Shown here: positions 1 to 64,000 of the stretch, piece after piece
Numbering within the stretch: the stretch's first letter is position 1
Layout of the letters: every line of letters begins with the position of its first letter
NCBI GenBank assembly: GCA_963697335.1
Contig: CAVONQ010000006.1
Location: 1-64,000, forward strand
DNA from: an uncultured cyanobacterium
GTDB taxonomy: Bacteria; Cyanobacteriota; Cyanobacteriia; PCC-6307; Cyanobiaceae
DNA length: 64,000 nucleotides
Direction of reading: 5' to 3'
Program-made: the position numbers and the translations under genes
The notes under the pieces: model-generated
The model's input: the letters and a program-made list of their open reading frames with translations, nothing else
Database searches by the model: none
What the model was told of the DNA's origin: nothing

Positions 1-145
1 CCAGGAGCATCTGGCTTTTCTCCTGCCGTCCACGGGCAATGCGCTGCAAGGCGATCGTGGCCGACTCCACGATCGCCTCCCGGCCCGCCAACTCAGGCGG
101 CCGCGCCCCCGCACCAGGAGAAAACGGATTGCTGGTGGGGTCCAT
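1..145 (-). CDS. AAA-family ATP-binding protein, N-terminal part (runs off window start)
   Basis: Not in ORF track; manual translation from ATG at 145: MDPTSNPFSPGAGARPPELAGREAIVESATIALQRIARGRQEKSQMLL, the NPFxPGAGxxPPxLAGR start typical of AAA_16-type ATPases just ahead of the Walker A motif. Confidence 0.75.
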   Translation of the reverse strand, partial: MDPTSNPFSPGAGARPPELAGREAIVESATIALQRIARGRQEKSQMLL

Positions 146-246
146 GCTGCGTGGCGTCAAGTTGAAAAGAGATATCGCAATCTTATCGATGTATGGCCGG
201 TTTATCAATGTATGGCAAGGCCTCCGGTGCATTCCGTTGTCGGCGC

Positions 247-1962
247 TCAGCAGCGCAGCGCCTCCCGATGGGCACTCAGAAACTTCTCCTGCTCCCGACT
301 GAACGGCCGAATCAGGTTCACCCCCTCGATTCCCCAGCAGCGCAAGGCCTCCCGGGCTGCCGCGTGTTCACAGATCAGCTGTCCGCCCCCATCGAAGCTG
401 ATCCAGTGGCGATCAAACAGTTTGTCCACATGGGTGGAGAGCAGCAGGCCATTGGATCCGCTCAGCCGTTCGCTGTTGTCGCAGGATCGCCAGGGTTTGA
501 TGTGGCTGGCCACCAGGAACTCCTGCCGCGCCAGCCCCGTGACCCGGCAGGCCTGCTCCAGCTCCGACACCCGATGGCGAAATAACCCCTGCCCCAGCCG
601 CGCCTTGGTGAGCGCATCGCGCTCCGTGCTGCTGGGCACCTCCCGCAACCGCTGCATGTCATCGAGCAGCGCGGCGGTGTACTCCCCCTCCTCCGCCAGC
701 ACCACCAGGTGCACCCGCAACGCCGGATCGGCGTGCTCCTCGATCAGCTGGAGCAACAGCAGCCCCAGCGCTGCGCAGTCGCAGCAGGGCTTCTGGGTAG
801 TCGGATGCTGGTGAGAAGAGGTGTCGCCTGACGTTGCGCTTGCCCTTGCGGGTCAGCGTGTCGGTGATCACCTCCACGATCCAGGCACTGCCCGGCCAGT
901 TGGCCTTGATGTGCTCAGGTGCCTCCCTGGCCTTGAGCTCCCAGGTGGTGTCGCGGCCATGCTTCTCCTCCTGATCCGTTGCCGTGAAAGGGATCTGCCG
1001 TTTTCCCTGGAACTGGCAGCGATCTGGCGGTAGAGGGTCTTCTGGTTCGATTTGACGGTTAGGAGCACGTCGGCCCCCTGCTCCAGGCACCACTGAAAAA
1101 CGGGCGGGTGGTGTGCAGGGCATCCGCCTGGATCAGCACGCCTTCCAGCTCCAGGGTGCTCAGCAGCTCTTTGAGGGCAGCCCGTTCACTGGATTCTCCG
1201 GTGTCGTAGGTCGTCTGGGCCAGGGCGACGCCGAGAGCCCGGGCATAGACCGTGACCTGGGCGACGAACCGATGGCTGCCGTCTTCCGTCTCCACTGCAG
1301 AGCCGCGCAGCGTCTTGCCATCGCACACCAGTTGGTCCAAACCCTCAGCCCCGCCTGGGATCTGGCTGATCATCCAGGCCTGGAGCACCTGGCCGAATTC
1401 CTGCAGGTGGGCCTTATTGAACAGGTAAAGGAAGGTGGCATCCGACGGCCAGCGCTTGAAATCGAAGCCCAGGGTCTCGTTCAACGCCTCACGATGCCGC
1501 CGGGCAAAGGCCTCGAGATCACGGGAGCTGCGGCAACCGCTCAGGATCCCCAGCACCGCCACCAGCAGCAGGAACCACTGCGGGTAGCGCACCCCACGGC
1601 GGTAGCGGCCATCGGGGATGGCCTTGAGGAAGTTGATCAGGTCATCCGGTGCGGCCTGATCAATTGCGGCGGAGCGTTTATCCAGGCTTTCGCTCAGCCC
1701 GGCCAGGTACACCCCCTGGTTGCCCCGGCCTGTGCTGGTGCTGATCGGGCTGTGGCGTTCCGGCAGCAGAGGTTGCAGCAGCTCAAAGAACGTCTGCGGC
1801 ACCAGGGCCTGGCGCAGCGGCTGCCAGTTCACCCGCACCAGCCAGCCCTCCTAGCTCCAGTTCTCCCCCGCTGAGCCGAACTCCGGCGGCTTGGTGGATG
1901 TAGCCGCCGTCGGTTTCCTGCCGGTAAGTCTGTTTGTGGTTCACCCACCAGTAGGAGGGCAC
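247..1962 (-). pseudogene. HNH endonuclease (YWWVN-type N-terminus, HNH_2-type C-terminus), split by an IS fragment
   Basis: GTG at 1962 gives MPSYWWVNHKQTYRQETDGGYI, then a frameshifting deletion and TAG stop, then WLVRVNWQPL...GNQGVYLAGLSESL (to 1683); it resumes in frame at 768 (LGLLLLQLIEE...RLGQGLFR...CRVTG...ASHIKPW...NGLLL...DKLFD). Confidence 0.8.
769..1685 (-). mobile_element. ISAs1-family (H-repeat) transposase fragment, frameshifted and C-terminally truncated
   Basis: DLINFLKAIPDGRYRRGVRYP, PSDATF, DGKTLRGS, IQADALHT, VKSNQKTL and HGRDTTWEL motifs spread over three frames; flanked by CCAG at 765-768 and 1682-1685. Confidence 0.85.
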
Positions 1963-2012
1963 GGATTCAGACAGGGCTGGCCTCTTTGTAGCCGGGACGA
2001 GGCTGGCTGTCC

Positions 2013-2399
2013 TCAGGTGGCCCGTCTCGACGCAAAGACTTCCTCACCCCGTTGCTCGCGGAACCCCTCCAGCCGCTGGCGGCACAGCTGCAGCAGCGCG
2101 TCGCGCTCGCTGTCGTTCAGCTCCTCAGCACCGATCAGGCTGGCGAGCCCATCGCTGGTGCGGGTGATGCCGTTGCCGGTGAACACGCGGCCCACCATCA
2201 GTTTCACCCGCTCTGTGTAGTAATCGATCTGGGTTACGTCTTCGCCCAGGATCCGCCGGGCCACGTCCTGCGCTGGGGCGGGGCTGCGGCGGCCGAGCAG
2301 TTCCATGAGCATCAGCGGTTGGTTGATGTGGCTCATGCGCATCTGCTCGGCGATGTATTCGCGGAGGCGGAGGAAGGCAGCGGAGGGGGCCGGGGGCAT
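2013..2399 (-). pseudogene. Copy A: 5' fragment (128 aa) of HNH-HIT fusion gene
   Basis: MPPAPSAAFLRLREYIAEQMRMSHINQPLMLMELLGRRSPAPAQDVARRILG...EQRGEEVFA, highly similar to the starts at 4748 and 6662; ends before the HNH domain. Confidence 0.8.
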
Positions 2400-2436
2400 G
2401 GGGGAATCCTGGCCGGGGTGAGACGGGGGTGGCACT
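2398..2436. repeat. Cassette-junction repeat, type X, copy 1
   Basis: ATGGGGGAATCCTGGCCGGGGTGAGACGGGGGTGGCACT, near-identical to 3155-3192. Confidence 0.9.
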
Positions 2437-2503
2437 GGTGGAGGAGAAGCCCATGCCAGGTGCCATGCCTTTGCTTGCCCCCTCAACCAGCCCGAAGGAA
2501 CTA

Positions 2504-2535
2504 ATGTGTGAGGCCCTCACGGCGAGGTCACACAT
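2504..2535 (+). promoter_or_regulatory. Inverted repeat, probable vapBC autorepression operator
   Basis: ATGTGTGA (2504-2511) ... TCACACAT (2528-2535), overlapping the antitoxin ATG. Confidence 0.55.
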
Positions 2536-2737
2536 GGCCACGAATCTCGCTCTCGATCAGGATCTGCTCGATCACGCCTTCCGTGTGAGCGGTGAGCCCA
2601 CAAAGAAGGCCGCCGTGACCCGTGCCCTTCAGGAGTTCATCGCGCGCCGGGAGCAGCGACAGGTTGCCGAGCTCTTCGGCAAGCTCGAGTGGGACCCCGG
2701 CTACGACTACAAGGCCGAACGGGAACGCCAGCGGTGA
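2534..2737 (+). CDS. vapB: VapB-family antitoxin
   Basis: MATNLALDQDLLDHAFRVSGEPTKKAAVTRALQEFI (RHH-like TNxxLDxxL...TKKAAV); GTGA overlap with the PIN gene. Confidence 0.85.
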   Translation: MATNLALDQDLLDHAFRVSGEPTKKAAVTRALQEFIARREQRQVAELFGKLEWDPGYDYKAERERQR

Positions 2738-3177
2738 GCCTGCTGGTCGACACCTCGGTCTGGTCGCTGGCCTTTCGCCGTGATGGCCAGCCAGGCGTGC
2801 CTGAGGTGGTCGCCCTCCGTGCCGCTCTCCAGGGTGCCGAGCAGGTCTTCACCACGGGATTGGTGCTCCAGGAGGTCCTCCAGGGTTTTTCCGGCCCCAA
2901 AAACCGAGAGCAGCTCGTGGAGCGCCTTTCCGCCCTCGCCTTCCTCCAGCCTGACAAGCAGGACCACATTGCAGCAGCCGAAATCCGCAATGTCTGCCGC
3001 CGCCGAGGGATCCAGATCGGCACCATCGATGCCCTGCTAGTTCAACTCTGCCAGCGCTATGAGCTGACGCTGCTGACAACCGACAAGGACTTTCAGGCAG
3101 CCTCTCAGCAGGTGGAGTTCCGGTTGTGGGGAACGGCGGGAGGGTGGGGCAGAAATGGGGGCATCCTGGCTGGGTGA
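2734..3177 (+). CDS. vapC: VapC PIN-domain toxin
   Basis: LLVDTSVWS...VLQEVLQG...IGTIDALL...LLTTDKDF acidic PIN motifs; stop codon lies inside repeat X copy 2. Confidence 0.9.
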   Translation: MSLLVDTSVWSLAFRRDGQPGVPEVVALRAALQGAEQVFTTGLVLQEVLQGFSGPKNREQLVERLSALAFLQPDKQDHIAAAEIRNVCRRRGIQIGTIDALLVQLCQRYELTLLTTDKDFQAASQQVEFRLWGTAGGWGRNGGILAG

Positions 3178-3192
3178 GACGGGGGTGGCACT
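3155..3192. repeat. Cassette-junction repeat, type X, copy 2
   Basis: ATGGGGGCATCCTGGCTGGGTGAGACGGGGGTGGCACT vs 2398-2436. Confidence 0.9.
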
Positions 3193-3234
3193 TGTAAGAG
3201 GAGGAACACAGGCAAGCCAGGCCGCCATGTCAGC

Positions 3235-3333
3235 CGTGGCCAGCACAGCACCCGCCTCAACGACCAGTTGCGCCTCTGCTTTGTCTGGACAGAAGCTGGG
3301 CCAGAGGAGGTCGAGATCGTTGACGTCCACTGA
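3235..3333 (+). pseudogene. higB: HigB (RelE-family) toxin, C-terminal remnant
   Basis: Manual translation RGQHSTRLNDQLRLCFVWTEAGPEEVEIVDVH*, matching the HigB end GQHSIRINDQWRICFxW...VEIVDYH; N-terminal two-thirds missing. Confidence 0.8.
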
Positions 3334-3337
3334 CGTG

Positions 3338-3646
3338 ATGCTCGTGCCTCCGGGCGAGGTGCTGCTGGAGGAGTTCCTGCGGCCAATGGGGATCAGCCAG
3401 TACCGGTTGGCGCTGGCGATCGACGTGCCCGAAAGCCGCATCAACGCCATCGTCAAAGGGCGGCGGGCGATCACTGCTGACACCGATCTGCGCCTGTGCC
3501 GTTTCTTCGGCCTGACCGATGGTTTCTGGCTGCGGATTGCCCGGTGTCAACTACGTAAGAGGCAAGGGAGCCACGATCTGAAGCTGGCCAGGCAGGTTCT
3601 GGAGAATGTGCTGCCGGCGATCGAGCCCATCCAGCCAATGGCGTGA
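3338..3646 (+). CDS. higA: HigA-family HTH antitoxin with an 8-aa insertion
   Basis: PPGEVLLEEFLRPMGISQYRLALAIDVPESRINAIVKGRRAITADTDLRLCRFFG...FWLR. Confidence 0.9.
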   Translation: MLVPPGEVLLEEFLRPMGISQYRLALAIDVPESRINAIVKGRRAITADTDLRLCRFFGLTDGFWLRIARCQLRKRQGSHDLKLARQVLENVLPAIEPIQPMA

Positions 3647-3653
3647 GCAGGGC

Positions 3654-3784
3654 TGGCGGCTGCAGGGTGTTTGGGCCAGGTTTGGTCTGGGCGGCCCGTC
3701 AGGCTGGTGCTCCTGCTGGGATCCCTTCTGGCGTGATCGCGTGATAGCTGCAGCCAACCCGGCTCCAGCTGTGGCTGTGCCGCC
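3654..3784. repeat. Cassette-junction repeat, type Y (longest copy)
   Basis: 3654-3758 aligns with 6673-6778 (GGGCCAGG.TTGGT..TGGGCGGCCCGTCAGGC.GG.GC.CCTGCTGGGATCC..TCTGGCGTG); 3747-3784 aligns with 4764-4801 (GCTGCAGCCAACCCGGCTCC.G.TGTGGCTGTGCCGCC). Confidence 0.9.
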
Positions 3785-3918
3785 CCAGTCCCCAAACTCA
3801 CGCACGCAGCAACCCAGGGCCAGGAGAAGCAGGGCTCCCTCCAATGCACACGGCAGCTTCAGGCTGAAGCGCTGCACTGACACCCTCCCGGCAGAATGGC
3901 AACCGGATCAGAACCCCG

Positions 3919-4224
3919 ATGACCAGCACCAGCCCGCGGACCGAACAGGTGCTCAGCACCCTGCGGCTCCATCGTGGCGACTGGCAGAAGCGTTTCCACG
4001 TGGTCGATATCGGCGTCTTTGGCTCGGTGGCTCGTGGCGACGCCCGCCCCGACAGCGATGTCGACGTGTGGGTGCGGCTGGAGCCGCTGACCCCCTACGC
4101 CCTGGTGCACCTCAAGCAGGAACTGGAAACGCTGCTGAGCACGGCTGTGGATGTGGTGCGGTTGCGCGAGCGCATGAACCCTTCCCTCAAGCAGCGCATC
4201 CTTGAGGAAGGCCTGCGGCCATGA
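3919..4224 (+). CDS. MNT minimal nucleotidyltransferase antitoxin
   Basis: GVFGSVARGDARPDSDVDV (GSx10DxD motif), VDVV. Confidence 0.9.
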   Translation: MTSTSPRTEQVLSTLRLHRGDWQKRFHVVDIGVFGSVARGDARPDSDVDVWVRLEPLTPYALVHLKQELETLLSTAVDVVRLRERMNPSLKQRILEEGLRP

Positions 4225-4583
4225 GCGAAGGCTGCGGCCCGCTGCTGGATGACCTTCTGGCTGCCCTTGAACGTGCCAGCAGCAAGAGTCAGCCTCTACT
4301 CCAGGATCCTTCGCAAATCGAATCGGAACAGGGACGGGATCTGCTTGATGTGATCTGCATGCAGTTTCTGGCGGTCGGTGAGGCGCTCAAGCGATTCGAA
4401 CGCCACTGGCCTGGTCGTCTGCAAGCCGAATTCCCCTCGGTGGATTGGAGGGGTGCCATGGGGTTTCGCGATGTGATCGCCCATCAGTACTTCGATCTCG
4501 ACAGTGAACAGATCCTGCTGATCTGTGAGCAATCCCTGCCTGCGTTGATTGCGGCTGTTCGGGCGTTTCGACAGAGCCAATGA
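4221..4583 (+). CDS. HEPN (HepT/DUF86) RNase toxin
   Basis: VGEALK...WRGAMGFRDVIAHQYFDLD (Rx4HxY); ATGA overlap with MNT. Confidence 0.9.
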   Translation: MSEGCGPLLDDLLAALERASSKSQPLLQDPSQIESEQGRDLLDVICMQFLAVGEALKRFERHWPGRLQAEFPSVDWRGAMGFRDVIAHQYFDLDSEQILLICEQSLPALIAAVRAFRQSQ

Positions 4584-4748
4584 TCCGCCGGGCGATGTCC
4601 TGCGCCGGGGCCGGGCTGGCTGTTGCCTGGCAAATCCGTGGCCCAGCAGTTCCATGAGCATCAGCGGTTGGTCGATGGGTCTCATGCGCATGCGCTCGGC
4701 GATGTAGGCGCGGAGGCGCTCGTAGGTGGGGGAGGGGTGTGGGGGCAT
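4582..4748 (-). pseudogene. Copy B: short 5' fragment of HNH-HIT fusion gene
   Basis: MPPHPSPTYERLRAYIAERMRMRPIDQPLMLMELLG, then a frameshifting +17 nt insertion, then SPAPAQDIARRI; ends at the HEPN stop codon. Confidence 0.8.
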
Positions 4749-4752
4749 TGGG

Positions 4753-4801
4753 CGATGGTGGCGGCTGCAGCCAACCCGGCTCCGGGTGTGGCTGTGCCGC
4801 C
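4753..4801. repeat. Cassette-junction repeat, type Y, internally deleted copy
   Basis: 5' part GATGGTGGCGGCTGC shared with 6668-6682; 3' part shared with 3747-3784. Confidence 0.85.
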
Positions 4802-4847
4802 ACCGACGCCTGAGGCGTCTATACTTCCGTCTAAACACCTCGTTACC

Positions 4848-5108
4848 ATGGCCGCCGCCCCTTCGCGCCAGGCCCTGCGCCGCTGGGGCAACAGCCTTGG
4901 CATTCGCCTTCCTGCAGCCATCGCCCGGGAGGCTCGGCTGCAGGAAGATCAGGCCGTGGAACTCTCCGTCGTGGAAGATGGGGTACTGATCCGGCCGGTT
5001 CAGCATCGCCCGTCACTGGCCGAACGACTGGCGGCCTACGAGCCCATGCGTGGAGAACCCACAGAGGCTCTGGCTTTCAGGCCGCTCGGGGCTGAGGTTA
5101 TCGAGTGA
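4848..5108 (+). CDS. mazE: MazE/AbrB-family antitoxin
   Basis: RRWGNSLGIRLPAAIAREARLQEDQAVELSVVEDGVLIRPV. Confidence 0.9.
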   Translation: MAAAPSRQALRRWGNSLGIRLPAAIAREARLQEDQAVELSVVEDGVLIRPVQHRPSLAERLAAYEPMRGEPTEALAFRPLGAEVIE

Positions 5109-5488
5109 GCCCCCGCCGAGGGGTCCAGGTTTGGGTGCCCGATCGCGGTGACGTGATCTGGATCGACCACAACCCCCAGGCCGGCCGTGAGATGAAGGAT
5201 CACCATCCCTTTGCCGTCTTGTCCACAGCTTCCTTCCACAGCACCGTGGGCCTGGTCGTGGGTTGTGCGATGACCTCAGCTCCTTACAACCGTGGTTCCA
5301 CCCTTGCCGTGGATCTGGGCCCCATCCCCGATCGGCCGGGTGCCCATAGCTATGTGCTGTGCCAGCAACTCAAATCCTTCGACTGGCGCGCCAGGGGTGC
5401 ACGCCCCCATCCAATCGGACGTCTGCAGGACTCCCAGTTGGAGGAGGTGCTGGCGATCGTGGGGCAGATCCTTGGCTTGGTGGTCTGA
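5105..5488 (+). CDS. mazF: MazF/PemK-family toxin
   Basis: VPDRGDVIWIDHNPQAGREMKDHHPFAVLS...VLCQQLKSFDWRAR. Confidence 0.9.
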   Translation: MSPRRGVQVWVPDRGDVIWIDHNPQAGREMKDHHPFAVLSTASFHSTVGLVVGCAMTSAPYNRGSTLAVDLGPIPDRPGAHSYVLCQQLKSFDWRARGARPHPIGRLQDSQLEEVLAIVGQILGLVV

Positions 5489-5499
5489 GCCAAGGGCCT

Positions 5500-5616
5500 G
5501 CAAGTGAAAGCCGTGTTTTGCAGGCTGAACTGGAGCGTCTTGGTTTGAGCGAAGACGAGCTCAGTGCCGACTTCAAGGCCTGGCGGAAAGGACGCCCTGA
5601 GCAACCGTCGGCCTGA
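5500..5616 (+). pseudogene. Antitoxin C-terminal remnant
   Basis: ESRVLQAELERLGLSEDELSADFKAWRKGR* ending 2 nt before a PIN gene; no recognisable N-terminus. Confidence 0.5.
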
Positions 5617-5618
5617 GA

Positions 5619-5925
5619 GTGGAGCGCAAACGCCTGGTCCTGGACGCGAACATCCTCATTCGCTGAAGCCAACGTGGCCGAGGCTGCCGCCTACGTGACT
5701 GATCTCGCCAGGAAGAGAGGTCTTGATGCAGAGGTCTGCGCTGAGGCTTTGCTCAGCCTGCTGTTGATTGTCCAGGTTGTGGAAAACAGCGTTTTGGAGT
5801 CGGCCAAGGAGGAGGCCTTGGCGAGAATCCGCGACAAGGATGACTGGCCTGCCCTGGCGCTGGCCTTGCAATTGGAATGCGCCATATGGACCACCAACAC
5901 GGTGGAGCGTTACCTGGAGAGCTGA
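5619..5925 (+). pseudogene. PIN-domain toxin with internal deletions
   Basis: GTG start MERKRLVLDANILIR* (stop 5664-5666), then in another frame ...ARIRDKDDWPALALALQLECAIWT|TNTVERYL, lacking the usual WTxDxDF segment. Confidence 0.75.
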
Positions 5926-6154
5926 GCCCATCCCGTCCACCAAATGCCGCCGCGGGATCACCAAGCTGTGGCCCTCGCTTACCGGGTAGGCATCGGCGAT
6001 GCAGCGCCCCAGCTCGTTCTCCAGCAGCACCCGGCCGCTGCCCTCCAGCGCGCAGAACACACAGCCCGCTTCGCGGTGGCCGTAGCTGGCCTGCACACTG
6101 CTGAAGCAGAGCGCCTGCAGGTTGCTGATGGCGTCGGAGCAGCCCTGGTTCCAC

Positions 6155-6178
6155 CGCCGCGCGGAAGGCTGCGCCTAC
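6155..6178 (-). mobile_element. 24-bp miniature inserted element, copy 1
   Basis: Minus strand GTAGGCGCAGCCTTCCGCGCGGCG; interrupts HNH motif IIP|.NQG and creates a TAG stop. Confidence 0.65.
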
Positions 6179-6312
6179 GGGATGATGGGTGCCACCTCCA
6201 GGGCCCGCTGGTGCTCGAGCGTGCCGCAGCACTCGCAGCGGCCCCTTGCCCTGGTGAGCACCCGAACCTTCACCGCGCCGCTGATCGGGCTCCGGTGGCG
6301 GCTGCGGTGGGC

Positions 6313-6336
6313 GTAGCCGCAGGCTTCTGCGCAGCA
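6313..6336 (+). mobile_element. 24-bp miniature inserted element, copy 2
   Basis: GTAGCCGCAGGCTTCTGCGCAGCA followed by GTA; adds CCAEACGY in frame where copy A reads EEVFA without it. Confidence 0.7.
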
Positions 6337-6667
6337 GTACACCGTTTCGCCGCGCTGCTCGCGGAAGGCATCGAGGCGCTGGCGGCACAGCCGCTGCAGC
6401 GCATCCCGCTCAGCGTCACTGAGCTCATCGCCGCCGATCAGGCTGTAGGAGCAGTTGCCGTAGGCGGTGATGCCGTTGCCGCTGAGCACCTTGCCCACCA
6501 TCGGCTGCCCAGGATGCGCCGGGCCACGTCCTGCGCTGGGGCGGGGCTGCGGCGGCCGAGCAGTTCCATAAGCATGGGCGGTTGGTCGATGGGGCTCATG
6601 CCCATGCGCTTGGCGATGGTCTCGCGCAGGCGGAGGAAGGCAGCAGAGGGGGGCGGGGGCATGGAGT

Positions 6668-6778
6668 GATGGTGGCGGCTGCCGAGCGGCCGGGCCAGGG
6701 TTGGTTTTGGGCGGCCCGTCAGGCAGGCGCCCCTGCTGGGATCCGCTCTGGCGTGGCCGTGATGCGGCTGAAGCCATC
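6668..6778. repeat. Cassette-junction repeat, type Y, copy upstream of fragment C
   Basis: Aligns with 3654-3758 and 4753-4767. Confidence 0.9.
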
Positions 6779-6816
6779 ACGGCCAGCCGTTCGTGATTGT
6801 CCATTTCTGCGGTGTA

Positions 6817-6830
6817 TGGTGTATACACCA
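6817..6830 (+). promoter_or_regulatory. 14-bp perfect palindrome, probable antitoxin operator
   Basis: TGGTGTATACACCA immediately before GGAGG RBS (6831-6835) and ATG 6842. Confidence 0.6.
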
Positions 6831-6841
6831 GGAGGTTGGCC

Positions 6842-7090
6842 ATGCAACGCACCCAGATCTACCTGTCGGAGCCGGAGCGGCAAGGGCTGTTAGCCCTGGC
6901 CCAACGCAGCGGACGCAGCCAGAGCGCCCTGATCCGTGAAGCCATCGATCGCTTTCTGGAGAACAAACAGCCTGAAGAGCGGCTCGCCAAGCTTCGACAG
7001 GGGAGGGGCCTCTGGGCAGCCGGATCTGGTCCGCTGGATGGGCTGAAGTTGCGCCAGGAACTTGACCGCATCCCCCCCGAAGGCGGCTGA
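6842..7090 (+). CDS. CopG/RHH antitoxin
   Basis: MQRTQIYLSEPERQGLLALAQRSGRSQSALIREAIDRFL. Confidence 0.9.
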   Translation: MQRTQIYLSEPERQGLLALAQRSGRSQSALIREAIDRFLENKQPEERLAKLRQGRGLWAAGSGPLDGLKLRQELDRIPPEGG

Positions 7091-7491
7091 TGGCGTCCGC
7101 CGCGAATGGCTTGCTCGTGATCGACACGGATGTCTTGATCGACTACCTCCGCGATCAGCCCCTGGCGGTGGCATTCCTGGAAGGCTGCGATCAGCCTCTG
7201 GCGGCCTCTGTGGTGTCAATCGCTGAGCTCTACGTGGGTGTGCGCGAGGGGGTGGAGCGCCAGCGGTTGGATGCCTTTGTGTCGGCCTTTGAGGTGTTGC
7301 CGCTGGAGAAGGAGGCTGCGATGCAGGCGGGGCTGTGGCGCCGTCAGTACGGCCGCAGCCATGGCACGGGCCTCGCGGATGCCCTGATAGCTGCGAGTGT
7401 GCAGGCTGCCGGAGCAACTCTGGCCACGCTCAATCGGCGCCATTTCCTGATGCTCGCCCATGTGCTGGTTCCCTATGCGAAGGGAGGGTGA
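7090..7491 (+). CDS. vapC: VapC PIN-domain toxin
   Basis: VIDTDVLIDYLR...SIAELYVG...GLADALIAAS...ATLNRRHF. Confidence 0.9.
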   Translation: MASAANGLLVIDTDVLIDYLRDQPLAVAFLEGCDQPLAASVVSIAELYVGVREGVERQRLDAFVSAFEVLPLEKEAAMQAGLWRRQYGRSHGTGLADALIAASVQAAGATLATLNRRHFLMLAHVLVPYAKGG

Positions 7492-7697
7492 TCCTGAGCG
7501 GGCCCCGAACCGCTGGGGCGCAACAACCTGGGGCTCCGTCGTGGCGGCGCCGGCCCGGACAGCGCTGTCGACGAGCAAAGGGTCCTTGCCCGGCTGTACC
7601 GCGCTGGAGGCAACCTCACCACCAAGCCATCTGGTGTTCAAGACACCGCAACGGCCGCTTGATTCTTGCTGACTTCGCGGGGCTGGACGCACAGCGC

Positions 7698-7862
7698 CTA
7701 TCCCACTCCGCCGGAGCCGAGCGAGCGCAGAAGACCCCAGAGGCTGCCGCCGGCTTCGGGGCGCTCCACGCCCCGGTTCACAAACCACATGGTGGCCGCC
7801 ATGGCGTTGAGCGCCAGCACGGCCAGCCATACCCTCCATCCTTCCGGCAGCTTCATGGTCAT
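7698..7862 (-). CDS. Possible 54-aa single-pass membrane protein
   Basis: Manual: MTMKLPEGWRVWLAVLALNAMAATMWFVNRGVERPEAGGSLWGLLRSLGSGGVG*; below ORF-track cutoff. Confidence 0.35.
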   Translation of the reverse strand: MTMKLPEGWRVWLAVLALNAMAATMWFVNRGVERPEAGGSLWGLLRSLGSGGVG

Positions 7863-8022
7863 CGGTTCCGGCAACGGCGCCCATCATCTCCGGCGCGGTC
7901 ACCCCCTTCGAGCCTGAGCGGCTGGGCCTCGCCTTGCCTCGCTCCACCTCTCCCGTGCTCCCACCTTCCGGGTGTTCCGCAAGGGGCACGCGGTGATCGA
8001 GGTGCCAATGTGCTCCGCTGGA

Positions 8023-8283
8023 TCAGAAGATTCCCAGTGTTTTCTTCTTGCAGTAACCCGCCCCCACGTTCATCCAGCCCGAGTCGCAGGGTTTGCCGTC
8101 GGTAGGCTTCACCTGGTAATAGATGGGTGAGTTGCAGTGTTGCTTCAGGTCATTCACATAGCCGAGCGGGCACTCGTCATATCCCGGCAGTTTAGGAATC
8201 CGCTTCTGCGCCACGGCCGCGCTGGGGATCAACGCGGGTAGGGCGAGAAGCCCCATGACAAGCACAAGGGAAGGCTTTGGCAC
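8023..8283 (-). CDS. Small secreted Cys-containing hypothetical protein
   Basis: Signal-peptide-like N-terminus (..SAAVA|QK), four Cys in mature part; start uncertain (8283 or 8307). Confidence 0.65.
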   Translation of the reverse strand: MPKPSLVLVMGLLALPALIPSAAVAQKRIPKLPGYDECPLGYVNDLKQHCNSPIYYQVKPTDGKPCDSGWMNVGAGYCKKKTLGIF

Positions 8284-8535
8284 CGGGCAACCATTCAGCT
8301 GGTGCAACTCTAGGAGGGCTGACGTCGTGGCTTGGATCTGCCGAAGGTCTTGCCGTCGCGAATGCCGACGGCGATCACGTCCACGATCAAGTTGCTGGCA
8401 CCCATTGCGGAAAGGTAACCAATTCGATGGTCAGGCAGCGCCGCCCAGGCCATCTGTGACCCACTTTGGATCAGGCCTGCCATGCAGCTTGAAGCCCCTC
8501 CAGGCTGGCAACGGACAAGCCCCCCTCCTGATCCC

Positions 8536-10671
8536 ATGGCCAACACGCCTTCCCCCTCCGGCCTGGGACCTGATGGTGTGTGGTGGCGGATCCCGGCCCT
8601 GGACTGCGCCACGGAGGAGCTGGAGATTCGCCAGGCCCTGGAGGATGTGGCCGGCATTGCCGAGCTGCGCTTCCAGCTGGCCAGCCACAGCCTGCTGATC
8701 CGCGCCGATGCCTCCGCCCTGGCCCAGGCGGAAGCGGCGCTGCAGCGCCTGGGCTACCCGCCCCAGCGACTGGAGGGCAGCACGGCGTCCACGCCGCAGG
8801 CCTCCCCGGTTCCCTGGGGCCGGATGCTGCTGGCCCTGGCCCTCGCCGCCGCCGCGGAAGGGGTCAATGGGCTGGTGCCGGGCTCGCCGCCCCAGCAGGC
8901 CCTGGTGCTGGGGCTGTCGGCAAGTGCCATTGCGCTGGCCGGGCTGGCGGTGTACCTGAAGGGGCTGGCGGCCCTGCGCCATGGGCGGCTCAACATCAAC
9001 GCCCTGATGGCCGTGGCGGTGAGCGGGGCCTTCCTGATCGGTCACTGGCCGGAAGCAGGCATGGTGATGGCCCTCTACACCGTGGCCGAGGCGCTGGAGG
9101 CCCAGGCGGCAGACCGGGCCCGCCAGGCCATCGGCAGCCTGATGCAGCTAGCTCCCGATCTGGCCACGGTGGAGCTGCGACCTGGCGAGTGGGCCCGCAC
9201 CGAGGCGAGCAGTGTGGTTGTGGGCCAACGGCTGCGGGTGGAGCCGGGGGAGCGGATTCCCCTCGATGGGGTGGTGCTCAGCGGCCGCAGCGCCGTCAAC
9301 CAGGCCCCAGTCACCGGCGAGAGCCTGCCGGTGGAGAAGGCCAGCGGTGATCCGGTGTTTGCCGGCAGCCTGAACAGCGATGGCGCGCTGGAGATCCGCT
9401 CCACCTGCACGGCGGCCACCAGCACCCTGGCGCGGATCATCCACGCGGTGGAGGAGGCCCAGGCCTCCCGGGCGCCGATCCAGCGGTTTGTGGATCGCTT
9501 CGCGGCCCGCTACACGCCGGTGGTGTTCCTGCTGGCCCTGGCGGTGGCCCTGCTCAGCCCGTCGCTGCTGGGACTCACGCCCCTGGAGGCGGTGTACCGG
9601 GCCCTGGTGCTGCTGGTGATCGCCTGCCCCTGTGCCCTTGTGATCGCCACCCCGGTGACCCTGGTGAGTGCCCTCACCGCCGCCGCCCGGCGCGGCATCG
9701 TGATCAAGGGAGGACTGCACCTGGAGCAGGCCCGCACCCTGCGCCTGCTGGCCTTCGACAAGACCGGCACCCTCACCACCGGCCGCCCCAGACTGGAGGC
9801 CTTCGAGGTGCTGGCCGGCCGGGTTCCGGCCGACCAGCTGCGCCAGTGGGCCGCCTCCCTGGCCTGCCGCTCGGACCACCCGATCTCCCGCGCCATTGCG
9901 GCGGGGCTGGATGCTGAACGGCTGCAGGTGGAGGAGCTGAGCGTCAGCGGCGGCCGTGGTCTGAGCGGCCTGGTGGAGGGTCGGCACCTGTGGCTCGCCA
10001 GCCATCGCTGGATTCAGGAGCTGGGCCTCGACACCCCCGAGCTCAGGGAAATGGTCAGGCAGCAGGAGCAGCAGGCCCGCAGCGTCAGCCTGTTGGCCGA
10101 TGCCCAAGGGGTGCTCGCTCTCTGCGCCTCGGCCGATCCGCTCCGCCCTACTGCCGCCAGGGCCGTTGAGCGCCTGAAACAGCTCGGCCTCGACGTGGTG
10201 ATGCTCAGTGGCGACAACGCCCTCACGGCTGAGCTGATCGGCCGGCAGGCCGGCATCGAGCGGGTTCACAGCGGCCTGCTGCCGCAGCAGAAGCTGGAGC
10301 TGGTGGTCGCCCTCCAGAACGAGGGGCCCACCGGCATGGTGGGCGATGGCATCAATGACGCGCCCGCCCTGGCCGGGGCCACGGTGGGTTTTGCCATGGG
10401 GGCTGCCGGCAGTGACACCGCCATGGACACCGCCGATGTGGTGGTGATGGACGACGATCCGATCCGCCTGGCGGAAACCATCGTCCTGTCGCGCCAGACC
10501 TGGCGGGTGCTCTGGCAGAACATCGGCCTCGCCCTGGGCATCAAGGGGGCCTTTCTGCTGCTCACCCTCACCGGCAGCGCCACGATGTGGCAAGCCGTCG
10601 TCGCCGACATGGGCACCAGCCTGCTGGTGATCGCCAATGGGTTGCGGCTGCTGCGTCAGCGCTGGGGTTGA
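8536..10671 (+). CDS. Heavy-metal P1B-type ATPase (CadA/ZntA-like)
   Basis: LDCATEE metal-binding domain, TGES, CPC, DKTGT, HP, GDGINDAP. Confidence 0.95.
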   Translation: MANTPSPSGLGPDGVWWRIPALDCATEELEIRQALEDVAGIAELRFQLASHSLLIRADASALAQAEAALQRLGYPPQRLEGSTASTPQASPVPWGRMLLALALAAAAEGVNGLVPGSPPQQALVLGLSASAIALAGLAVYLKGLAALRHGRLNINALMAVAVSGAFLIGHWPEAGMVMALYTVAEALEAQAADRARQAIGSLMQLAPDLATVELRPGEWARTEASSVVVGQRLRVEPGERIPLDGVVLSGRSAVNQAPVTGESLPVEKASGDPVFAGSLNSDGALEIRSTCTAATSTLARIIHAVEEAQASRAPIQRFVDRFAARYTPVVFLLALAVALLSPSLLGLTPLEAVYRALVLLVIACPCALVIATPVTLVSALTAAARRGIVIKGGLHLEQARTLRLLAFDKTGTLTTGRPRLEAFEVLAGRVPADQLRQWAASLACRSDHPISRAIAAGLDAERLQVEELSVSGGRGLSGLVEGRHLWLASHRWIQELGLDTPELREMVRQQEQQARSVSLLADAQGVLALCASADPLRPTAARAVERLKQLGLDVVMLSGDNALTAELIGRQAGIERVHSGLLPQQKLELVVALQNEGPTGMVGDGINDAPALAGATVGFAMGAAGSDTAMDTADVVVMDDDPIRLAETIVLSRQTWRVLWQNIGLALGIKGAFLLLTLTGSATMWQAVVADMGTSLLVIANGLRLLRQRWG

Positions 10672-10674
10672 GCG

Positions 10675-11820
10675 ATGCCACCACGCCGGGTTGCCAGCAT
10701 CGCCACGGGCCTCAGCGCTCTGCTGCTGGGCTGGGGCGCCGTTCTCCCCCTGGCGGCTGCGGTTCCGCCGCAGCCGGTGTTGCGGGTGGGCCTGGTGGAC
10801 GGTGCACCCCCCTGCAGCAGCCGTGAAGCCGGAGACTGGCGGGGGCTGGCGGTGGATCTCTGGGGCCGGATCGCCACCCGGGAGCGGATTCCCTTTGTGG
10901 TGTCGGAGTGGCCTTCGGTGCAGGCGATGCTGGAGGCCAGCCGCAGCGGGGAGCTGGATGTGGCGGTGGGCTGCATCAACGTCTCCCCCGACCGCCTGGA
11001 GCGCTACCGCTTCAGCCTTCCCTTCCAGGAGGACGGCCTGGCGGTGATGGTGCTGCAGAGCCGCCTCGACCTGGGGCGTTCCTTCCTGGAGGCCCTGCTC
11101 ACCCCCACCCTGTTGCAGCTGCTGGGCGGCTATCTCACGGCGATCGCCCTGCTGGCCCTGCTCACCAGACGGGTGGAGCGGGGCGCCGAGCAGCCCAGGG
11201 CGTTCAGCCGCGAAGGTCTGCGCCGCTTCAGTGCCGTGTTCCAGGTGCTTGCCACCGGGCCAGGCAGCAACACGCTGGTGTCCACCATCCGCGGCAACGG
11301 CATCGTGCTGATGGCCTATCTGGTGAGGATCGTGTCGGCCTCACTGCTGGTGGGCTATCTCACGGTGAACGTGGCCCGCCAGGTGCAGGGCACGCCCAGC
11401 GCCAGGATCCGCGCCGAGGGCGATCTGCGTGGCCTGAGGGTGGCGGTACGCAGCGGCACCGTGAGCGAGGCCCTGTTGCGGGAGCTGAATGCCGGCAGCA
11501 GGGCCTTGAAGGTCACGATCGTGCCCCTGGACAACATCCGTTCGGGGGTGGATCTGCTGCTTGCCCGCCGCGTCGATGCCGTGCTTGGCGACAACCTGCA
11601 GCTTCGCTACCTTCTCACCAACGCCCCCCTGCAGGGTTCCCGGCCCAGCCTCGCCCTGCAGGGCATCCGCCCCGAATCGCAGGCGTTTGCCCTGGCCCCT
11701 GGCCTGCCGGCCGCCACGGCCGAGCGCATTGACCACGCCATCAGCGCTCTCAAGCGCAATGGCGTGGTCAGTGCGCTGCGCGAGCAGTCAACGGACCCTG
11801 CAGGCTCATCAACCCAGTGA
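10675..11820 (+). CDS. Family-3 substrate-binding protein split by two TM helices (GluR0-like architecture)
   Basis: Signal peptide, PBP lobe 1, TM, re-entrant-like segment, TM, PBP lobe 2. Confidence 0.75.
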   Translation: MPPRRVASIATGLSALLLGWGAVLPLAAAVPPQPVLRVGLVDGAPPCSSREAGDWRGLAVDLWGRIATRERIPFVVSEWPSVQAMLEASRSGELDVAVGCINVSPDRLERYRFSLPFQEDGLAVMVLQSRLDLGRSFLEALLTPTLLQLLGGYLTAIALLALLTRRVERGAEQPRAFSREGLRRFSAVFQVLATGPGSNTLVSTIRGNGIVLMAYLVRIVSASLLVGYLTVNVARQVQGTPSARIRAEGDLRGLRVAVRSGTVSEALLRELNAGSRALKVTIVPLDNIRSGVDLLLARRVDAVLGDNLQLRYLLTNAPLQGSRPSLALQGIRPESQAFALAPGLPAATAERIDHAISALKRNGVVSALREQSTDPAGSSTQ

Positions 11821-11978
11821 GCGGAGAGAGGCAGGCCCGATCCACATCTGCAGACCCGAAATTCAATGGGTTCAATGAGGACCTGAATGGGGCTTCTCAC
11901 GGAGCTTGCATCCCATGCTGGCCATTTGACGCTGATCCGGCCGATCGTGCGGCTTGATCATGCCCTTGAATTCCGTGA

Positions 11979-12806
11979 TTGATCCTTGCGGTGACAGCCA
12001 TCGTGTGCCCTGATGCTCTGCTCGGGGCCGCCGATCCCCCCGTGTTCCGGATCCTGGGCGCCATGGGTCGCTCCGAGGTGCTGCTCACCGCCGACCATGC
12101 CGGCCGCGCCATCCCCGGCTCCTTGGCACGACTCCAGCTCAGTGAGGATGTGCTGGGCACCCATGTGGCCTGGGATCTGGGCGTGGCTGCCCTGGCCGAG
12201 GGTCTTGCGGCGCGGCTGGATGCCTTCGCGATTCTGCACAACTATTCGCGGCTGGTGATCGACGTGAACCGTCCGCTCCAGGCGCCGGATTCGATCGTGA
12301 GCCTCAGCGAGCACACCGCCATTGCGGCTAACGCCACTCTCACCCCCGCCCAGCGCCATCAGCGGATCGAGGCGCTGTTCGAGCCCTACCACAACCGCAT
12401 CGCGGCCGAGCTCGCTGCCCGTGCCCGCCGCGCACAGCCCAGTGTCCTGGTTTGCCTGCATAGCTTCACCCCCGTCTATGCCGGGGTGGCGCGGCCCTGG
12501 CACGTGGGTGTGCTGTACGGCCGCGATGGTCGGCTGGCTGAACGGGTGCTGCGGAAGCTCCGGCAGGAGCCTGGCCTGCGGGTGGGCGACAACGAGCCCT
12601 ACGCGGCGAGCGAGCTCAGCGACCACACCCTGGTGGTGCATGGCGAGAGGCGCCGGATTCCCCACGTGGAGCTGGAGGTCCGCCAGGATCTGCTGGCCAC
12701 GGCGGCGGGTCAGCGGGCCTGGGCCGGGCGCCTCGCCACGGTGTTGAAGGCCGCCCTGGCGGAGGGGATCCCTCCACTGAAGGCGGATGGATCGCCACTA
12801 AGATGA
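11979..12806 (+). CDS. N-formylglutamate amidohydrolase family protein
   Basis: ADHAGRAIP, HVAWDLG, SRLVIDVNR, HSFTP, GDNEPY, ELEVRQDL. Confidence 0.9.
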   Translation: MILAVTAIVCPDALLGAADPPVFRILGAMGRSEVLLTADHAGRAIPGSLARLQLSEDVLGTHVAWDLGVAALAEGLAARLDAFAILHNYSRLVIDVNRPLQAPDSIVSLSEHTAIAANATLTPAQRHQRIEALFEPYHNRIAAELAARARRAQPSVLVCLHSFTPVYAGVARPWHVGVLYGRDGRLAERVLRKLRQEPGLRVGDNEPYAASELSDHTLVVHGERRRIPHVELEVRQDLLATAAGQRAWAGRLATVLKAALAEGIPPLKADGSPLR

Positions 12807-12809
12807 AGA

Positions 12810-13649
12810 ATGGGCAGACAACACAACCCCGCTCCAAGTCCCTCTGGCCCTGTGCAGATTCGGGTGGGGTTTGACCTCACGCTCCGTTGCCCGCAGCCCA
12901 CGCCGATGATCGCGACCCTCGGCGTGCACGCCAGCCGGGCCGCCGATCTGCTCGAGCAGGACATCCTGCAGGTGTCGCCTGCGGTGCCGATGCGGTCGTA
13001 CGTGGATTCCTATGGCAACCGCTGCCAGCGCCTGGTGGCGCCGACCGGGTTGCTGCGATTGCACGGCAGCGGCCTGGTGGCGGATTCCGGACTGCCCGAT
13101 CCGGTGCGGCCCGGGATGGGGCAGCGGCCGGTGGATGAGCTGCCCGAGGAGGTGCTGCTGTTCCTGCTCAGCAGCCGCTACTGCGAGAGCGACCTGCTCA
13201 CCGACCTGGCCTGGTCGCTGTTCGCAACGGCTCCCACCGGGTGGGGACGGGTGCAGGCGATCTGTGATTTCGTGCACCACCACGTGCGTTTCGACTACGG
13301 CCGCTCCAGCCCGACGAAATCGGCGCGCACCACCTACGAGAGCCAGGAAGGGGTCTGCCGCGACTTCGCCCATCTGGCGATTGCCTTCTGCCGTTGCATG
13401 AACATTCCGGCCCGCTACTGCACCGGCTACCTGAGCGACATCGGCGTGCCGCCGCCCCATGCGGCCATGGATTTCTCCGCCTGGTTCGAGGCCTATCTCG
13501 ACGAGGGTTGGCAGATGTTTGACCCACGCAACAACATTCCGCGGGTCGGGCGGATCCTGATCGCCCGAGGCAGGGATGCCGCCGATGTGGCTCTCACCAC
13601 CAGTTTCGGTCCATCCGGTCTTGAGGCGTTTCAGGTGTGGGCCGCCTGA
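12810..13649 (+). CDS. Transglutaminase-family protein
   Basis: GVCRDFAHLAIAFCRCMNIPARYCTGYL...MDFSAWFEAYL...FDPRNN. Confidence 0.9.
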   Translation: MGRQHNPAPSPSGPVQIRVGFDLTLRCPQPTPMIATLGVHASRAADLLEQDILQVSPAVPMRSYVDSYGNRCQRLVAPTGLLRLHGSGLVADSGLPDPVRPGMGQRPVDELPEEVLLFLLSSRYCESDLLTDLAWSLFATAPTGWGRVQAICDFVHHHVRFDYGRSSPTKSARTTYESQEGVCRDFAHLAIAFCRCMNIPARYCTGYLSDIGVPPPHAAMDFSAWFEAYLDEGWQMFDPRNNIPRVGRILIARGRDAADVALTTSFGPSGLEAFQVWAA

Positions 13650-13747
13650 ATGGCATGGTGCTTCGAGCACACAGCCTGGCAGGGGCCCTGAGGCACTCCT
13701 ACGCTGACATGATCGGGGATTGGTGAGAGTTCTGGAGACGTCATGAC

Positions 13748-14203
13748 ATGTTGTCCACACTGAAGTCCGGGGGTTTCGACACCCTCAGGGATGCCCTTGC
13801 CGCGATGCAAGGTGATGCCAGCGATTCGATTCCATTCCTGGTGCGCCTGCTGGAGAACCCTGCCAGTCCCATGGCCCTGCCGGGGATGATCGATCTGTAC
13901 CGGCATGATTGCCTGCATCTGTTGCTGGGCAGAGGTTTTTCTCTGCATGATGAGGCCTTCGTGGTGGGCTTCACGATGGGCAATGACCTGCGAACCCAGC
14001 CGATCCACCTCGCCATATTCAAAATCTGTTCATTGCTGTTCTATCCCAGGCCCTATCGCTTTGCTCGCTGCCACTTTCTATCGTTTGAGGCAGGTCTGGG
14101 TCTGGGGAAAACAGCCAGGCTGCGTAACATCAACCAGCTGGATTTCCGGGCATTGGAGCACCAGCCTATTCAGGATCTGAGGGAGTGGATCGGTATCGGC
14201 TGA
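13748..14203 (+). CDS. Hypothetical protein (HDxxH...E, Coq4-like motif)
   Basis: LYRHDCLHLLLGRGFSLHDEAFVVGFTMG. Confidence 0.65.
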   Translation: MLSTLKSGGFDTLRDALAAMQGDASDSIPFLVRLLENPASPMALPGMIDLYRHDCLHLLLGRGFSLHDEAFVVGFTMGNDLRTQPIHLAIFKICSLLFYPRPYRFARCHFLSFEAGLGLGKTARLRNINQLDFRALEHQPIQDLREWIGIG

Positions 14204-14223
14204 CTGGGGAACCGGGCTGGTCC

Positions 14224-14670
14224 TCAGCCAAGCGAGCTGAGCTCGATGCGCTTGCCCACCGACTCGGGCAGGTTGCGCGAGATCGGGCAGAGTTTCATGC
14301 GCTCCTGCATATAGGCGATGGCGTCGGCATCGGCGAGGCCCCGCTCCTGCTCGGGAGCAGTGGCATCGAGGCGGATGCGGAAGTCACCCTCCACGCTGGT
14401 CAGGATCCAGTCACTGCTGGTGGTCACGAGGAAGTCCGCCTCCACCTGTTGCAGCGGGATGGCCTTCTCCCTGGCATTGGCAACGAGATAGAAGTGCTGG
14501 CAGAGCAGCAGCGAGATCAGATAGAGGCGGAACCCCGGCATGGTGAGGCTGAGTTGCTGGGTTTCCCAGGTGCCGGCGTCAGTGAGGAACTCCACCACCA
14601 GGCCCTCGCTGGCCCGATCAGGGGCAGGGTGGCTGCTGCGCAGCCTGAACTGAAACATGCGTTCGCCCAT
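14224..14670 (-). CDS. OsmC-like protein
   Basis: Two spaced Cys (LLLCQHFY; KLCPISRNL), ~148 aa. Confidence 0.65.
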   Translation of the reverse strand: MGERMFQFRLRSSHPAPDRASEGLVVEFLTDAGTWETQQLSLTMPGFRLYLISLLLCQHFYLVANAREKAIPLQQVEADFLVTTSSDWILTSVEGDFRIRLDATAPEQERGLADADAIAYMQERMKLCPISRNLPESVGKRIELSSLG

Positions 14671-14719
14671 GGTGCCTGGTAAGGGGTGATGGTGAAGGGA
14701 TGGGATCGTGGGCCCTGAA

Positions 14720-15259
14720 TTACATCGCCACCCGGTTCCAGGGCATGGCGGCCAGCAGCCGCGCCATGCCACAGAAGCCGCTGATCCCGGCGAAGGTGAG
14801 CCCAGCGCCCACGAATCCACTCAGCCAGATCCAGCCCGGGGCCACCGTCTGGCTCAGGATCACCCCCAGCAGCACCAGGCTGCCGGCCGCGATCTGCACC
14901 TGGCGCATCAGTGGCAACGGTGCCCCCTTGAGCTTGCGCACGTCAAAACCGGCCTGCTGCCAGGCGGGCACACCACCCATCAGGTCGGCCACGGGGTGGG
15001 GATGGCCGTGCTGGAGCAGTTGGTCGATGGCCCTGGCACTGCGGTTGCCGCTCTGGCACACCAGCACCAGCGGCCCGCGGGGCAGATCGGCCTGGGTGAT
15101 ACGCGAGAGCGGCACGTTGAGGCTGCCGCTGATGTGGCCAGAGGCGTATTCCATTGGTTCACGCACATCAATCACGCTGACTTCGCGGGCAGCCAGCTGG
15201 TCGGCCAGGTCATGGGCGCTGATGCGGGTTGCGCCTGGTGTCGCGGAGGTGGTTGTCAT
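14720..15259 (-). CDS. Rhodanese + DUF2892 membrane protein (YgaP-like)
   Basis: IDVREPMEYASGHI, CQSGNRS, RQVQIAAG...GFCGMARLL..MPWN. Confidence 0.9.
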   Translation of the reverse strand: MTTTSATPGATRISAHDLADQLAAREVSVIDVREPMEYASGHISGSLNVPLSRITQADLPRGPLVLVCQSGNRSARAIDQLLQHGHPHPVADLMGGVPAWQQAGFDVRKLKGAPLPLMRQVQIAAGSLVLLGVILSQTVAPGWIWLSGFVGAGLTFAGISGFCGMARLLAAMPWNRVAM

Positions 15260-15319
15260 GGTTTGGGGAGTGAAGATCTGAGGAAGGGGGCACGAGCTAG
15301 ACGTTCGGAACTGGAAGCC

Positions 15320-16441
15320 TCAGGCCTGGTTGGCACCATCGAGTGGGTAGCCCTCGGCGGCCCAGCGGCTCAAGCCGCCGCGGAGGTTGGCGACCTGCTG
15401 GCGGCCGGCCTTGATCAGCTGCTGGGTGGCCAGGGCCGAGCGGCTGCCCGAATGGCAGACCACCACCAGCGGACGATCGACGGGGATCTCCGTGGCGCGG
15501 CTCTCGAGCTCCGGCAGGGGAATCAACAGACTGCCGGCCACGTGGCCATCGGGTCCGTTGAATTCCTCGGTGGAGCGCACGTCGAGCACGGTGACATCGC
15601 CCTGATGGGCAACCACCCAGGCTGGCGTGAGTTCAGGCAGGCCGGCGTAGCTGCGCATCAGAGGTGCCCAGGCTTGCGTGCTGGACGCTTCGCGGGGCTT
15701 GCCGGAGCGCATGTTGCCGGGAAGGGCTTCGGCGATCTTGTGGGGATGGGGGAGCTTCATGTTCTCCATATGGCCCACGAAATCCCGCTCGCTGGCGTTG
15801 CCGCCCAGCCTCACGTTGAAGGCCCTCTCTTCGGCCACGGACGTGACGGCACGGCCGGTGTAATCGTGGCCGGGGTAGAGCAGGCAGCTGTCGGGCAGGG
15901 AGAGGATCTGCTCGTTGATCGAGGTCCAGAGGGTGTGGGCATTGCCCTGCTGGAAGTCGCAGCGGCCGCAGCCCCGCACCAGCAGCGCATCGCCGCTGAA
16001 GGCCATCGACTCGTCATCCAGCACGAAGGTGAGGCACCCCTGGGTGTGGCCTGGGGTGGCGCGCACCTCCATGAAGCGGCCGCCGAAGGCCACCCGATCC
16101 CCATGCACCAGGGGCATGGTGACGTTCTCGGCGCCGGCGGCGGCGGCCAGGCCGATGGCACAGCCGGTGGCCTCGTGCATCAGCCAGCTGCCCGTCACGT
16201 GGTCCGCATGGGCGTGGGTGTCGATCGAGGCCACCAGATCCACGCCCAGCTCGCGGATCAGGGAGAGGTCGCGGCCGTGCTGTTCGAACACGGTGTCGAT
16301 GATCACCCCCTTGCGGCTGGGCACATCGGCCAGCAGGTAGGTGAAGGTGCCGGTGTCGGCATCGAACAACTGCCTGAACAGCAGGGGTGCGCCACCGGCG
16401 GCGGCGGCCAGGGAGAGGGCAGGGGCGGGAGCGACGGCCAT
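15320..16441 (-). CDS. Persulfide dioxygenase (ETHE1-like MBL fold)-rhodanese fusion
   Basis: THAHADHVTG, TPGHT, GCGRCDFQ, YPGHDY; C-terminal rhodanese CHSGSRS. Confidence 0.9.
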   Translation of the reverse strand: MAVAPAPALSLAAAAGGAPLLFRQLFDADTGTFTYLLADVPSRKGVIIDTVFEQHGRDLSLIRELGVDLVASIDTHAHADHVTGSWLMHEATGCAIGLAAAAGAENVTMPLVHGDRVAFGGRFMEVRATPGHTQGCLTFVLDDESMAFSGDALLVRGCGRCDFQQGNAHTLWTSINEQILSLPDSCLLYPGHDYTGRAVTSVAEERAFNVRLGGNASERDFVGHMENMKLPHPHKIAEALPGNMRSGKPREASSTQAWAPLMRSYAGLPELTPAWVVAHQGDVTVLDVRSTEEFNGPDGHVAGSLLIPLPELESRATEIPVDRPLVVVCHSGSRSALATQQLIKAGRQQVANLRGGLSRWAAEGYPLDGANQA

Positions 16442-16722
16442 GGATGATCGATCACTAACTATTATGAGTATAGCCGCATAGAGCGCATCTAGGCAGTGTT
16501 GCCCTGGGCGGCCCTGCTCTTCCGCGCCATGGGATCTGGGCAACGGCGCAGTGATCACGCCCCGGTTTGATGCACCGTCCGCGGAGTCAGCCTGGATCGA
16601 CTGGGCGGTAGTGGTGAGAGCCGTGGGGGCGCGGCTGGACCCTCCCCAGCGGAGACCGACCCTGCACCCGCTCTTCCCAATAACACAGTAGCGTTGAAAG
16701 GTGTTATGTCGTAGTAATCACT

Positions 16723-17262
16723 ATGGGTAGTCCTGTTCAAACGGATGGGGCGGCTCCCCGTCCCGGTTCCTGCTGCTGGCCTGGACCCCTCTTGAGGCCA
16801 GTGTTTGCAACTGTTCTGCTGGCCTTGGCCCTGCTGCTGCTGCCCCTCCAGGCCCAGGCAGCATCCGATGCCCAGCGCTGGAGCCTCACCGACTCCTCGG
16901 GCCATCTCTGGGGCCTGACCCTGTTTGAGCAGCCCGATCCCGCCTACCCAGCCGGCTGGCGCCTGCGCCTGAACGCCCGCTCACCCGGGCAGTCGGTGGA
17001 TCACCAGCGGCCGCTGCTGCTGAGCGATGCGCTCGGCGGCGCCTGGCTGCTGCCGAACCGCAGTGGGGAATTGGTGGTCATCGGAGCGGAGGACATCCCC
17101 GAGGCCTCGGCCCAGTTCGACGCCGACGCCATGGAGCCGAGGCCCAGTGAGGTGCTGCCGCTGCAGCTGCAGGTGCCGACCGACGACCGGGAGGGTACCG
17201 CCTTGGTCACGCTGCAACCCGACGTGGTGCAGGCACTCCATGGGCTGCCGCCGCACCTGTGA
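16723..17262 (+). CDS. DUF3122-like exported protein
   Basis: Signal peptide, SLTDSSGHLWGLTLF...RLRL; start uncertain. Confidence 0.55.
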   Translation: MGSPVQTDGAAPRPGSCCWPGPLLRPVFATVLLALALLLLPLQAQAASDAQRWSLTDSSGHLWGLTLFEQPDPAYPAGWRLRLNARSPGQSVDHQRPLLLSDALGGAWLLPNRSGELVVIGAEDIPEASAQFDADAMEPRPSEVLPLQLQVPTDDREGTALVTLQPDVVQALHGLPPHL

Positions 17263-17284
17263 CATCAACGTGCAAGCTGAAGCC

Positions 17285-17938
17285 ATGAGCTCCCCAACAC
17301 CGCCCCCCAGCACCGATCCGAGCCGCTGGGATCAGCGCTACCGAGAGGGAGGCGACGGCTGGGAACTGGGCCAGCCCGCCCCACCCCTGGCCCAGTTCCT
17401 GAGCAGCCATCCGCTCGCGCCCCGGCCTCCGGGCAGGGTGCTGGTGCCTGGCTGCGGGCGCGGCCATGAGGCCGCCCTGCTCGAAAACCTGGGCTTCTCC
17501 GCCATCGGCCTGGATTTCAGTGGCGAGGCATTGCGCGAGGCCCGCCGGCTCCATGGCGAGGCACGGGTCACCCTGCAGTGGCTGCAGGCCGATCTGTTCG
17601 ACCGGCAGGCCCTGGAGGGAGTTGGTCTGACGTCTGGCAGCCTCGGTGGGATCGTCGAGCACACCTGTTTCTGCGCCATCGATCCCGCCCTGCGGCAGGA
17701 CTACATCGCCACCGCATGCCGCCTGCTGGCTCCTGGAGGCTGGCTGCTGGCACTGTTCTGGTGCCACCGTCAGCAAGGCGGTCCTCCCTGGGGAAGTGAC
17801 CCGGAGCTGGTGGAAGCGCAGCTGCGCCAGGCCGGCCTGGTGGCCGAGCTCTGGGAGCCGGCCACAGGTTCGGTGGACAAGCGCAACAACGAGTGGCTGG
17901 GCCTGTGGCGCCAGCCAACTCAGCCCCCCCTCCTCTGA
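17285..17938 (+). CDS. Thiopurine/thiol S-methyltransferase family
   Basis: WDQRY...WELG.PAPPL, VLVPGCGRGHEA, EHTCFCAIDP, GGPPWG. Confidence 0.9.
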   Translation: MSSPTPPPSTDPSRWDQRYREGGDGWELGQPAPPLAQFLSSHPLAPRPPGRVLVPGCGRGHEAALLENLGFSAIGLDFSGEALREARRLHGEARVTLQWLQADLFDRQALEGVGLTSGSLGGIVEHTCFCAIDPALRQDYIATACRLLAPGGWLLALFWCHRQQGGPPWGSDPELVEAQLRQAGLVAELWEPATGSVDKRNNEWLGLWRQPTQPPLL

Positions 17939-18023
17939 ACCCAGCAGACTTTGCTGAGCCAACTCAACGAACGACTGCAGAAGTGGGGCTTCTCCTGGGA
18001 GGGGCTGGGCTGATCCCTCCTCG

Positions 18024-19019
18024 TCAGGGACTGATGCGTGCCACTGCCTTCTTGGCCTGGTTGAGAATGTTGCCCTCCAGGGGCACATAGCCGAGGCTGG
18101 CGGCCTGATTCTGAGCCGCCGGGCTGAGCAGATGGTTCATCGCCGTGCGGATCGAGTTGGTCTTGGCGCCGTTGCCACGCTGGTAGGCCAGGATCCAGGT
18201 GAGGGTGGAGATCGGGTAGCTGTTGGCGCCCGGGGGGTTGGGATTTTCTCCGGCGAGGTTGCCATCCAGCTTGATGTTGTTCAGCGCCGCCGCACCGCTG
18301 GCGCGGGTGGGCATCACGAACTTGCCGGCCCGGTTCTGCAGCGCCGCTGATTTCAGTTTGCCCTTCACGAAGGCCTGGTTCACATAGCCGATGCTGCCGG
18401 GGGTGTTGGTCAGCACGCCGGCGACGCCCTCATTGCCCTTGCCGCCCAGACCCACGGGCCACTTCACCGCCTTGCCCTCGCCCACCTTGCTCTTCCACTC
18501 TGGTGAGAAGGCACTCAGGGAATTGGTGAAGGCGAAAGTGGTGCCGGAACCGTCGGAGCGATGCACCACGGTGATCTTGCCCTTGCCGCACTTGAGCTGC
18601 TCCCAGGAGGTGATCTTGCCCAGGAAGATATCCACCAGCTGCTTCTGGCTGAGATTCAGCTTGCCGCAGTCGCCCTTGTTGAAGGCCACGGCAATGGTGC
18701 CGCCCACGGCGGGGAACTGCACCACACCCCGCTTCACCTTGGAGGATTCAGAGGATTTGATCGGCTCATCAGTGGCGCCGAAATCCACACTGCCGGCCAC
18801 GAACTGACGCACCCCGGCACCGGAGCCCACGGACTGATAGTTGACGCGTACCTTGCTGGCCACACCCGCGAAGGCACGCTGGTAGAACGGCGCCGGGAAG
18901 CTGGCACCGGCACCGCTGATGGTGGCCTGGGCCAGGGAGGGGTCGGTGATGGCGGTGACTGCAGCCAGGCTGACAGCCGTGGCACCAATGGCGATGAAGG
19001 CCTTCTTGGCGAAGGTCAT
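18024..19019 (-). CDS. pstS: Phosphate ABC transporter substrate-binding protein
   Basis: GAGASFPAP, YQSVGSGAG, DFGATD, HRSDGSGTT, GKGNEGV. Confidence 0.95.
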   Translation of the reverse strand: MTFAKKAFIAIGATAVSLAAVTAITDPSLAQATISGAGASFPAPFYQRAFAGVASKVRVNYQSVGSGAGVRQFVAGSVDFGATDEPIKSSESSKVKRGVVQFPAVGGTIAVAFNKGDCGKLNLSQKQLVDIFLGKITSWEQLKCGKGKITVVHRSDGSGTTFAFTNSLSAFSPEWKSKVGEGKAVKWPVGLGGKGNEGVAGVLTNTPGSIGYVNQAFVKGKLKSAALQNRAGKFVMPTRASGAAALNNIKLDGNLAGENPNPPGANSYPISTLTWILAYQRGNGAKTNSIRTAMNHLLSPAAQNQAASLGYVPLEGNILNQAKKAVARISP

Positions 19020-19068
19020 GGGTTGGGGGTGGAAGTCCTCCCTTTACTAACCGCGCGAACTGGCGAGC

Positions 19069-19098
19069 TCTTTATCCCCTGATTAACGACTGGTCAAG
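19069..19098 (-). promoter_or_regulatory. Putative Pho box (SphR/PhoB site) for pstS
   Basis: Minus strand CTTGACCA-gtc-GTTAATCA-ggg-GATAAAGA, 11-bp period, resembling cyanobacterial YTTAAYYW repeats. Confidence 0.5.
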
Positions 19099-19908
19099 GC
19101 TTGGGGGTATGCCGAGATTCAGGGCTTCGAGGCGCTGGCGTTGGGCAAACACGTCGGCGGGGGAGCCCTCCAGCACCAGCCGCCCCCGCTCGATCACGAA
19201 CAGCCAGTCGGCCCAGCGATTCAGAAACTCCATGTCGTGGCTGGCCACCAGGATTGTGGTGCCTGCAGCGTGGATGCGCTGCAACTGGCGCAGCAGGGCG
19301 CGGCCATGGCCCGGGCTCAGATAGGCGGTGGGCTCATCGAGCAGCAGCAACTCGGGTTCGAGCACCATCACATCGGCCAGGGAGAGGGTTTTTTTCTGGC
19401 CCATGCTGAGCATGTGGGTGGGACGCTCCAGCAACGCCTCCAACCCGAAGTTCTCCACCGCCTGCTGGATCCGGCGGCGGATTTCACCTTCCTCCAGACC
19501 GAGATTCACCAGGCCGAAGGAGAGGTCCTCCTCCACGGTGGTGGCCACCAGCTGATGGTCCGGGCTCTGAAACACGAGCCCCACCTGCTGCCGCAGCCTG
19601 CGCAGCGATCGGCGGTCGTAGCGGATCGGCGTATCCCGCCAGTGGAGCTGGCCCTGCTGGGGCCTGAGCAGGCCATTGGCCAGCAGGAACAGGGTGGTTT
19701 TACCGCAGCCGTTATCGCCGATCAGGCCGCAGCGTGAGCCCGGGGGCACCTCCAGGCTGAGGCCGTCGATGGCCGGCTCGATCGCGCAGGGATAGCGGAA
19801 GCCCACGGCCTCGAAACGCAGCAGGGCTGCGGCCGGCTTGCCACCGCCAGGCTGGCTGGATGGGCTCAACGCCCCAGCCCCAGGGAGAGGGCACCGAGCA
19901 GGGCACAA
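19072..19908 (-). CDS. cbiO: ECF cobalt transporter ATPase
   Basis: GDNGCGKTT, LSMGQKK, LLLDEPT; operon context; start uncertain. Confidence 0.9.
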   Translation of the reverse strand: MCPARCPLPGAGALSPSSQPGGGKPAAALLRFEAVGFRYPCAIEPAIDGLSLEVPPGSRCGLIGDNGCGKTTLFLLANGLLRPQQGQLHWRDTPIRYDRRSLRRLRQQVGLVFQSPDHQLVATTVEEDLSFGLVNLGLEEGEIRRRIQQAVENFGLEALLERPTHMLSMGQKKTLSLADVMVLEPELLLLDEPTAYLSPGHGRALLRQLQRIHAAGTTILVASHDMEFLNRWADWLFVIERGRLVLEGSPADVFAQRQRLEALNLGIPPSLDQSLIRG

Positions 19909-20672
19909 CCGGCGATCGCTTCTCCCTGGTAGCGCGGCGAGCTCCGGTGGTGCTCGCCGCCCAGCACCCGCAGGCCGCCGTTGAAGCCCCGGGCAGCCAG
20001 GCCCATGGCGAAGCCCCGGTAGGTGGCCAGGGAGCGATGCAGCAGCTGGCCCACCAGCAGGCCCAGTCCCTGCAGCTGCCCCTTCCAGCCGCGAAGTCCC
20101 GCCCGGGCCTGCTGGGCCACCCAGAGCTCGTTGGCGCTGGCCATCAGGCTGAAGATGAATCCATAGGTGAGCACCAGCAGCTCCAGCAGCAGGGGCGGCA
20201 GCCGCAGGTGACGCAGTACCCCGATCAGTTCAGTGAAGGGGGTGGTGAGCAGCGCGAACATCAGACAGCTGCTGGCGGCCACAGAGCGGCTGACCAGCAG
20301 CGCGGCCTGCCCCATCCCCTGCTGGCTCACGTACACCATCCAGCCTCCGCCCAACGGCTGGGCCAGCCCCTGCCACACGTCTCCCCGGGCGGTGGCGGCG
20401 AAGGCGTCGAGCGGCAGCGCCTGCAGCACCAGGGCCGGCAGGCTGGCGATGGCGAACCCCAACGGCAGCAGCAGCAGCGGCAGATACAGCCGCGCCGGGA
20501 TCGCGGCGTAGATCACCACCCACACCCCCAGCCAGAGGCTGATCAGGCCCTGAACAAGCGGGGGCGCCACCAGTCCCAGCAGCAGCAGCACCGCCGCAAA
20601 GGCCAATTTCTGCTCCGGGGGCAACCAGCGCAGCCGGTTGCCGTAGGCCAGGGCGTCAATCCGGTGACCCAT
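19866..20672 (-). CDS. cbiQ: ECF cobalt transporter T component
   Basis: IDALAYGNRLR, TTPF, ARAG/ARGF motifs. Confidence 0.9.
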   Translation of the reverse strand: MGHRIDALAYGNRLRWLPPEQKLAFAAVLLLLGLVAPPLVQGLISLWLGVWVVIYAAIPARLYLPLLLLPLGFAIASLPALVLQALPLDAFAATARGDVWQGLAQPLGGGWMVYVSQQGMGQAALLVSRSVAASSCLMFALLTTPFTELIGVLRHLRLPPLLLELLVLTYGFIFSLMASANELWVAQQARAGLRGWKGQLQGLGLLVGQLLHRSLATYRGFAMGLAARGFNGGLRVLGGEHHRSSPRYQGEAIAGCALLGALSLGLGR

Positions 20673-20967
20673 CGCTCCCCTTCAGAGCGCGTCCCCTGTA
20701 GAGCCCGATCACGTAGCCGATCACGCCGGCGCCGAGGGCCGCCTGACTGGCGAACAGCAGGCTTTCCACCTCGCCGCTGGGCAACGCCACCACGGCGTTG
20801 AACCAGGGCTTGTAGCTGGGCTTGATCTCGCTGATCGCCTCCATGCCCTGGCCGTCGGCGCCGGAGAAGTCGCCGCGCACGAACAGCACGGGCAGCGCGC
20901 TCAGCGCTACCACGGCGAGCACCAGCAGCCAGTTGCCCTGGGGGCGTTGCTTTCCAGAATGGGTCAT
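20656..20967 (-). CDS. cbiN: Cobalt transport protein CbiN
   Basis: FSGADG, YKPWF...PSGEVESLLFASQAALGAG. Confidence 0.9.
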   Translation of the reverse strand: MTHSGKQRPQGNWLLVLAVVALSALPVLFVRGDFSGADGQGMEAISEIKPSYKPWFNAVVALPSGEVESLLFASQAALGAGVIGYVIGLYRGRALKGSDGSPD

Positions 20968-20971
20968 GGGG

Positions 20972-21730
20972 TCAGCTCTCCTGGTGGAGCAGGCGGAGGG
21001 TCTGGAGCTCGGGCTGGCCGTAGGACTGCAGCCAGTTCCACACCAGCACGGTGAGCAGGCCTTCGGTGATGGACAGGGGAATCTGGGTGATCGCGAAGAT
21101 GCCGGCGAATTTCAGGAACGAGGCCACCACCCCACCGCTGGCGGCGGGGAAGGCGATCGCCAGCTGGGCCGCCGTGACCACGTAGGTGGCCAGATTGGCC
21201 AGGGCGGCGGCGGCGAAGACCGCCAGGCGCCCGCGGCCGGCGCCGTTGAAGATCTGAAAGGCGCCCCAGGCCACGTATGGCCCCACGATCGCCATCGAGA
21301 CGATGTTCGCCCCCAGGGTGGTGAGCCCGCCGTGGGCCAGCAGCAGCGCCTGGAACAGCAGCACGATGCTGCCGATCACGGTCATCACCGTGGGCCCGAA
21401 CAGGATCGCGCCCAGGCCGGTTCCGGTGGGGTGGGAGCAGCTGCCGGTGACGGAGGGGATCTTCAGGGCTGAGAGCACGAAGGTGAAGGCAGCGGCCAGG
21501 GCCAGCAGCAGCTTCAGGTCCGGATGGCTGCGGGTGATGCGCGTCAGCGACCGCAGACCCACCGCCAGGAAGGGCACCGAGATCATCCACCAGGCCACGG
21601 CCCACGGCAGCGGCAGGAAGCCCTCGGCGATGTGCATCGCCTGGGCCGGGGCAGGCGCTAACAGAACAAGGCAAAAACTGAGCGCAGCCATCAACGAGAG
21701 GCTGGCCAGCTTTGCTGGCGTGGTCTTCAC
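20972..21730 (-). CDS. cbiM: Cobalt ECF S component CbiM with signal peptide
   Basis: AQA|MHIAEGFLP, GSCSHPTGTGL, LLAHGGLTTLGAN. Confidence 0.95.
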   Translation of the reverse strand: MKTTPAKLASLSLMAALSFCLVLLAPAPAQAMHIAEGFLPLPWAVAWWMISVPFLAVGLRSLTRITRSHPDLKLLLALAAAFTFVLSALKIPSVTGSCSHPTGTGLGAILFGPTVMTVIGSIVLLFQALLLAHGGLTTLGANIVSMAIVGPYVAWGAFQIFNGAGRGRLAVFAAAALANLATYVVTAAQLAIAFPAASGGVVASFLKFAGIFAITQIPLSITEGLLTVLVWNWLQSYGQPELQTLRLLHQES

Positions 21731-21762
21731 TCTGTACCTCGCAGGTAAGACGGTTGAGTTGT

Positions 21763-21890
21763 CAATAACGGCAGGTGTTCTGACTGATCAGAGTCCTGGG
21801 ACCCCGAAACACAGTTGCGGGACAGCGGCCGATTTCAACGGCACTTTCCCTGTTGCCTCCGGCGGCTGAATCCCGCCGGAACCGTCATCA
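21763..21890 (-). ncRNA. Cobalamin riboswitch
   Basis: Minus strand GACGGTTCC...AACAGGGAAAGTGCCGTTGAAATCGGCCGCTGTCCCGCAACTGTG...AGTCAGAACACCTGCCGT (B12 box) upstream of cbiM. Confidence 0.9.
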
Positions 21891-21969
21891 GGCCGAGCAT
21901 AGCCCCGGCTCCTGAGCCCCTTCATGCACCGTTTCAGTAGCCTGAAAAGCCTCCGTGTTCCCCCCGTCC

Positions 21970-22221
21970 ATGGATTTTTTCGAGGTGCTTTGGCACGGCG
22001 AGGGCATTGGTGATGGCGGCGATCTGGAGGAGGCCCTGATGGCCTATGCCCTGGTGAAGCCCGACGACGGCGACTGGGTCGCCGCCTGCAGCGCCCCCGG
22101 CGCCGATCCCAGCATCCGCCGCTACGCCTCCTTTGACGCCTTCCTCGACAATGCCGATGAGCTGGAGACGATTCCGGTCACGGCGGCGATGATCGAGGCC
22201 TGTCTGGCGCAGCTGCCCTGA
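21970..22221 (+). CDS. Small acidic hypothetical protein
   Basis: 83-aa ORF with strong GC3 codon bias. Confidence 0.7.
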
Positions 22222-22247
22222 GTGCCGCCCCCGGGGCGATTCCGCCG

Positions 22248-23534
22248 TCACTGCGCCAGCACCAGCGGGATCGCCTCCAGCCGCGTGGTGGCGGCCCGGG
22301 AGAGCCTGTCGCGGCGCATGGCCCAGGGCGGTTGCAGCCCGCAGGCGGCCCACTGCACGGTGCCGCGGCCGTAGCGGCGGTTGAGCCGGTCCACGGCGGC
22401 CATCAGGGCGGCGCGGCGCTGCTGCTGCTCCGGCGGCAGCGGTTGCAGCAGGTGGTGTTGCAGCAGCTCCTCGCCCTGCAGCTGCAGCAGCAGCACGCCC
22501 GCCTTCTGCAGCGGGTGCTGGGGTCGGAACAGGGCCTCGGCCAGGGGCAGGGCCGCCGCCAGCAGCACGGCGGTGTCCTGACTGGGCAGCGCCAGGGTGA
22601 GGGTGGCGCTGTTGCTGTAGAAGCTGGTGCCGTTGAACGGGTTGCTGCGCACGAACACGCTCAAGGCCCCGGCCCGCTGCCGTTGGCGGCGCAGCTTCTC
22701 GGCCGCCCGCACCGTGTAGGTGGCCACCGCCTGGCGCAGTTGCGCAGCCGTGCGCACCGGCTGGCTGAAGCTGCGACTCACACAGGTTTCCTGCTTCGGC
22801 GGTGGCACCAGGGTGAGCGGCAGGCAGCGGTGGCCCCGCAGCTCCTGCTGCAGCCGCAGGCCCACCACGCCGCACTTCTGGCGCAGCTCACCACTCGGCA
22901 TGTCGCGCAGGGCGAGGGCATGGGCGACGCCCCGCAGCCGGCACCAGCGGGCCAGGCGCCGGCCGATGCCCCACACGTCTTCGATCGCCACCTGCTCCAG
23001 CCAGGGGGAGGGGTCGCTGCAGGCCCCCAGGTCGAACACGTGTCCGTGGGCCGGCTGCCCCTTGGCGAGGCGGTTGGCCAGCTTGGCCAGCACCTTGGTG
23101 GGGGCGAGGCCCACCGCCACCGGCAGCCCCAGCTCCCGCTGCACGGTCTGCCGCAGCTCCAGGCCCCAGGCGGTGAGATCGCTGCCCGGCGGCCGGGGCA
23201 GCAGGCCGAAGGCCTCGTCGATCGAGTAGATCTCCAGCTCCTCCACCCAGCGCTCCAGGGTGGCCATCAGCCGCTGGCTCATGTCGGCGTAGAGGGCGTA
23301 GTTGGAGCTGCGCACCACCACGCCGAGGCGCTCCAGCTGGCGCTGCACCTGGAAGTAGGGCTGGCCCATGGCGATGCCGAGCCGCCTGGCCTCGGCGCTG
23401 CGCGACACGATGCAGCCGTCGTTGTTGGAGAGCACCACCAGGGGCCGCCCCAGCAGGGCGGGCTCCAGCACCGCCTCGCAGGAGGCATAGAAGTTGTTGC
23501 CATCGATCAGGGCGATGGCCGTGCTGGCCGGCAT
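22248..23534 (-). CDS. umuC: Y-family DNA polymerase V catalytic subunit
   Basis: [39 protein letters not shown]. Confidence 0.95.
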
Positions 23535-23543
23535 GGGACCCCC

Positions 23544-23915
23544 TCAGCAGCCGCGGATCACATGGGTGGCCACCCCCCAGATGCGGGCGTCGTGGTGGTG
23601 CAGCGGCAGGGACGGGTAGGCGGGATGGGCCGCCTCCAGCCACTGCCGGGCTCCGTGACCGGCCAGGCGTTTCACGGTGAAACCGCCATCGAGCAGGGCC
23701 ACCACCACCAGCCCCGCCCGCGGCTCGAGCTGCCGGTCCACCACCAGCAGGTCGCCGTGGTGGATGCCGGCACCGCGCATCGAGTCGCCGGCCACCCGCA
23801 GCAGCAGGGTGGCGCCGGGGTGGGGCACCAGCAGGCGCTGCAGGTTGAGGCCTGGCTGGCCGTTGTCCTGGCCTCTGGCGTGGGCGCTGCGGCGGCGCCC
23901 GGGGATGTCGGCCAC
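23544..23915 (-). CDS. umuD: UmuD-like S24 peptidase
   Basis: [22 protein letters not shown]...FTVKRL...IWGV; start chosen as the GTG downstream of the LexA box. Confidence 0.85.
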
Positions 23916-23941
23916 GCCGTGGGGATCGTCGAGCCCCAGAG

Positions 23942-23957
23942 TAGTACAGATGAACTG
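23942..23957. promoter_or_regulatory. LexA (SOS) box
   Basis: TAGTACAGATGAACTG, close to cyanobacterial AGTAC-N4-GTWC consensus, just upstream of umuD. Confidence 0.65.
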
Positions 23958-24033
23958 GCCGGGTTCGATGCCAGGAGCGCGGTTTTCCATACCATGGGCC
24001 CAACACCGCAGCCGATCAACGGTGGCCACGGGG

Positions 24034-24675
24034 ATGGGCGCAACCACGGTGAGGCTGGGCACGGCGGCGGCGGGGCTGCTGCTGGTGCTGTTCCTGGTGG
24101 TGCATCTGGCCGGCGTGTTGCCGGCGGTGCTGGCGCCGCAGCGCTTCGAGGCCTATGCGGCCGGGCTGCATCGCGCCGCCTGGCTGCCCCTGGTGGAGCT
24201 GGCCCTGCTGGCGGCGGCGCTGCTGCACCTGGGCCTGGGGCTGGCCAAGGCCATCGCCAACCGCCGTGCCGGCAACAGCGCCAGCCTCAGCAGCCGTCGC
24301 GGCCAGCCGCTGGCGGCCCTGGCGGCCCGCAGCCAGGCCATCGGCGGCGTGGGGCTGCTGCTGTTCCTGGCGGTGCATCTGGGCCAGCTGCGCTGGCCGC
24401 GCCCGTCGGAGGGGGCCGAGCGGGCCGCCCTGGAGGCGGTGTTGCGCCAGCCGGCCATGCTGATCCTCTACCTCGCCGCCGCCGCCGCCGTGGGACTGCA
24501 TCTGCTGCATGGATCGGAGGCCGCCCACCGCAGCCTGGGCCTGCTCGATGCCGGCAACGGCCCCCGCATCCGCCTGGGCGGGCGCCTGCTGGCCCTGGTG
24601 GTGGCCACCGGCTTCGCGGCGGTGACCGTGGCGCTGGCCCTCGGCCTGGGGCTGCCTCTGCAGCCGGCGCCATGA
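24034..24675 (+). CDS. sdhC: Succinate dehydrogenase cytochrome b subunit
   Basis: Five hydrophobic helices with His (VVHLAG, LLHL, AVHL, LHLLHG); precedes sdhA. Confidence 0.85.
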
Positions 24676-26588
24676 GCGGACTGCCCGATGCCCAGCTGCC
24701 CGGCGGTCCGCTGCCGCAGGCCTGGCAGCACTGCAAGGAGGGGCTGCCCCTGGTGAGCCCGCAGCGCAAGCGGCAGCTGCGGCTGCTGGTGGTGGGCAGC
24801 GGCCTGGCCGGCGCCTCGGCGGCGGCCACCCTGGCCGAGCAGGGCTACCAGGTGCGGCTGCTCAGCTTCCATGACAGCCCGCGCCGGGCCCACTCGGTGG
24901 CGGCCCAGGGAGGCATCAATGCCGCCCGTCCCCGGGCCGCCGATGGCGACAGCATCAGCCGCCTGTTCGCCGACACCGTGCGCGGCGGCGACTTCCGCGC
25001 CCGCGAGGCGGGCTGCTGGCGGCTGGCGGAGATCAGCAGCGGCATCATTGATCAGTGCGTGGCCCAGGGCGTGCCCTTCGCCCGGGAGTACGGCGGCACC
25101 CTGGCCACCCGCAACTTCGGCGGGGCCCTGGTGAGCCGCACCTTCTACGCCCGCGGCCAGACGGGCCAGCAGCTGCTCTACGGCGCGTACCAGGCCCTCA
25201 TGCGCCAGGTGGCCGCCGGCCGGGTGGAGCTGCTCTGCCGCCGCGATGTGCTGGAGATCATCACCGTGGAGGGGGTGGCCCGCGGCGTGGTGGCCCGCCA
25301 CCTGATCAGCGGTGAGCTGGAGGTGCACACCGCCCAGGCCGTGCTGCTGGCCAGCGGCGGCTACAGCAACGTGTATTTCCTCTCCACCAACGCGCTCAAA
25401 TCCAACGCCAGCGCCATCTGGCGGGCGCATCGCCAGGGGGCCCTGCTCGCCAACCCCTGCTTCACCCAGATCCACCCCACCTGCATCCCCAGCGGCGACG
25501 CCTACCAGAGCAAGCTCACCCTGATGAGCGAGAGCCTGCGCAATGACGGCCGCGTGTGGCTGCCGCTCCAGCCGGCCGATCCGCGCCCGCCGGCCGAGAT
25601 TCCCGAGCAGGAGCGCGACTACTTCCTGGAGCGTCTCTACCCCGCCTACGGCAACATGGTGCCCCGCGATCTGGCCTCCCGGCGGGCCCGGGAGCTCTGC
25701 CAGGCCGGCCATGGCGTGGGGCCCGGCGGCCGCTCCGTGTATCTCGACCTGCGCGATGCGATCAACAGCCAGGGCGCCAGCACGATCGAGGGCCGCTACG
25801 GCAATCTGCTGCAGATGTACGAGCGGATCAGTGGCGAGGATCCCTACACCACGCCCCTGCGCATCTACCCGGCGCCCCACTACACGATGGGCGGTCTGTG
25901 GGTGGACTACCGGCTGATGAGTTCGATTCCGGGGCTGTTCGTGCTGGGTGAGGCCAACTTCTCCGAGCACGGCGCCAACCGGCTCGGGGCCAGCGCCCTG
26001 ATGCAGGGCCTGGCCGATGGCTACTTCATCGCGCCGCTCACGGTGACGGCCTGGCTGGCGGGCCATGCCACCCCTGCCATCGCCGAGGACCATCCGGCCT
26101 GCCGCGAGGCCCGGGCCCGGGCCGCTGCCCGCATCGACGCCCTGCTGCAGGTGGCGGGCCCGCAGCCCGTGGATGGCTTCCACCGGGAGCTGGGGGCGGT
26201 GATGATCGAGCGCTGCGGCATCAGCCGCGATGCCACCGGCCTGGAGTCCGGGCTGGCGGAGGTGGCGGCGCTGGAGCAGCGCTTCCATGCCGAGGTGCGG
26301 GTGCCGGGCACGGCGGCGGGGCCCAATGCGGAGCTGGAGAAGGCGCTGCGGCTGGCGGATTTCTTCGGGCTGGCCCAGCTGATGCTGCGCGATGCCCTGG
26401 CCCGCGAGGAGTCGTGCGGGGCCCACTTCCGCGAGGAGCACCAGACCACCGACGGCGAGGCCCGGCGCGATGACAGCCGTTTCGCCCACATCGCCGCCTG
26501 GGAACACCGGGACGGCGCCGACCCCCTTCGCCATGCTGAGCCCCTGCCCTTCTCCACCCTCGAGCCCAGTGCCCGCAGCTACCGCTGA
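24672..26588 (+). CDS. sdhA: Succinate dehydrogenase/fumarate reductase flavoprotein
   Basis: [46 protein letters not shown]. Confidence 0.95.
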
Positions 26589-26597
26589 GCCCCGCCG

Positions 26598-27350
26598 ATG
26601 AGCAGCCGCACCCTCTGCCTGCATCTGCGCATCTGGCGCCAGGAGTCGCCCCAGGCTGCTGGCGGCTTCTGCGACTACACCCTGGAGGCGGTGTCGGCCG
26701 ACCTGTCGCTGCTGGAGGCGCTGGATCAGCTCAACGAGCAGCTGATCACGGCGGGCGAGCGGCCGGTGGCGATGGAACACGACTGCCGCGAGGGCATCTG
26801 CGGCAGTTGCGGCTTTCTGGTGAACGGCCAGGCCCATGGCCCCCGCGCCGCCACCAGCGTCTGCCAGCTCTACCTGCGCCAGTTCAGCAGTGGTGAGCGG
26901 CTCACCCTCGAGCCCTGGCGCGCGGCGGCCTTTCCCCTGGTACAGGACCTGGCGGTGGATCGCTCCGCCCTCGATCGCCTGATCGCGGCCGGGGGCTACT
27001 GCTCGGTGAACACCGGCCAGGCCGCGGACGGCAACGCCATGCTCGTGGGCGCCGAGCAGGCCCGATCCGCCTTCGACACCGCCACCTGCATCGGCTGTGG
27101 CGCCTGCGTGGCCAGCTGCCGCAATGCCTCCGCCAGCCTGTTTGTGGCCGCCAAGCTGGCCCACCTGGGCCAGCTGCCCCAGGGCCAGCCGGAACGCGCC
27201 CAGCGGGCTCGGGCCATGCAGCAGCAGATGCGCCAGGAGGGCTTCGGCAGCTGCAGCAGCCACCTGGAGTGCGAGGCCGTCTGCCCCCAGGAGATCTCCG
27301 CTGACTGGATCAGCTGGATGCACCGCGAGGCGCGCCGAAGCGCCGGATGA
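26598..27350 (+). CDS. sdhB: Succinate dehydrogenase Fe-S subunit
   Basis: CREGICGSC, CIGCGACVASC, CSSHLECEAVCP. Confidence 0.95.
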   Translation: MSSRTLCLHLRIWRQESPQAAGGFCDYTLEAVSADLSLLEALDQLNEQLITAGERPVAMEHDCREGICGSCGFLVNGQAHGPRAATSVCQLYLRQFSSGERLTLEPWRAAAFPLVQDLAVDRSALDRLIAAGGYCSVNTGQAADGNAMLVGAEQARSAFDTATCIGCGACVASCRNASASLFVAAKLAHLGQLPQGQPERAQRARAMQQQMRQEGFGSCSSHLECEAVCPQEISADWISWMHREARRSAG

Positions 27351-27774
27351 ACGCGGCCAGGGCCATCGGCCCACAGCGCCGCTGCCAGCCGATCACGCCG
27401 GGGTACTGCCGCCAGCAGGACAGCCGAACCCCGCCTGGCCGCAGGCAGAGGAGATAGCGGTAAGCCGCCTGACGGCAGACGGGATGGGCCTCCGCGGCGG
27501 CGATCGCCGGCAGGGGGGCAAAGATGTCAGCCAGCTCTGCCGCATTGGCGGCCGGCTGGCCCGTGGCCTGCAGCGGCGCCGCCAGCAGGGCGGCGATCCG
27601 CTGGGGGAACCCCTCACCGGCCAGCCACCAGTGGCGCTGCGCGGCACTGCGCAGATCCACCAGGGAGATCAGGGCCCCGCCCGCCTCATGGGCGTACGAC
27701 CTGGGAGCACTCGCAAGCGTGCTGGGCGGAGCAGGCGAAGGGGCTGTCGGTGCGACGGCCTGGCGAAGGGGCAC
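27310..27774 (-). CDS. Hypothetical protein
   Basis: ORF with Trp/Tyr-containing globular C-half; start uncertain. Confidence 0.5.
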   Translation of the reverse strand: MPLRQAVAPTAPSPAPPSTLASAPRSYAHEAGGALISLVDLRSAAQRHWWLAGEGFPQRIAALLAAPLQATGQPAANAAELADIFAPLPAIAAAEAHPVCRQAAYRYLLCLRPGGVRLSCWRQYPGVIGWQRRCGPMALAAFIRRFGAPRGASS

Positions 27775-27851
27775 GGCGGAGCAGAAGCGATCTCCTGTTC
27801 AGTGCCCCGGCCGTCTCAACCAAGGAGAGCCTGCGGCTCAGTTGGCCAAGA

Positions 27852-28157
27852 TCAGAGCGCCACCGAGGGCTGGCAGAACAGCACGATCAGCCAGATCGCG
27901 CCGACGATCGGAATCAAGCCGATGAACAGCCAGGGCCAGGGCTTGCCGATGTCGCGCAGGCGCCGCACAGAGATCGGAATCCCCGGCAGCAGGCTGGCGA
28001 TGGCATACACGTAATAGAGCTTCTCTGAGATCACCTGGAGAACGATGCCCAGGATCAGGTTGGCCAGCACAAACCACCAGTAGTCCCCCCGGTTGGAGCG
28101 ACCGCTGTAGTCGAAGGAGCGACTCCAGGCTGAGGTGAAAGCTTCGATCAGGCGCAT
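27852..28157 (-). CDS. DUF805 membrane protein
   Basis: FDYSGRSNRGDYWWF...VRRLRDIG...LIPIVG. Confidence 0.9.
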   Translation of the reverse strand: MRLIEAFTSAWSRSFDYSGRSNRGDYWWFVLANLILGIVLQVISEKLYYVYAIASLLPGIPISVRRLRDIGKPWPWLFIGLIPIVGAIWLIVLFCQPSVAL

Positions 28158-28182
28158 GGTGTGTGCGGAACGCCGCCACTGC

Positions 28183-29232
<1,050 letters not shown>

Positions 29233-29655
29233 CTACGGAGTGAGGGGGCCTGGGCTGAAGACCGCACTCGGGCAGAGGCTGCTGCGGCCATCGGCGAAGG
29301 CCATGCCGATGCGCACGTTGCGGCGGGCCATGGCGTTGTCCGACGGCTCGGTGAGCACGGCCATCAGTGCTTCGCTGTAGCGCTGCCGTTGCGGCGTGGT
29401 GATCAGGCCGTCGCGCTCCAGGGCACAGAGGGTGCGCATCGCCCCGTTGCCCTTGCCGAACATCAGCATGAACGACTCCTTCTGCGTGGCTCCGGTGCCC
29501 TCGGATGGCGTCTGGGCAGCGGCTGGAGCGCCAACGCCAGCGAGCACCACGATCGCCAAGGCACTGAGCCCGATGGAACAGAGCCGGATTGAGCCGCGCC
29601 AGACCAGGGCTTTGACTGCTGCCCTGCCAGAGGGCTGGAGGCGCTTGGTGCTCAA
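29233..29655 (-). CDS. Exported hypothetical protein
   Basis: Signal-peptide-like segment, overlaps stop of upstream ORF. Confidence 0.55.
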   Translation of the reverse strand: MSTKRLQPSGRAAVKALVWRGSIRLCSIGLSALAIVVLAGVGAPAAAQTPSEGTGATQKESFMLMFGKGNGAMRTLCALERDGLITTPQRQRYSEALMAVLTEPSDNAMARRNVRIGMAFADGRSSLCPSAVFSPGPLTP

Positions 29656-30083
29656 GGCAGGGGTTCGTCGTCTTCGAGCAGGAGTTGCTGGAAGGCCGTG
29701 TAGAGCTCCTGATGCTCGCCGACGAGGCGGGGGTCGGGGCGTCCCAGTCCCTTGCCGCTGCCTTTGCCAGGGCGCGACGGACCCCGATTCGGCGCCGCCA
29801 GGGCCGTAGGGCCAGGCGGCGCCGCAGGTGCCGGCTGGCGCTTCAGGCGTGCGGCCTCCAGGGACCGCAGCCGATCCAGCAGGTGCGGCGGCACCGTGCC
29901 ATCGGCACTGGCCTGCATCAGCTCGGCGAAGAGCGTTTCCGGATTGGTCTCCGTTTCCAGCCTGTGGCGGGGCTGGTCGGCTCTGGGGCTGCGGGCCGGG
30001 GGGGGCTCGGGAACGGGCAGGGCCTTGGGCAGTGAACGGCCCAGCTGCCGCAGGCGCTCCAGGCTGTGGGCGTCGAAACTCAT
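29652..30083 (-). CDS. Conserved picocyanobacterial hypothetical protein
   Basis: FDAHSLERLRQLGRSLP...LFAELMQASADGTVPPHL...LYTAFQQLLLED. Confidence 0.75.
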   Translation of the reverse strand: MSFDAHSLERLRQLGRSLPKALPVPEPPPARSPRADQPRHRLETETNPETLFAELMQASADGTVPPHLLDRLRSLEAARLKRQPAPAAPPGPTALAAPNRGPSRPGKGSGKGLGRPDPRLVGEHQELYTAFQQLLLEDDEPLP

Positions 30084-30113
30084 GGCTCAGGTGTGGCGAA
30101 TCGGGGCCGGCGC

Positions 30114-30665
30114 TCAGCCGCAGTTGAGGCTCTCGCGGGTCTCGCGCCCGGTGATCGGATTGGTGCCCCGGGCCGCCGCGCAGAGCACCTTGAGGGCGTC
30201 GCCGCGCAGGGGCACATTGGTGAAATCGGCGCCGTCAATGACCACGTCAGTGAACTTGGCGTTGAAGGCAAAGGCATCCTCCAGCACGGCGTTGGTGAGA
30301 TCGGTGCCGTTGAACACCGCTGAATCCAGGGTGGCCTCGCGCAGATTGGTGTTGCTCAGATCGGCATCCTGCAATTTGGCGCCGTAGAGGCTCGCCCCCT
30401 GAAGATCGGAGCCGGAGAGGTCGGCGTCGCGCAGGTTGGTGAGGTTGAAGGTGCCGCCGCGCAGATCCTGGCCGTGATAGTCGGCACCGATCAACACCTG
30501 CTTGGCCACATCCACCGCAGCGAAGGCCGTTGAGGGAATCAGCAGGATCAAAGCCAGCACCAGACTGAGCCAAACCCCGCCACGTCGGGGCCGCCAGCCG
30601 GGCCGCTCGGGCCTTCCCGGTTCGACGGCGGAGAGCAGATTCTCAGGGGAGGGGGGCACGGCCAT
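30114..30665 (-). CDS. Pentapeptide-repeat protein
   Basis: A(D/N)Lxx repeats after a signal peptide; GTNPITGRETRESL end. Confidence 0.9.
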   Translation of the reverse strand: MAVPPSPENLLSAVEPGRPERPGWRPRRGGVWLSLVLALILLIPSTAFAAVDVAKQVLIGADYHGQDLRGGTFNLTNLRDADLSGSDLQGASLYGAKLQDADLSNTNLREATLDSAVFNGTDLTNAVLEDAFAFNAKFTDVVIDGADFTNVPLRGDALKVLCAAARGTNPITGRETRESLNCG

Positions 30666-30811
30666 CGGGGGATGCGGCCGACGGCCGCTGGGTCTCACAA
30701 CCCATGCTGATGCACGGCAGAAGCTCCTGTGGCAGCGGCATGCGCAGCGGTTGTGGCAACGCTCTGGGCTGAATCGGGCGCCGACGGCCGGCGCCCCCAG
30801 CGGAGCGGCGC

Positions 30812-31180
30812 ATGGCGGCGCGATCGACCCTGCAACGGCGGGGAGACTGGGCCGAACAGCGGGCCCTGCGCCTGCTGGGCTCCCGGGGCTGGACGCTGCA
30901 TTCACGCCAATGGCGCTGTCGCTGGGGTGAGCTCGACCTGGTGCTCAGCAAGCCGCAGCGGCTGCTGCTGGTGGAGGTGAAGGCCCGCTCCCGCTGCGGC
31001 CCCGATGGCTGGGGCCAGGCGTCCCTGGGGCCCCGCAAGCGGCTCAGGCTGCAGCGGGCCTGGAACTGCTGGCTGGAGGCCCACCCCGCCCGTGCCGACT
31101 GCCCCGTGGAGCTGGTCTATGCCCTGGTGCCGCTGCCCCCCTCGCGCCGGGCGGTGCGGTGGATCCACGTGAGTTTCTGA
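30812..31180 (+). CDS. YraN (UPF0102) family endonuclease-like protein
   Basis: GDWAEQRA...WRCRWGELDLV...VEVKAR. Confidence 0.9.
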   Translation: MAARSTLQRRGDWAEQRALRLLGSRGWTLHSRQWRCRWGELDLVLSKPQRLLLVEVKARSRCGPDGWGQASLGPRKRLRLQRAWNCWLEAHPARADCPVELVYALVPLPPSRRAVRWIHVSF

Positions 31181-31207
31181 ACGGGCGCCACAGGCACGGC
31201 CCCCTGG

Positions 31208-31504
31208 TCAGGGCGTGGCCTCCGGGGCGCCATCGCTGCTCGGCGAGGGGGCCGCGGGGTCGAACCACACCGTGCAGCGATAGCGGATGTTGCCGATGCC
31301 CACCTCGACCTCCTCACAGCGCTCCCGGGTCACGGTGGCTCCGGCCGGCATCTGTTCGCGGGCCCGCTGCAGCGCATTGTCCCGGTCCCAGACCGATGAG
31401 GCGGTGGCACTGCCGGCCAGGGCTGGCGCCGCCCCTGCCAGAGCTGTGGCCAGAGCAGCGGCCAGGGCGCAGCCCAGGGCCAGGGGGGGTGAAGCGTGAG
31501 CCAT
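31208..31504 (-). CDS. Small secreted hypothetical protein
   Basis: Signal peptide; Cys pair in mature part. Confidence 0.65.
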   Translation of the reverse strand: MAHASPPLALGCALAAALATALAGAAPALAGSATASSVWDRDNALQRAREQMPAGATVTRERCEEVEVGIGNIRYRCTVWFDPAAPSPSSDGAPEATP

Positions 31505-31585
31505 GGCAGCAGCAGGACAGCTACCCCCGTACTAGCGCCGCTGGCGCCGGCGGACAGGCAGGCTGAGGACCGTGCCCGCCCCACC

Positions 31586-32395
31586 ATGACCTTCGCCGCC
31601 CATCGCGCCCGCAAGCGCTTCGGCCAGCATTGGCTCATGGATGGGGCCGTGCTGGATCGGATCGTGGCGGCCGCCGAGCTGGAAGCGGGGGAGGTGGTGC
31701 TGGAAATCGGCCCTGGCCGGGGCGCCCTCAGCGAGCGCCTGCTGGCCAGCCCGGCCGCCCGGGTGGCCGCCATCGAGCTCGACCGCGACCTGGTAGCCGG
31801 CCTGCAGCAGCGTTTCGGCGCCGATCCCCGCTTCCAGCTTCTGGAAGGCGATGCCCTGGCCGTGCCCCTGCCCGAGGCCCACAAGGTGGTGGCCAACATC
31901 CCGTACAACATCACGGGGCCACTGCTGGAGCGGCTCGTCGGCCGGCTCGATCAGCCCGTGAGCCCGCCCTACCGGCGGCTGGTGCTGCTGGTGCAGCAGG
32001 AGGTGGGGGAGCGGATCCGCTGCCGGCCGGGCAGCTCCGCCTACTCCGCCCTCAGCGTGCGCATGCAGCTGCTGGGGGAGTGTCGCAGCGTCTGCGCCGT
32101 GCCCCCCCGCTGCTTCCAGCCCCCGCCGAAGGTGCACTCAGAGGTGATCGTGATCGATCCCTACCCCCCGCAGCAGCGGCCGGAGCCCGCCCTGGCCCGG
32201 GCCACCGAACAGCTGTTGCGCCGCTGCTTCGCCGCCCGCCGCAAGATGCTGCGCAACACCCTGGCCGGCCTGGCGTCGCCGCCGCAGCTGGCTGCCGTGG
32301 CCGAGAGCGCCGGGGTGAGCCTGCAGCAGCGGCCCCAGGAGCTCGCGCCGGCGGCCTGGCTGGCCCTGGCGGCGGGTTTGAATCAGCCCAGTTGA
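31586..32395 (+). CDS. rsmA: 16S rRNA dimethyladenosine transferase
   Basis: RKRFGQHWL, EIGPGRG, VANIPYNIT, FQPPPKV. Confidence 0.95.
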   Translation: MTFAAHRARKRFGQHWLMDGAVLDRIVAAAELEAGEVVLEIGPGRGALSERLLASPAARVAAIELDRDLVAGLQQRFGADPRFQLLEGDALAVPLPEAHKVVANIPYNITGPLLERLVGRLDQPVSPPYRRLVLLVQQEVGERIRCRPGSSAYSALSVRMQLLGECRSVCAVPPRCFQPPPKVHSEVIVIDPYPPQQRPEPALARATEQLLRRCFAARRKMLRNTLAGLASPPQLAAVAESAGVSLQQRPQELAPAAWLALAAGLNQPS

Positions 32396-32422
32396 ATCGG
32401 GTGCCGTTGCCCGGGCCCAGCC

Positions 32423-33358
32423 ATGGCTGAACTGATCGTGTGGTCCCCGGCCAAGATCAACCTGCATCTGGAGGTGCTGGGCCTGCGCGGCGACGGCTTC
32501 CACGAGCTGGCCATGGTGATGCAGACCATCGAGCTGCTCGATCGGCTGCGGCTCAGTCCCAGCGCCGATGGCCGGATCCAGTTGAGCTGCGACAACCCCA
32601 ACCTGCCCACGGACGGCGGCAACCTGATCGTGCGGGCGGCGGAGCTGCTCAAGGCCCGGGCTGGGCTGCCCGAGCTCGGCGCCCACCTGCACCTCGAGAA
32701 GCGGATCCCCGTGGGAGCCGGCCTGGCGGGGGGCTCCAGCAATGGCGCCGCTGCCCTGGTGGGGCTGAACAACCTCTGGGGGCTTGGGTTCAGCGAGCCT
32801 GAGCTGGCGGTGCTGGCGGCCGAGCTGGGCTCCGACATGCCCTTCTGCATCGGCGGCGGCACCCAGCTCTGCTTCGGGCGGGGGGAGCGGCTCGAAGCCC
32901 AGCCGGCTCCCCAGGGTGGCGGTTGGGCTGTGCTGCTGCTCAAGCATCCGGCCGCCAGCGTCAGCACCCCCTGGGCCTACCAGCAGAGCCGCCAGCAGCG
33001 GCAGGCCAGCTACCTGGAAGGCGAGGCGGCCTTTGAGCAGCGGCGCCAGGCGCTGCGACAGGGGCCCCTGCTGCGGGCGCTGCAGGGGCTGGAGCCGCTG
33101 CCGCCCCTGCGCAACGACCTGCAGGCGGTGGTGGAACCCGCCGAGGCCACCGTGGGGCAGGGGTTGGCCCTGCTCCGCCGAGCGGAAGCGGCCCTGGCCG
33201 TGGCCATGAGCGGCTCCGGGCCCAGCCTGTTCGCCCTGTTCGCCGATCTGGAGGCGGCCCGCCGCGCCCAGGCCAGCCTTGCCGGTGAGCTCGCCGCCGC
33301 CGGATTCGACAGCTGGGCCTGCACCCTGCGGCCGCAAGGTGTCAGCCTGGAGGAGTGA
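32423..33358 (+). CDS. ispE: 4-diphosphocytidyl-2C-methyl-D-erythritol kinase
   Basis: [26 protein letters not shown]. Confidence 0.95.
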
Positions 33359-33741
33359 CTGAGCCCTCTTCTGCTTCCAACGGCGGCCCCGCCAGCGCTG
33401 AGCCGTCTACCGCCACCTCAGAGGCGCGAACCGAGAGACCCCGAAAGGGGCCCCTCAGCTTTCTCTCGGGATCCCTCACGGCAGGCCTGCTGGGCTGGCT
33501 CACCCTGGGCCTGAGCCAGCGGGTGGTGCTGTACTACGGCGCCCACCCGCCCCACTACGACTCCGCCATCGCCCAGAGCATCGCCACGGCGCTCAAGACC
33601 CTGATCATCGGCATGAGCTTCCTGGCCACGTTCACCTTCGGCTTCATCGCCCTGGGGCTGGGCCTGGTGTTCGTGCGCAGCCTGGTGCCCGGATCCCCAT
33701 CTGCTCACAGCGGCGACACCGAAGCGGAGGAGGCCACTTAG
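33355..33741 (+). CDS. DUF3082 membrane protein
   Basis: [10 protein letters not shown]...[12 protein letters not shown]; usual ispE-pdhB context. Confidence 0.8.
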
Positions 33742-33750
33742 CCTGCCCCC

Positions 33751-33846
33751 ATGACACTGCACGATCTGGGCCTGCTGGTCACCCTGCTGCTGCCGGGCAT
33801 GCTGCTCTCGGTGCTGATCCTCAGCACCTTCGCCGCGGGCGGCTGA
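33751..33846 (+). CDS. 31-aa single-TM microprotein
   Basis: Manual: MTLHDLGLLVTLLLPGMLLSVLILSTFAAGG*; strong GC3 bias, 9 nt after upstream stop. Confidence 0.65.
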   Translation: MTLHDLGLLVTLLLPGMLLSVLILSTFAAGG

Positions 33847-33911
33847 GCGCTTGAGGCTGAGACCCGCTTGAAGCTGAGATAGGTTGGCGCCCAGTCGGTG
33901 CTTGCCAACGC

Positions 33912-34895
33912 GTGGCCGAAACGCTGCTGTTCAACGCTCTCCGTGAAGCCATCGACGAGGAGATGGCCCGGGATCCCTACGTCTGCGTGATGGGGGAGGA
34001 CGTGGGCCAGTACGGCGGCTCCTACAAGGTGACCAAGGACCTCTACGAGAAGTACGGCGAGCTGCGGGTGCTGGACACCCCGATTGCCGAGAACAGCTTC
34101 ACCGGCATGGCCGTGGGCGCCGCCATGACCGGCCTGCGGCCGATCGTGGAGGGCATGAACATGGGCTTCCTGCTGCTGGCCTTCAACCAGATCTCCAACA
34201 ACATGGGGATGCTGCGCTACACCAGCGGCGGCAACTACATGATTCCTGCCGTGGTGCGCGGGCCTGGCGGCGTCGGCCGCCAGCTGGGGGCCGAGCACAG
34301 CCAGCGCCTGGAGGCCTATTTCCACGCGGTGCCGGGCATCAAGATCGTGGCGGTGAGCACGCCCACCAATGCCAAGGGCCTGATGAAGGCGGCGATCCGC
34401 GACAACAACCCGGTGCTCTTCTTTGAGCACGTGCTTCTCTACAACCTCAGCGAAGACATTCCCGAAGGCGATTACATCTGCGCCCTCGATCAGGCCGAGG
34501 TGGTGCGCGAGGGCAGCGACGTGACGATCCTCACCTACTCGCGCATGCGGCAGCACTGCCTCAAGGCCGTGCAACAGCTGGAGGCCGAGGGGATCGATGT
34601 GGAGCTGATCGACCTGATCAGCCTCAAGCCCTTCGACATGGCCACCATTGCCGGCTCGATCCGCAAGACCCACAAGGTGATCGTGGTTGAGGAGTGCATG
34701 AAGACGGGCGGCATCGGCGCCGAGCTGCTGGCTCTGATCACCGAGCACTGCTTCGACGACCTCGACGCCCGGCCGTTGCGGCTCTCTTCCCAGGACATCC
34801 CCACCCCCTACAACGGCGGGCTCGAAAACCTCACGATCATCCAGCCGCACCAGATCGTCAAAGCCGCCCAGGACCTCACCCGCGGGTCCCTCTGA
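33912..34895 (+). CDS. pdhB: Pyruvate dehydrogenase E1 beta subunit
   Basis: [21 protein letters not shown]. Confidence 0.97.
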
Positions 34896-34896
34896 G

Positions 34897-36417
34897 ATGG
34901 CACGACAGCAGGGGTGGTTCGCCCTGATCCTGGCCCTGGCGATCGCCGCCTCGGCCCTGCTGGTCACCTTCCCGTTGCAGCTGGGTCTGGACCTGCGCGG
35001 TGGCAGCCAGCTGACCCTCCAGGTGATGCCCGCAGGCGCGATCACATCTGTGGATCAGGAACAGCTCGAAGCGGTGAAGGAGGTGCTGGAGCGCCGCATC
35101 AACGGCCTCGGTGTGGCCGAGTCCACCTTGCAGACCGTGGGCAACGACCAGCTGGTGCTGCAGCTCCCCGGTGAGCAGGACCCCAGCAGGGCCGCCAAGG
35201 TGCTGGGCTCCACCGCCCTGCTGGAATTCCGCGCCCAGCGGCCCGGCACCGAACAGGACATGCAGGGGCTGCTGAGCCTCAAGCGCCAGGCCGAGGCGGT
35301 TCTCAACCTCGAACGGCAGCGGCGTGGCGCCCTCAACAACCCTGATCAGGCTGGAGCCGATGGCGATGCCGCCCAGCCCCCGGCCGATTTTCCAGCCACT
35401 CAGCTGGCCCAGGCCCTGCGCCAGCTGGACATTCCCGTGCCCGATGGAGCCAGTGAGGCCGATCAGCTGGAGCTGCTGCTCGACGCGGTGAACACCCGGA
35501 TCGTGGCCCTCTACGAGCCCGCCGCCTTCACCGGCAAGGAGCTGGTCACGGCCGGGCGCCAACAGCAGCAGAGCGGCAGCGGCTGGGAGGTGACGCTGAG
35601 CTTCACCCAGGCCGGCGGTGAACAGTTCGCCAACCTCACCAAGGACATCGCTGGAACGGGCCGCCTGCTGGGCATCGTGCTGGATGGCCGCTCGATCAGT
35701 GAGGCCAGTGTGGGGCCCGAGTTCCAGGTCGCCGGCATTGCCGGCGGCGCCGCCAGCATCACCGGCAACTTCACGGCCGAAGAGGCGCGCGACCTCGAAG
35801 TGCAGTTGCGCGGCGGCTCCCTGCCCCTGCCGATTCGGGTCGTGGAGGTGCGCACCGTCGGCCCCTCCCTCGGCGCCGACAACATCCGCTCCAGCCTGCT
35901 GGCCGCCCTGCTGGGCCTGGCGCTGGTGGCGGTGTTCATGGTGCTGGTGTACCGGCTGGCCGGGGTGGTGGCGGTGCTGGCCCTGAGCCTCTATGCCCTG
36001 TTCAACCTGGCGCTCTATGCCCTGATCCCGGTGACCCTCACCCTGCCGGGAATCGCCGGCTTCATCCTCTCCCTGGGGATGGCGGTGGACGCCAACGTGC
36101 TGATCTTTGAGCGGATCAAGGACGAGCTGCGCGCGGGCAACACCTTGATCCGTTCGATCGAAACTGGTTTCAACCTGGCTTTTTCCTCGATTCTCGACGG
36201 CCAGCTCACCACCCTGATCAGCTGCGTGGCCCTGTTTGCCCTGGGCACCGGCTTCGTGAAGGGCTTCGCGGTGACCCTGGGGATCGGCGTTCTGCTCAGC
36301 CTGTTCAGTGCCTTCACCTGCACCCGTACGCTGCTGCGGCTGTTGATGAGCTATCCGGCCCTGCGCCGGCCCAGCTACTTCCTGCCCCGGATCCAGCTGC
36401 CGGTCACCTCCTCCTGA
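34897..36417 (+). CDS. secD: Protein translocase subunit SecD
   Basis: LGLDLRGG, VGPSLG, GMAVDANVLIFERIK. Confidence 0.97.
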   Translation: MARQQGWFALILALAIAASALLVTFPLQLGLDLRGGSQLTLQVMPAGAITSVDQEQLEAVKEVLERRINGLGVAESTLQTVGNDQLVLQLPGEQDPSRAAKVLGSTALLEFRAQRPGTEQDMQGLLSLKRQAEAVLNLERQRRGALNNPDQAGADGDAAQPPADFPATQLAQALRQLDIPVPDGASEADQLELLLDAVNTRIVALYEPAAFTGKELVTAGRQQQQSGSGWEVTLSFTQAGGEQFANLTKDIAGTGRLLGIVLDGRSISEASVGPEFQVAGIAGGAASITGNFTAEEARDLEVQLRGGSLPLPIRVVEVRTVGPSLGADNIRSSLLAALLGLALVAVFMVLVYRLAGVVAVLALSLYALFNLALYALIPVTLTLPGIAGFILSLGMAVDANVLIFERIKDELRAGNTLIRSIETGFNLAFSSILDGQLTTLISCVALFALGTGFVKGFAVTLGIGVLLSLFSAFTCTRTLLRLLMSYPALRRPSYFLPRIQLPVTSS

Positions 36418-36445
36418 TCTCCCTGCCCCGCCCCGTGTCGTTCCT

Positions 36446-37417
36446 TTGGCGCCGATGACTCTTCTGAGCAGCCTGTTGGGTGTGCGGGTCAACCGCCGCC
36501 GCCGCCAGCTCTGGGCCATCTCCAGCGTGGCCCTGGTGCTGAGCCTGCTCGGCCTGGGACTCTCCTGGAGTTCGCCCAGCATCGGCGCGCCCCTGCGCCC
36601 GGGCCTGGATTTCACCGGCGGCACCCAGATCCAGATCGCCCGCCTCTGCGGTGAGCGCTGCGGCGATCTCGGCAGCGACCCGGTGGAAGCACGGCTGGAA
36701 GCCCTCACCCTGCCCCCTGAAGACGACGGGGCCCGGCCCCCCAGCCTGCGGGGCTCCGCCGTGCAGCTTCTTGACGGTGGAGAGCAGGTGCTGTTGCGCT
36801 TGCCCAGCCTCAGTGCCGCCCAGGGCCAGGCCGTGGTGGAGGGTCTGCAGCCCCTGCTGGGCAGCACCGATCCGGCCGGTCTCGCCGTGGAGACGATCGG
36901 CCCCACCCTGGGGGCGCGACTGCTGCAGGCCAGCCTGATCTCCCTGGCGGTGAGCTTCGTGGGCATCTCCGCCTACATCACCTTCCGCTACGACCGCCTG
37001 TTTGCCCTGCTGGCCCTGCTCTGCCTGGCCCATGACGTGCTGATCACCTGCGGCGTGTTCGCCTGGCTGGGGCTGCTGGCCGGGGTGGAGGTGAACAGCC
37101 TGTTTGCCGTGGCCCTGCTCACCATTGCCGGCTATTCGGTGAATGACACCGTTGTGATCTTTGATCGCATCCGGGAGAAACGGGGTCAGCTCAAGGAGTT
37201 GCCCCTGGCTGACCAGGCCGATGCCGCCGTGTCCGCCACCCTCACCCGCTCCCTCTACACCAGCTTCACCACCCTGCTGCCGTTGCTGGCCCTGATCCTG
37301 TTCGGGGGCAGCACCCTGTTCTGGTTCGCCGTCGCCCTCAGCGTGGGCGTGCTGGTGGGGGCCTGGTCGAGCGTGGCGGTGGCGCCCACCCTGTTGCCCG
37401 TGCTGGCGAAGTCCTGA
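36446..37417 (+). CDS. secF: Protein translocase subunit SecF
   Basis: GLDFTGG, IGPTLG, GYSVNDTVVIFDRIRE. Confidence 0.95.
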   Translation: MAPMTLLSSLLGVRVNRRRRQLWAISSVALVLSLLGLGLSWSSPSIGAPLRPGLDFTGGTQIQIARLCGERCGDLGSDPVEARLEALTLPPEDDGARPPSLRGSAVQLLDGGEQVLLRLPSLSAAQGQAVVEGLQPLLGSTDPAGLAVETIGPTLGARLLQASLISLAVSFVGISAYITFRYDRLFALLALLCLAHDVLITCGVFAWLGLLAGVEVNSLFAVALLTIAGYSVNDTVVIFDRIREKRGQLKELPLADQADAAVSATLTRSLYTSFTTLLPLLALILFGGSTLFWFAVALSVGVLVGAWSSVAVAPTLLPVLAKS

Positions 37418-37445
37418 CGGTGATCACCCCCATGAGCCCCCTGCC

Positions 37446-37631
37446 TTGAAGCGCCCGATTCCGGTGCTGCCGTTGCTGCTGGTTGTGCTGGCACTGCTGG
37501 ATCTGCGCTTCGAGCTGCGGCTCCTCGCCGACCACTTCACCTTCACCACCCTCTGGAACGCCGTGCTGCATCACGCCCTGGCGGTGGTGGTGCTGCTGTT
37601 GATTCCAGACCTCTGGCGGCGCTACCGCTGA
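37446..37631 (+). CDS. Small membrane hypothetical protein
   Basis: 61 aa, two hydrophobic stretches. Confidence 0.65.
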   Translation: MKRPIPVLPLLLVVLALLDLRFELRLLADHFTFTTLWNAVLHHALAVVVLLLIPDLWRRYR

Positions 37632-37652
37632 GCCGGGCCCAGGGTTCAGGGC

Positions 37653-38717
37653 TCAGGTGGTCCAGCGGTCCATCACCCGCTGCACCACCACGGTGCTGCA
37701 GAGCACCTGGAGCACCACCACCAGCGGCAGGGCCAGCAGCACCCCAGGCAGGCCCAGCAGGGTGCCCAGGCTCAGCTGGGCCATCAGGGCCACCGTGGGC
37801 AGCAGATTCACCGTGCGGCTGAGCAGAATCGGCGTGAGCACGAAGGCCTCGCCGTTCTGCAGCACCAGGCGCAGTACCAGCACCTGCAGCACCTTGGTGG
37901 GGGATACCAGCAGCGCCACGGCCAGGGGCAGCAGGGAGGCGGCTGTGGGGCCGATCGTGGGCACGAAGGTGAGCAGCCCGCACACCAGGGCGCTCAACAG
38001 GGCCAGGGGCACCTGCAGCAGACTCAACCCCGCCCAGGTGAGCAGAAACACCGTCACCGCCGAGATGGTCATCCCCGCCAGCCAGCCCCCCAGGGCGTCG
38101 CGGCACTCGTCGAGCAGCTCCACCACCTGCTGGCGCCACTTGGCGGGGGTGATCGCCACCACCAGCTGTCGATGGCGCCGGGGGTCGAGGGCCAGCAGGA
38201 TCGCCAGCAGCACCATCAACAGGAGTTGCACCGTGCTGTTGGCAGCCCCCCCCGCCACCCCAAGCAACTGGGCCCCCACCGGCTGCAGGCCCTCCCAGCT
38301 GTTCAGCCGCTCCAGGGTCTGATCGAGCCTGGGCAGCCAGGTGACGCGGGCGGCCAGCTCGGCCAGGCGGGCCCCCACCTCCGGGATCAGCTGCCCCAGC
38401 TGGCCGATCTGGCCCAGCAGCTCCGGCAGCAGTTGCTGGGTGAGCCAGGCTCCCAGCACCACCAGCATGGTGATCACCAGGGCCAGGGCCTGGGTGCGCT
38501 GCAGGCGCAGGCGCCGCATCAGCAGGGTGGTGGGCACATCCAGCGACACCGCCAGCACCACGGCGCCGAACAGCACGAGCAACACCCAGCGCAGGGCCCA
38601 GGTGACCATGGCCAGCACCACCAGCACCAGCACGCCGAGCACCGTGCGGGCATCGAGCCCACTGCGGGGCTGGCGGCGCCGGCCCCTGGCCGGGGCTTCA
38701 GGAGGCCGGTCTGCCAT
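37653..38717 (-). CDS. AI-2E family transporter
   Basis: LLTFVPTIGP, QNGEAFVLTP, GVLLALP. Confidence 0.9.
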   Translation of the reverse strand: MADRPPEAPARGRRRQPRSGLDARTVLGVLVLVVLAMVTWALRWVLLVLFGAVVLAVSLDVPTTLLMRRLRLQRTQALALVITMLVVLGAWLTQQLLPELLGQIGQLGQLIPEVGARLAELAARVTWLPRLDQTLERLNSWEGLQPVGAQLLGVAGGAANSTVQLLLMVLLAILLALDPRRHRQLVVAITPAKWRQQVVELLDECRDALGGWLAGMTISAVTVFLLTWAGLSLLQVPLALLSALVCGLLTFVPTIGPTAASLLPLAVALLVSPTKVLQVLVLRLVLQNGEAFVLTPILLSRTVNLLPTVALMAQLSLGTLLGLPGVLLALPLVVVLQVLCSTVVVQRVMDRWTT

Positions 38718-39775
38718 CAGCTGGCCAGGGGTGGCCGCTTCCAGCGGTTGAGCACATCGTGGATCAGCACCTCCTTCACCACCACCTGCAGGCACACCGC
38801 CAGGGGCAGGGCCAGCAGCAGTCCGAGCGGGCCGAACACCACCGTGAACAGCAGCTGGGCCGTGAGCGTGAGCCCCGGCAGAAGATTCAGCTGGTGCTGC
38901 ATCACCGAAGGCGTGATCAGATAGCTCTCCAGGTTCTGCACCGCCACATAGAGGAGCAGCACCGCCAGGGCCTTGATGGGGCTGTCCAGCAGCGCCACCG
39001 ACATCGGAAACACCGTGCTGAGGGTGGGTCCGATGTTGGGAATGATGTTGAGCAGACCGGCCAGCACCGCATTGGCGGCCACCAGCTTCACGCCCAGCAG
39101 GCTGAGGCCGATCGCGGCCAGCACCCCCACGCACAGGGAGCTGATCAGCACGCCCACCATCCAGCCACTGAGGGCATCGCCGCAGCCCACCAAGACGTTG
39201 CGGAACCGCCGCCGGTAGAAGGAGGGCACCAGCAGCACGGCGATCTCCCGATAGGCCAGGGGCTGCAGGGTGATCATCAGGGCCACCGCCACCACGAACA
39301 GCAGCTGCAGCAGGCCCGTGCCCAGGCCGCCGGCCAGCCCCAGCAGCTGCAGGGCTCCGCCGCGCAGGTTGGTGGTGTCATCGCCGCTGAACAGGCCCTC
39401 GCGCAACCAATCCAGGCCGCCATCGCTCTGGCCGTAGAGCATCTGGCTGGCCCTGGAAATCACGTCCCGGGTCAGATTGAGCAAGGTGGTGGCTGCCGCG
39501 GGCAGTTTGGAGAGCAATTCGGCGAACTGCTCAATGAAGGGCGGGATCACGGCCGTGGCCAGCACCGCCAGCACCACCGACACCAGGCTGAGGCTGAGCA
39601 CCACCGCCAGGGGACGGCTGCAGCCCAGCCGCTGGCGCATCCAGCCGATCAGGGTGCAGAGGGCCATGGCCAGCACCACAGCCGCAAACAGGGTGAGCAG
39701 GCTCTGGCGCAGGGTCCACAGCAGCGTCAGCGCTGCCACCAGGGCGAACAGGCCGAGCCATTGGCCGAACCGCAA
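38717..39775 (-). CDS. AI-2E family transporter
   Basis: LLNIIPNIGP, QNLESYLITP, GLLLALP; TTG start inferred. Confidence 0.9.
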   Translation of the reverse strand: MRFGQWLGLFALVAALTLLWTLRQSLLTLFAAVVLAMALCTLIGWMRQRLGCSRPLAVVLSLSLVSVVLAVLATAVIPPFIEQFAELLSKLPAAATTLLNLTRDVISRASQMLYGQSDGGLDWLREGLFSGDDTTNLRGGALQLLGLAGGLGTGLLQLLFVVAVALMITLQPLAYREIAVLLVPSFYRRRFRNVLVGCGDALSGWMVGVLISSLCVGVLAAIGLSLLGVKLVAANAVLAGLLNIIPNIGPTLSTVFPMSVALLDSPIKALAVLLLYVAVQNLESYLITPSVMQHQLNLLPGLTLTAQLLFTVVFGPLGLLLALPLAVCLQVVVKEVLIHDVLNRWKRPPLAS

Positions 39776-39779
39776 GGTC

Positions 39780-40178
39780 TCAGTCCTCGCTGGGGGCGTC
39801 GCCGGCACCCTCCTCTGGTGCGGCGGCAGCTTCACCCCCACCCTGGCCCGAGAAGCCCAGCTCATGGCTGTCGGCATAGCGCTGGGCAAAGCGCATGAAC
39901 CGATCGAAATCCGTGGTGGTCTTCCAGGTGTAGGTGGCCTCAAGGGCACTGGCCTTGCCGTTCACGAAGCGGGCCTTGACCTCCCGGGTCACCATCTCGC
40001 CCTCCTCATCCACCAGGAACATGCCGGTGATGTCTCCCATGGTTTCAGGGGCCAGGGCCTGGGGCTCCTCGAACACGAACATCGCCTGGCCGGTGCGCCC
40101 GTCCCGGGAGCGCGTCAGCCGGATGTCGGGCACGACCGGTTCATCCACACCACGGAAGAACTGAATGGCTGCACCCAT
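39780..40178 (-). CDS. psb28: Photosystem II assembly protein Psb28
   Basis: [23 protein letters not shown]...[10 protein letters not shown]. Confidence 0.95.
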
Positions 40179-40308
40179 GGGGAAGTGGCAAAGCTCAATC
40201 CTAGGCAGTGGTCCTGAAATGGCCCCGAGCTTGCCCTGAAGGGGCCTTCTGGCCCGGCAGCCGCCTGACATAGTGGAGCCAGCGGGCCCTGCTCAGACAC
40301 GCTCATCC

Positions 40309-41031
40309 ATGCTCTCCGGCGCACCGGTTTCCGCCAACGTCAGCCCTGAAGATCTGCTCCAGCGCTTCCAGGCGGCCACGGCGCGGCAGCGCCGCGCCCT
40401 GCTGGGCCCCGTGCAGCAGAGGGTCGCCGAGCTCAGGCCCCTGCTGGCCGACCATCTGGCCGGCCTGGACGCCACAGGCGACGACTGGGCTGCCGGCGCC
40501 CTGATCCAGCTGTTGCTGGAGAGCCCCAGCGGCGAGGCCCAGGCCTTCCTGGACCTCCATCCCCAGGGCTGGCTCGCCACGTCCAGTGCTGTGGGGATCG
40601 ACTTTGCCCCCTTGCAGCAGCAGCTCGCCCGCATGGCCTTCGAGGAGGCCGACCGTCTCACCAGCTCCATCCTGCGGGAACTGGCCGGCTCGGCTGCCGT
40701 GAAGCGCGGCTACGTGTACTACAGCGAAGTGCCGGCCATGCCGGCTCCAGACCTGGAGGTCCTCGATCGCCTCTGGGTCTTCTATTCGCGCGGGCGCTTC
40801 GGTTTCTCGGTGCAGGGTCGCCTGCTGCAGGGCTGCCAGGGGCGCTGGGAGCAGCTCTGGCCCCGGCTGGGCTGGAAGCAGGACGGCCGCTGGACCCGTT
40901 ACCCGGGTTCCTTTCAGTGGTCGATCGAGGCCCCGGAAGGCCACATGCCCCTGGTGAACCAGCTGCGCGGGGTGCGCCTGATGGATGCGCTGCTCAACCA
41001 CCCAGCCCTGCAACAACGCATCAACCGTTGA
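40309..41031 (+). CDS. gun4: GUN4 Mg-chelatase cofactor
   Basis: EEADRLT, DRLW..YSRGRFGFSVQ, APEGHMP. Confidence 0.9.
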   Translation: MLSGAPVSANVSPEDLLQRFQAATARQRRALLGPVQQRVAELRPLLADHLAGLDATGDDWAAGALIQLLLESPSGEAQAFLDLHPQGWLATSSAVGIDFAPLQQQLARMAFEEADRLTSSILRELAGSAAVKRGYVYYSEVPAMPAPDLEVLDRLWVFYSRGRFGFSVQGRLLQGCQGRWEQLWPRLGWKQDGRWTRYPGSFQWSIEAPEGHMPLVNQLRGVRLMDALLNHPALQQRINR

Positions 41032-41095
41032 CGGCCCAGGGCTGGTGCCCAACCCCCCTGACACCTAGGGTCAAACCAAGGCCAAGAACCTGTGG

Positions 41096-41536
41096 TTGAT
41101 GGCGCTCCGCTGGTCTGATTTCATCACCCCTTCCACGCTCCAGCTGGCCCCCCTGGTGGAGTTGCTGCTGGAGCCTGTGCGCTGCCTGCAGCTGCAGGCG
41201 GAGCTGCAGCTGGGGCTGCAGGAGGCCCTGGTGAACGCGGTTCGCCACGGCAATGGCTGCGATCCGGCCAAGTGTCTGCGCATCCGCCGCATCGAAACCC
41301 CCCGCTGGGTGGTGTGGCAGGTGCAGGATGAGGGCCCTGGGGTGCCGCAAGCGGCGCGGTGCTGCCAGTTGCCCCTGGCCGTGGATGCCGCCGATGGCCG
41401 GGGGCTGTTCCTGATTCACCACTGCTTTGATGACGTGCGCTGGAGCCCGCGCGGCAACCGCCTGCAGCTGGCCGTGAAGCGTGAGCGCATGCGACCGGCG
41501 CTCAGCGCCCGTGGCTGGGGCAGCCTGGATCGCTGA
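41096..41536 (+). CDS. RsbW-like ATP-binding (anti-sigma/HATPase) protein
   Basis: QEALVNAVRHGN, QDEGPG, GRGLFLI. Confidence 0.85.
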   Translation: MMALRWSDFITPSTLQLAPLVELLLEPVRCLQLQAELQLGLQEALVNAVRHGNGCDPAKCLRIRRIETPRWVVWQVQDEGPGVPQAARCCQLPLAVDAADGRGLFLIHHCFDDVRWSPRGNRLQLAVKRERMRPALSARGWGSLDR

Positions 41537-41906
41537 TCTCGGCCTTGAGCCACAGCAGGGCGTGCTCCACCAGGGCCAGGGCTTCCTGCCGTGCCGGCGT
41601 GGTCTGGCGAACGCCCGGATGATCGGAGCTGGTGAGTTGCACCAGGGCGGCAGCCAGCTGCTCAGCTCCACGCCGGCAGCGCTGGGTCTTGAGGGCGTGC
41701 CAGTCGCGGTCACCGATGCTGAGCGAGCGATGCAGGGCCCGGGCCTGCTCGGCGGCCCCATCCGGCCAGCCAGCGCCGCCAGCGGGGGGCGGGGCCCCAG
41801 AAGACAGGGATGAAGCCGTTTCCACTGGACGAATCTGCGTCGGCCGGACCATCCTGACGGTTCTGCCGCGCACCTGGGCTGGAACCACTGATGCCCACCC
41901 CGCCAC
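41502..41906 (-). CDS. Conserved cyanobacterial protein (DUF6439-like)
   Basis: LSIGDRDWHALK...EQLAAAL...DPGCPSH; start uncertain. Confidence 0.75.
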   Translation of the reverse strand: MAGWASVVPAQVRGRTVRMVRPTQIRPVETASSLSSGAPPPAGGAGWPDGAAEQARALHRSLSIGDRDWHALKTQRCRRGAEQLAAALVQLTSSDHPGVRQTTPARQEALALVEHALLWLKAEISDPGCPSHGR

Positions 41907-42175
41907 AACGCTCGCGGCGCCGCAGCCTTCGGGGACCTCGGCGCCCGGTGGCCCTGTTGCACCATCTCGACGGCCTCCTCACCCTGGCGGCCATGGCGAC
42001 ACGGGTCAGCGGCGTCCGTCAGCGCCGGCATCGGCAGCGGCTGGCCCTGGCCCAGCGCTTGCTGGACCCCCTGCCCGGCGAGCTGGCCTCGCCGCAGCGC
42101 GTTGAGGTGTGGTTCTGGCGCCTGTGGCGCTGGGGCACACCGGGCCTGCTGCTGGCCTGGTGGTTGAGGAGCTGA
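41891..42175 (+). CDS. Hypothetical protein
   Basis: C-terminal LWRWGTPGLLLAWWL membrane anchor. Confidence 0.5.
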   Translation: MPTPPQRSRRRSLRGPRRPVALLHHLDGLLTLAAMATRVSGVRQRRHRQRLALAQRLLDPLPGELASPQRVEVWFWRLWRWGTPGLLLAWWLRS

Positions 42176-42212
42176 AGGCCTGGGCCTCAGTGCTAGTTTC
42201 TGCGCCGCAGAC

Positions 42213-43232
42213 ATGGCGGCGGCGGGGATGGGACTGTTCGATTCCCGGGATCGATTTCTGCAGTTCTGTGAGCCCTTTCAGCAGCTCACCAACTCCCAGA
42301 GCCTGCAGGATCTTTTTGCCCTCTATTGCCAGGGCCCGAAGCCCGGCTACTTCCTCGAATTCGGCCTCGCCAACGGCAGTCGCCTCTCCAACACCCTGCT
42401 GCTCGAGATCATGGGCTGGAAGGGCCTGGGTGGAGAGCCCAATCCCCTGTTACGGCGCGATGCGGAGGCCCGGCGTTCGATCCCGGTGGTGGCCGAGGCC
42501 CTCTATTCCCGAACCGGCGACACACTGAGCTTTGCCTGCAACGGCCTCTACGGCGGTCTGGACGCCACAGGTGAGCGCCGGGTGACGGAGCCCCGCTCTG
42601 GATTCACCGATACGATCGAGGTTCCCACGATCACCTTGGGAGACCTGCTGGATCGGCATGCTGCTCCGAAAGTGATTGATTATTTTTCCCTGGATGTGGA
42701 GGGGGCCGAATTAATGGTGCTCAGCCATTTACCGCTGGATCGCTATCGGTTCCGCTGCTTCACCATCGAGCACAACTTCTCGCCGGAACGACAACAGATC
42801 CTGCGGCTGATGCAGCAGCAGGGTTTCCGGCGGGTGTTCAAGGAGCTCAGTGGCCACGACGACTGGTACGTGAACACAGCCGCCCGTTTCCGCGGCTGGC
42901 CCAACCGGTTGCTGCGGCGCCTGGATGACGAGCGCGGCCGCCTGCACTTGGCCCGGATTCAGGCTGGAGTGCTGCACGACCCCGAGTCGGCCATCGCCAG
43001 GCTCTACGCCGTGATCTTCTCCAGGGCCAAGCCCCACCCCCGTGGCTTCCTGGAGCTGGCTGGCCTGTTGGAAGCCCAGGGTCGTCCCCTGGAGGCGGCA
43101 GGAGTGCTTGAGCGCGGCCACGGCCTCCACCCCGGCAACGCCCGTCTGGTGAGCCGCCTCGCAGCGGCAAGGGCCCAGCCGGGCACGATCTGTGAAGGAA
43201 ATCTAGATCCAGTATCGACGGCTACACCCTGA
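42213..43232 (+). CDS. FkbM-family methyltransferase with TPR-like C-terminus
   Basis: SQSLQD, GYFLEFG..NG..LSNT, IDYFSLDVEGAE, IEHN. Confidence 0.85.
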   Translation: MAAAGMGLFDSRDRFLQFCEPFQQLTNSQSLQDLFALYCQGPKPGYFLEFGLANGSRLSNTLLLEIMGWKGLGGEPNPLLRRDAEARRSIPVVAEALYSRTGDTLSFACNGLYGGLDATGERRVTEPRSGFTDTIEVPTITLGDLLDRHAAPKVIDYFSLDVEGAELMVLSHLPLDRYRFRCFTIEHNFSPERQQILRLMQQQGFRRVFKELSGHDDWYVNTAARFRGWPNRLLRRLDDERGRLHLARIQAGVLHDPESAIARLYAVIFSRAKPHPRGFLELAGLLEAQGRPLEAAGVLERGHGLHPGNARLVSRLAAARAQPGTICEGNLDPVSTATP

Positions 43233-43521
43233 CGCGAGAATTGGTGTACCACAGCCCTCAAGGAGAGGTCATGGTTGCCCTTCCCCTGTCGATCCCGCTC
43301 GCTGTCGGTGACCGCGGCCAGTCTCGACCCGACCCCGTCTTCCTGGCCTGGGCCCAGCAGCACAGCCGCGAACGGCGCCGGCATGGCGCTGAGCTGGCCC
43401 AGATCACCCGCCACCCCGAGCTCAATCCCAACGCTGGTGCGGCGCACCAGCTCAAGGCCTGGGCCGCGCGCCATGCCCACAAGAAGCATCTGCACGGCAG
43501 CGCCCTGGCCCAGATCCGCCC

Positions 43522-44940
43522 TCATGCGTCGTAGTACATCACGAATTCGTGGGGGTGGGGCCGCTGGCGCAGCTGCTGCACCTCCTCGTACTTGAGGTCA
43601 ATCCAGTTGCTGAGGAAGTCGGCGCTGAACACCTCACCCTCCATCAGGTAGTGCTTGTCGGCATCGAGGGCTTCCAGGGCTCCATGGAGGGAGGCCGGCA
43701 CTGTGGCGATCCGCGCCAGCTCGTCGGCGCTGAGCTCGAAGAGGTCCAGGTCAGTGCCGTCTCCGGGGTCGATCTGATTCTTGATGCCGTCGATGCCGGC
43801 CATCAGCATCGCCGCAAAGCCCAGATAGGGGTTGGAGAGGGCGTCGCCGGAGCGAAACTCCAGGCGCTTGGCCCTGGGGTTGGGACCCGTCAGCGGAATC
43901 CGCACCGCGGCCGAGCGGTTCCCCTGGGAATAGACCAGGTTCACCGGCGCCTCGAAACCCGGCACCAGGCGCTTGTAGCTGTTGGTGGTGGGATTGGTGA
44001 AGGCGAGGAAACTGGGGGCGTGCTTGAGCAGGCCGCCGATGTACCAGCGGGCCGTCTGGGAGAGGTTGGCGTAGGTGCCTTCGCCAAAAAACAGGGGATC
44101 GCCCCCCTTCCAGAGGCTCTGGTGCACGTGCATACCACTGCCGTTATCGGCAAACACCGGTTTGGGCATGAAGGTGGCTGTCTTGCCGTATCGCTTGGCA
44201 ATGTTGCGCACCACATATTTGTAGATCATCACGTTGTCCGCGGCGCTGATCAACTCGGCGAACTTCATGCCGAGTTCGTGCTGCGCCGTGGCCACCTCAT
44301 GGTGTTGTTTCTCGATCGGCACCCCCAGGCTGGCCATGGTGAGCAGCATTTCGCTGCGCATGTCCTGCATCGTGTCGTTGGGGCCCACAGGGAAGTAGCC
44401 CTCTTTGAGGGCGATCTTGTAGGCCAGATTGCCGCCCTCCTCCTGGCGCCCACTGTTCCAGGGGGCCTCGATGGAATCGACGCTGTAAAAACTGCTGCCG
44501 TTGCCGGAATTGAAGCGCACATCGTCGAACACGAAGAACTCCGGCTCGGGGCCGAAGTAGGCCATGTCGGCAATGCCGGTGGAGCCCAGATACTCGAGCG
44601 CCTTCTGGGCCAGGGCGCGGGGGCAGCGCCCGTAGGGCTCGCCGCTGCGGGGCTCCTGGATCGAGCAGATCAGGCTGAGGGTCTTGTGGCTGTAAAAGGG
44701 GTCGATCCAGGCGGTGTTCGGATCAGGCACCATCGCCATGTCCGACTCATTGATGGCCTTCCAGCCGCGGATGGATGAGCCATCGAACGCCACCCCGCTG
44801 ACAAAGGCGTCCTCGTCGATCAGATCCCTGCACACGGTGAGGTGCTGCCACTTGCCGTGCAGGTCAACGAACTTGAGGTCGATCAGCTCAATGCCGTCGT
44901 CCTGAATCTGACGCAAGACATCGTGAGCGGTTTTGGCCAT
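43522..44940 (-). CDS. glnA: Glutamine synthetase type I
   Basis: [46 protein letters not shown]. Confidence 0.98.
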
Positions 44941-44984
44941 GGAGCAATGCAGGGGGTGATGCCGGCCCTTGGCGGCGTGGCCGG

Positions 44985-45027
44985 AAGGTAGGGAGCCTGC
45001 CAACCGACACCTTGTAGCCCTTGCTAC
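44985..45027 (-). promoter_or_regulatory. NtcA-activated promoter of glnA
   Basis: Minus strand GTAGCAAGGGCTAC (GTA-N8-TAC, 45014-45027), 23-nt spacer, TACCTT (TAN3T -10, 44985-44990). Confidence 0.85.
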
Positions 45028-45149
45028 CGAAGCCCCGGGCCTGCTTGCGTAACTGTTTTTCTCAGATCGGCCAGATCGCGCCCTGCGCCTGGGTTCTTGT
45101 CAGTCGCGAGTGCTAGCTTCCGCCGCAGGTGCGTCGAACTTTTCGAACC

Positions 45150-45680
45150 ATGCGCGATGCCATCACCGGTCTGATCGGCCGCTACGACCAGCTGGGCCGC
45201 TACCTCGACCGGGATGCGATCGACCGCATCAATGCCTACTACGCCGAATCGGCCCTGCGGCTGCGGGCCGTGGAGCTGATCAACCGCGAGGCCGCCGCCA
45301 TCGTGCGCGAGGCGTCCCAGCGGCTCTGGCTCGATGACCCCGAGCTGATCCTGCCCGGCGGCAACGCCTACACCACCCGCCGCCTCTCGGCCTGCCTGCG
45401 GGACATGGACTATTTCCTGCGCTACGCCAGCTATGCCCTGGTGGCTGCCGATGCCTCGATCCTCAACGAGCGCGTGCTCAACGGCCTTGACGACACCTAC
45501 AAGAGTCTGGGCGTGCCCACCGGCCCCACAGTGCGCAGCATTGCCCTGATGGGCGATGTGGTCTGCGAGCTGCTGGCGGCGGAAGGCAATGCTGACCCCT
45601 CGGCGCTGGCCGCCGTGGTGCGCGTACCCTTCGAGCACCTCTGCCGTGGGCTGGGTGCCAGCAACGTGCGCGCCCGCTAA
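45150..45680 (+). CDS. apcF: Allophycocyanin beta-18 subunit
   Basis: MRDAITGLIGRYDQLGRYLD...PGGNAYTTRRLSACLRDMDY. Confidence 0.95.
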   Translation: MRDAITGLIGRYDQLGRYLDRDAIDRINAYYAESALRLRAVELINREAAAIVREASQRLWLDDPELILPGGNAYTTRRLSACLRDMDYFLRYASYALVAADASILNERVLNGLDDTYKSLGVPTGPTVRSIALMGDVVCELLAAEGNADPSALAAVVRVPFEHLCRGLGASNVRAR

Positions 45681-45712
45681 TTCCACCGTTCACCTTTTCC
45701 TCCCCAGGCCCC

Positions 45713-46906
45713 TTGTCTGCGCTGCCCTCCGTCAACAACGCCCATCGCCGTGCGCTCGGGCCTATCGCCACGCCCGATCGTCTGTTGCTCGGCCCAGGGC
45801 CCTCCAATGCCCACCCCACGGTGCTGCAGGCCCTGGCACGCACGCCGATCGGCCACCTCGATCCGCTCTATGTGGAGCTGATGGGGGAAGTGCAGGAGCT
45901 GCTGCGCTACGCCTGGCAGACCGACAACCGGCTCACCATCCCCATGAGCGGCACGGGCAGCGCCGCCATGGAGGCGACCCTGGCGAACACCCTCGAACCG
46001 GGTGACAAGGTGCTGGTGGCGGTGAAGGGGTACTTCGGCCTGCGGCTGGTGGACATGGCCGGTCGCTACCGCGCCGACGTGGTGACGATCGAGCGGCCCT
46101 GGGGTGAGGCCTTCACCTACGAGGAGATCGAGGCGGCCGTGAAGCTGCACAAGCCGGCGGTGCTGGCCATGGTGCATGCGGAGACCTCCACGGGCATCTG
46201 CCAGCCGATGGATGGCATCGGCGACCTCTGTCGCGCCCACGACTGCCTGCTGCTGCTCGACACCGTCACCTCCCTCGGCGCTGTTCCCGTCTACCTCGAT
46301 GACTGGAAGGTGGACCTGGCCTACAGCTGCAGCCAGAAGGGTCTCAGCTGCCCCCCCGGGCTGGGTCCGTTCACCATGGGTCCCCGGGCCGAAGCCAAGA
46401 TGGAGTCCCGCCAGGGCAAGGTGCCCAACTGGTATCTCGATGTCACCTTGCTGAACCGCTACTGGGGCAGTGATCGGGTGTACCACCACACCGCTCCGGT
46501 GAACATGAACTTCGGCATGCGCGAGGCCCTGCGCCTCCTGGCCGAGGAGGGGCTCGAGCAGGCCTGGACCCGCCACCGTCGCAACGCCGAACGCCTCTGG
46601 GCCGGCCTCGAAGACCTGGGCCTCTCCCTCCACGCTCCTGAGCATCTGCGCCTGCCCACCCTCACCACGGTGCGCATCCCTGACGGGGTGGACGGCAAGG
46701 CCTTCTGCCTGCACCTGCTCAACACCCACGGCATCGAGGTGGGTGGGGGGCTCGGTGCCCTGGCCGGCAAGGTGTGGCGGATCGGCCTGATGGGCTTCAA
46801 CAGTCAGCCAGAGAACGTGGATCGCCTGCTGGAACTGTTCCGCACCGAATTGCCGGCCTTCCGTCCTGGGGCGGCGTCGGGTCGGCCCACTGCCGTCGCT
46901 GTCTGA
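45713..46906 (+). CDS. Alanine-glyoxylate / serine-pyruvate aminotransferase
   Basis: [29 protein letters not shown]. Confidence 0.95.
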
Positions 46907-47381
46907 ACCAGCCGCTGAGCTGGTGGCCGGCAGCTTCGGCCTCCACGCCGGCCACCACGCGCATGTGATGGTGGGCACTGGGATGGCGCACCAGGTCCAG
47001 GGCCCCTCCCACCCCTCCCCGCTTGGGGTCGGGGGCGGCGTAGACCAGGGTGCCGAGCCGCGCCTGCACCAGGGCTCCGGCACACATGGGGCAGGGCTCG
47101 AGGGTCACCAGCAGGGTGCACTGGTTCAGGCGCCAGTCCCCCAGCAGGCGGCTGGCCTGGGCGATCGCCACCAGTTCCGCATGGCCCAGGGGATCCTGGC
47201 GATGGTGGCGGCGGTTGCCGCCCCAGCCGATGCAGCGGCCGCCGGCATCCAGCACCACCGCCGCCACGGGTATTTCGCCGCTGGCCCCCAGGCGGCGGGC
47301 GCAGCGCAGCAGGCGCTGCATCCAGAAGCTGTTGAGCCCCCGGTCGTTGCCGGAGGCCCCGTGGCTGACACTGCTGGCCAT
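46797..47381 (-). CDS. tadA: tRNA adenosine deaminase family
   Basis: GEIPVAA, HAE, TLEPCPMCAGA. Confidence 0.9.
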   Translation of the reverse strand: MASSVSHGASGNDRGLNSFWMQRLLRCARRLGASGEIPVAAVVLDAGGRCIGWGGNRRHHRQDPLGHAELVAIAQASRLLGDWRLNQCTLLVTLEPCPMCAGALVQARLGTLVYAAPDPKRGGVGGALDLVRHPSAHHHMRVVAGVEAEAAGHQLSGWFRQRRQWADPTPPQDGRPAIRCGTVPAGDPRSLADC

Positions 47382-47434
47382 TGCTGCTCCCGCAGGCCCT
47401 GGTTGCTTGTGGCTCAGCGAGCCTGCAGGTGAGA

Positions 47435-48898
47435 ATGGCACGATCCGATCGTCCGCCGTTGGCTAGCGCGCCACCAGCCCCGAGGGCGATTCCGCCCCTG
47501 CCCTTCGCCAGCCCGCACCAGCCCGATCAGCGCCTGCAGGACTTTCTGGAGCAAGCCACGCAGCAGTTGTGCGCCTGGCTGGCCAGTGCCTCCAGCCGCG
47601 GGCCCCTGCCGCCGCTGAGCGTGTTGCCGGCCGTGGAGCCCGAGCAGGCCGGTCTGGCGGACGTACAGCTGCTGGCCGATCTCCAGCTCGTGATGGACGG
47701 GGCCTACAACCCGGCCCACCCTGGCGCCCTGGCCCATCTGGATCCGCCGCCCCTGCCTGCCTCGATCGCGGCAGACCTGATCTGTGCCGGCCTCAACAAC
47801 AACCTGCTGGCGGAGGAGCTCTCCCCCAGCCTCTCGCGCCTGGAGCGCCACCTGGCCTCCTGGCTGGCTGAGCAGCTGGGGCTCGGCCCCGGCAGTGGCG
47901 GCGTGGCGGCCAGCGGCGGCACCTTGGCCAACCTGATGGCCCTGGTCACCGCGCGCCAGCAGGCTGGGCTCGGCTGTCGCGCTGATGCCGTGGTGGTGGC
48001 CAGTGCCGATGGCCATGTGTCCCTCAACAAGGCGCTGAGCGTGATGGGCCTGCCGCCGGCGGCCCTGTGGGCCGTGCCCACGGCAGCCGACGGCGGCATG
48101 GACCCCGCCGCCCTCGAGCACACCCTGGAGCAGCTGGCGTCCCGGGGGACCCCGGTGATTGCCGTGGTGGCCACCGCCGGCACCACGGTGAGGGGCAGTG
48201 TCGATCCCCTGAGCCGCAGCGCGGCGCTCTGCCGCCGCCACGGCCACTGGCTGCACGTGGATGGGGCGATCGGAGCCGTGTTCGGCCTCAGCCCGCGCCA
48301 TCGCCACCGGGTGGAGGGGCTCGAGCTGGCGGATTCCGTCACCATCAATCCCCAGAAACTGCTCGGCATCACCAAGACCTCCTCCCTGCTGCTGCTGCGG
48401 CGGCCCGAGGCCCTGGAGCAGGCCTTCGGCACCGGCCTGCCCTACATGGAGCCCAGCTGGGGCGGCGGCCACGGCGGTGAGTGCGGCCTGCAGGGCACCC
48501 GCCCCGCCGACGTGCTCAAGCTGTGGCTGGGCCTGCGGCAACTGGGCCTCGACGGCATCGAGGCGGTGCTCGACGGGGCGATCCAGCGCCGCCGGCAGCT
48601 GGTGGGGCTGCTGGCCAGCCTTCCCGCCCTGGAGCTGCTGCAGGGGCGGTTTCACCTGCTGGCCTTCACGCTGCGGGGCGCTGACGCCAACGCCGCGGAG
48701 GCCTGGAGCCTTGCCACGCGGCACCGACTGCTGGAGCAGCAGCTGATGCTGTCGCGGCCCCTGCATGGAGGTCGCCACCACCTCAAGGCGGTGCTGGGCA
48801 ATCCCCACACCACAGGGGCTGAACTGCAACGGCTCAGAGCCGTGGTGGCCGCGTCCCTGCCGGCCGCTTCGGGCCACCGGTCGCAGTCCAGGCCATGA
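47435..48898 (+). CDS. Group II pyridoxal-dependent decarboxylase
   Basis: SGGTLANL, TAGTTVRGSVDP, HVDGA, NPQK. Confidence 0.9.
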   Translation: MARSDRPPLASAPPAPRAIPPLPFASPHQPDQRLQDFLEQATQQLCAWLASASSRGPLPPLSVLPAVEPEQAGLADVQLLADLQLVMDGAYNPAHPGALAHLDPPPLPASIAADLICAGLNNNLLAEELSPSLSRLERHLASWLAEQLGLGPGSGGVAASGGTLANLMALVTARQQAGLGCRADAVVVASADGHVSLNKALSVMGLPPAALWAVPTAADGGMDPAALEHTLEQLASRGTPVIAVVATAGTTVRGSVDPLSRSAALCRRHGHWLHVDGAIGAVFGLSPRHRHRVEGLELADSVTINPQKLLGITKTSSLLLLRRPEALEQAFGTGLPYMEPSWGGGHGGECGLQGTRPADVLKLWLGLRQLGLDGIEAVLDGAIQRRRQLVGLLASLPALELLQGRFHLLAFTLRGADANAAEAWSLATRHRLLEQQLMLSRPLHGGRHHLKAVLGNPHTTGAELQRLRAVVAASLPAASGHRSQSRP

Positions 48899-49143
48899 CC
48901 CCCGAGCCCAGTCCACGCTCCAAATGGGTGGCGATCATCACCGGGGCCCTTTCCATCCTGGTGGCCTTGCTCTACCTGGGCCTGATCCTGGTGCTTGACA
49001 GCCGCGGCCCCCTGCAGCCGCCCCCGCCTGAGGCCCTCGGCTTCGGCCTGGTCAACGTCACGAGGCCGGCTGCCAGCCTCACGCCCCGGGCCTGGGCGGC
49101 AACTGCCTCTCCCGCTGCCGCAGGGGTTCCACCACACGCCTGA
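48895..49143 (+). CDS. Small membrane hypothetical protein
   Basis: WVAIITGALSI..LYL...LDSRGPLQPPPPEA. Confidence 0.7.
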   Translation: MTPEPSPRSKWVAIITGALSILVALLYLGLILVLDSRGPLQPPPPEALGFGLVNVTRPAASLTPRAWAATASPAAAGVPPHA

Positions 49144-50641
49144 AGGCCACGGCCAGGAAGCGGCGCAGGTCGCCGTCGCGACGGCCCAGGTCGTAGTGGC
49201 GCTGCACCACCTCCTGCATGCCGCCGTCGCCCCAGTCCTGGTCACGCTCGAAGTAGGTGATGAAACTCTGGCCCGCCACCCGCGTCAGCCAGGCCGCACT
49301 CACCGCCTGGATCGCCCTGCTCACCACCAGGGCCGGCAACGACAGACTCAGGGCCGCACTCACCAGGCTCACCCCCCCCTTCACCAGGCCCAGGCCCGCC
49401 AGGGTGCGCCCCACCGAGAGGGCGAGCTCCTGGGCGTTGCCGCGGCTCAGATTCACCCCGTAGACCTTGGCGATCTCCACCACCATCTGGGCATTGACGG
49501 CCGCCGCGCCGAGCAGATCGAGTCCCGGCAGCGGCGTCACCGCCAGCACGGCGGCACCGATCCAGCTGTAGCGCTCCACCACGGCATCGGCGTCAGCCCG
49601 CCGCTGCTCTCCCAGCAACTGCCGGCTGGCCTCGCCCAGCTGGCGGCACTGCAACAGCAGGTTGTCGGCAATCAGTTCCTCCCCCTCGGCATGGAGCACG
49701 GCGGCGAGGCGGCGCAGCACGGCATCCACCTCCGGCGCGGGCTGAAGCGGCCTTCCCCCCGGCATCGGCACGCTCTGGGGAGCAGCGCTGGCCGGGATCA
49801 CATCCTCGGGAGCGAGCACGGCGCTGCAGCGGCGTCGCAGCAGCGCCAGCAGCCGCTGCTCCTCCTGCTCGCCGCGCAGGTCGCACTTGTTGAGCACCAG
49901 CAACAGGCGCTTGCCCAGGCCGGCCAGGGTTTCCAGCACCTGGAATTCCGTGGCCCGCAGGTCCCCATCCACCAGCAGCAGCAGCAGATCGGCACGGCTG
50001 GCCTGGCCCCGGGCCAGCCGCTCCCGCTGCTGGCCCGCATCCCCCGATTCCAGGATCCCGGGAGTGTCCACGAGCCACACGGCCCGGCGCAGGCCCTGCA
50101 GGCGCAGCCGATAACGGCTGCTGCGCTCGGTGACCCCCATCGGCGCCCCCACCTCCCCCACCAGCTGCCGCAACAGGGCCCGGATCAGGGAGGTCTTGCC
50201 GGAGGAGCCGCTGCCGAACACCACGATCACCAGGTCGCCCCGCTCCAGCTCGGCGGCCATGCGCTGTTGCCGCTCCTGCAGGGCCTGGCGCTCCACCGCA
50301 TCGCGCACGCGCTCGAGGGTCTGATCGATGGCCTCCAGCTGGCGGGCGGCGGCTTCGCGGCGGTTGCCCGGCGGCTCAGCAGGGGGGCGGGCGCCGGCGG
50401 CCTGGCCCGGCCCCCGGCCCCCGCCCCGGCCCAGCCCCCGCAGCCAGGGCCAGGCCAGCTGGGCCAGCAGCAGGGCCAGCGCCAGCAGCAGCACCGCCAC
50501 CACCGGCCCCACCAGGCCATAGGGCAGCACGGCACTCAGCTGCCACACCAGCTGGTTGATGGCCTGCAGCACCACCCCCACCACCACCAGCGCCAGCAAC
50601 AGCAGGCCGGTGGCGATCCAGAGGCGGGTGCGCTGTTTCAC
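49079..50641 (-). CDS. GTP-binding protein with DUF697 (YcjF-like) domain
   Basis: GSGSSGKT, DTPG, NKCD; TPLPGLD. Confidence 0.9.
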   Translation of the reverse strand: MKQRTRLWIATGLLLLALVVVGVVLQAINQLVWQLSAVLPYGLVGPVVAVLLLALALLLAQLAWPWLRGLGRGGGRGPGQAAGARPPAEPPGNRREAAARQLEAIDQTLERVRDAVERQALQERQQRMAAELERGDLVIVVFGSGSSGKTSLIRALLRQLVGEVGAPMGVTERSSRYRLRLQGLRRAVWLVDTPGILESGDAGQQRERLARGQASRADLLLLLVDGDLRATEFQVLETLAGLGKRLLLVLNKCDLRGEQEEQRLLALLRRRCSAVLAPEDVIPASAAPQSVPMPGGRPLQPAPEVDAVLRRLAAVLHAEGEELIADNLLLQCRQLGEASRQLLGEQRRADADAVVERYSWIGAAVLAVTPLPGLDLLGAAAVNAQMVVEIAKVYGVNLSRGNAQELALSVGRTLAGLGLVKGGVSLVSAALSLSLPALVVSRAIQAVSAAWLTRVAGQSFITYFERDQDWGDGGMQEVVQRHYDLGRRDGDLRRFLAVAFRRVVEPLRQRERQLPPRPGA

Positions 50642-50644
50642 CGT

Positions 50645-52801
50645 TCAGGAGGTGGCGCGCAGGATCTCGGCCCACAGCCCGGCGGCCAGGGCGCTGGAGC
50701 CCCGGGTGGGGCTGTTGTCGTCGTTGCCCAGCCACACGCCCACCGCCCAGTGGCGCTCGGGAGCGATCCCGATGAACACCAGGTCGCGGTTCTCGTTGCT
50801 GGTGCCCGTCTTGCCGCCTTCACGGCCTCCGAGCCGCGCCGCCTGGCCGGTGCCGCTGGTCACCACGGCCCGCAGCAGCTGTTGCATGGAGCGCGCTGTC
50901 TTCTCGCTCAGCACCCGCCGGCCCGGAGCCGTGTTGGCCGGGGTCTCGGCCGCCTCGCGGCGACAGCTGGCGGGATCCTTGCCCCGGCAGGTCTCGGCGT
51001 CCACGAGCCGCTTGATCGTGCTGGGGGCATGCCAGGTGCCGTCATTGGCCACGGCGCCGTAGGCGGAGGTGAGCTCCAGCAGGGTCACTTCGCTCTGGCC
51101 CAGGGCCAGGCCCGGCACGGCGTTGAGCGAGCTGGTGACGCCCAGATCCCTGGCCTGTTGCACCACGGCTTCGAGGCCCACCTTCTGGGCGGTGCGCAGG
51201 GCGGCGGTGTTGCTGCTGCGGGCAAAGGCGCTGAGCAGGCTGAGGTTGCCGCTGCAGTCGCTGCTGAAGGTCTGGCCACGCCAGCGCAGCGGCCCGCAGT
51301 TCACCCCATCGCCGGGCCCGGCGCCACGCTCGAGAGCCGCCAGGTAGGGGAACAGCTTGAAGGTGCTGCCCTGGGAGCGCTGGGCCATTGAGGCCCGGTT
51401 GTACTGGCTCTGTTGGTAGTCGCGGCCGCCGGCGATCGCCACGATGCCGCCGTTGCGCACGTCGATCACCACCACAGCACCCTCGGTGACATTGAGGCCA
51501 CGACTGCTGCTCAGCCGCTGCCGCAGCACCCGCTCCACCTGCTCCTGGACGCCTGGATCGAGGTGGGTCTCGACCAGAAAATTGCCCTCGGCCGCCACGG
51601 ACGGACCCACCAGGTCCTGCAGGTCGCGGCGCACCTGATCGGTGTAAAAGGGCGCACCGCGCCGCTCGGCGGCTCGCTTGCAGGCCTCGGGCGCCACCTG
51701 CACGGGGCTGCGGCGGGCGGAGCGGCCGGCGTCCGCACCGAGGCGACCGGAGTCCACCATCTTGCGCAGCACCGCGTTGCGGGATTCCAGGGCGGCCTGG
51801 GGTGCCACACAGGGGTCGTAGCCGTTCGGCGAGGGCAACAGGCCCACCAGCAGGGCCGCTTCCTGCAGCTCCAGCTCGGCGGCGGGCTTGCCGAAGAAGT
51901 GCCGCGAGGCATCCTCGAAGCCCCAGCCCACCCCCAGGTACACCCGATTGAGATAGCTGAGCAGCAGGTCGTGCTTGCTGAACAGGGCCTCCAGCTGCAG
52001 GGCCACCAGCAGCTCCCGCCACTTGCGCCCCAGGGTCTCGCCCTGGCCCACCTGGTCGGGATAGAGGCTGCGGGCCAGCTGCTGGGTCAGGGTGCTGCCC
52101 CCCTCCAGCACCCGGCCGCCGGCGAGGTTCGTCACCAGGGCCCGGGCCGTGCCCACCGGATCCACCCCGGGGTGCCACCAGAAGCGGGCGTCCTCACTGG
52201 CGAGCAGGGCATCCACCAGCACGGGGGGGTAGTCGCCCAGCTTGGCCAGCTCGCGGTGCTCCAGGCCCTGCACCGAGTTGATCGGCTTGCCCTGGCGGTC
52301 GTAGAGCGCCAGGGGCCCCCGCACCGTGGCCAGGCTGCCGCGGATGGGCCCCTGGGCCACCGACAGGGCCAACAACGCCAGGCCGCCGCTGGCCACGGCC
52401 GCCAGGCCGAGGGCCAGGCCCCGCAGCAGCCGCTGGGAGCGGGGCTGGGGACGACGCTGAAAGTCCAGCTCCGGCAGGCCGGGTTGGTGGGTGGGCCCGA
52501 AGCGCACCGTGTCGCCATCGCGCAGCAGCAGCTGCCGGATGCGCCGGTTGCGCCACCACAACCCATTGGTGGAGCCGGTGTCGGAGAGCAGCCAGGCGCC
52601 GCCGCGCTGCTCCAGCAGGGCATGCTGGCGGCTCACGGCCGTGTGCTCGATCGGAATCTGGCCATCGGCATCGCGGCCGATGCGGTAGGCCCCGCTCTGG
52701 ATCGTCACGGTGCGGCTGGGCAGGCCTGGCCCATGGATCTGCACCTGGCACTGGCCGGGTTGGCTCCAGCGACTCCAGCGGCGTCGCAGGGCATCAAGCA
52801 C
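50645..52801 (-). CDS. Class A penicillin-binding protein with N-terminal FHA domain
   Basis: FHA (IGR...SRQH...STNG), TM, EDARF..H.GVD, GGSTLTQQLA, STFK, SSN, KTG. Confidence 0.92.
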   Translation of the reverse strand: MLDALRRRWSRWSQPGQCQVQIHGPGLPSRTVTIQSGAYRIGRDADGQIPIEHTAVSRQHALLEQRGGAWLLSDTGSTNGLWWRNRRIRQLLLRDGDTVRFGPTHQPGLPELDFQRRPQPRSQRLLRGLALGLAAVASGGLALLALSVAQGPIRGSLATVRGPLALYDRQGKPINSVQGLEHRELAKLGDYPPVLVDALLASEDARFWWHPGVDPVGTARALVTNLAGGRVLEGGSTLTQQLARSLYPDQVGQGETLGRKWRELLVALQLEALFSKHDLLLSYLNRVYLGVGWGFEDASRHFFGKPAAELELQEAALLVGLLPSPNGYDPCVAPQAALESRNAVLRKMVDSGRLGADAGRSARRSPVQVAPEACKRAAERRGAPFYTDQVRRDLQDLVGPSVAAEGNFLVETHLDPGVQEQVERVLRQRLSSSRGLNVTEGAVVVIDVRNGGIVAIAGGRDYQQSQYNRASMAQRSQGSTFKLFPYLAALERGAGPGDGVNCGPLRWRGQTFSSDCSGNLSLLSAFARSSNTAALRTAQKVGLEAVVQQARDLGVTSSLNAVPGLALGQSEVTLLELTSAYGAVANDGTWHAPSTIKRLVDAETCRGKDPASCRREAAETPANTAPGRRVLSEKTARSMQQLLRAVVTSGTGQAARLGGREGGKTGTSNENRDLVFIGIAPERHWAVGVWLGNDDNSPTRGSSALAAGLWAEILRATS

Positions 52802-53261
52802 GCCGGGAGCCCCTCTCGCCCAGCAGATCGATGGCCAGGCACAGCACCGCCAGGTTGATGGCGATGTCGGCCAGGTTGAACACCGGAAAATTGATCGGCA
52901 CCAGCGACAGAAAGTCCACCACGGCCCCCAGGCGCCAGCGGTCGATGCCGTTGCCGATGGCCCCGCCCAGCAGGAAGCCGAGGGCGAGGCTGCGGGGCAG
53001 CCGCATCGTCCCCTGCCGGGCGATCGCCACCACCAGAGCTGCTCCCACCGCCAGGCTGATCAGGCCCAGAGCCTGGGTGGCCCCGCTGAACAGGCTGAAG
53101 GCCGCCCCCGTGTTCCAGGTGAGCAGCAGCTCCAGAAGCCCGGGCAGGAAGGGGTGGGGCAGACCGGGCTGCAGGGCCTGTTGGGCCCAGGCCTTGCTGA
53201 ACTGGTCGGCCAGCACCACTGCGGCCGCCAGCAGGTAGCTGAGCTTCTGCTGCCGGCTCAT
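52794..53261 (-). CDS. lspA: Lipoprotein signal peptidase
   Basis: DQFSK, NTGAAFS, GGAIGNGIDR, VVDF, FNLAD. Confidence 0.95.
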   Translation of the reverse strand: MSRQQKLSYLLAAAVVLADQFSKAWAQQALQPGLPHPFLPGLLELLLTWNTGAAFSLFSGATQALGLISLAVGAALVVAIARQGTMRLPRSLALGFLLGGAIGNGIDRWRLGAVVDFLSLVPINFPVFNLADIAINLAVLCLAIDLLGERGSRRA

Positions 53262-53878
53262 GTGGGAACCAGCAGCAGCTTGCGCAGGGCCACCGCCGCG
53301 GTGGCCACGGCACAGCAGAGCAACAGCTGGCTCAGCAGCGGCCCCACCGAGAAGCTCATCAGCAGCGGCAGCACACCGCCGGGCCAGCGCCCGGCCAACG
53401 CTCCGATCAGCAGGTTGAGGGCGCCGCACAGCTGAATCACGCCAACACCCACCGCGCTGGCCAGGGTGAGGTTGAGCAGATCGCCCATGCCGCGCTGGCG
53501 GGCCAGCCGGCCCGTGAGCCAGGCGGCGGGCACGAAGCCGGCCAGGTAGCCGAAGCCCGGGTCCAGCAGATAGGCACTGCCACCGCCGCCCTGGAACACC
53601 GGCAGCTGGAACAGCCCCAGGGTGAGGTAGGCCAGGGCGGCCAGCAGGCCGCTGCGGGGGCCGCAGACCAGGGCCGTGAGCAGCAGGGCCGGTACCTGAA
53701 GGGTGATTGGCAGCGCCGTGAGGGTCCACTGCCCCTGGGCCCCCGGAAGGGGCACGGCGGCCTGAATCAGGCCCCCCACCAGGATCAGCAACAGGCCTGC
53801 AACCGCTCCACTCCAGTTCGCCAGGGCCCGCAAATCGTCCAGGAATGGTCTGGGCACAGTCTGCCGCGCCGTGGACAC
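53258..53878 (-). CDS. bioY: Biotin transporter BioY
   Basis: PITLQ, YLTLGL..LPVF.GG, GFGYLAGF. Confidence 0.9.
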   Translation of the reverse strand: MSTARQTVPRPFLDDLRALANWSGAVAGLLLILVGGLIQAAVPLPGAQGQWTLTALPITLQVPALLLTALVCGPRSGLLAALAYLTLGLFQLPVFQGGGGSAYLLDPGFGYLAGFVPAAWLTGRLARQRGMGDLLNLTLASAVGVGVIQLCGALNLLIGALAGRWPGGVLPLLMSFSVGPLLSQLLLCCAVATAAVALRKLLLVPT

Positions 53879-53934
53879 GCTGCCAGGGCACCATGATGGC
53901 CAGGCCCGTCTGGGCGCATCCCCGGCGCCGCACC

Positions 53935-54237
53935 ATGACCAGCACTCCCCACCCAGAACAGCAGCTGAGCCAGGAGCCCCAGCCGAGCCTGGATCCTGTC
54001 GACCCGGCCTGGGAGATCGGCGCTGCGGTGTGCCTGCAGCACAGTCCCCGCTACCTCAAGACAGCGGATCCGATGCCGATGCTGCGCCCCCCGGATCTGG
54101 TGGATCTCAACGAGGTGGGCACCGTGGTGGCCCAGCGGTCCATGGGGCAGCTGGCGGTGCGCTTCCGTCGCGGCACCTTTCTGATTGCAGCCGATGCTCT
54201 GGTGGCCGCTCCGGAGAGGCAGGCCCCCCTCGCCTGA
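53935..54237 (+). CDS. sipA: NblS-interacting protein SipA (DUF3148)
   Basis: YLKTADPMPMLRPPDLV...VRFRRGTFLI. Confidence 0.85.
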   Translation: MTSTPHPEQQLSQEPQPSLDPVDPAWEIGAAVCLQHSPRYLKTADPMPMLRPPDLVDLNEVGTVVAQRSMGQLAVRFRRGTFLIAADALVAAPERQAPLA

Positions 54238-54262
54238 GTCCTCGCCCTGCCCGTGGGATCCT

Positions 54263-55153
54263 TCAGCCTGCCTTGCTGGCGCTGGGGCGCAGATTCTGCA
54301 GGCCGCTCAGGAACATCGGCACGAAGCGATCGAAGAACTGCTCCGGTTCCTGCTCCCAGACGCGCTTGGCGGCCAGGAAGCGGGACTTCTGCAGGTCAGG
54401 CGCCAGCAGGGTCTGGGGCAGTCGCTCCAGCAGGTAGGCAGGCCGCTGCCAGGCCGGAATGGTGCTGGCGATCTCCACCAGGCTGGAGAGGCGACGCAGT
54501 TCGGCGCCGGCGGTGATGTCCATACCGGCGGCATAGGCCGCGTGCTCGATCAGGGAGTAGCGGTGCTTGGCCTCGTCCACCAGGGCCCGATCGGCGGGGC
54601 TGCGACTGGCAATGGAATTCAGCCAGCGGTTGCCCCAGCGCACGTGCCCGGCTTCTTCGGGCAGGATTTTCTCCAGGGTCTCCCTGATCTTGGTGTTCTC
54701 CTCGCTGGCCGGGGCGCTCTTCAGGGCGTGGATGTGGGCTGAGAAGGTCTGGCAGCCGCGCTTCTCGGTGGCGTTGATGGAGGCCAGGGCCGCCACCACG
54801 CCTGCATCCTTGCGGCCGTCGGAGGCGGGGTTGTCAAGCAGCCGGTTGAGCTCATCGATGTAGGAGGCGGCCGGCGGATTGCCGATCGGCTCTCCCATCT
54901 CGAAGAGCAGGTCAGTGAGCCAGGCCGCATGGCGGGCTTCGTCGTTCACGTGGTGAGAGAGGTCGCGCACCAGTTCGGCAGGCTCGCCGTTCAGCAGCTC
55001 GATCAGGTTGGTGAGCTCCAGGCAGGAGCGCTGTTCGTTGAAGCGGTAACTATTCAGAAAGTACACCTGAACTTCCCGCTTCTTCACAACCTGAGCCATC
55101 ACCTCCCTGGCGCTGAGGTTGTTCGAGAGCTTCCGGGGGTAGGTGACAGGCAT
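54263..55153 (-). CDS. Ferritin-like domain protein
   Basis: NEQ...DEARH...TEK...EEAGH di-iron ligand pattern. Confidence 0.8.
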   Translation of the reverse strand: MPVTYPRKLSNNLSAREVMAQVVKKREVQVYFLNSYRFNEQRSCLELTNLIELLNGEPAELVRDLSHHVNDEARHAAWLTDLLFEMGEPIGNPPAASYIDELNRLLDNPASDGRKDAGVVAALASINATEKRGCQTFSAHIHALKSAPASEENTKIRETLEKILPEEAGHVRWGNRWLNSIASRSPADRALVDEAKHRYSLIEHAAYAAGMDITAGAELRRLSSLVEIASTIPAWQRPAYLLERLPQTLLAPDLQKSRFLAAKRVWEQEPEQFFDRFVPMFLSGLQNLRPSASKAG

Positions 55154-55178
55154 TGCTGGCCAGGATCGTGGAACGACG

Positions 55179-56489
55179 TTAACGACGGCCTGAAGTCGCC
55201 TGCGGCAGGGGTGCCCTGCCGCACCAGGAGCTCCACACGGCCTCGGCCGCCGCCACAGCCGCCGCCGGACCACAGAGGCTGAGGCGCGGCGCGGCCAGAT
55301 GGCGCCGGGCGGCAGCCAGCAGGTCGTCGGCGCTGAGCTGCTCTGCCGCCAGCAGGGAGCGGGCGATGTAGCTGTCGCCCAGCCCATGGCCCATCACCAG
55401 CGCCTGGCGATCGGCGATCTGGCCGCAGGTCTGGCGGCCCATGGCGTCCTGGCCCCGGAACTTGGCCCTGGCCAGGCTGAGGTCCTGGCTGCTGAGGGGA
55501 GTCTCCAGCTGGCGCTGCCACTCCTCCAGCAGGGCGGCCATGGCCTCTGCCGCCCGCTCGGTGGAACTGGAGCAGTGCCACACGAAGGGGCTCGGGCCGC
55601 AGCGGGCCGGCAGGTGCACGCCCACGTCATAAGCCAGGCCCCGTTCCTCCCGCATCACCACGAACAGCCGACTCGACATGCCGAGGCCGAAGTGGGCCTG
55701 CAGCAGCCGCAGCGCCAGGGCGTCCGGGTGGCCCAGAGGCACCGTCGCCGCCCCCAGCATCACCACCACCTGCTCGGTGTCCTGACTCAGCAGCACATGA
55801 TCCACGCCGGTCCCTGCCGCCGCCGTCGGCAGGGGCAGGGGCAGGGCTGTCCGCCACGGTGTCAGGCCCAGCTGGAGGTTGAGCTGCCCCTCCAGATCGC
55901 TCGCCGCCGGCAGGTCGCCGCAGACCGCCAGCAGGGCTCCCTCGCGGCCCAGGTCGTCCACCAGGGGGGCCAGCGCCGCGGCCGTGAGCTGCTCCAGATC
56001 AGGTTCCACCCCAAGCGGATCGTGGCCATAGGGGCCGTTGCCATAGAGGAGGTCCCGCAGCCCGTCATGGGCGAGCTGGAAGGGGTCCTCCCGCTGGCGT
56101 TGCAGGCTCTGCAGGTTGAGTTGGCGCTCCAGCTGCACCTGGTCGGGGGCGAGCCCGGGGGCGCGCGCCATCGTCACCAACAGGGGCAACAGCTCCAAGG
56201 CATCGTCGCTGGCGCACTTGAGGCTGATCACCAGCGCGTCCTCATGGGCCTCACAGCGCAGGGCGGCGCCGCGGCCCTCCACCAGGTCGGCGAGCTGTTC
56301 GGCCGTGAGAGTTCCGCAGCCTCGGGTCATCACCCCGGCCAGCAGCTGCGTCGCGCCCCGGCCGCCGGCGGGGTCGCGGCTGCTGCCGCCCCGGATCCAG
56401 AGCCGGGCCGCCACCAGGCCGACGCCTGGCCGTTGCTGCTGCCAAAGGGGAAGGCCGCCATCGAGCCGCAGGCAGGTCCAGCCGCTCAT
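55179..56489 (-). CDS. M16 peptidase, non-catalytic subunit
   Basis: SSRLF..MREERGLAY; lacks HxxEH. Confidence 0.85.
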   Translation of the reverse strand: MSGWTCLRLDGGLPLWQQQRPGVGLVAARLWIRGGSSRDPAGGRGATQLLAGVMTRGCGTLTAEQLADLVEGRGAALRCEAHEDALVISLKCASDDALELLPLLVTMARAPGLAPDQVQLERQLNLQSLQRQREDPFQLAHDGLRDLLYGNGPYGHDPLGVEPDLEQLTAAALAPLVDDLGREGALLAVCGDLPAASDLEGQLNLQLGLTPWRTALPLPLPTAAAGTGVDHVLLSQDTEQVVVMLGAATVPLGHPDALALRLLQAHFGLGMSSRLFVVMREERGLAYDVGVHLPARCGPSPFVWHCSSSTERAAEAMAALLEEWQRQLETPLSSQDLSLARAKFRGQDAMGRQTCGQIADRQALVMGHGLGDSYIARSLLAAEQLSADDLLAAARRHLAAPRLSLCGPAAAVAAAEAVWSSWCGRAPLPQATSGRR

Positions 56490-57787
56490 GCGGGCACCGC
56501 CTCCAGCACACAGGCCAGGCTGGGATCCAGCAGGGGCACCAGCTGCCGCTGCAGGGCGTCGGGAGTCCAGCGGTGCAGGTGTTCCAGGGGCCGCCCCAGA
56601 GCCTGGGGCCGACCCCAGAGCAGGTTGTTGCCGATGGTGCCAGCCACCCCGGCGGGCGACTCCAGCGAAAAGCGGTAGCCGTTCGCCACCAGGTGCAGGG
56701 CCCGCTGCCACTCCGGCTCACCGATCGCCTCCTGCTGCAACTGAAGCCAGGCCCCGTCGATGGCCTGGCGCACCGCGCCGAGATCCTCGGGTTCACAGAT
56801 GGCTTCCAGCAGGGCGAAGCTGCCGCACTCCATCACGTGCAGGTCGAGGTCGATGCTCTCGACCAGCTGCAGCTCCTCCCGCAGCAGGGCCACGAGCCGG
56901 CTGCGGCGGCCCTCCGCCAGCAGGGTGGTGAGCAGATCGGCCCCCATCACGGCAGCGAGGTCGCCGGCGGGGGGCAGGGCCCAGAGCATCAGCAGTCGGG
57001 CGGCTTCCAGGCGGGGCAGGGCCAGCCGGTGCTGGCCGGGGGCCACGCCCATGGGCGAGCGGCCCGACGGCTCATCCAGCAGGGGCAGGGAGGCCAGGGG
57101 GCTGGCCTCGATGCGGCTCTCCAGGGCTGGTTCCAGGCTCTCCAGGGCGCCGGCCACGGCGAGCACGCAGCGGTTGGCGCCGTAGAGGCGCTTCTGGAAG
57201 GACGCCATGGCGCCAGGCGTATGGGCCAGCAGCGCCTGGCGCTCTCCCAGGATCGGAGCGCCGTAGGCATGGCTGCCGCAACCCAGCCGCAACAGCCGCT
57301 GCAGGGCCACATCGTCCGGCTGGTCCTCGCTCTGGGCCAGCTCTTCGAGCACCACCTGGCGCTCCATCTGAAACGCCTCGTCCACGAGGGCCGGCTCCAG
57401 CACCAGATCCAGCAGCAGATCCAGGGCCTCAAGGGCGGACTCCGGCGGGATCAGCACGTGGTAGTGCACGTCATCGAAGCCGGTGGCCGCATTGCTGCTG
57501 CCACCGAGGGCCTCGATCCGGCCATCGAATTCACCGGGCCCCAGCCGAGCACTGCCCTTGAACACCATGTGCTCCAGGAAGTGGGCCAGTCCACTCTCGC
57601 GCGGCTCCTCGAACACGCTGCCGGCGCGACACCAGAAGTCGAGGCACACCAGGGGGCTGTCGGCCAGGGGCAGCAGCACGCTGCGGGCGCCGTTGGGCAG
57701 GGTGTGGATGTGGGGCGACGCCAGGCCTGGCAGCAGAACGGGAGTGGAAGCCAGGGGCAAGGCGCAGGGACATGGCAGGATCTGCAT
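56486..57787 (-). CDS. M16 zinc peptidase, catalytic subunit
   Basis: [25 protein letters not shown]; start uncertain. Confidence 0.9.
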
Positions 57788-57809
57788 TCTGCTGGCTGGG
57801 GACACGGCT

Positions 57810-58568
57810 GTGAGCACCGTCGACGCCGGATCTGCCCGCAGCGGCACCCAGTCCGGGGGCATCCATCCGCTGGTGGATGCCCTGGCCGAGCGCATTCGAG
57901 CCAGCTGGGAGCGCATGCCTGAGCTGGCTCCCCTGGCCATCGACCCCGACCTCGAGGCCATCAGCGGCAGCCTCGATGGCGAGAAACTGTTCATCCGCAA
58001 CGAGCTTCGCCAGTGCCGCGGGCTGCGCAAGCTGCACCTCGAGACCGCCCGGCTGGGGGCGGGGCTGCAGATCCTGCACTGCGTGCTCTTCCCAGACCCC
58101 CGCTACGACCTGCCGGTATTCGGTGCCGACATCGTGGCCGGGCCGGCCGGGGTGTCGGCCGCCATCGTGGATCTCTCCCCCGTGGCTGACGCCCTGCCCG
58201 AGGCCATCGACCACGCCCTTGCGGCTCGCCCGCGACGCAGCTATGCCCAGGAGCGGGAGCTGCCGGGCTGGGGCTCGATCTTTTCGCCCCATGTGCGCTT
58301 CATCCGCCCGGTGGGCAGCGAGGAAGAGCGGGCCTTCATCGACGAGGTGGGCGAGGTGCTGGAGGTGCTCACCGCCGCGCTGCGGCACACCCCGCCTCAG
58401 CCCCTGGACGACCCCGCTACCGTCAGCCGATGGAACGGCCAGCTCCGGTACTGCAAGCAACAGAAACAGAACGACAAGACCCGTCGGGTGCTGGAGAAGG
58501 CCTTCAGCCCGGACTGGGCCGACCGTTACATCGAAGAGCTCCTTTTCGACGATCCACCGGCCCTGTGA
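57810..58568 (+). CDS. pcyA: Phycocyanobilin:ferredoxin oxidoreductase
   Basis: [47 protein letters not shown]. Confidence 0.95.
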
Positions 58569-59500
58569 CGTTCCTGGGCTTGCAGGCCTCCCGCCGCACC
58601 GTTGCTCTGGTCTTGGGCGGCGCTGTGCTGGTGGCTCTGGCTGGATGGGCGCTGGTGCAGCGCTTGAGCCCTTCGTCCTCGTCCATGACGACTGAGACGG
58701 CGGCAACCGCTGCCCGGCCCTCTGCCCCGGAAGCGGTGGCCGCCCTGGGGCGCCTCGATCCAAGTGGCGAGGTGCGCAGCCTTGCCGCCCCGATCAGTGG
58801 CATCGGCGGCAGTCCCCGCATCACGCGCCTGCTGGTTCAGGAGGGTGATGTGGTTCAGGAGGGCGACCTGCTGGCCGTGTTCGACACCGCCGAGCCCCTG
58901 CTGGCCCAACGCCGTGTGGTGGAGGCACGCATGGCCAATCTGCGCAGCCGCCTGACGGTTCAGAACCGTGACATCGCCCGCTACCGCTCCCTGAGCCGCC
59001 AGGGCGCGATTCCCAGCGGTGAACTCGACAGCCGCGAAACCGACCTGCTCGAACTCCAGGGCCAGTTGCAGGAGGCCGTGGCCGATCGCGATCGGATCGA
59101 CGCCGATCTTGAACTCACCTCGTTGAAGGCCCCGATCAGCGGCACGGTGCTGCGCCTCCATGCCCGGGTGGGCGAGCGCCCCGGCGATGACGGCGTGCTG
59201 GAACTGGGGGCGAACCAACGCATGGAGGCCGTGATCGAGGTCTACGAGAGCGACATCAACCGGGTGCGGCTGGGGCAGGCCGTGAGCATGACCAGTGAGA
59301 ACGGTGGCTTCGAGGGCAAGCTCAGCGGCGAGGTGGTGCGGATCAGTCCCCAGGTGCGCCAGAGGGCTGTGCTCGAGACCGATCCCACCGGCGATGTGGA
59401 CGCCCGCATCGTGGAGGTACGGGTGACCCTGGATCCAGCCGACGCCCAGCGCGTGCGGGACCGGACGGGCCTCAAGCTGATCGCCCGCTTCAGCCCCTGA
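58565..59500 (+). CDS. devB: ABC exporter membrane-fusion protein (DevB/HlyD)
   Basis: [26 protein letters not shown]. Confidence 0.9.
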
Positions 59501-60672
59501 TGTTGCACCGCCTCTGGCAAGCCCGCCGGATTCCCCTGGCCTGGCTGCTGCTCTCCCGCCAGCCCCTGCGGTTGGCGGTGGCCCTGGCGGGGATCGCCTT
59601 TGCGGGGATCCTGATGTTCATGCAGCTGGGTTTTCGTGATGGGCTGTTCGACGCCAGCGTCACGATCCACAAGCTCTTCGACGCCGATCTGGTGATGATG
59701 AGCCCCCGGACCATGAGCTCGATCGGCATGGCGGGCTTTCCCCGGCGCCGGCTGATCCAGGCCATGGGCGATCCCGCCGTGCAGGGCGCCACCCCCGTGC
59801 ACTGGAATCTGCTGCTCTGGCGCAACCCCGTGAGCGGCAAAACCCGCTCGATCCTGGCCCTGGGCTTCGAGCCGGCCGATCCCCTGTTTCTCGACCCTGA
59901 GCTCTCCGACAAGGCCCGCAGCCTCAGCCAGAAGGGCAGGGTGCTGTTCGATGAACGCTCCAGGCCGGAGTTCGGACCGATCGCCGAGTGGTACAAGCAA
60001 GGCCGCACGGTGGAAACCGAAGTGGCCGGCACCCGGGTGCGGGTGTCGGGGCTGGTCACCCTGGGCCCCTCCTTCGGCGCGGACGGCAACATCCTCACAA
60101 GCCGTGAAACCTTCCTGCAGCTGCTGCCTGGCACGCCCCCGGGAAGCATCGAACTGGGCCTGATCAGGCTGCGGCCCGGCAGTGACATCGAGGCCACCCG
60201 CCAGCGCCTGGAGGGCAGCTTGCCCAGTGACGTGCTGCTGTTCACCAAGGCGGGCTTCGAGGAATTCGAGAAGACCTACTGGCGCACCAGCACCTCGATC
60301 GGCTTCATCTTCACCCTGGGGGCGGCCATGGGTTTCATCGTGGGCTGCGTGATCGTCTACCAGATCCTCTATTCCGATGTGAGCGACCACCTGCCCGAGT
60401 ACGCCACGTTGATGGCCATGGGCTATCGCCTGCCGATCCTGCTGGGGGTGGTGGCCCGGGAGGGACTGATCCTGGCGGTGCTGGGCTACCTGCCGGCCTA
60501 TGCCGCCGGCCTGGGTCTCTATGCCCTGGTGCGCAACGGCACCAACCTGCCGGTGGCGATGTCCAGCGGACGGGCCACGGTGGTGTTCACCATGATCCTG
60601 GTGATGTGTCTGGGATCGGCAGCCCTGGCCATGCGCCGCCTCGGGGACGCCGACCCCGCCGAGATCTTCTGA
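59500..60672 (+). CDS. devC: ABC exporter permease DevC
   Basis: IPLAWL, FAGILMFMQLGF, EYATLMAMGY, ADPAEIF. Confidence 0.95.
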   Translation: MLHRLWQARRIPLAWLLLSRQPLRLAVALAGIAFAGILMFMQLGFRDGLFDASVTIHKLFDADLVMMSPRTMSSIGMAGFPRRRLIQAMGDPAVQGATPVHWNLLLWRNPVSGKTRSILALGFEPADPLFLDPELSDKARSLSQKGRVLFDERSRPEFGPIAEWYKQGRTVETEVAGTRVRVSGLVTLGPSFGADGNILTSRETFLQLLPGTPPGSIELGLIRLRPGSDIEATRQRLEGSLPSDVLLFTKAGFEEFEKTYWRTSTSIGFIFTLGAAMGFIVGCVIVYQILYSDVSDHLPEYATLMAMGYRLPILLGVVAREGLILAVLGYLPAYAAGLGLYALVRNGTNLPVAMSSGRATVVFTMILVMCLGSAALAMRRLGDADPAEIF

Positions 60673-61394
60673 TGGCCCCTTCAACCACCCAGCCCCTGGT
60701 GGCCATTGAGGGCCTGAGCCACTGGTACGGCGAGCGAGAGATGCGCCGCAGGGTGCTCCAGGGGGTGACTCTGACGATCGCGCCGGGGGAGGTGGTGCTG
60801 CTCACGGGGCCCTCCGGCTGCGGCAAGACCACCCTGCTCACCCTGGTGGGAGCCCTGCGCCAGGTGCAGGAGGGCTCGGTGCGCCTGTTCGGCTGCGAGC
60901 TGCACGGGGCGGGTCGTTCGATCCGCCAGCAGCTGCGCCAGCGCATCGGCATGATTTTCCAGGGCCACAACCTGCTGCGCTGTCTCACCGCAGAGCAGAA
61001 CGTGCAGATGGGATCAGACCTGCTGCCGGGCCTGGGCTACCGCGCCCGCCGCGATCAGGCGCGGGAGTGGTTGCGGGCGGTGGGCCTGGGCGACCACCTC
61101 AACAAGCTGCCCCACGACCTCTCCGGCGGCCAGAAACAGCGGGTGGCGATCGCCCGGGCCCTGGCTGCCCAGCCCCAGTTGCTGCTGGCCGATGAACCCA
61201 CCGCCGCCCTCGACAGCCAGAGCGGCCGCGAGGTGGTGGGGCTGCTGCGCAGCCTGGCCCGCGAGCAGGGCTGCGGCGTGTTGATGGTGACCCACGACCC
61301 CCGCATCCTCGACGTGGCCGATCGCCTGCTGCAGATGGAGGATGGCCGGCTGGCCGAGGCCTCCCTGGAGCTGGCGGGGGCCGTCAGCCCTTAA
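60672..61394 (+). CDS. devA: ABC exporter ATPase DevA
   Basis: GPSGCGKTT, LSGGQKQRVAIARAL, ADEPT. Confidence 0.95.
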   Translation: MAPSTTQPLVAIEGLSHWYGEREMRRRVLQGVTLTIAPGEVVLLTGPSGCGKTTLLTLVGALRQVQEGSVRLFGCELHGAGRSIRQQLRQRIGMIFQGHNLLRCLTAEQNVQMGSDLLPGLGYRARRDQAREWLRAVGLGDHLNKLPHDLSGGQKQRVAIARALAAQPQLLLADEPTAALDSQSGREVVGLLRSLAREQGCGVLMVTHDPRILDVADRLLQMEDGRLAEASLELAGAVSP

Positions 61395-61447
61395 CGGAGG
61401 GGCGGTGAGTAGGATCAAGTGACCACATCACCCACCTTGCCTCCCGT

Positions 61448-61603
61448 ATGGCCAAGCGCAGGAATCTGAAGAAGGAAAAGCAAGAACGCAACCGTGCCTA
61501 CGCGCGCAAGTTCAAGAAGCGCAAGCTGCGCAATGACGGCCGCGGTGAAGGCGTGGGTAACGGCGTGACCGGCACGGCCAACAACGGCGGCGCCGCCGAC
61601 TGA
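61448..61603 (+). CDS. 51-aa Lys/Arg-rich small protein
   Basis: Manual: MAKRRNLKKEKQERNRAYARKFKKRKLRNDGRGEGVGNGVTGTANNGGAAD*; biased codons, downstream terminator. Confidence 0.8.
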   Translation: MAKRRNLKKEKQERNRAYARKFKKRKLRNDGRGEGVGNGVTGTANNGGAAD

Positions 61604-61659
61604 CCAGTCGGCCTTGATTTCGGGCGGCTCGGTGGCTGAACAGCTCCCCAGGCCAGAGC

Positions 61660-61686
61660 AGGGACCCATGAGGGTCCCTTTCTCTT
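61660..61686 (+). terminator. Rho-independent terminator
   Basis: AGGGACCC-ATGA-GGGTCCCT followed by TTCTCTT. Confidence 0.7.
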
Positions 61687-61783
61687 GGGCCTCCCCTCGA
61701 CCGTGACGATCGGACCGGGATGATCGAACCGTGATGATGGTGGCCAGGTCATGGCGCCCGGATCGGTGCGCTGCAGCGGGTCC

Positions 61784-62716
61784 ATGTTTCTCAGTGTCGT
61801 CATCCCCACCTACAACCGCCTGCCGATCCTGCAGAAGTGCCTGGCGGCTCTGGAGGATCAGGATTTCCCCGCCAGCGCGGGCAACTATGAGGTGGTGGTG
61901 GTGGATGACGGCTCCACCGACGCCACCGTGGCCTGGATCGAGGCCCAGGGCGTGGCCCTGCCCCACGTGCGCCTGCTGCAGCAGAGCCATGGCGGTCCGG
62001 CCGCCGGCCGCAACCGTGGCGTGGAGGCCGCCCGGGGTGAGGTGGTGGTGTTCATCGACAGCGACCTGGTGGTGACCCCGAGCTTCCTGCTCTGTCATGC
62101 CCAGGCCCTGGAGCAGGCCTGGCAGCGCCTCGGCCACCGGCGCTGCTTCACCTACGGGGCCGTGATCAACACCTCCAATTTCACCGAGCCCACGGCGGAG
62201 CGCCACAAGCTGCGCGATCACTCCTGGGCCTATTTCGCCACCGGCAATGTGGCCATTGCCCGCGAGCTGCTGGAGCAGGCCGGGCTGTTCGACACCAACT
62301 TCCGGCTCTATGGCTGGGAGGATCTGGAGCTGGGCGAACGGCTCAGGCGCCTGGGGGTGTCGCTGATCCGCTGCCCTGAAGCGGTGGGGTACCACTGGCA
62401 CCCGGCCTTCCGGCTGGAGCAGATCGCCGACCTGATCCGGGTGGAGCGGGAGCGGGCCAAGATGGCGCTGGTGTTCTTCCGCAAGCACCCCAGCCAGCGG
62501 GTGCGGATGATCACCCAGTTCACCTGGTATCACCGCCTGCTCTGGGATCTGCTCACCCTGGGCGGTCTGCTCAATGAGCGCAGCCTCAGGCCCGTGCTGG
62601 CCTGGCTGGTGCACCGCAATCGGGCGGCCCTGGCTCTCGAGCTGTTGCGCATCCCCCTCAATCGCCTCGGGGTGCACACCCTGCAGGTGGAAGCACGGCG
62701 CCAGGGCCTGGCCTGA
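61784..62716 (+). CDS. Glycosyltransferase family 2
   Basis: SVVIPTYNR, VVDDGSTD, FIDSD, GWEDLELG. Confidence 0.92.
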   Translation: MFLSVVIPTYNRLPILQKCLAALEDQDFPASAGNYEVVVVDDGSTDATVAWIEAQGVALPHVRLLQQSHGGPAAGRNRGVEAARGEVVVFIDSDLVVTPSFLLCHAQALEQAWQRLGHRRCFTYGAVINTSNFTEPTAERHKLRDHSWAYFATGNVAIARELLEQAGLFDTNFRLYGWEDLELGERLRRLGVSLIRCPEAVGYHWHPAFRLEQIADLIRVERERAKMALVFFRKHPSQRVRMITQFTWYHRLLWDLLTLGGLLNERSLRPVLAWLVHRNRAALALELLRIPLNRLGVHTLQVEARRQGLA

Positions 62717-62777
62717 CCGGGTGTCCAGCAGTCCGTGAGACATCGCTTTGGTAGGGTGCTTGGGTCCAACTTCATTC

Positions 62778-62900
62778 CGCACACCTGCGTGTTTCGGGTG
62801 ATCACGGGCTCCAACCCAACCGCAGACGCCACCGCGATCGGTGCTGCCTGCGGAGAGTGGAGCACTTCGATCCCTAGGCAGGTGGAGGCAAACCCGAAAC
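62778..62900 (+). ncRNA. rpsB leader RNA (S2 autoregulatory, t44-like)
   Basis: CACAC...GTTTCGGGT (62791-62799) pairs with ACCCGAAAC (62892-62900); GTGGAGGC motif before it. Confidence 0.6.
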
Positions 62901-62910
62901 CCCCCACACC

Positions 62911-63621
62911 ATGGCTGTTGTCACTCTCTCCGAAATGATGGAGGCTGGCGCCCACTTTGGGCACCAGACCCGTCGTTGGAACCCCAAGATGTCGCGCTAC
63001 ATCTATTGCGCGCGCAATGGGGTTCACATCATCGACCTCGTGCAGACCGCCGTCTGCATGAACAACGCCTACAAGTGGGTCCGCAGCGCGGCCCGCAGTG
63101 GCAAGCGCTTTCTGTTCGTGGGCACCAAGAAGCAGGCCTCCGAAGTGATCGCCCTGGAGGCCACCCGTTGTGGTGCTGCCTACGTGAACCAGCGCTGGCT
63201 GGGCGGCATGCTCACCAACTGGACCACGATGCGGGCCCGGATCGAGCGCCTCAAGGATCTGGAACGCATGGAGTCATCAGGCGCCATCGCCATGCGTCCC
63301 AAGAAGGAAGGCGCCGTGCTGCGCCGCGAGCTCGACCGTCTCCAGAAGTATCTGGGTGGACTGAAGAACATGCGTCGCCTGCCCGATGTGGTGGTGCTGG
63401 TGGACCAGCGCCGCGAAACCAATGCCGTGCTCGAGGCCCGCAAGCTCGATATTCCCCTGGTGTCGATGCTCGACACCAACTGCGATCCCGATCTCTGCGA
63501 CGTTCCCATTCCGTGCAACGACGACGCCGTGCGTTCGGTGCAACTGGTGTTGGGCCGGCTGGCTGATGCCATCAACGAAGGTCGCCACGGCAGCGACCAG
63601 GGTCAGAACGACGAGGCCTGA
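62911..63621 (+). CDS. rpsB: 30S ribosomal protein S2
   Basis: [31 protein letters not shown]. Confidence 0.98.
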
Positions 63622-63691
63622 GCAGAGCAGCCTGAGCCAGAGCACGTACTCCGCCCCCTGAACCACACCTTTCACCCTGAGTTCCTCACCC

Positions 63692-64000
63692 ATGGCTGAG
63701 ATTTCAGCAAAACTGGTCAAAGACCTGCGCGACAAGACCGGCGCCGGCATGATGGATTGCAAGAAGGCGCTCACCGAAACCAAGGGAGATGCCGACAAAG
63801 CCATCGAATGGCTGCGCCAGAAGGGCATCGCCTCCGCCGAGAAGAAATCCGGCCGCACTGCTGCGGAAGGCGCCGTCGGCTCCTACATCCACACTGGTGC
63901 TCGGGTTGGCGTGCTGGTGGAGGTGAACTGCGAAACCGATTTTGTGGCCCGCGGCGAAATCTTCCAGGAGCTGATCCGCAATGTGGCCATGCAGATCGCA
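63692..64000 (+). CDS. tsf: Elongation factor Ts (partial, runs off window end)
   Basis: Manual: [27 protein letters not shown]...[11 protein letters not shown]. Confidence 0.97.

Follow-up and report, generated by a model that had tools for sequence, protein, structure and literature searches.

The 64-kb stretch of DNA analyzed here (the window) carries an array of small plus-strand toxin-antitoxin (TA) operons at positions 2013-7491, where five TA cargo intervals are parted by diverged relics derived from one minus-strand HNH-HIT gene, namely from its 5' end and the region upstream of it (Table 1). Units follow a constant order, from a variably truncated HNH-HIT start through a shared intergenic element to variable TA cargo. 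An earlier reading made from the sequence alone had described this unit correctly, together with the repeats that flank the TA modules and three peptide variants of the anchor gene. The repeats are evident in self-BLAST of the window, which aligns 2044-2401 with 6347-6664 (72.6%, E = 2.5e-61), 2244-2403 with 4576-4752 (75.7%, E = 2e-30), and 4576-4768 with 6507-6682 (74%, E = 3e-29), in addition to the shorter matches in Table 1. Searches of the 2.58-Mb genome by blastn, tblastn, and motif scan recovered no further repeat copies; the motifs of both intergenic elements, IG-A and IG-B, are confined to the array locus.

Table 1. Features of the array and its flanks in the window
Feature	Position	Strand	Evidence
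HNH_2-domain gene, 3' part; conserved left flank	247..756	-	Pfam HNH_2, E 3e-12
IS remnant within flank gene	765..1681		DDE_Tnp_1_assoc in ORF 1059-1838
Conserved 3' flank of terminal HNH-HIT gene	1897..2032		84-88% to DNA after full-length gene in L026, L022, L027
Terminal HNH-HIT copy, N-terminal domain only, 129 aa, open frame	2013..2402	-	tblastn q1-125, 79%
IG-A, long form; core end ...GGTGGCACT at 2415-2436	2403..2533	+	Core kept in 28/51 units
VapB-VapC cassette	2534..3177	+	Pfam VapB 7e-16, PIN 1e-15
Minimal relic, ~3 anchor codons and IG-A core	3155..3216		82.5% to 2398-2459 (E 1e-7)
higB remnant (last ~30 codons) and intact HigA antitoxin	3227..3646	+	HTH_3 2e-7
IG-B-only relic, zero anchor codons	3654..3793		3654-3763, 78.8% to 6673-6783 (E 8e-17); 3747-3784, 94.7% to 4764-4801 (E 1e-8)
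MNT-HepT cassette	3919..4583	+	NTP_transf_2 4e-14, HepT-like 1e-14
Relic, anchor codons 1-52, +17-nt indel, IG-B internally deleted	4576..4810	-	tblastn q1-36, q39-52
MazE-MazF cassette	4848..5488	+	MazE 9e-12, PemK 4e-18
Decayed antitoxin/PIN_2 cassette	5500..5925	+	PIN_2 3e-16, profile positions 37-111 only
Long relic: N-domain, decayed HNH, HIT cut at aa ~256	5926..6662	-	tblastn q1-53, q68-256
IG-B	6663..6796	+	Self-BLAST and IG-B alignments
CopG(RHH)-VapC cassette	6842..7491	+	RHH_1 1e-6, PIN 6e-15
Conserved right flank of array	7664..8005		75-87% in 10 relatives' loci, always at array edge
P-type ATPase gene, beyond right flank	8482-10671

Pfam assigns the cargo to VapB/PIN, an HTH_3 HigA-type antitoxin, MNT/HepT, MazE/PemK, a PIN_2 remnant, and RHH/PIN, all on the plus strand. 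The families and strand of the six proposed modules are thereby borne out, except that higB is reduced to a remnant: the frame at 3196 encodes the C terminus of the HigB at locus L028, and alignment coordinates suggest that the window lacks ~275 nt present in L039. The vapC stop near 3140 is mutated (TGA to GGA), and the ORF therefore extends to 3177. Cargo counterparts elsewhere include VapB-VapC in six other loci (82-92.5%), MazE-MazF in L023, L026, and L024 (80-86%), and the decayed antitoxin/PIN_2 cassette in L037 (92.5%). The Pfam families of the CopG-VapC cassette recur with near-equal E-values in an ORF pair of genome G197 (L049:4299-4993), a likeness at the level of Pfam matches.

The relics are shared as well. 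The minimal relic joins a VapBC end as found in L026 and L032, where the same junction occurs, to a HigA as found in L039. The IG-B-only relic aligns with 20 further IG-B copies, and the relic at 4576..4810 is 93% identical to one in L034 and 92% identical to one in L028. The long relic is thrown out of frame by a 41-nt deletion, is interrupted by an internal stop, and has a HIT domain that is cut short. The segment at 2013-2402 is no random gene fragment; it is the terminal resident gene with an in-frame domain deletion. It is 608 bp shorter than its L026 counterpart through loss of HNH and HIT, and the deletion is shared with G016:C1 and is seen in L025. To its left, the HNH_2 flank gene is 85-94% identical in L022, L025, L026, L027, and L032. 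The IS remnant in this gene is absent from relatives, in which 776 joins 1682 directly, and the IS-less joint 764->1682 is present in contigs of four of the four sequencing runs examined. Misassembly is an unlikely source of the array, since the copies in the window are merely 70-88% alike and an independent contig of run X1 covers 2298-6065 with 38 differences, although X1 may be the source sample.

Spread of the layout and turnover of its cargo

In a comparison of one genome per species, we found the layout with both intergenic elements in 22 of the 31 other genomes of the genus, typically as 3-10 clustered same-strand fragments. Across the family the layout occurs in 62 of 251 genomes, which represent 19 of 64 genera. 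The chromosomal locus and both flanks are conserved in relatives, and five arrays from two other genera contain the IG-A and IG-B motifs too. The TA cassettes form a hypervariable array whose chromosomal position is fixed: it lies immediately upstream of a conserved HNH-HIT nuclease gene, in a neighborhood of defense genes. Our literature searches found no prior description of such a layout.

Each cassette comprises a single small TA operon, whose transcription runs away from the HNH-HIT gene. Of the 114 inter-relic gaps that we counted by hand in 17 arrays, 75 hold TA-specific Pfam families; the others hold only an HTH (3), DUF6883/DUF4926 (5), IS elements (2), other genes (3), or nothing recognized (26).

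Array comparisons across genomes agree with the earlier expectation that cassette content and order vary among relatives. The flanks of the close relatives G000 and G012 are 91% identical, yet blastn of the window's six cargo sets found no match in L022. Blocks common to G012 and G016 are 94.5% (1840 nt), 97.2% (643 nt), and 96% (174 nt) identical, whereas flank genes show 71-87% alignment identity, a contrast drawn from few flank genes and involving G016, which has two arrays and possible paralogues; the two larger blocks stand in opposite order in the two arrays. Cassette sharing extends to metagenomes: one contig of run X9 matches vapC with 4 differences, while its remaining 426 nt fall outside the window sequence.

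Dead relics and what may move the cassettes

A relic consists of the region upstream of HNH-HIT, in its IG-A or IG-B form, together with between 0 and ~250 of the gene's first codons, and relics are noncoding direct repeats, 70-95% alike. We surveyed lesions in 51 relics that retain the start codon region. A 24-nt insertion with TAG (H1) is present in 9 copies and a 17-nt insertion (H2) in 20, and a 41-nt deletion (H3) is recurrent. These disabling lesions turn up repeatedly across many units and genomes, with either IG type and next to different cargo. All four combinations of H1 and H2 exist, as do those of H2 and H3, and neither pair is linked to IG type, from which it follows that recombination has occurred inside relics. 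In L034, four consecutive units carry H2, all skipping aa 54-65 in tblastn. The sharing of frameshifting indels regardless of cargo, together with this internal recombination, indicates that relics spread as dead repeats and not as serially displaced working alleles. For 43 of the 51 relics the closest relic lies in another genome; relics are either older than the species or exchanged between them.

Based on these observations, we consider it about an even chance that relics serve as portable homology for recombination-driven gain, loss, and exchange of cassettes, with addiction retaining the TA cargo. The best reading retains the proposal that the 5' region of the HNH-HIT gene acts as a homology-based landing pad. 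We infer that homologous recombination is most likely the engine, single crossover the route, and addiction the means of retention. Recombination between relics, on the same chromosome or with DNA of relatives, would allow cassettes to be gained, lost, rearranged, and exchanged. If a circle or fragment carrying a relic and a cassette integrated beside the resident gene by single crossover, a further relic-cassette unit would result, and loop-out between relics would remove units. Addiction modules would be the cargo that best resists deletion, which could explain TA dominance, and new truncation end points might come from occasional illegitimate joins or deletions.

Some observations count against the homology reading. 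Some relics comprise just ~40-60 nt at ~85% identity and would make a poor RecA substrate. The joints in contigs of run X1, being ambiguous repeat paths, give no direct view of a recombination event. Random joining would also predict a less sharp boundary between IG and cargo than the one seen: in 28 of 51 units the IG-A core terminates at an identical base (...GGCAC T), before 14 downstream sequence classes, and the 3' ends of several cargo segments lie only a few bases from the stop codon. Recombination in the repeats accounts for inheritance of this junction, not for its first origin.

The alternative favored by the sequence-only reading was that working HNH-HIT alleles from different relatives, each arriving with its own TA pair, were added serially by homology-facilitated illegitimate recombination, each truncating the prior resident copy. 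Several features fit: the most complete copy is terminal, beside the left flank, in every array mapped (intact in G013, G009, G010, and G018); more distal fragments tend to be shorter (L022, L021, and L027); 3' truncation points vary; copies within arrays are mutually diverged; and in G013 the initial ~100 nt of the terminal gene show a 3.3% difference from the adjacent relic, which resembles a recent event at that end. As the main process we nevertheless judge it unlikely. Identical lesions beside different cargo, in all combinations, do not fit relics that are each the remains of a working allele; the longest relic in the window lies farthest from the terminal end; and cassette order is permuted among genomes.

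In another alternative, cassettes are captured and replaced through site-specific breakage or strand exchange where IG meets cargo, made by the HNH-HIT nuclease in the manner of yeast HO or a homing endonuclease, or by the genome's integron integrase (IntI) acting in trans on a noncanonical site. This would suit the fixed junction base, the similar end of IG-B near ...GCCGCCCCAGTCCC before at least five leader types as judged by eye, and cargo ending at the stop codon. It also draws on the conservation of IG motifs across genera, a nuclease gene at each array end, an intact IntI encoded in the genome, integron arrays that abut the HNH-HIT gene in four relatives, and the reported precedent of a homing endonuclease driving segmental amplification (PMC13096335). 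This mechanism appears quite unlikely. IG-A leaders contain no conserved secondary structure (6 predicted pairs, 0 compensatory changes), and neither the attC model described below nor the attC consensus matches. Frameshifts or domain deletions affect many of the terminal copies in the mapped arrays (G000, G012, G016, and G007), and G012 and G016 share near-identical cassette blocks despite such defects. The intact intI genes are distant from the arrays and have canonical cassettes of their own.

A passive fossil, in which ancient tandem duplications decayed under vertical inheritance with no ongoing exchange, would suit the relic lineages common across species and genera and the many decayed toxins and relics. 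It is very improbable given close relatives that have 91% identical flanks and share none of the window's cargo sets, permuted blocks of 94-97% identity between species whose flank genes reach 71-87%, and near-identical cassette pieces in unrelated metagenomes.

Canonical integrons beside the array

We built an attC covariance model (R1; 24 pairs, 15 with compensatory changes). It has no match in the window or inside 20 array loci, and with filters off its best score in 1-10000 is 7 bits; it identifies 23 attC sites elsewhere, next to intI genes or past the 3' end of HNH-HIT. The arrays themselves contain no attC, tRNA, transposase end, or integrase, and a search for Rfam families was likewise negative. 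The statement of the earlier reading that integrase and attC are absent holds for the window, but the same genome encodes an intact integron integrase on contig C16 (TIGR02249, 466 bits), and in four relatives (G013, G009, G018, and G023) the HNH-HIT 3' end adjoins a canonical attC cassette array. The least probable reading is that the TA array is itself integron-type, as its small co-oriented TA-rich units, the IntI genes, and these adjoining integron parts might suggest, because canonical cassettes are 41-58% GC with ORFs opposite the R1-match strand in 14 of 16, none of the attC sites lies between TA units, and the last attC abuts the stop of the convergent HNH-HIT gene, which places the TA array outside the integron.

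Comparison with known systems

The orphan toxin-immunity arrays downstream of rhs and cdiA genes are tandem modules that, like the units here, each retain a fragment of the neighboring main gene, from its conserved part. These fragments provide homology for recombination with the full-length copy, and the arrays are thought to expand by incoming modules displacing residents. In rhs/cdiA modules the fragment is fused in frame to a variable toxin-coding 3' end, whereas here it is an unfused 5' end, and the cargo forms a divergent TA operon of its own. Homology-facilitated illegitimate recombination joins one homologous anchor to a variable nonhomologous far end. The varied truncation points of the relics fit it, but it explains single insertions and not an array of dead anchors that propagate and recombine, with a fixed cargo-side junction.

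Yeast HO/MAT is a nuclease-driven cassette switch. We know of no cleavage site or activity for HNH-HIT. In phage T6, the homing endonuclease SegB is reported to drive segmental amplification (PMC13096335). Both resemble the present locus in having a nuclease gene on site, a sharp border between conserved and variable DNA, and tandem repeats; unlike them, many arrays here contain no intact HNH-HIT copy.

Acinetobacter pdif (Xer) modules are likewise small and discrete, often carry TA pairs, are bounded by short repeated sites, and are shuffled between replicons. Their borders are XerC/D sites of 28 bp that alternate in orientation, and Xer recombination moves the modules on plasmids, whereas the borders here are 40-900-nt chromosomal direct repeats of gene origin, a comparison with Xer sites that covered repeat orientation.

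Sedentary chromosomal integron arrays and CALINs, as defined by Cury et al. 2016 (PMC4889954), share with this locus long cassette rows at one chromosomal site, richness in TA and defense genes, high turnover between relatives, and a repeated element bordering every cassette. They differ in that the borders here are relics of a neighboring gene's 5' end and upstream region instead of attC hairpins, the array has no in-place attI or IntI, the cargo has native-like high GC, and the anchor gene lies behind the units, which face away from it. A true canonical-attC integron lies on the opposite side of the HNH-HIT gene in four relatives.

Toxin-antitoxin cargo and its HNH-HIT anchor gene

In the 2.58-Mb genome (18 contigs, the window being the 64 kb at the start of contig C6), window ORFs and Pfam matches delimit five cargo intervals within 2013-7491, all on the + strand, whose adjacent small toxin-family and antitoxin-family genes conform in sequence to type II toxin-antitoxin (TA) systems (see table). 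The spacers between them are homologous copies of the 5' end and upstream region of one minus-strand HNH-HIT gene, here called the anchor (self-BLAST E values of 1e-7 to 2.5e-61), and these relics are all direct repeats. Pfam and self-BLAST thus bear out the array that a sequence-only reading had described here, and our translations agree with the peptide variants it listed. In the cargo, a vapC stop codon is mutated in the window. Misassembly of the array is unlikely because the copies are just 70-88% alike and a 3767-nt contig from metagenome run X1, which may be the source sample, covers 2298-6065 with 38 differences. The X1 joints 2436->5989 and 4801->2385 were considered as signs of excision; they are repeat-path ambiguities or other strains, seen in contigs only, and we count them neither way.

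Features of the array locus, the anchor protein and related loci
Feature	Position	Strand	Basis or remark
Anchor N-terminal domain	~125 aa		no Pfam or NCBIfam family
Anchor HNH domain	aa 148-191
Anchor HIT domain	aa 221-313
IS remnant	765-1681		DDE_Tnp_1_assoc; interrupts left flank in N-terminal part of HNH_2-family gene; related copies on contigs C3, C9, C7
Terminal resident anchor gene	2013-2402		in-frame loss of HNH and HIT domains leaves open 129-aa N-domain-only gene
Same lesion, second species	L025:7280-7615		shared with contig C1 of genome G016
Cargo: VapB/VapC		+	Pfam VapB/PIN
Cargo: HigA-type antitoxin with higB remnant		+	HigA by Pfam; higB cut down to last ~30 codons
Cargo: MNT/HepT		+	Pfam pair
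Cargo: MazE/MazF, then decayed antitoxin/PIN_2 pair		+	Pfam MazE/PemK; PIN_2 remnant
Cargo: CopG/VapC		+	Pfam RHH/PIN
Anchor copy	5926-6662		frameshift, internal stop, HIT domain truncated
Two small ORFs	8023-8307; 7698-7874	-; -	between array and P-type ATPase
Single intact HNH-HIT gene with helicase gene (PF09848) after it	L051:7712-10711; L052:5181-8178; L054:5027-8075		helicase split in two in L054
BrxA-family gene	L053:9919-10812		genome G241; just past HNH_2 flank gene
Intact intI	G000:C16:4662-5627		window genome; TIGR02249, 466 bits (cutoff 265)
attC-model match	G000:C16:1067-1169		locus L045; near start of C16; 3.5 kb downstream of intact intI
Full-length intI beside anchor fragment	L035:4496-5931		genome G018, contig C79; begins ~35 nt from 5'-truncated anchor fragment (aa 113-293)
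Septu cassette	L021:13064-15337		genome G013; between two attC sites; PtuA 489 bits, PtuB 309 bits

The intact anchor copy of relative G013 encodes 333 aa. At E <= 1e-5 it matches 3714 database proteins; among the matches listed, those with names come from Cyanobium and Synechococcus and are labeled "HNH endonuclease" or "HIT domain-containing protein". The N-terminal domain alone retrieves 1081 representative clusters at E <= 1e-3, whose distant members have either all three domains in the same arrangement or the N-domain by itself, at ~150 aa. A sequence/profile search of PDB sequences gave no match to this domain, whose fold may be winged-helix and Mrr_N-like, and its matches in the Atlas are unnamed clusters only. 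Among the curated defense proteins of PADLOC, the anchor has only weak domain-level matches, to the HIT domain of ThsC (8e-8) and the HNH domain of PtuB (4e-5). Proteins of ~266 aa in which HNH and HIT are intact are numerous in the database, and anchor forms without codons 1-66 may still be expressed from Met67. The N-domain-only gene found in two species may likewise still function, stand-alone homologs of ~150 aa being common in the protein library.

The downstream neighbor of the anchor varies among genomes. In three single-copy genomes (G133, G269 and G234) it is a co-directional gene for a Schlafen-type helicase of ~620 aa, and the two genes look like a two-gene nuclease-helicase unit; elsewhere an integron or, as in the window, an HNH_2 gene takes its place. 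The BrxA-family gene in G241 suggests that a BREX-type system lies in the same island as the HNH-HIT locus. At the opposite end of the window array, the small ORF at 8023-8307 encodes a secreted-looking, Cys-rich protein of 94 aa and the one at 7698-7874 a membrane-like protein of 58 aa, and the region that holds both is kept at the array's right edge in relatives.

A fixed locus with changing cargo

The N-domain query matches 22 of 31 other genomes in the genus, typically as 3-10 clustered fragments on the same strand, and 62 of 251 genomes in 19 of the 64 genera of the family; 24 other families sampled gave no match. We extracted and mapped 20 loci in the genus and 5 in two other genera, from a collection with one genome per species. 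The mapped arrays share their flanks: to the left lies the HNH_2 side, and to the right a segment that matches window positions 7664-8005, beside a P-type ATPase gene or dcd. The left end always holds the most complete anchor copy. Sequence and motif searches of the whole window genome found no copy of the anchor gene or the intergenic motifs outside the array, which places the anchor fragments at a single locus rather than scattered genome-wide. Nor are the repeats the ends of an IS or MITE, as the motifs occur only at the array locus, the relics are direct, and the sole transposase fragment belongs to the unrelated flank IS.

Two intergenic elements recur upstream of the anchor and its relics. 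The IG-A core, which follows the start codon, is ~41 nt long and has the end ...GGTGGCACT, is present in 28 of 51 units and is followed by 14 classes of downstream sequence. IG-B spans ~150-170 nt; of the 21 copies found, most end near ...GCCGCCCCAGTCCC, ahead of at least 5 leader types in an alignment read by eye. A small IG-B-associated cassette whose copies have their leader and start in common (ATGCAGGAAATCC...) recurs in seven loci (L022, L025, L026, L027, L028, L031 and L034); it has no Pfam match, and its family is unclassified and may be antitoxin-like.

A hand count of 17 arrays yielded 114 inter-relic gaps (71 in the genus, 43 in the other genera), 75 of which hold TA-specific Pfam families: VapBC, MazEF, HicAB, BrnTA, MNT-HepT/HEPN, TacAT, Unstab_antitox/ParE, PIN_2, DUF433-DUF5615 and Gp49-HTH. 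Three contain only an HTH domain, five a DUF6883/DUF4926 pair, two IS elements and three other genes; nothing was recognized in 26, an upper bound because ORF calling used a simple rule.

Cargo turns over at this fixed position. The window genome and G012 have flank genes that are 91% identical, and blastn against the G012 array matches relics and flanks only, with no hit to any of the six window cargo sets. Blocks common to G012 and G016 are 94.5% (1840 nt), 97.2% (643 nt) and 96% identical (174 nt), with flank genes aligning at 71-87% in a comparison of few such genes and with two arrays in G016. The two larger blocks stand in opposite order in the two arrays, and order varies between relatives. 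The window VapBC cassette appears in six other loci beside different neighbors, and the minimal relic at 3155-3216 has the left joint of L026 and L032 and the right joint of L039. Sediment metagenomes of other studies carry pieces of the window cassettes at 97-100% identity.

To follow the relics themselves, we aligned the first 200 nt of 51 copies and observed three recurrent lesions. H1 inserts 24 nt that include a TAG and is present in 9 copies, H2 inserts 17 nt in 20 copies, and H3 deletes 41 nt. The cargo beside these lesions differs, and so does the upstream type, which may be IG-A, IG-B or another. The four possible H1/H2 states are all seen (29, 13, 7 and 2 copies), with the H1-present/H2-absent class represented by one clear copy, as are all four H2/H3 states among the classifiable copies (9, 4, 4 and 2). 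Because the lesions recur across cargo and intergenic types and all states exist, the relics must have spread and recombined after losing coding capacity. For 43 of the 51, the nearest relative lies in a different genome. The sequence-only reading had the HNH-HIT 5' region serve as a landing pad to which alleles and their TA pairs were added serially. The array it described stands, apart from the details corrected here, and its interpretation holds in part: lesions shared beside different cargo make it hard to see the relics simply as working alleles displaced one after another.

Integrons beside the array

The earlier statement that integrase and attC are lacking holds for the window, where no recombinase was found in 1-10000, and must be qualified in view of the intact IntI on contig C16 of the same genome and the integrons that adjoin the array in four relatives, back to back. 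In G018, the tyrosine recombinase adjoining an anchor fragment is an integron integrase (TIGR02249, 453 bits, cutoff 265). At that locus, and in contrast to G013 and G023, the TA/relic array is situated 5' of intI.

Nine hairpin sites near integrase genes or right after HNH-HIT fit one 24-pair structure, 15 pairs of which show compensatory changes. From these sites we built a covariance model (R1, distinct from IntegronFinder's own) and searched 427 kb, obtaining 23 sites, all beside intI genes (L041-L045), after intI in L035 (one site) or just past the HNH-HIT 3' end (G013, G023 and G009). A 60-nt site downstream of the HNH-HIT gene in G018 was read by eye. R1 found zero sites in the 64-kb window, with a top score of 7 bits in 1-10000 with filters off, and zero between TA units in 20 array loci. 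The strict attC consensus RYYYAAC...GTTRRRY is absent from 1900-7700, a consensus promoter/terminator scan of the same interval returned nothing of use, and no Rfam family was detected in 1-10000. Canonical cassettes have 41-58% GC, and in 14 of 16 the longest ORF is opposite to the R1-match strand; canonical cassettes are therefore co-directional with intI, and the HNH-HIT gene, which is convergent to them, has its stop codon directly against the last attC. Such a cassette in G013, a complete Septu pair, abuts the HNH-HIT stop codon, with a decayed intI 2 kb beyond.

A CALIN has at least 2 attC sites between cassettes, and a complete integron an integrase gene adjoining the array. Since attC is absent inside the arrays and canonical cassettes differ from TA units, the TA array is neither. 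We also considered HNH-HIT as an integron cassette, since its stop codon is followed immediately by an attC, and rejected this because the ORF orientation (opposite in 14 of 16) and the occurrence of three attC types at one and the same gene end assign that attC to the neighboring cassette. IntI as the local engine fails too: the intact intI genes of G013, G012, G002, G019 and the window genome are far from the arrays, and their neighborhoods hold no intergenic-element or anchor sequence. When single DNA sequences were folded, one strong hairpin emerged, at 4745-4850 (z -5.2); an attC-like structure in the intergenic elements was dropped because 15 aligned IG-A leaders gave 6 pairs and 0 compensatory changes.

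Cassette turnover and comparison with known systems

Relics form long direct repeats at each cassette border, and the borders of blocks compared between genomes lie within relics. The engine of cassette turnover is most likely homologous recombination, for which we infer three steps. Loop-out between two relics would delete a unit and free a circle of cassette plus relic; such a circle by single crossover, or a relative's linear fragment by double crossover, would insert or replace units. A single crossover beside the full-length gene would leave, in order, full gene, IG element, new cargo, truncated relic, IG element and old cargo, and the observed array pattern matches this order. Finally, addiction modules would be expected to persist best in a deletion-prone array, which would account for the excess of TA cargo and for the next relic following so closely on a stop codon.

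The main fact that homologous recombination leaves unexplained is the origin of the fixed IG|cargo junction, and for this reason a model primed by a nuclease or recombinase stays in play. Under one such model, HNH-HIT, or its N-domain at IG-A/IG-B, would nick or break DNA precisely at the IG|cargo border near its own gene, and the conserved side would invade any relic, whether resident in the array or carried by incoming DNA, and copy the adjoining cassette. We regard this as doubtful, with a small chance of being right. If true, it would be an integrase-free, nuclease-primed form of cassette capture and switching, a bacterial counterpart of HO/MAT switching. It would adjoin a classical integron back to back and would define a new class of cassette system.

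With homologous recombination as the preferred engine, the array would offer a second route, beyond attC and integrase, to an expandable row of exchangeable cassettes, with one gene's relics as recombination handles. It would also give a concrete, testable reason for the build-up of TA pairs in estuarine and freshwater picocyanobacteria, and the integron, nuclease-helicase pair and TA array around one gene make HNH-HIT a good defense-island marker in the family. Papers on TA systems in these picocyanobacteria give counts and islands (PMC5498466, PMC12413379, bioRxiv 10.64898/2025.12.17.694815), with no mention of HNH or a relic-TA layout in their available portions. Among main texts, mostly outside subscription journals, we found no description of a relic-separated TA array.

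Among known elements, integrative islands that target tRNA genes, such as tycheposons, carry a tRNA/tmRNA gene or partial copies at their borders, whereas the array has no tRNA there (ARAGORN, 1-12000). The pdif/Xer modules are bordered by 28-bp XerC/D sites in alternating orientation; compared by repeat length and orientation, the border repeats of the array are long and all direct. Rhs/CDI-type orphan modules consist of main-gene fragments fused in frame to variable toxin ends and followed by immunity genes, whereas the relics are 5' ends, unfused and on the strand opposite to the cargo. The architecture is best filed with the cassette arrays and orphan-module arrays already known.
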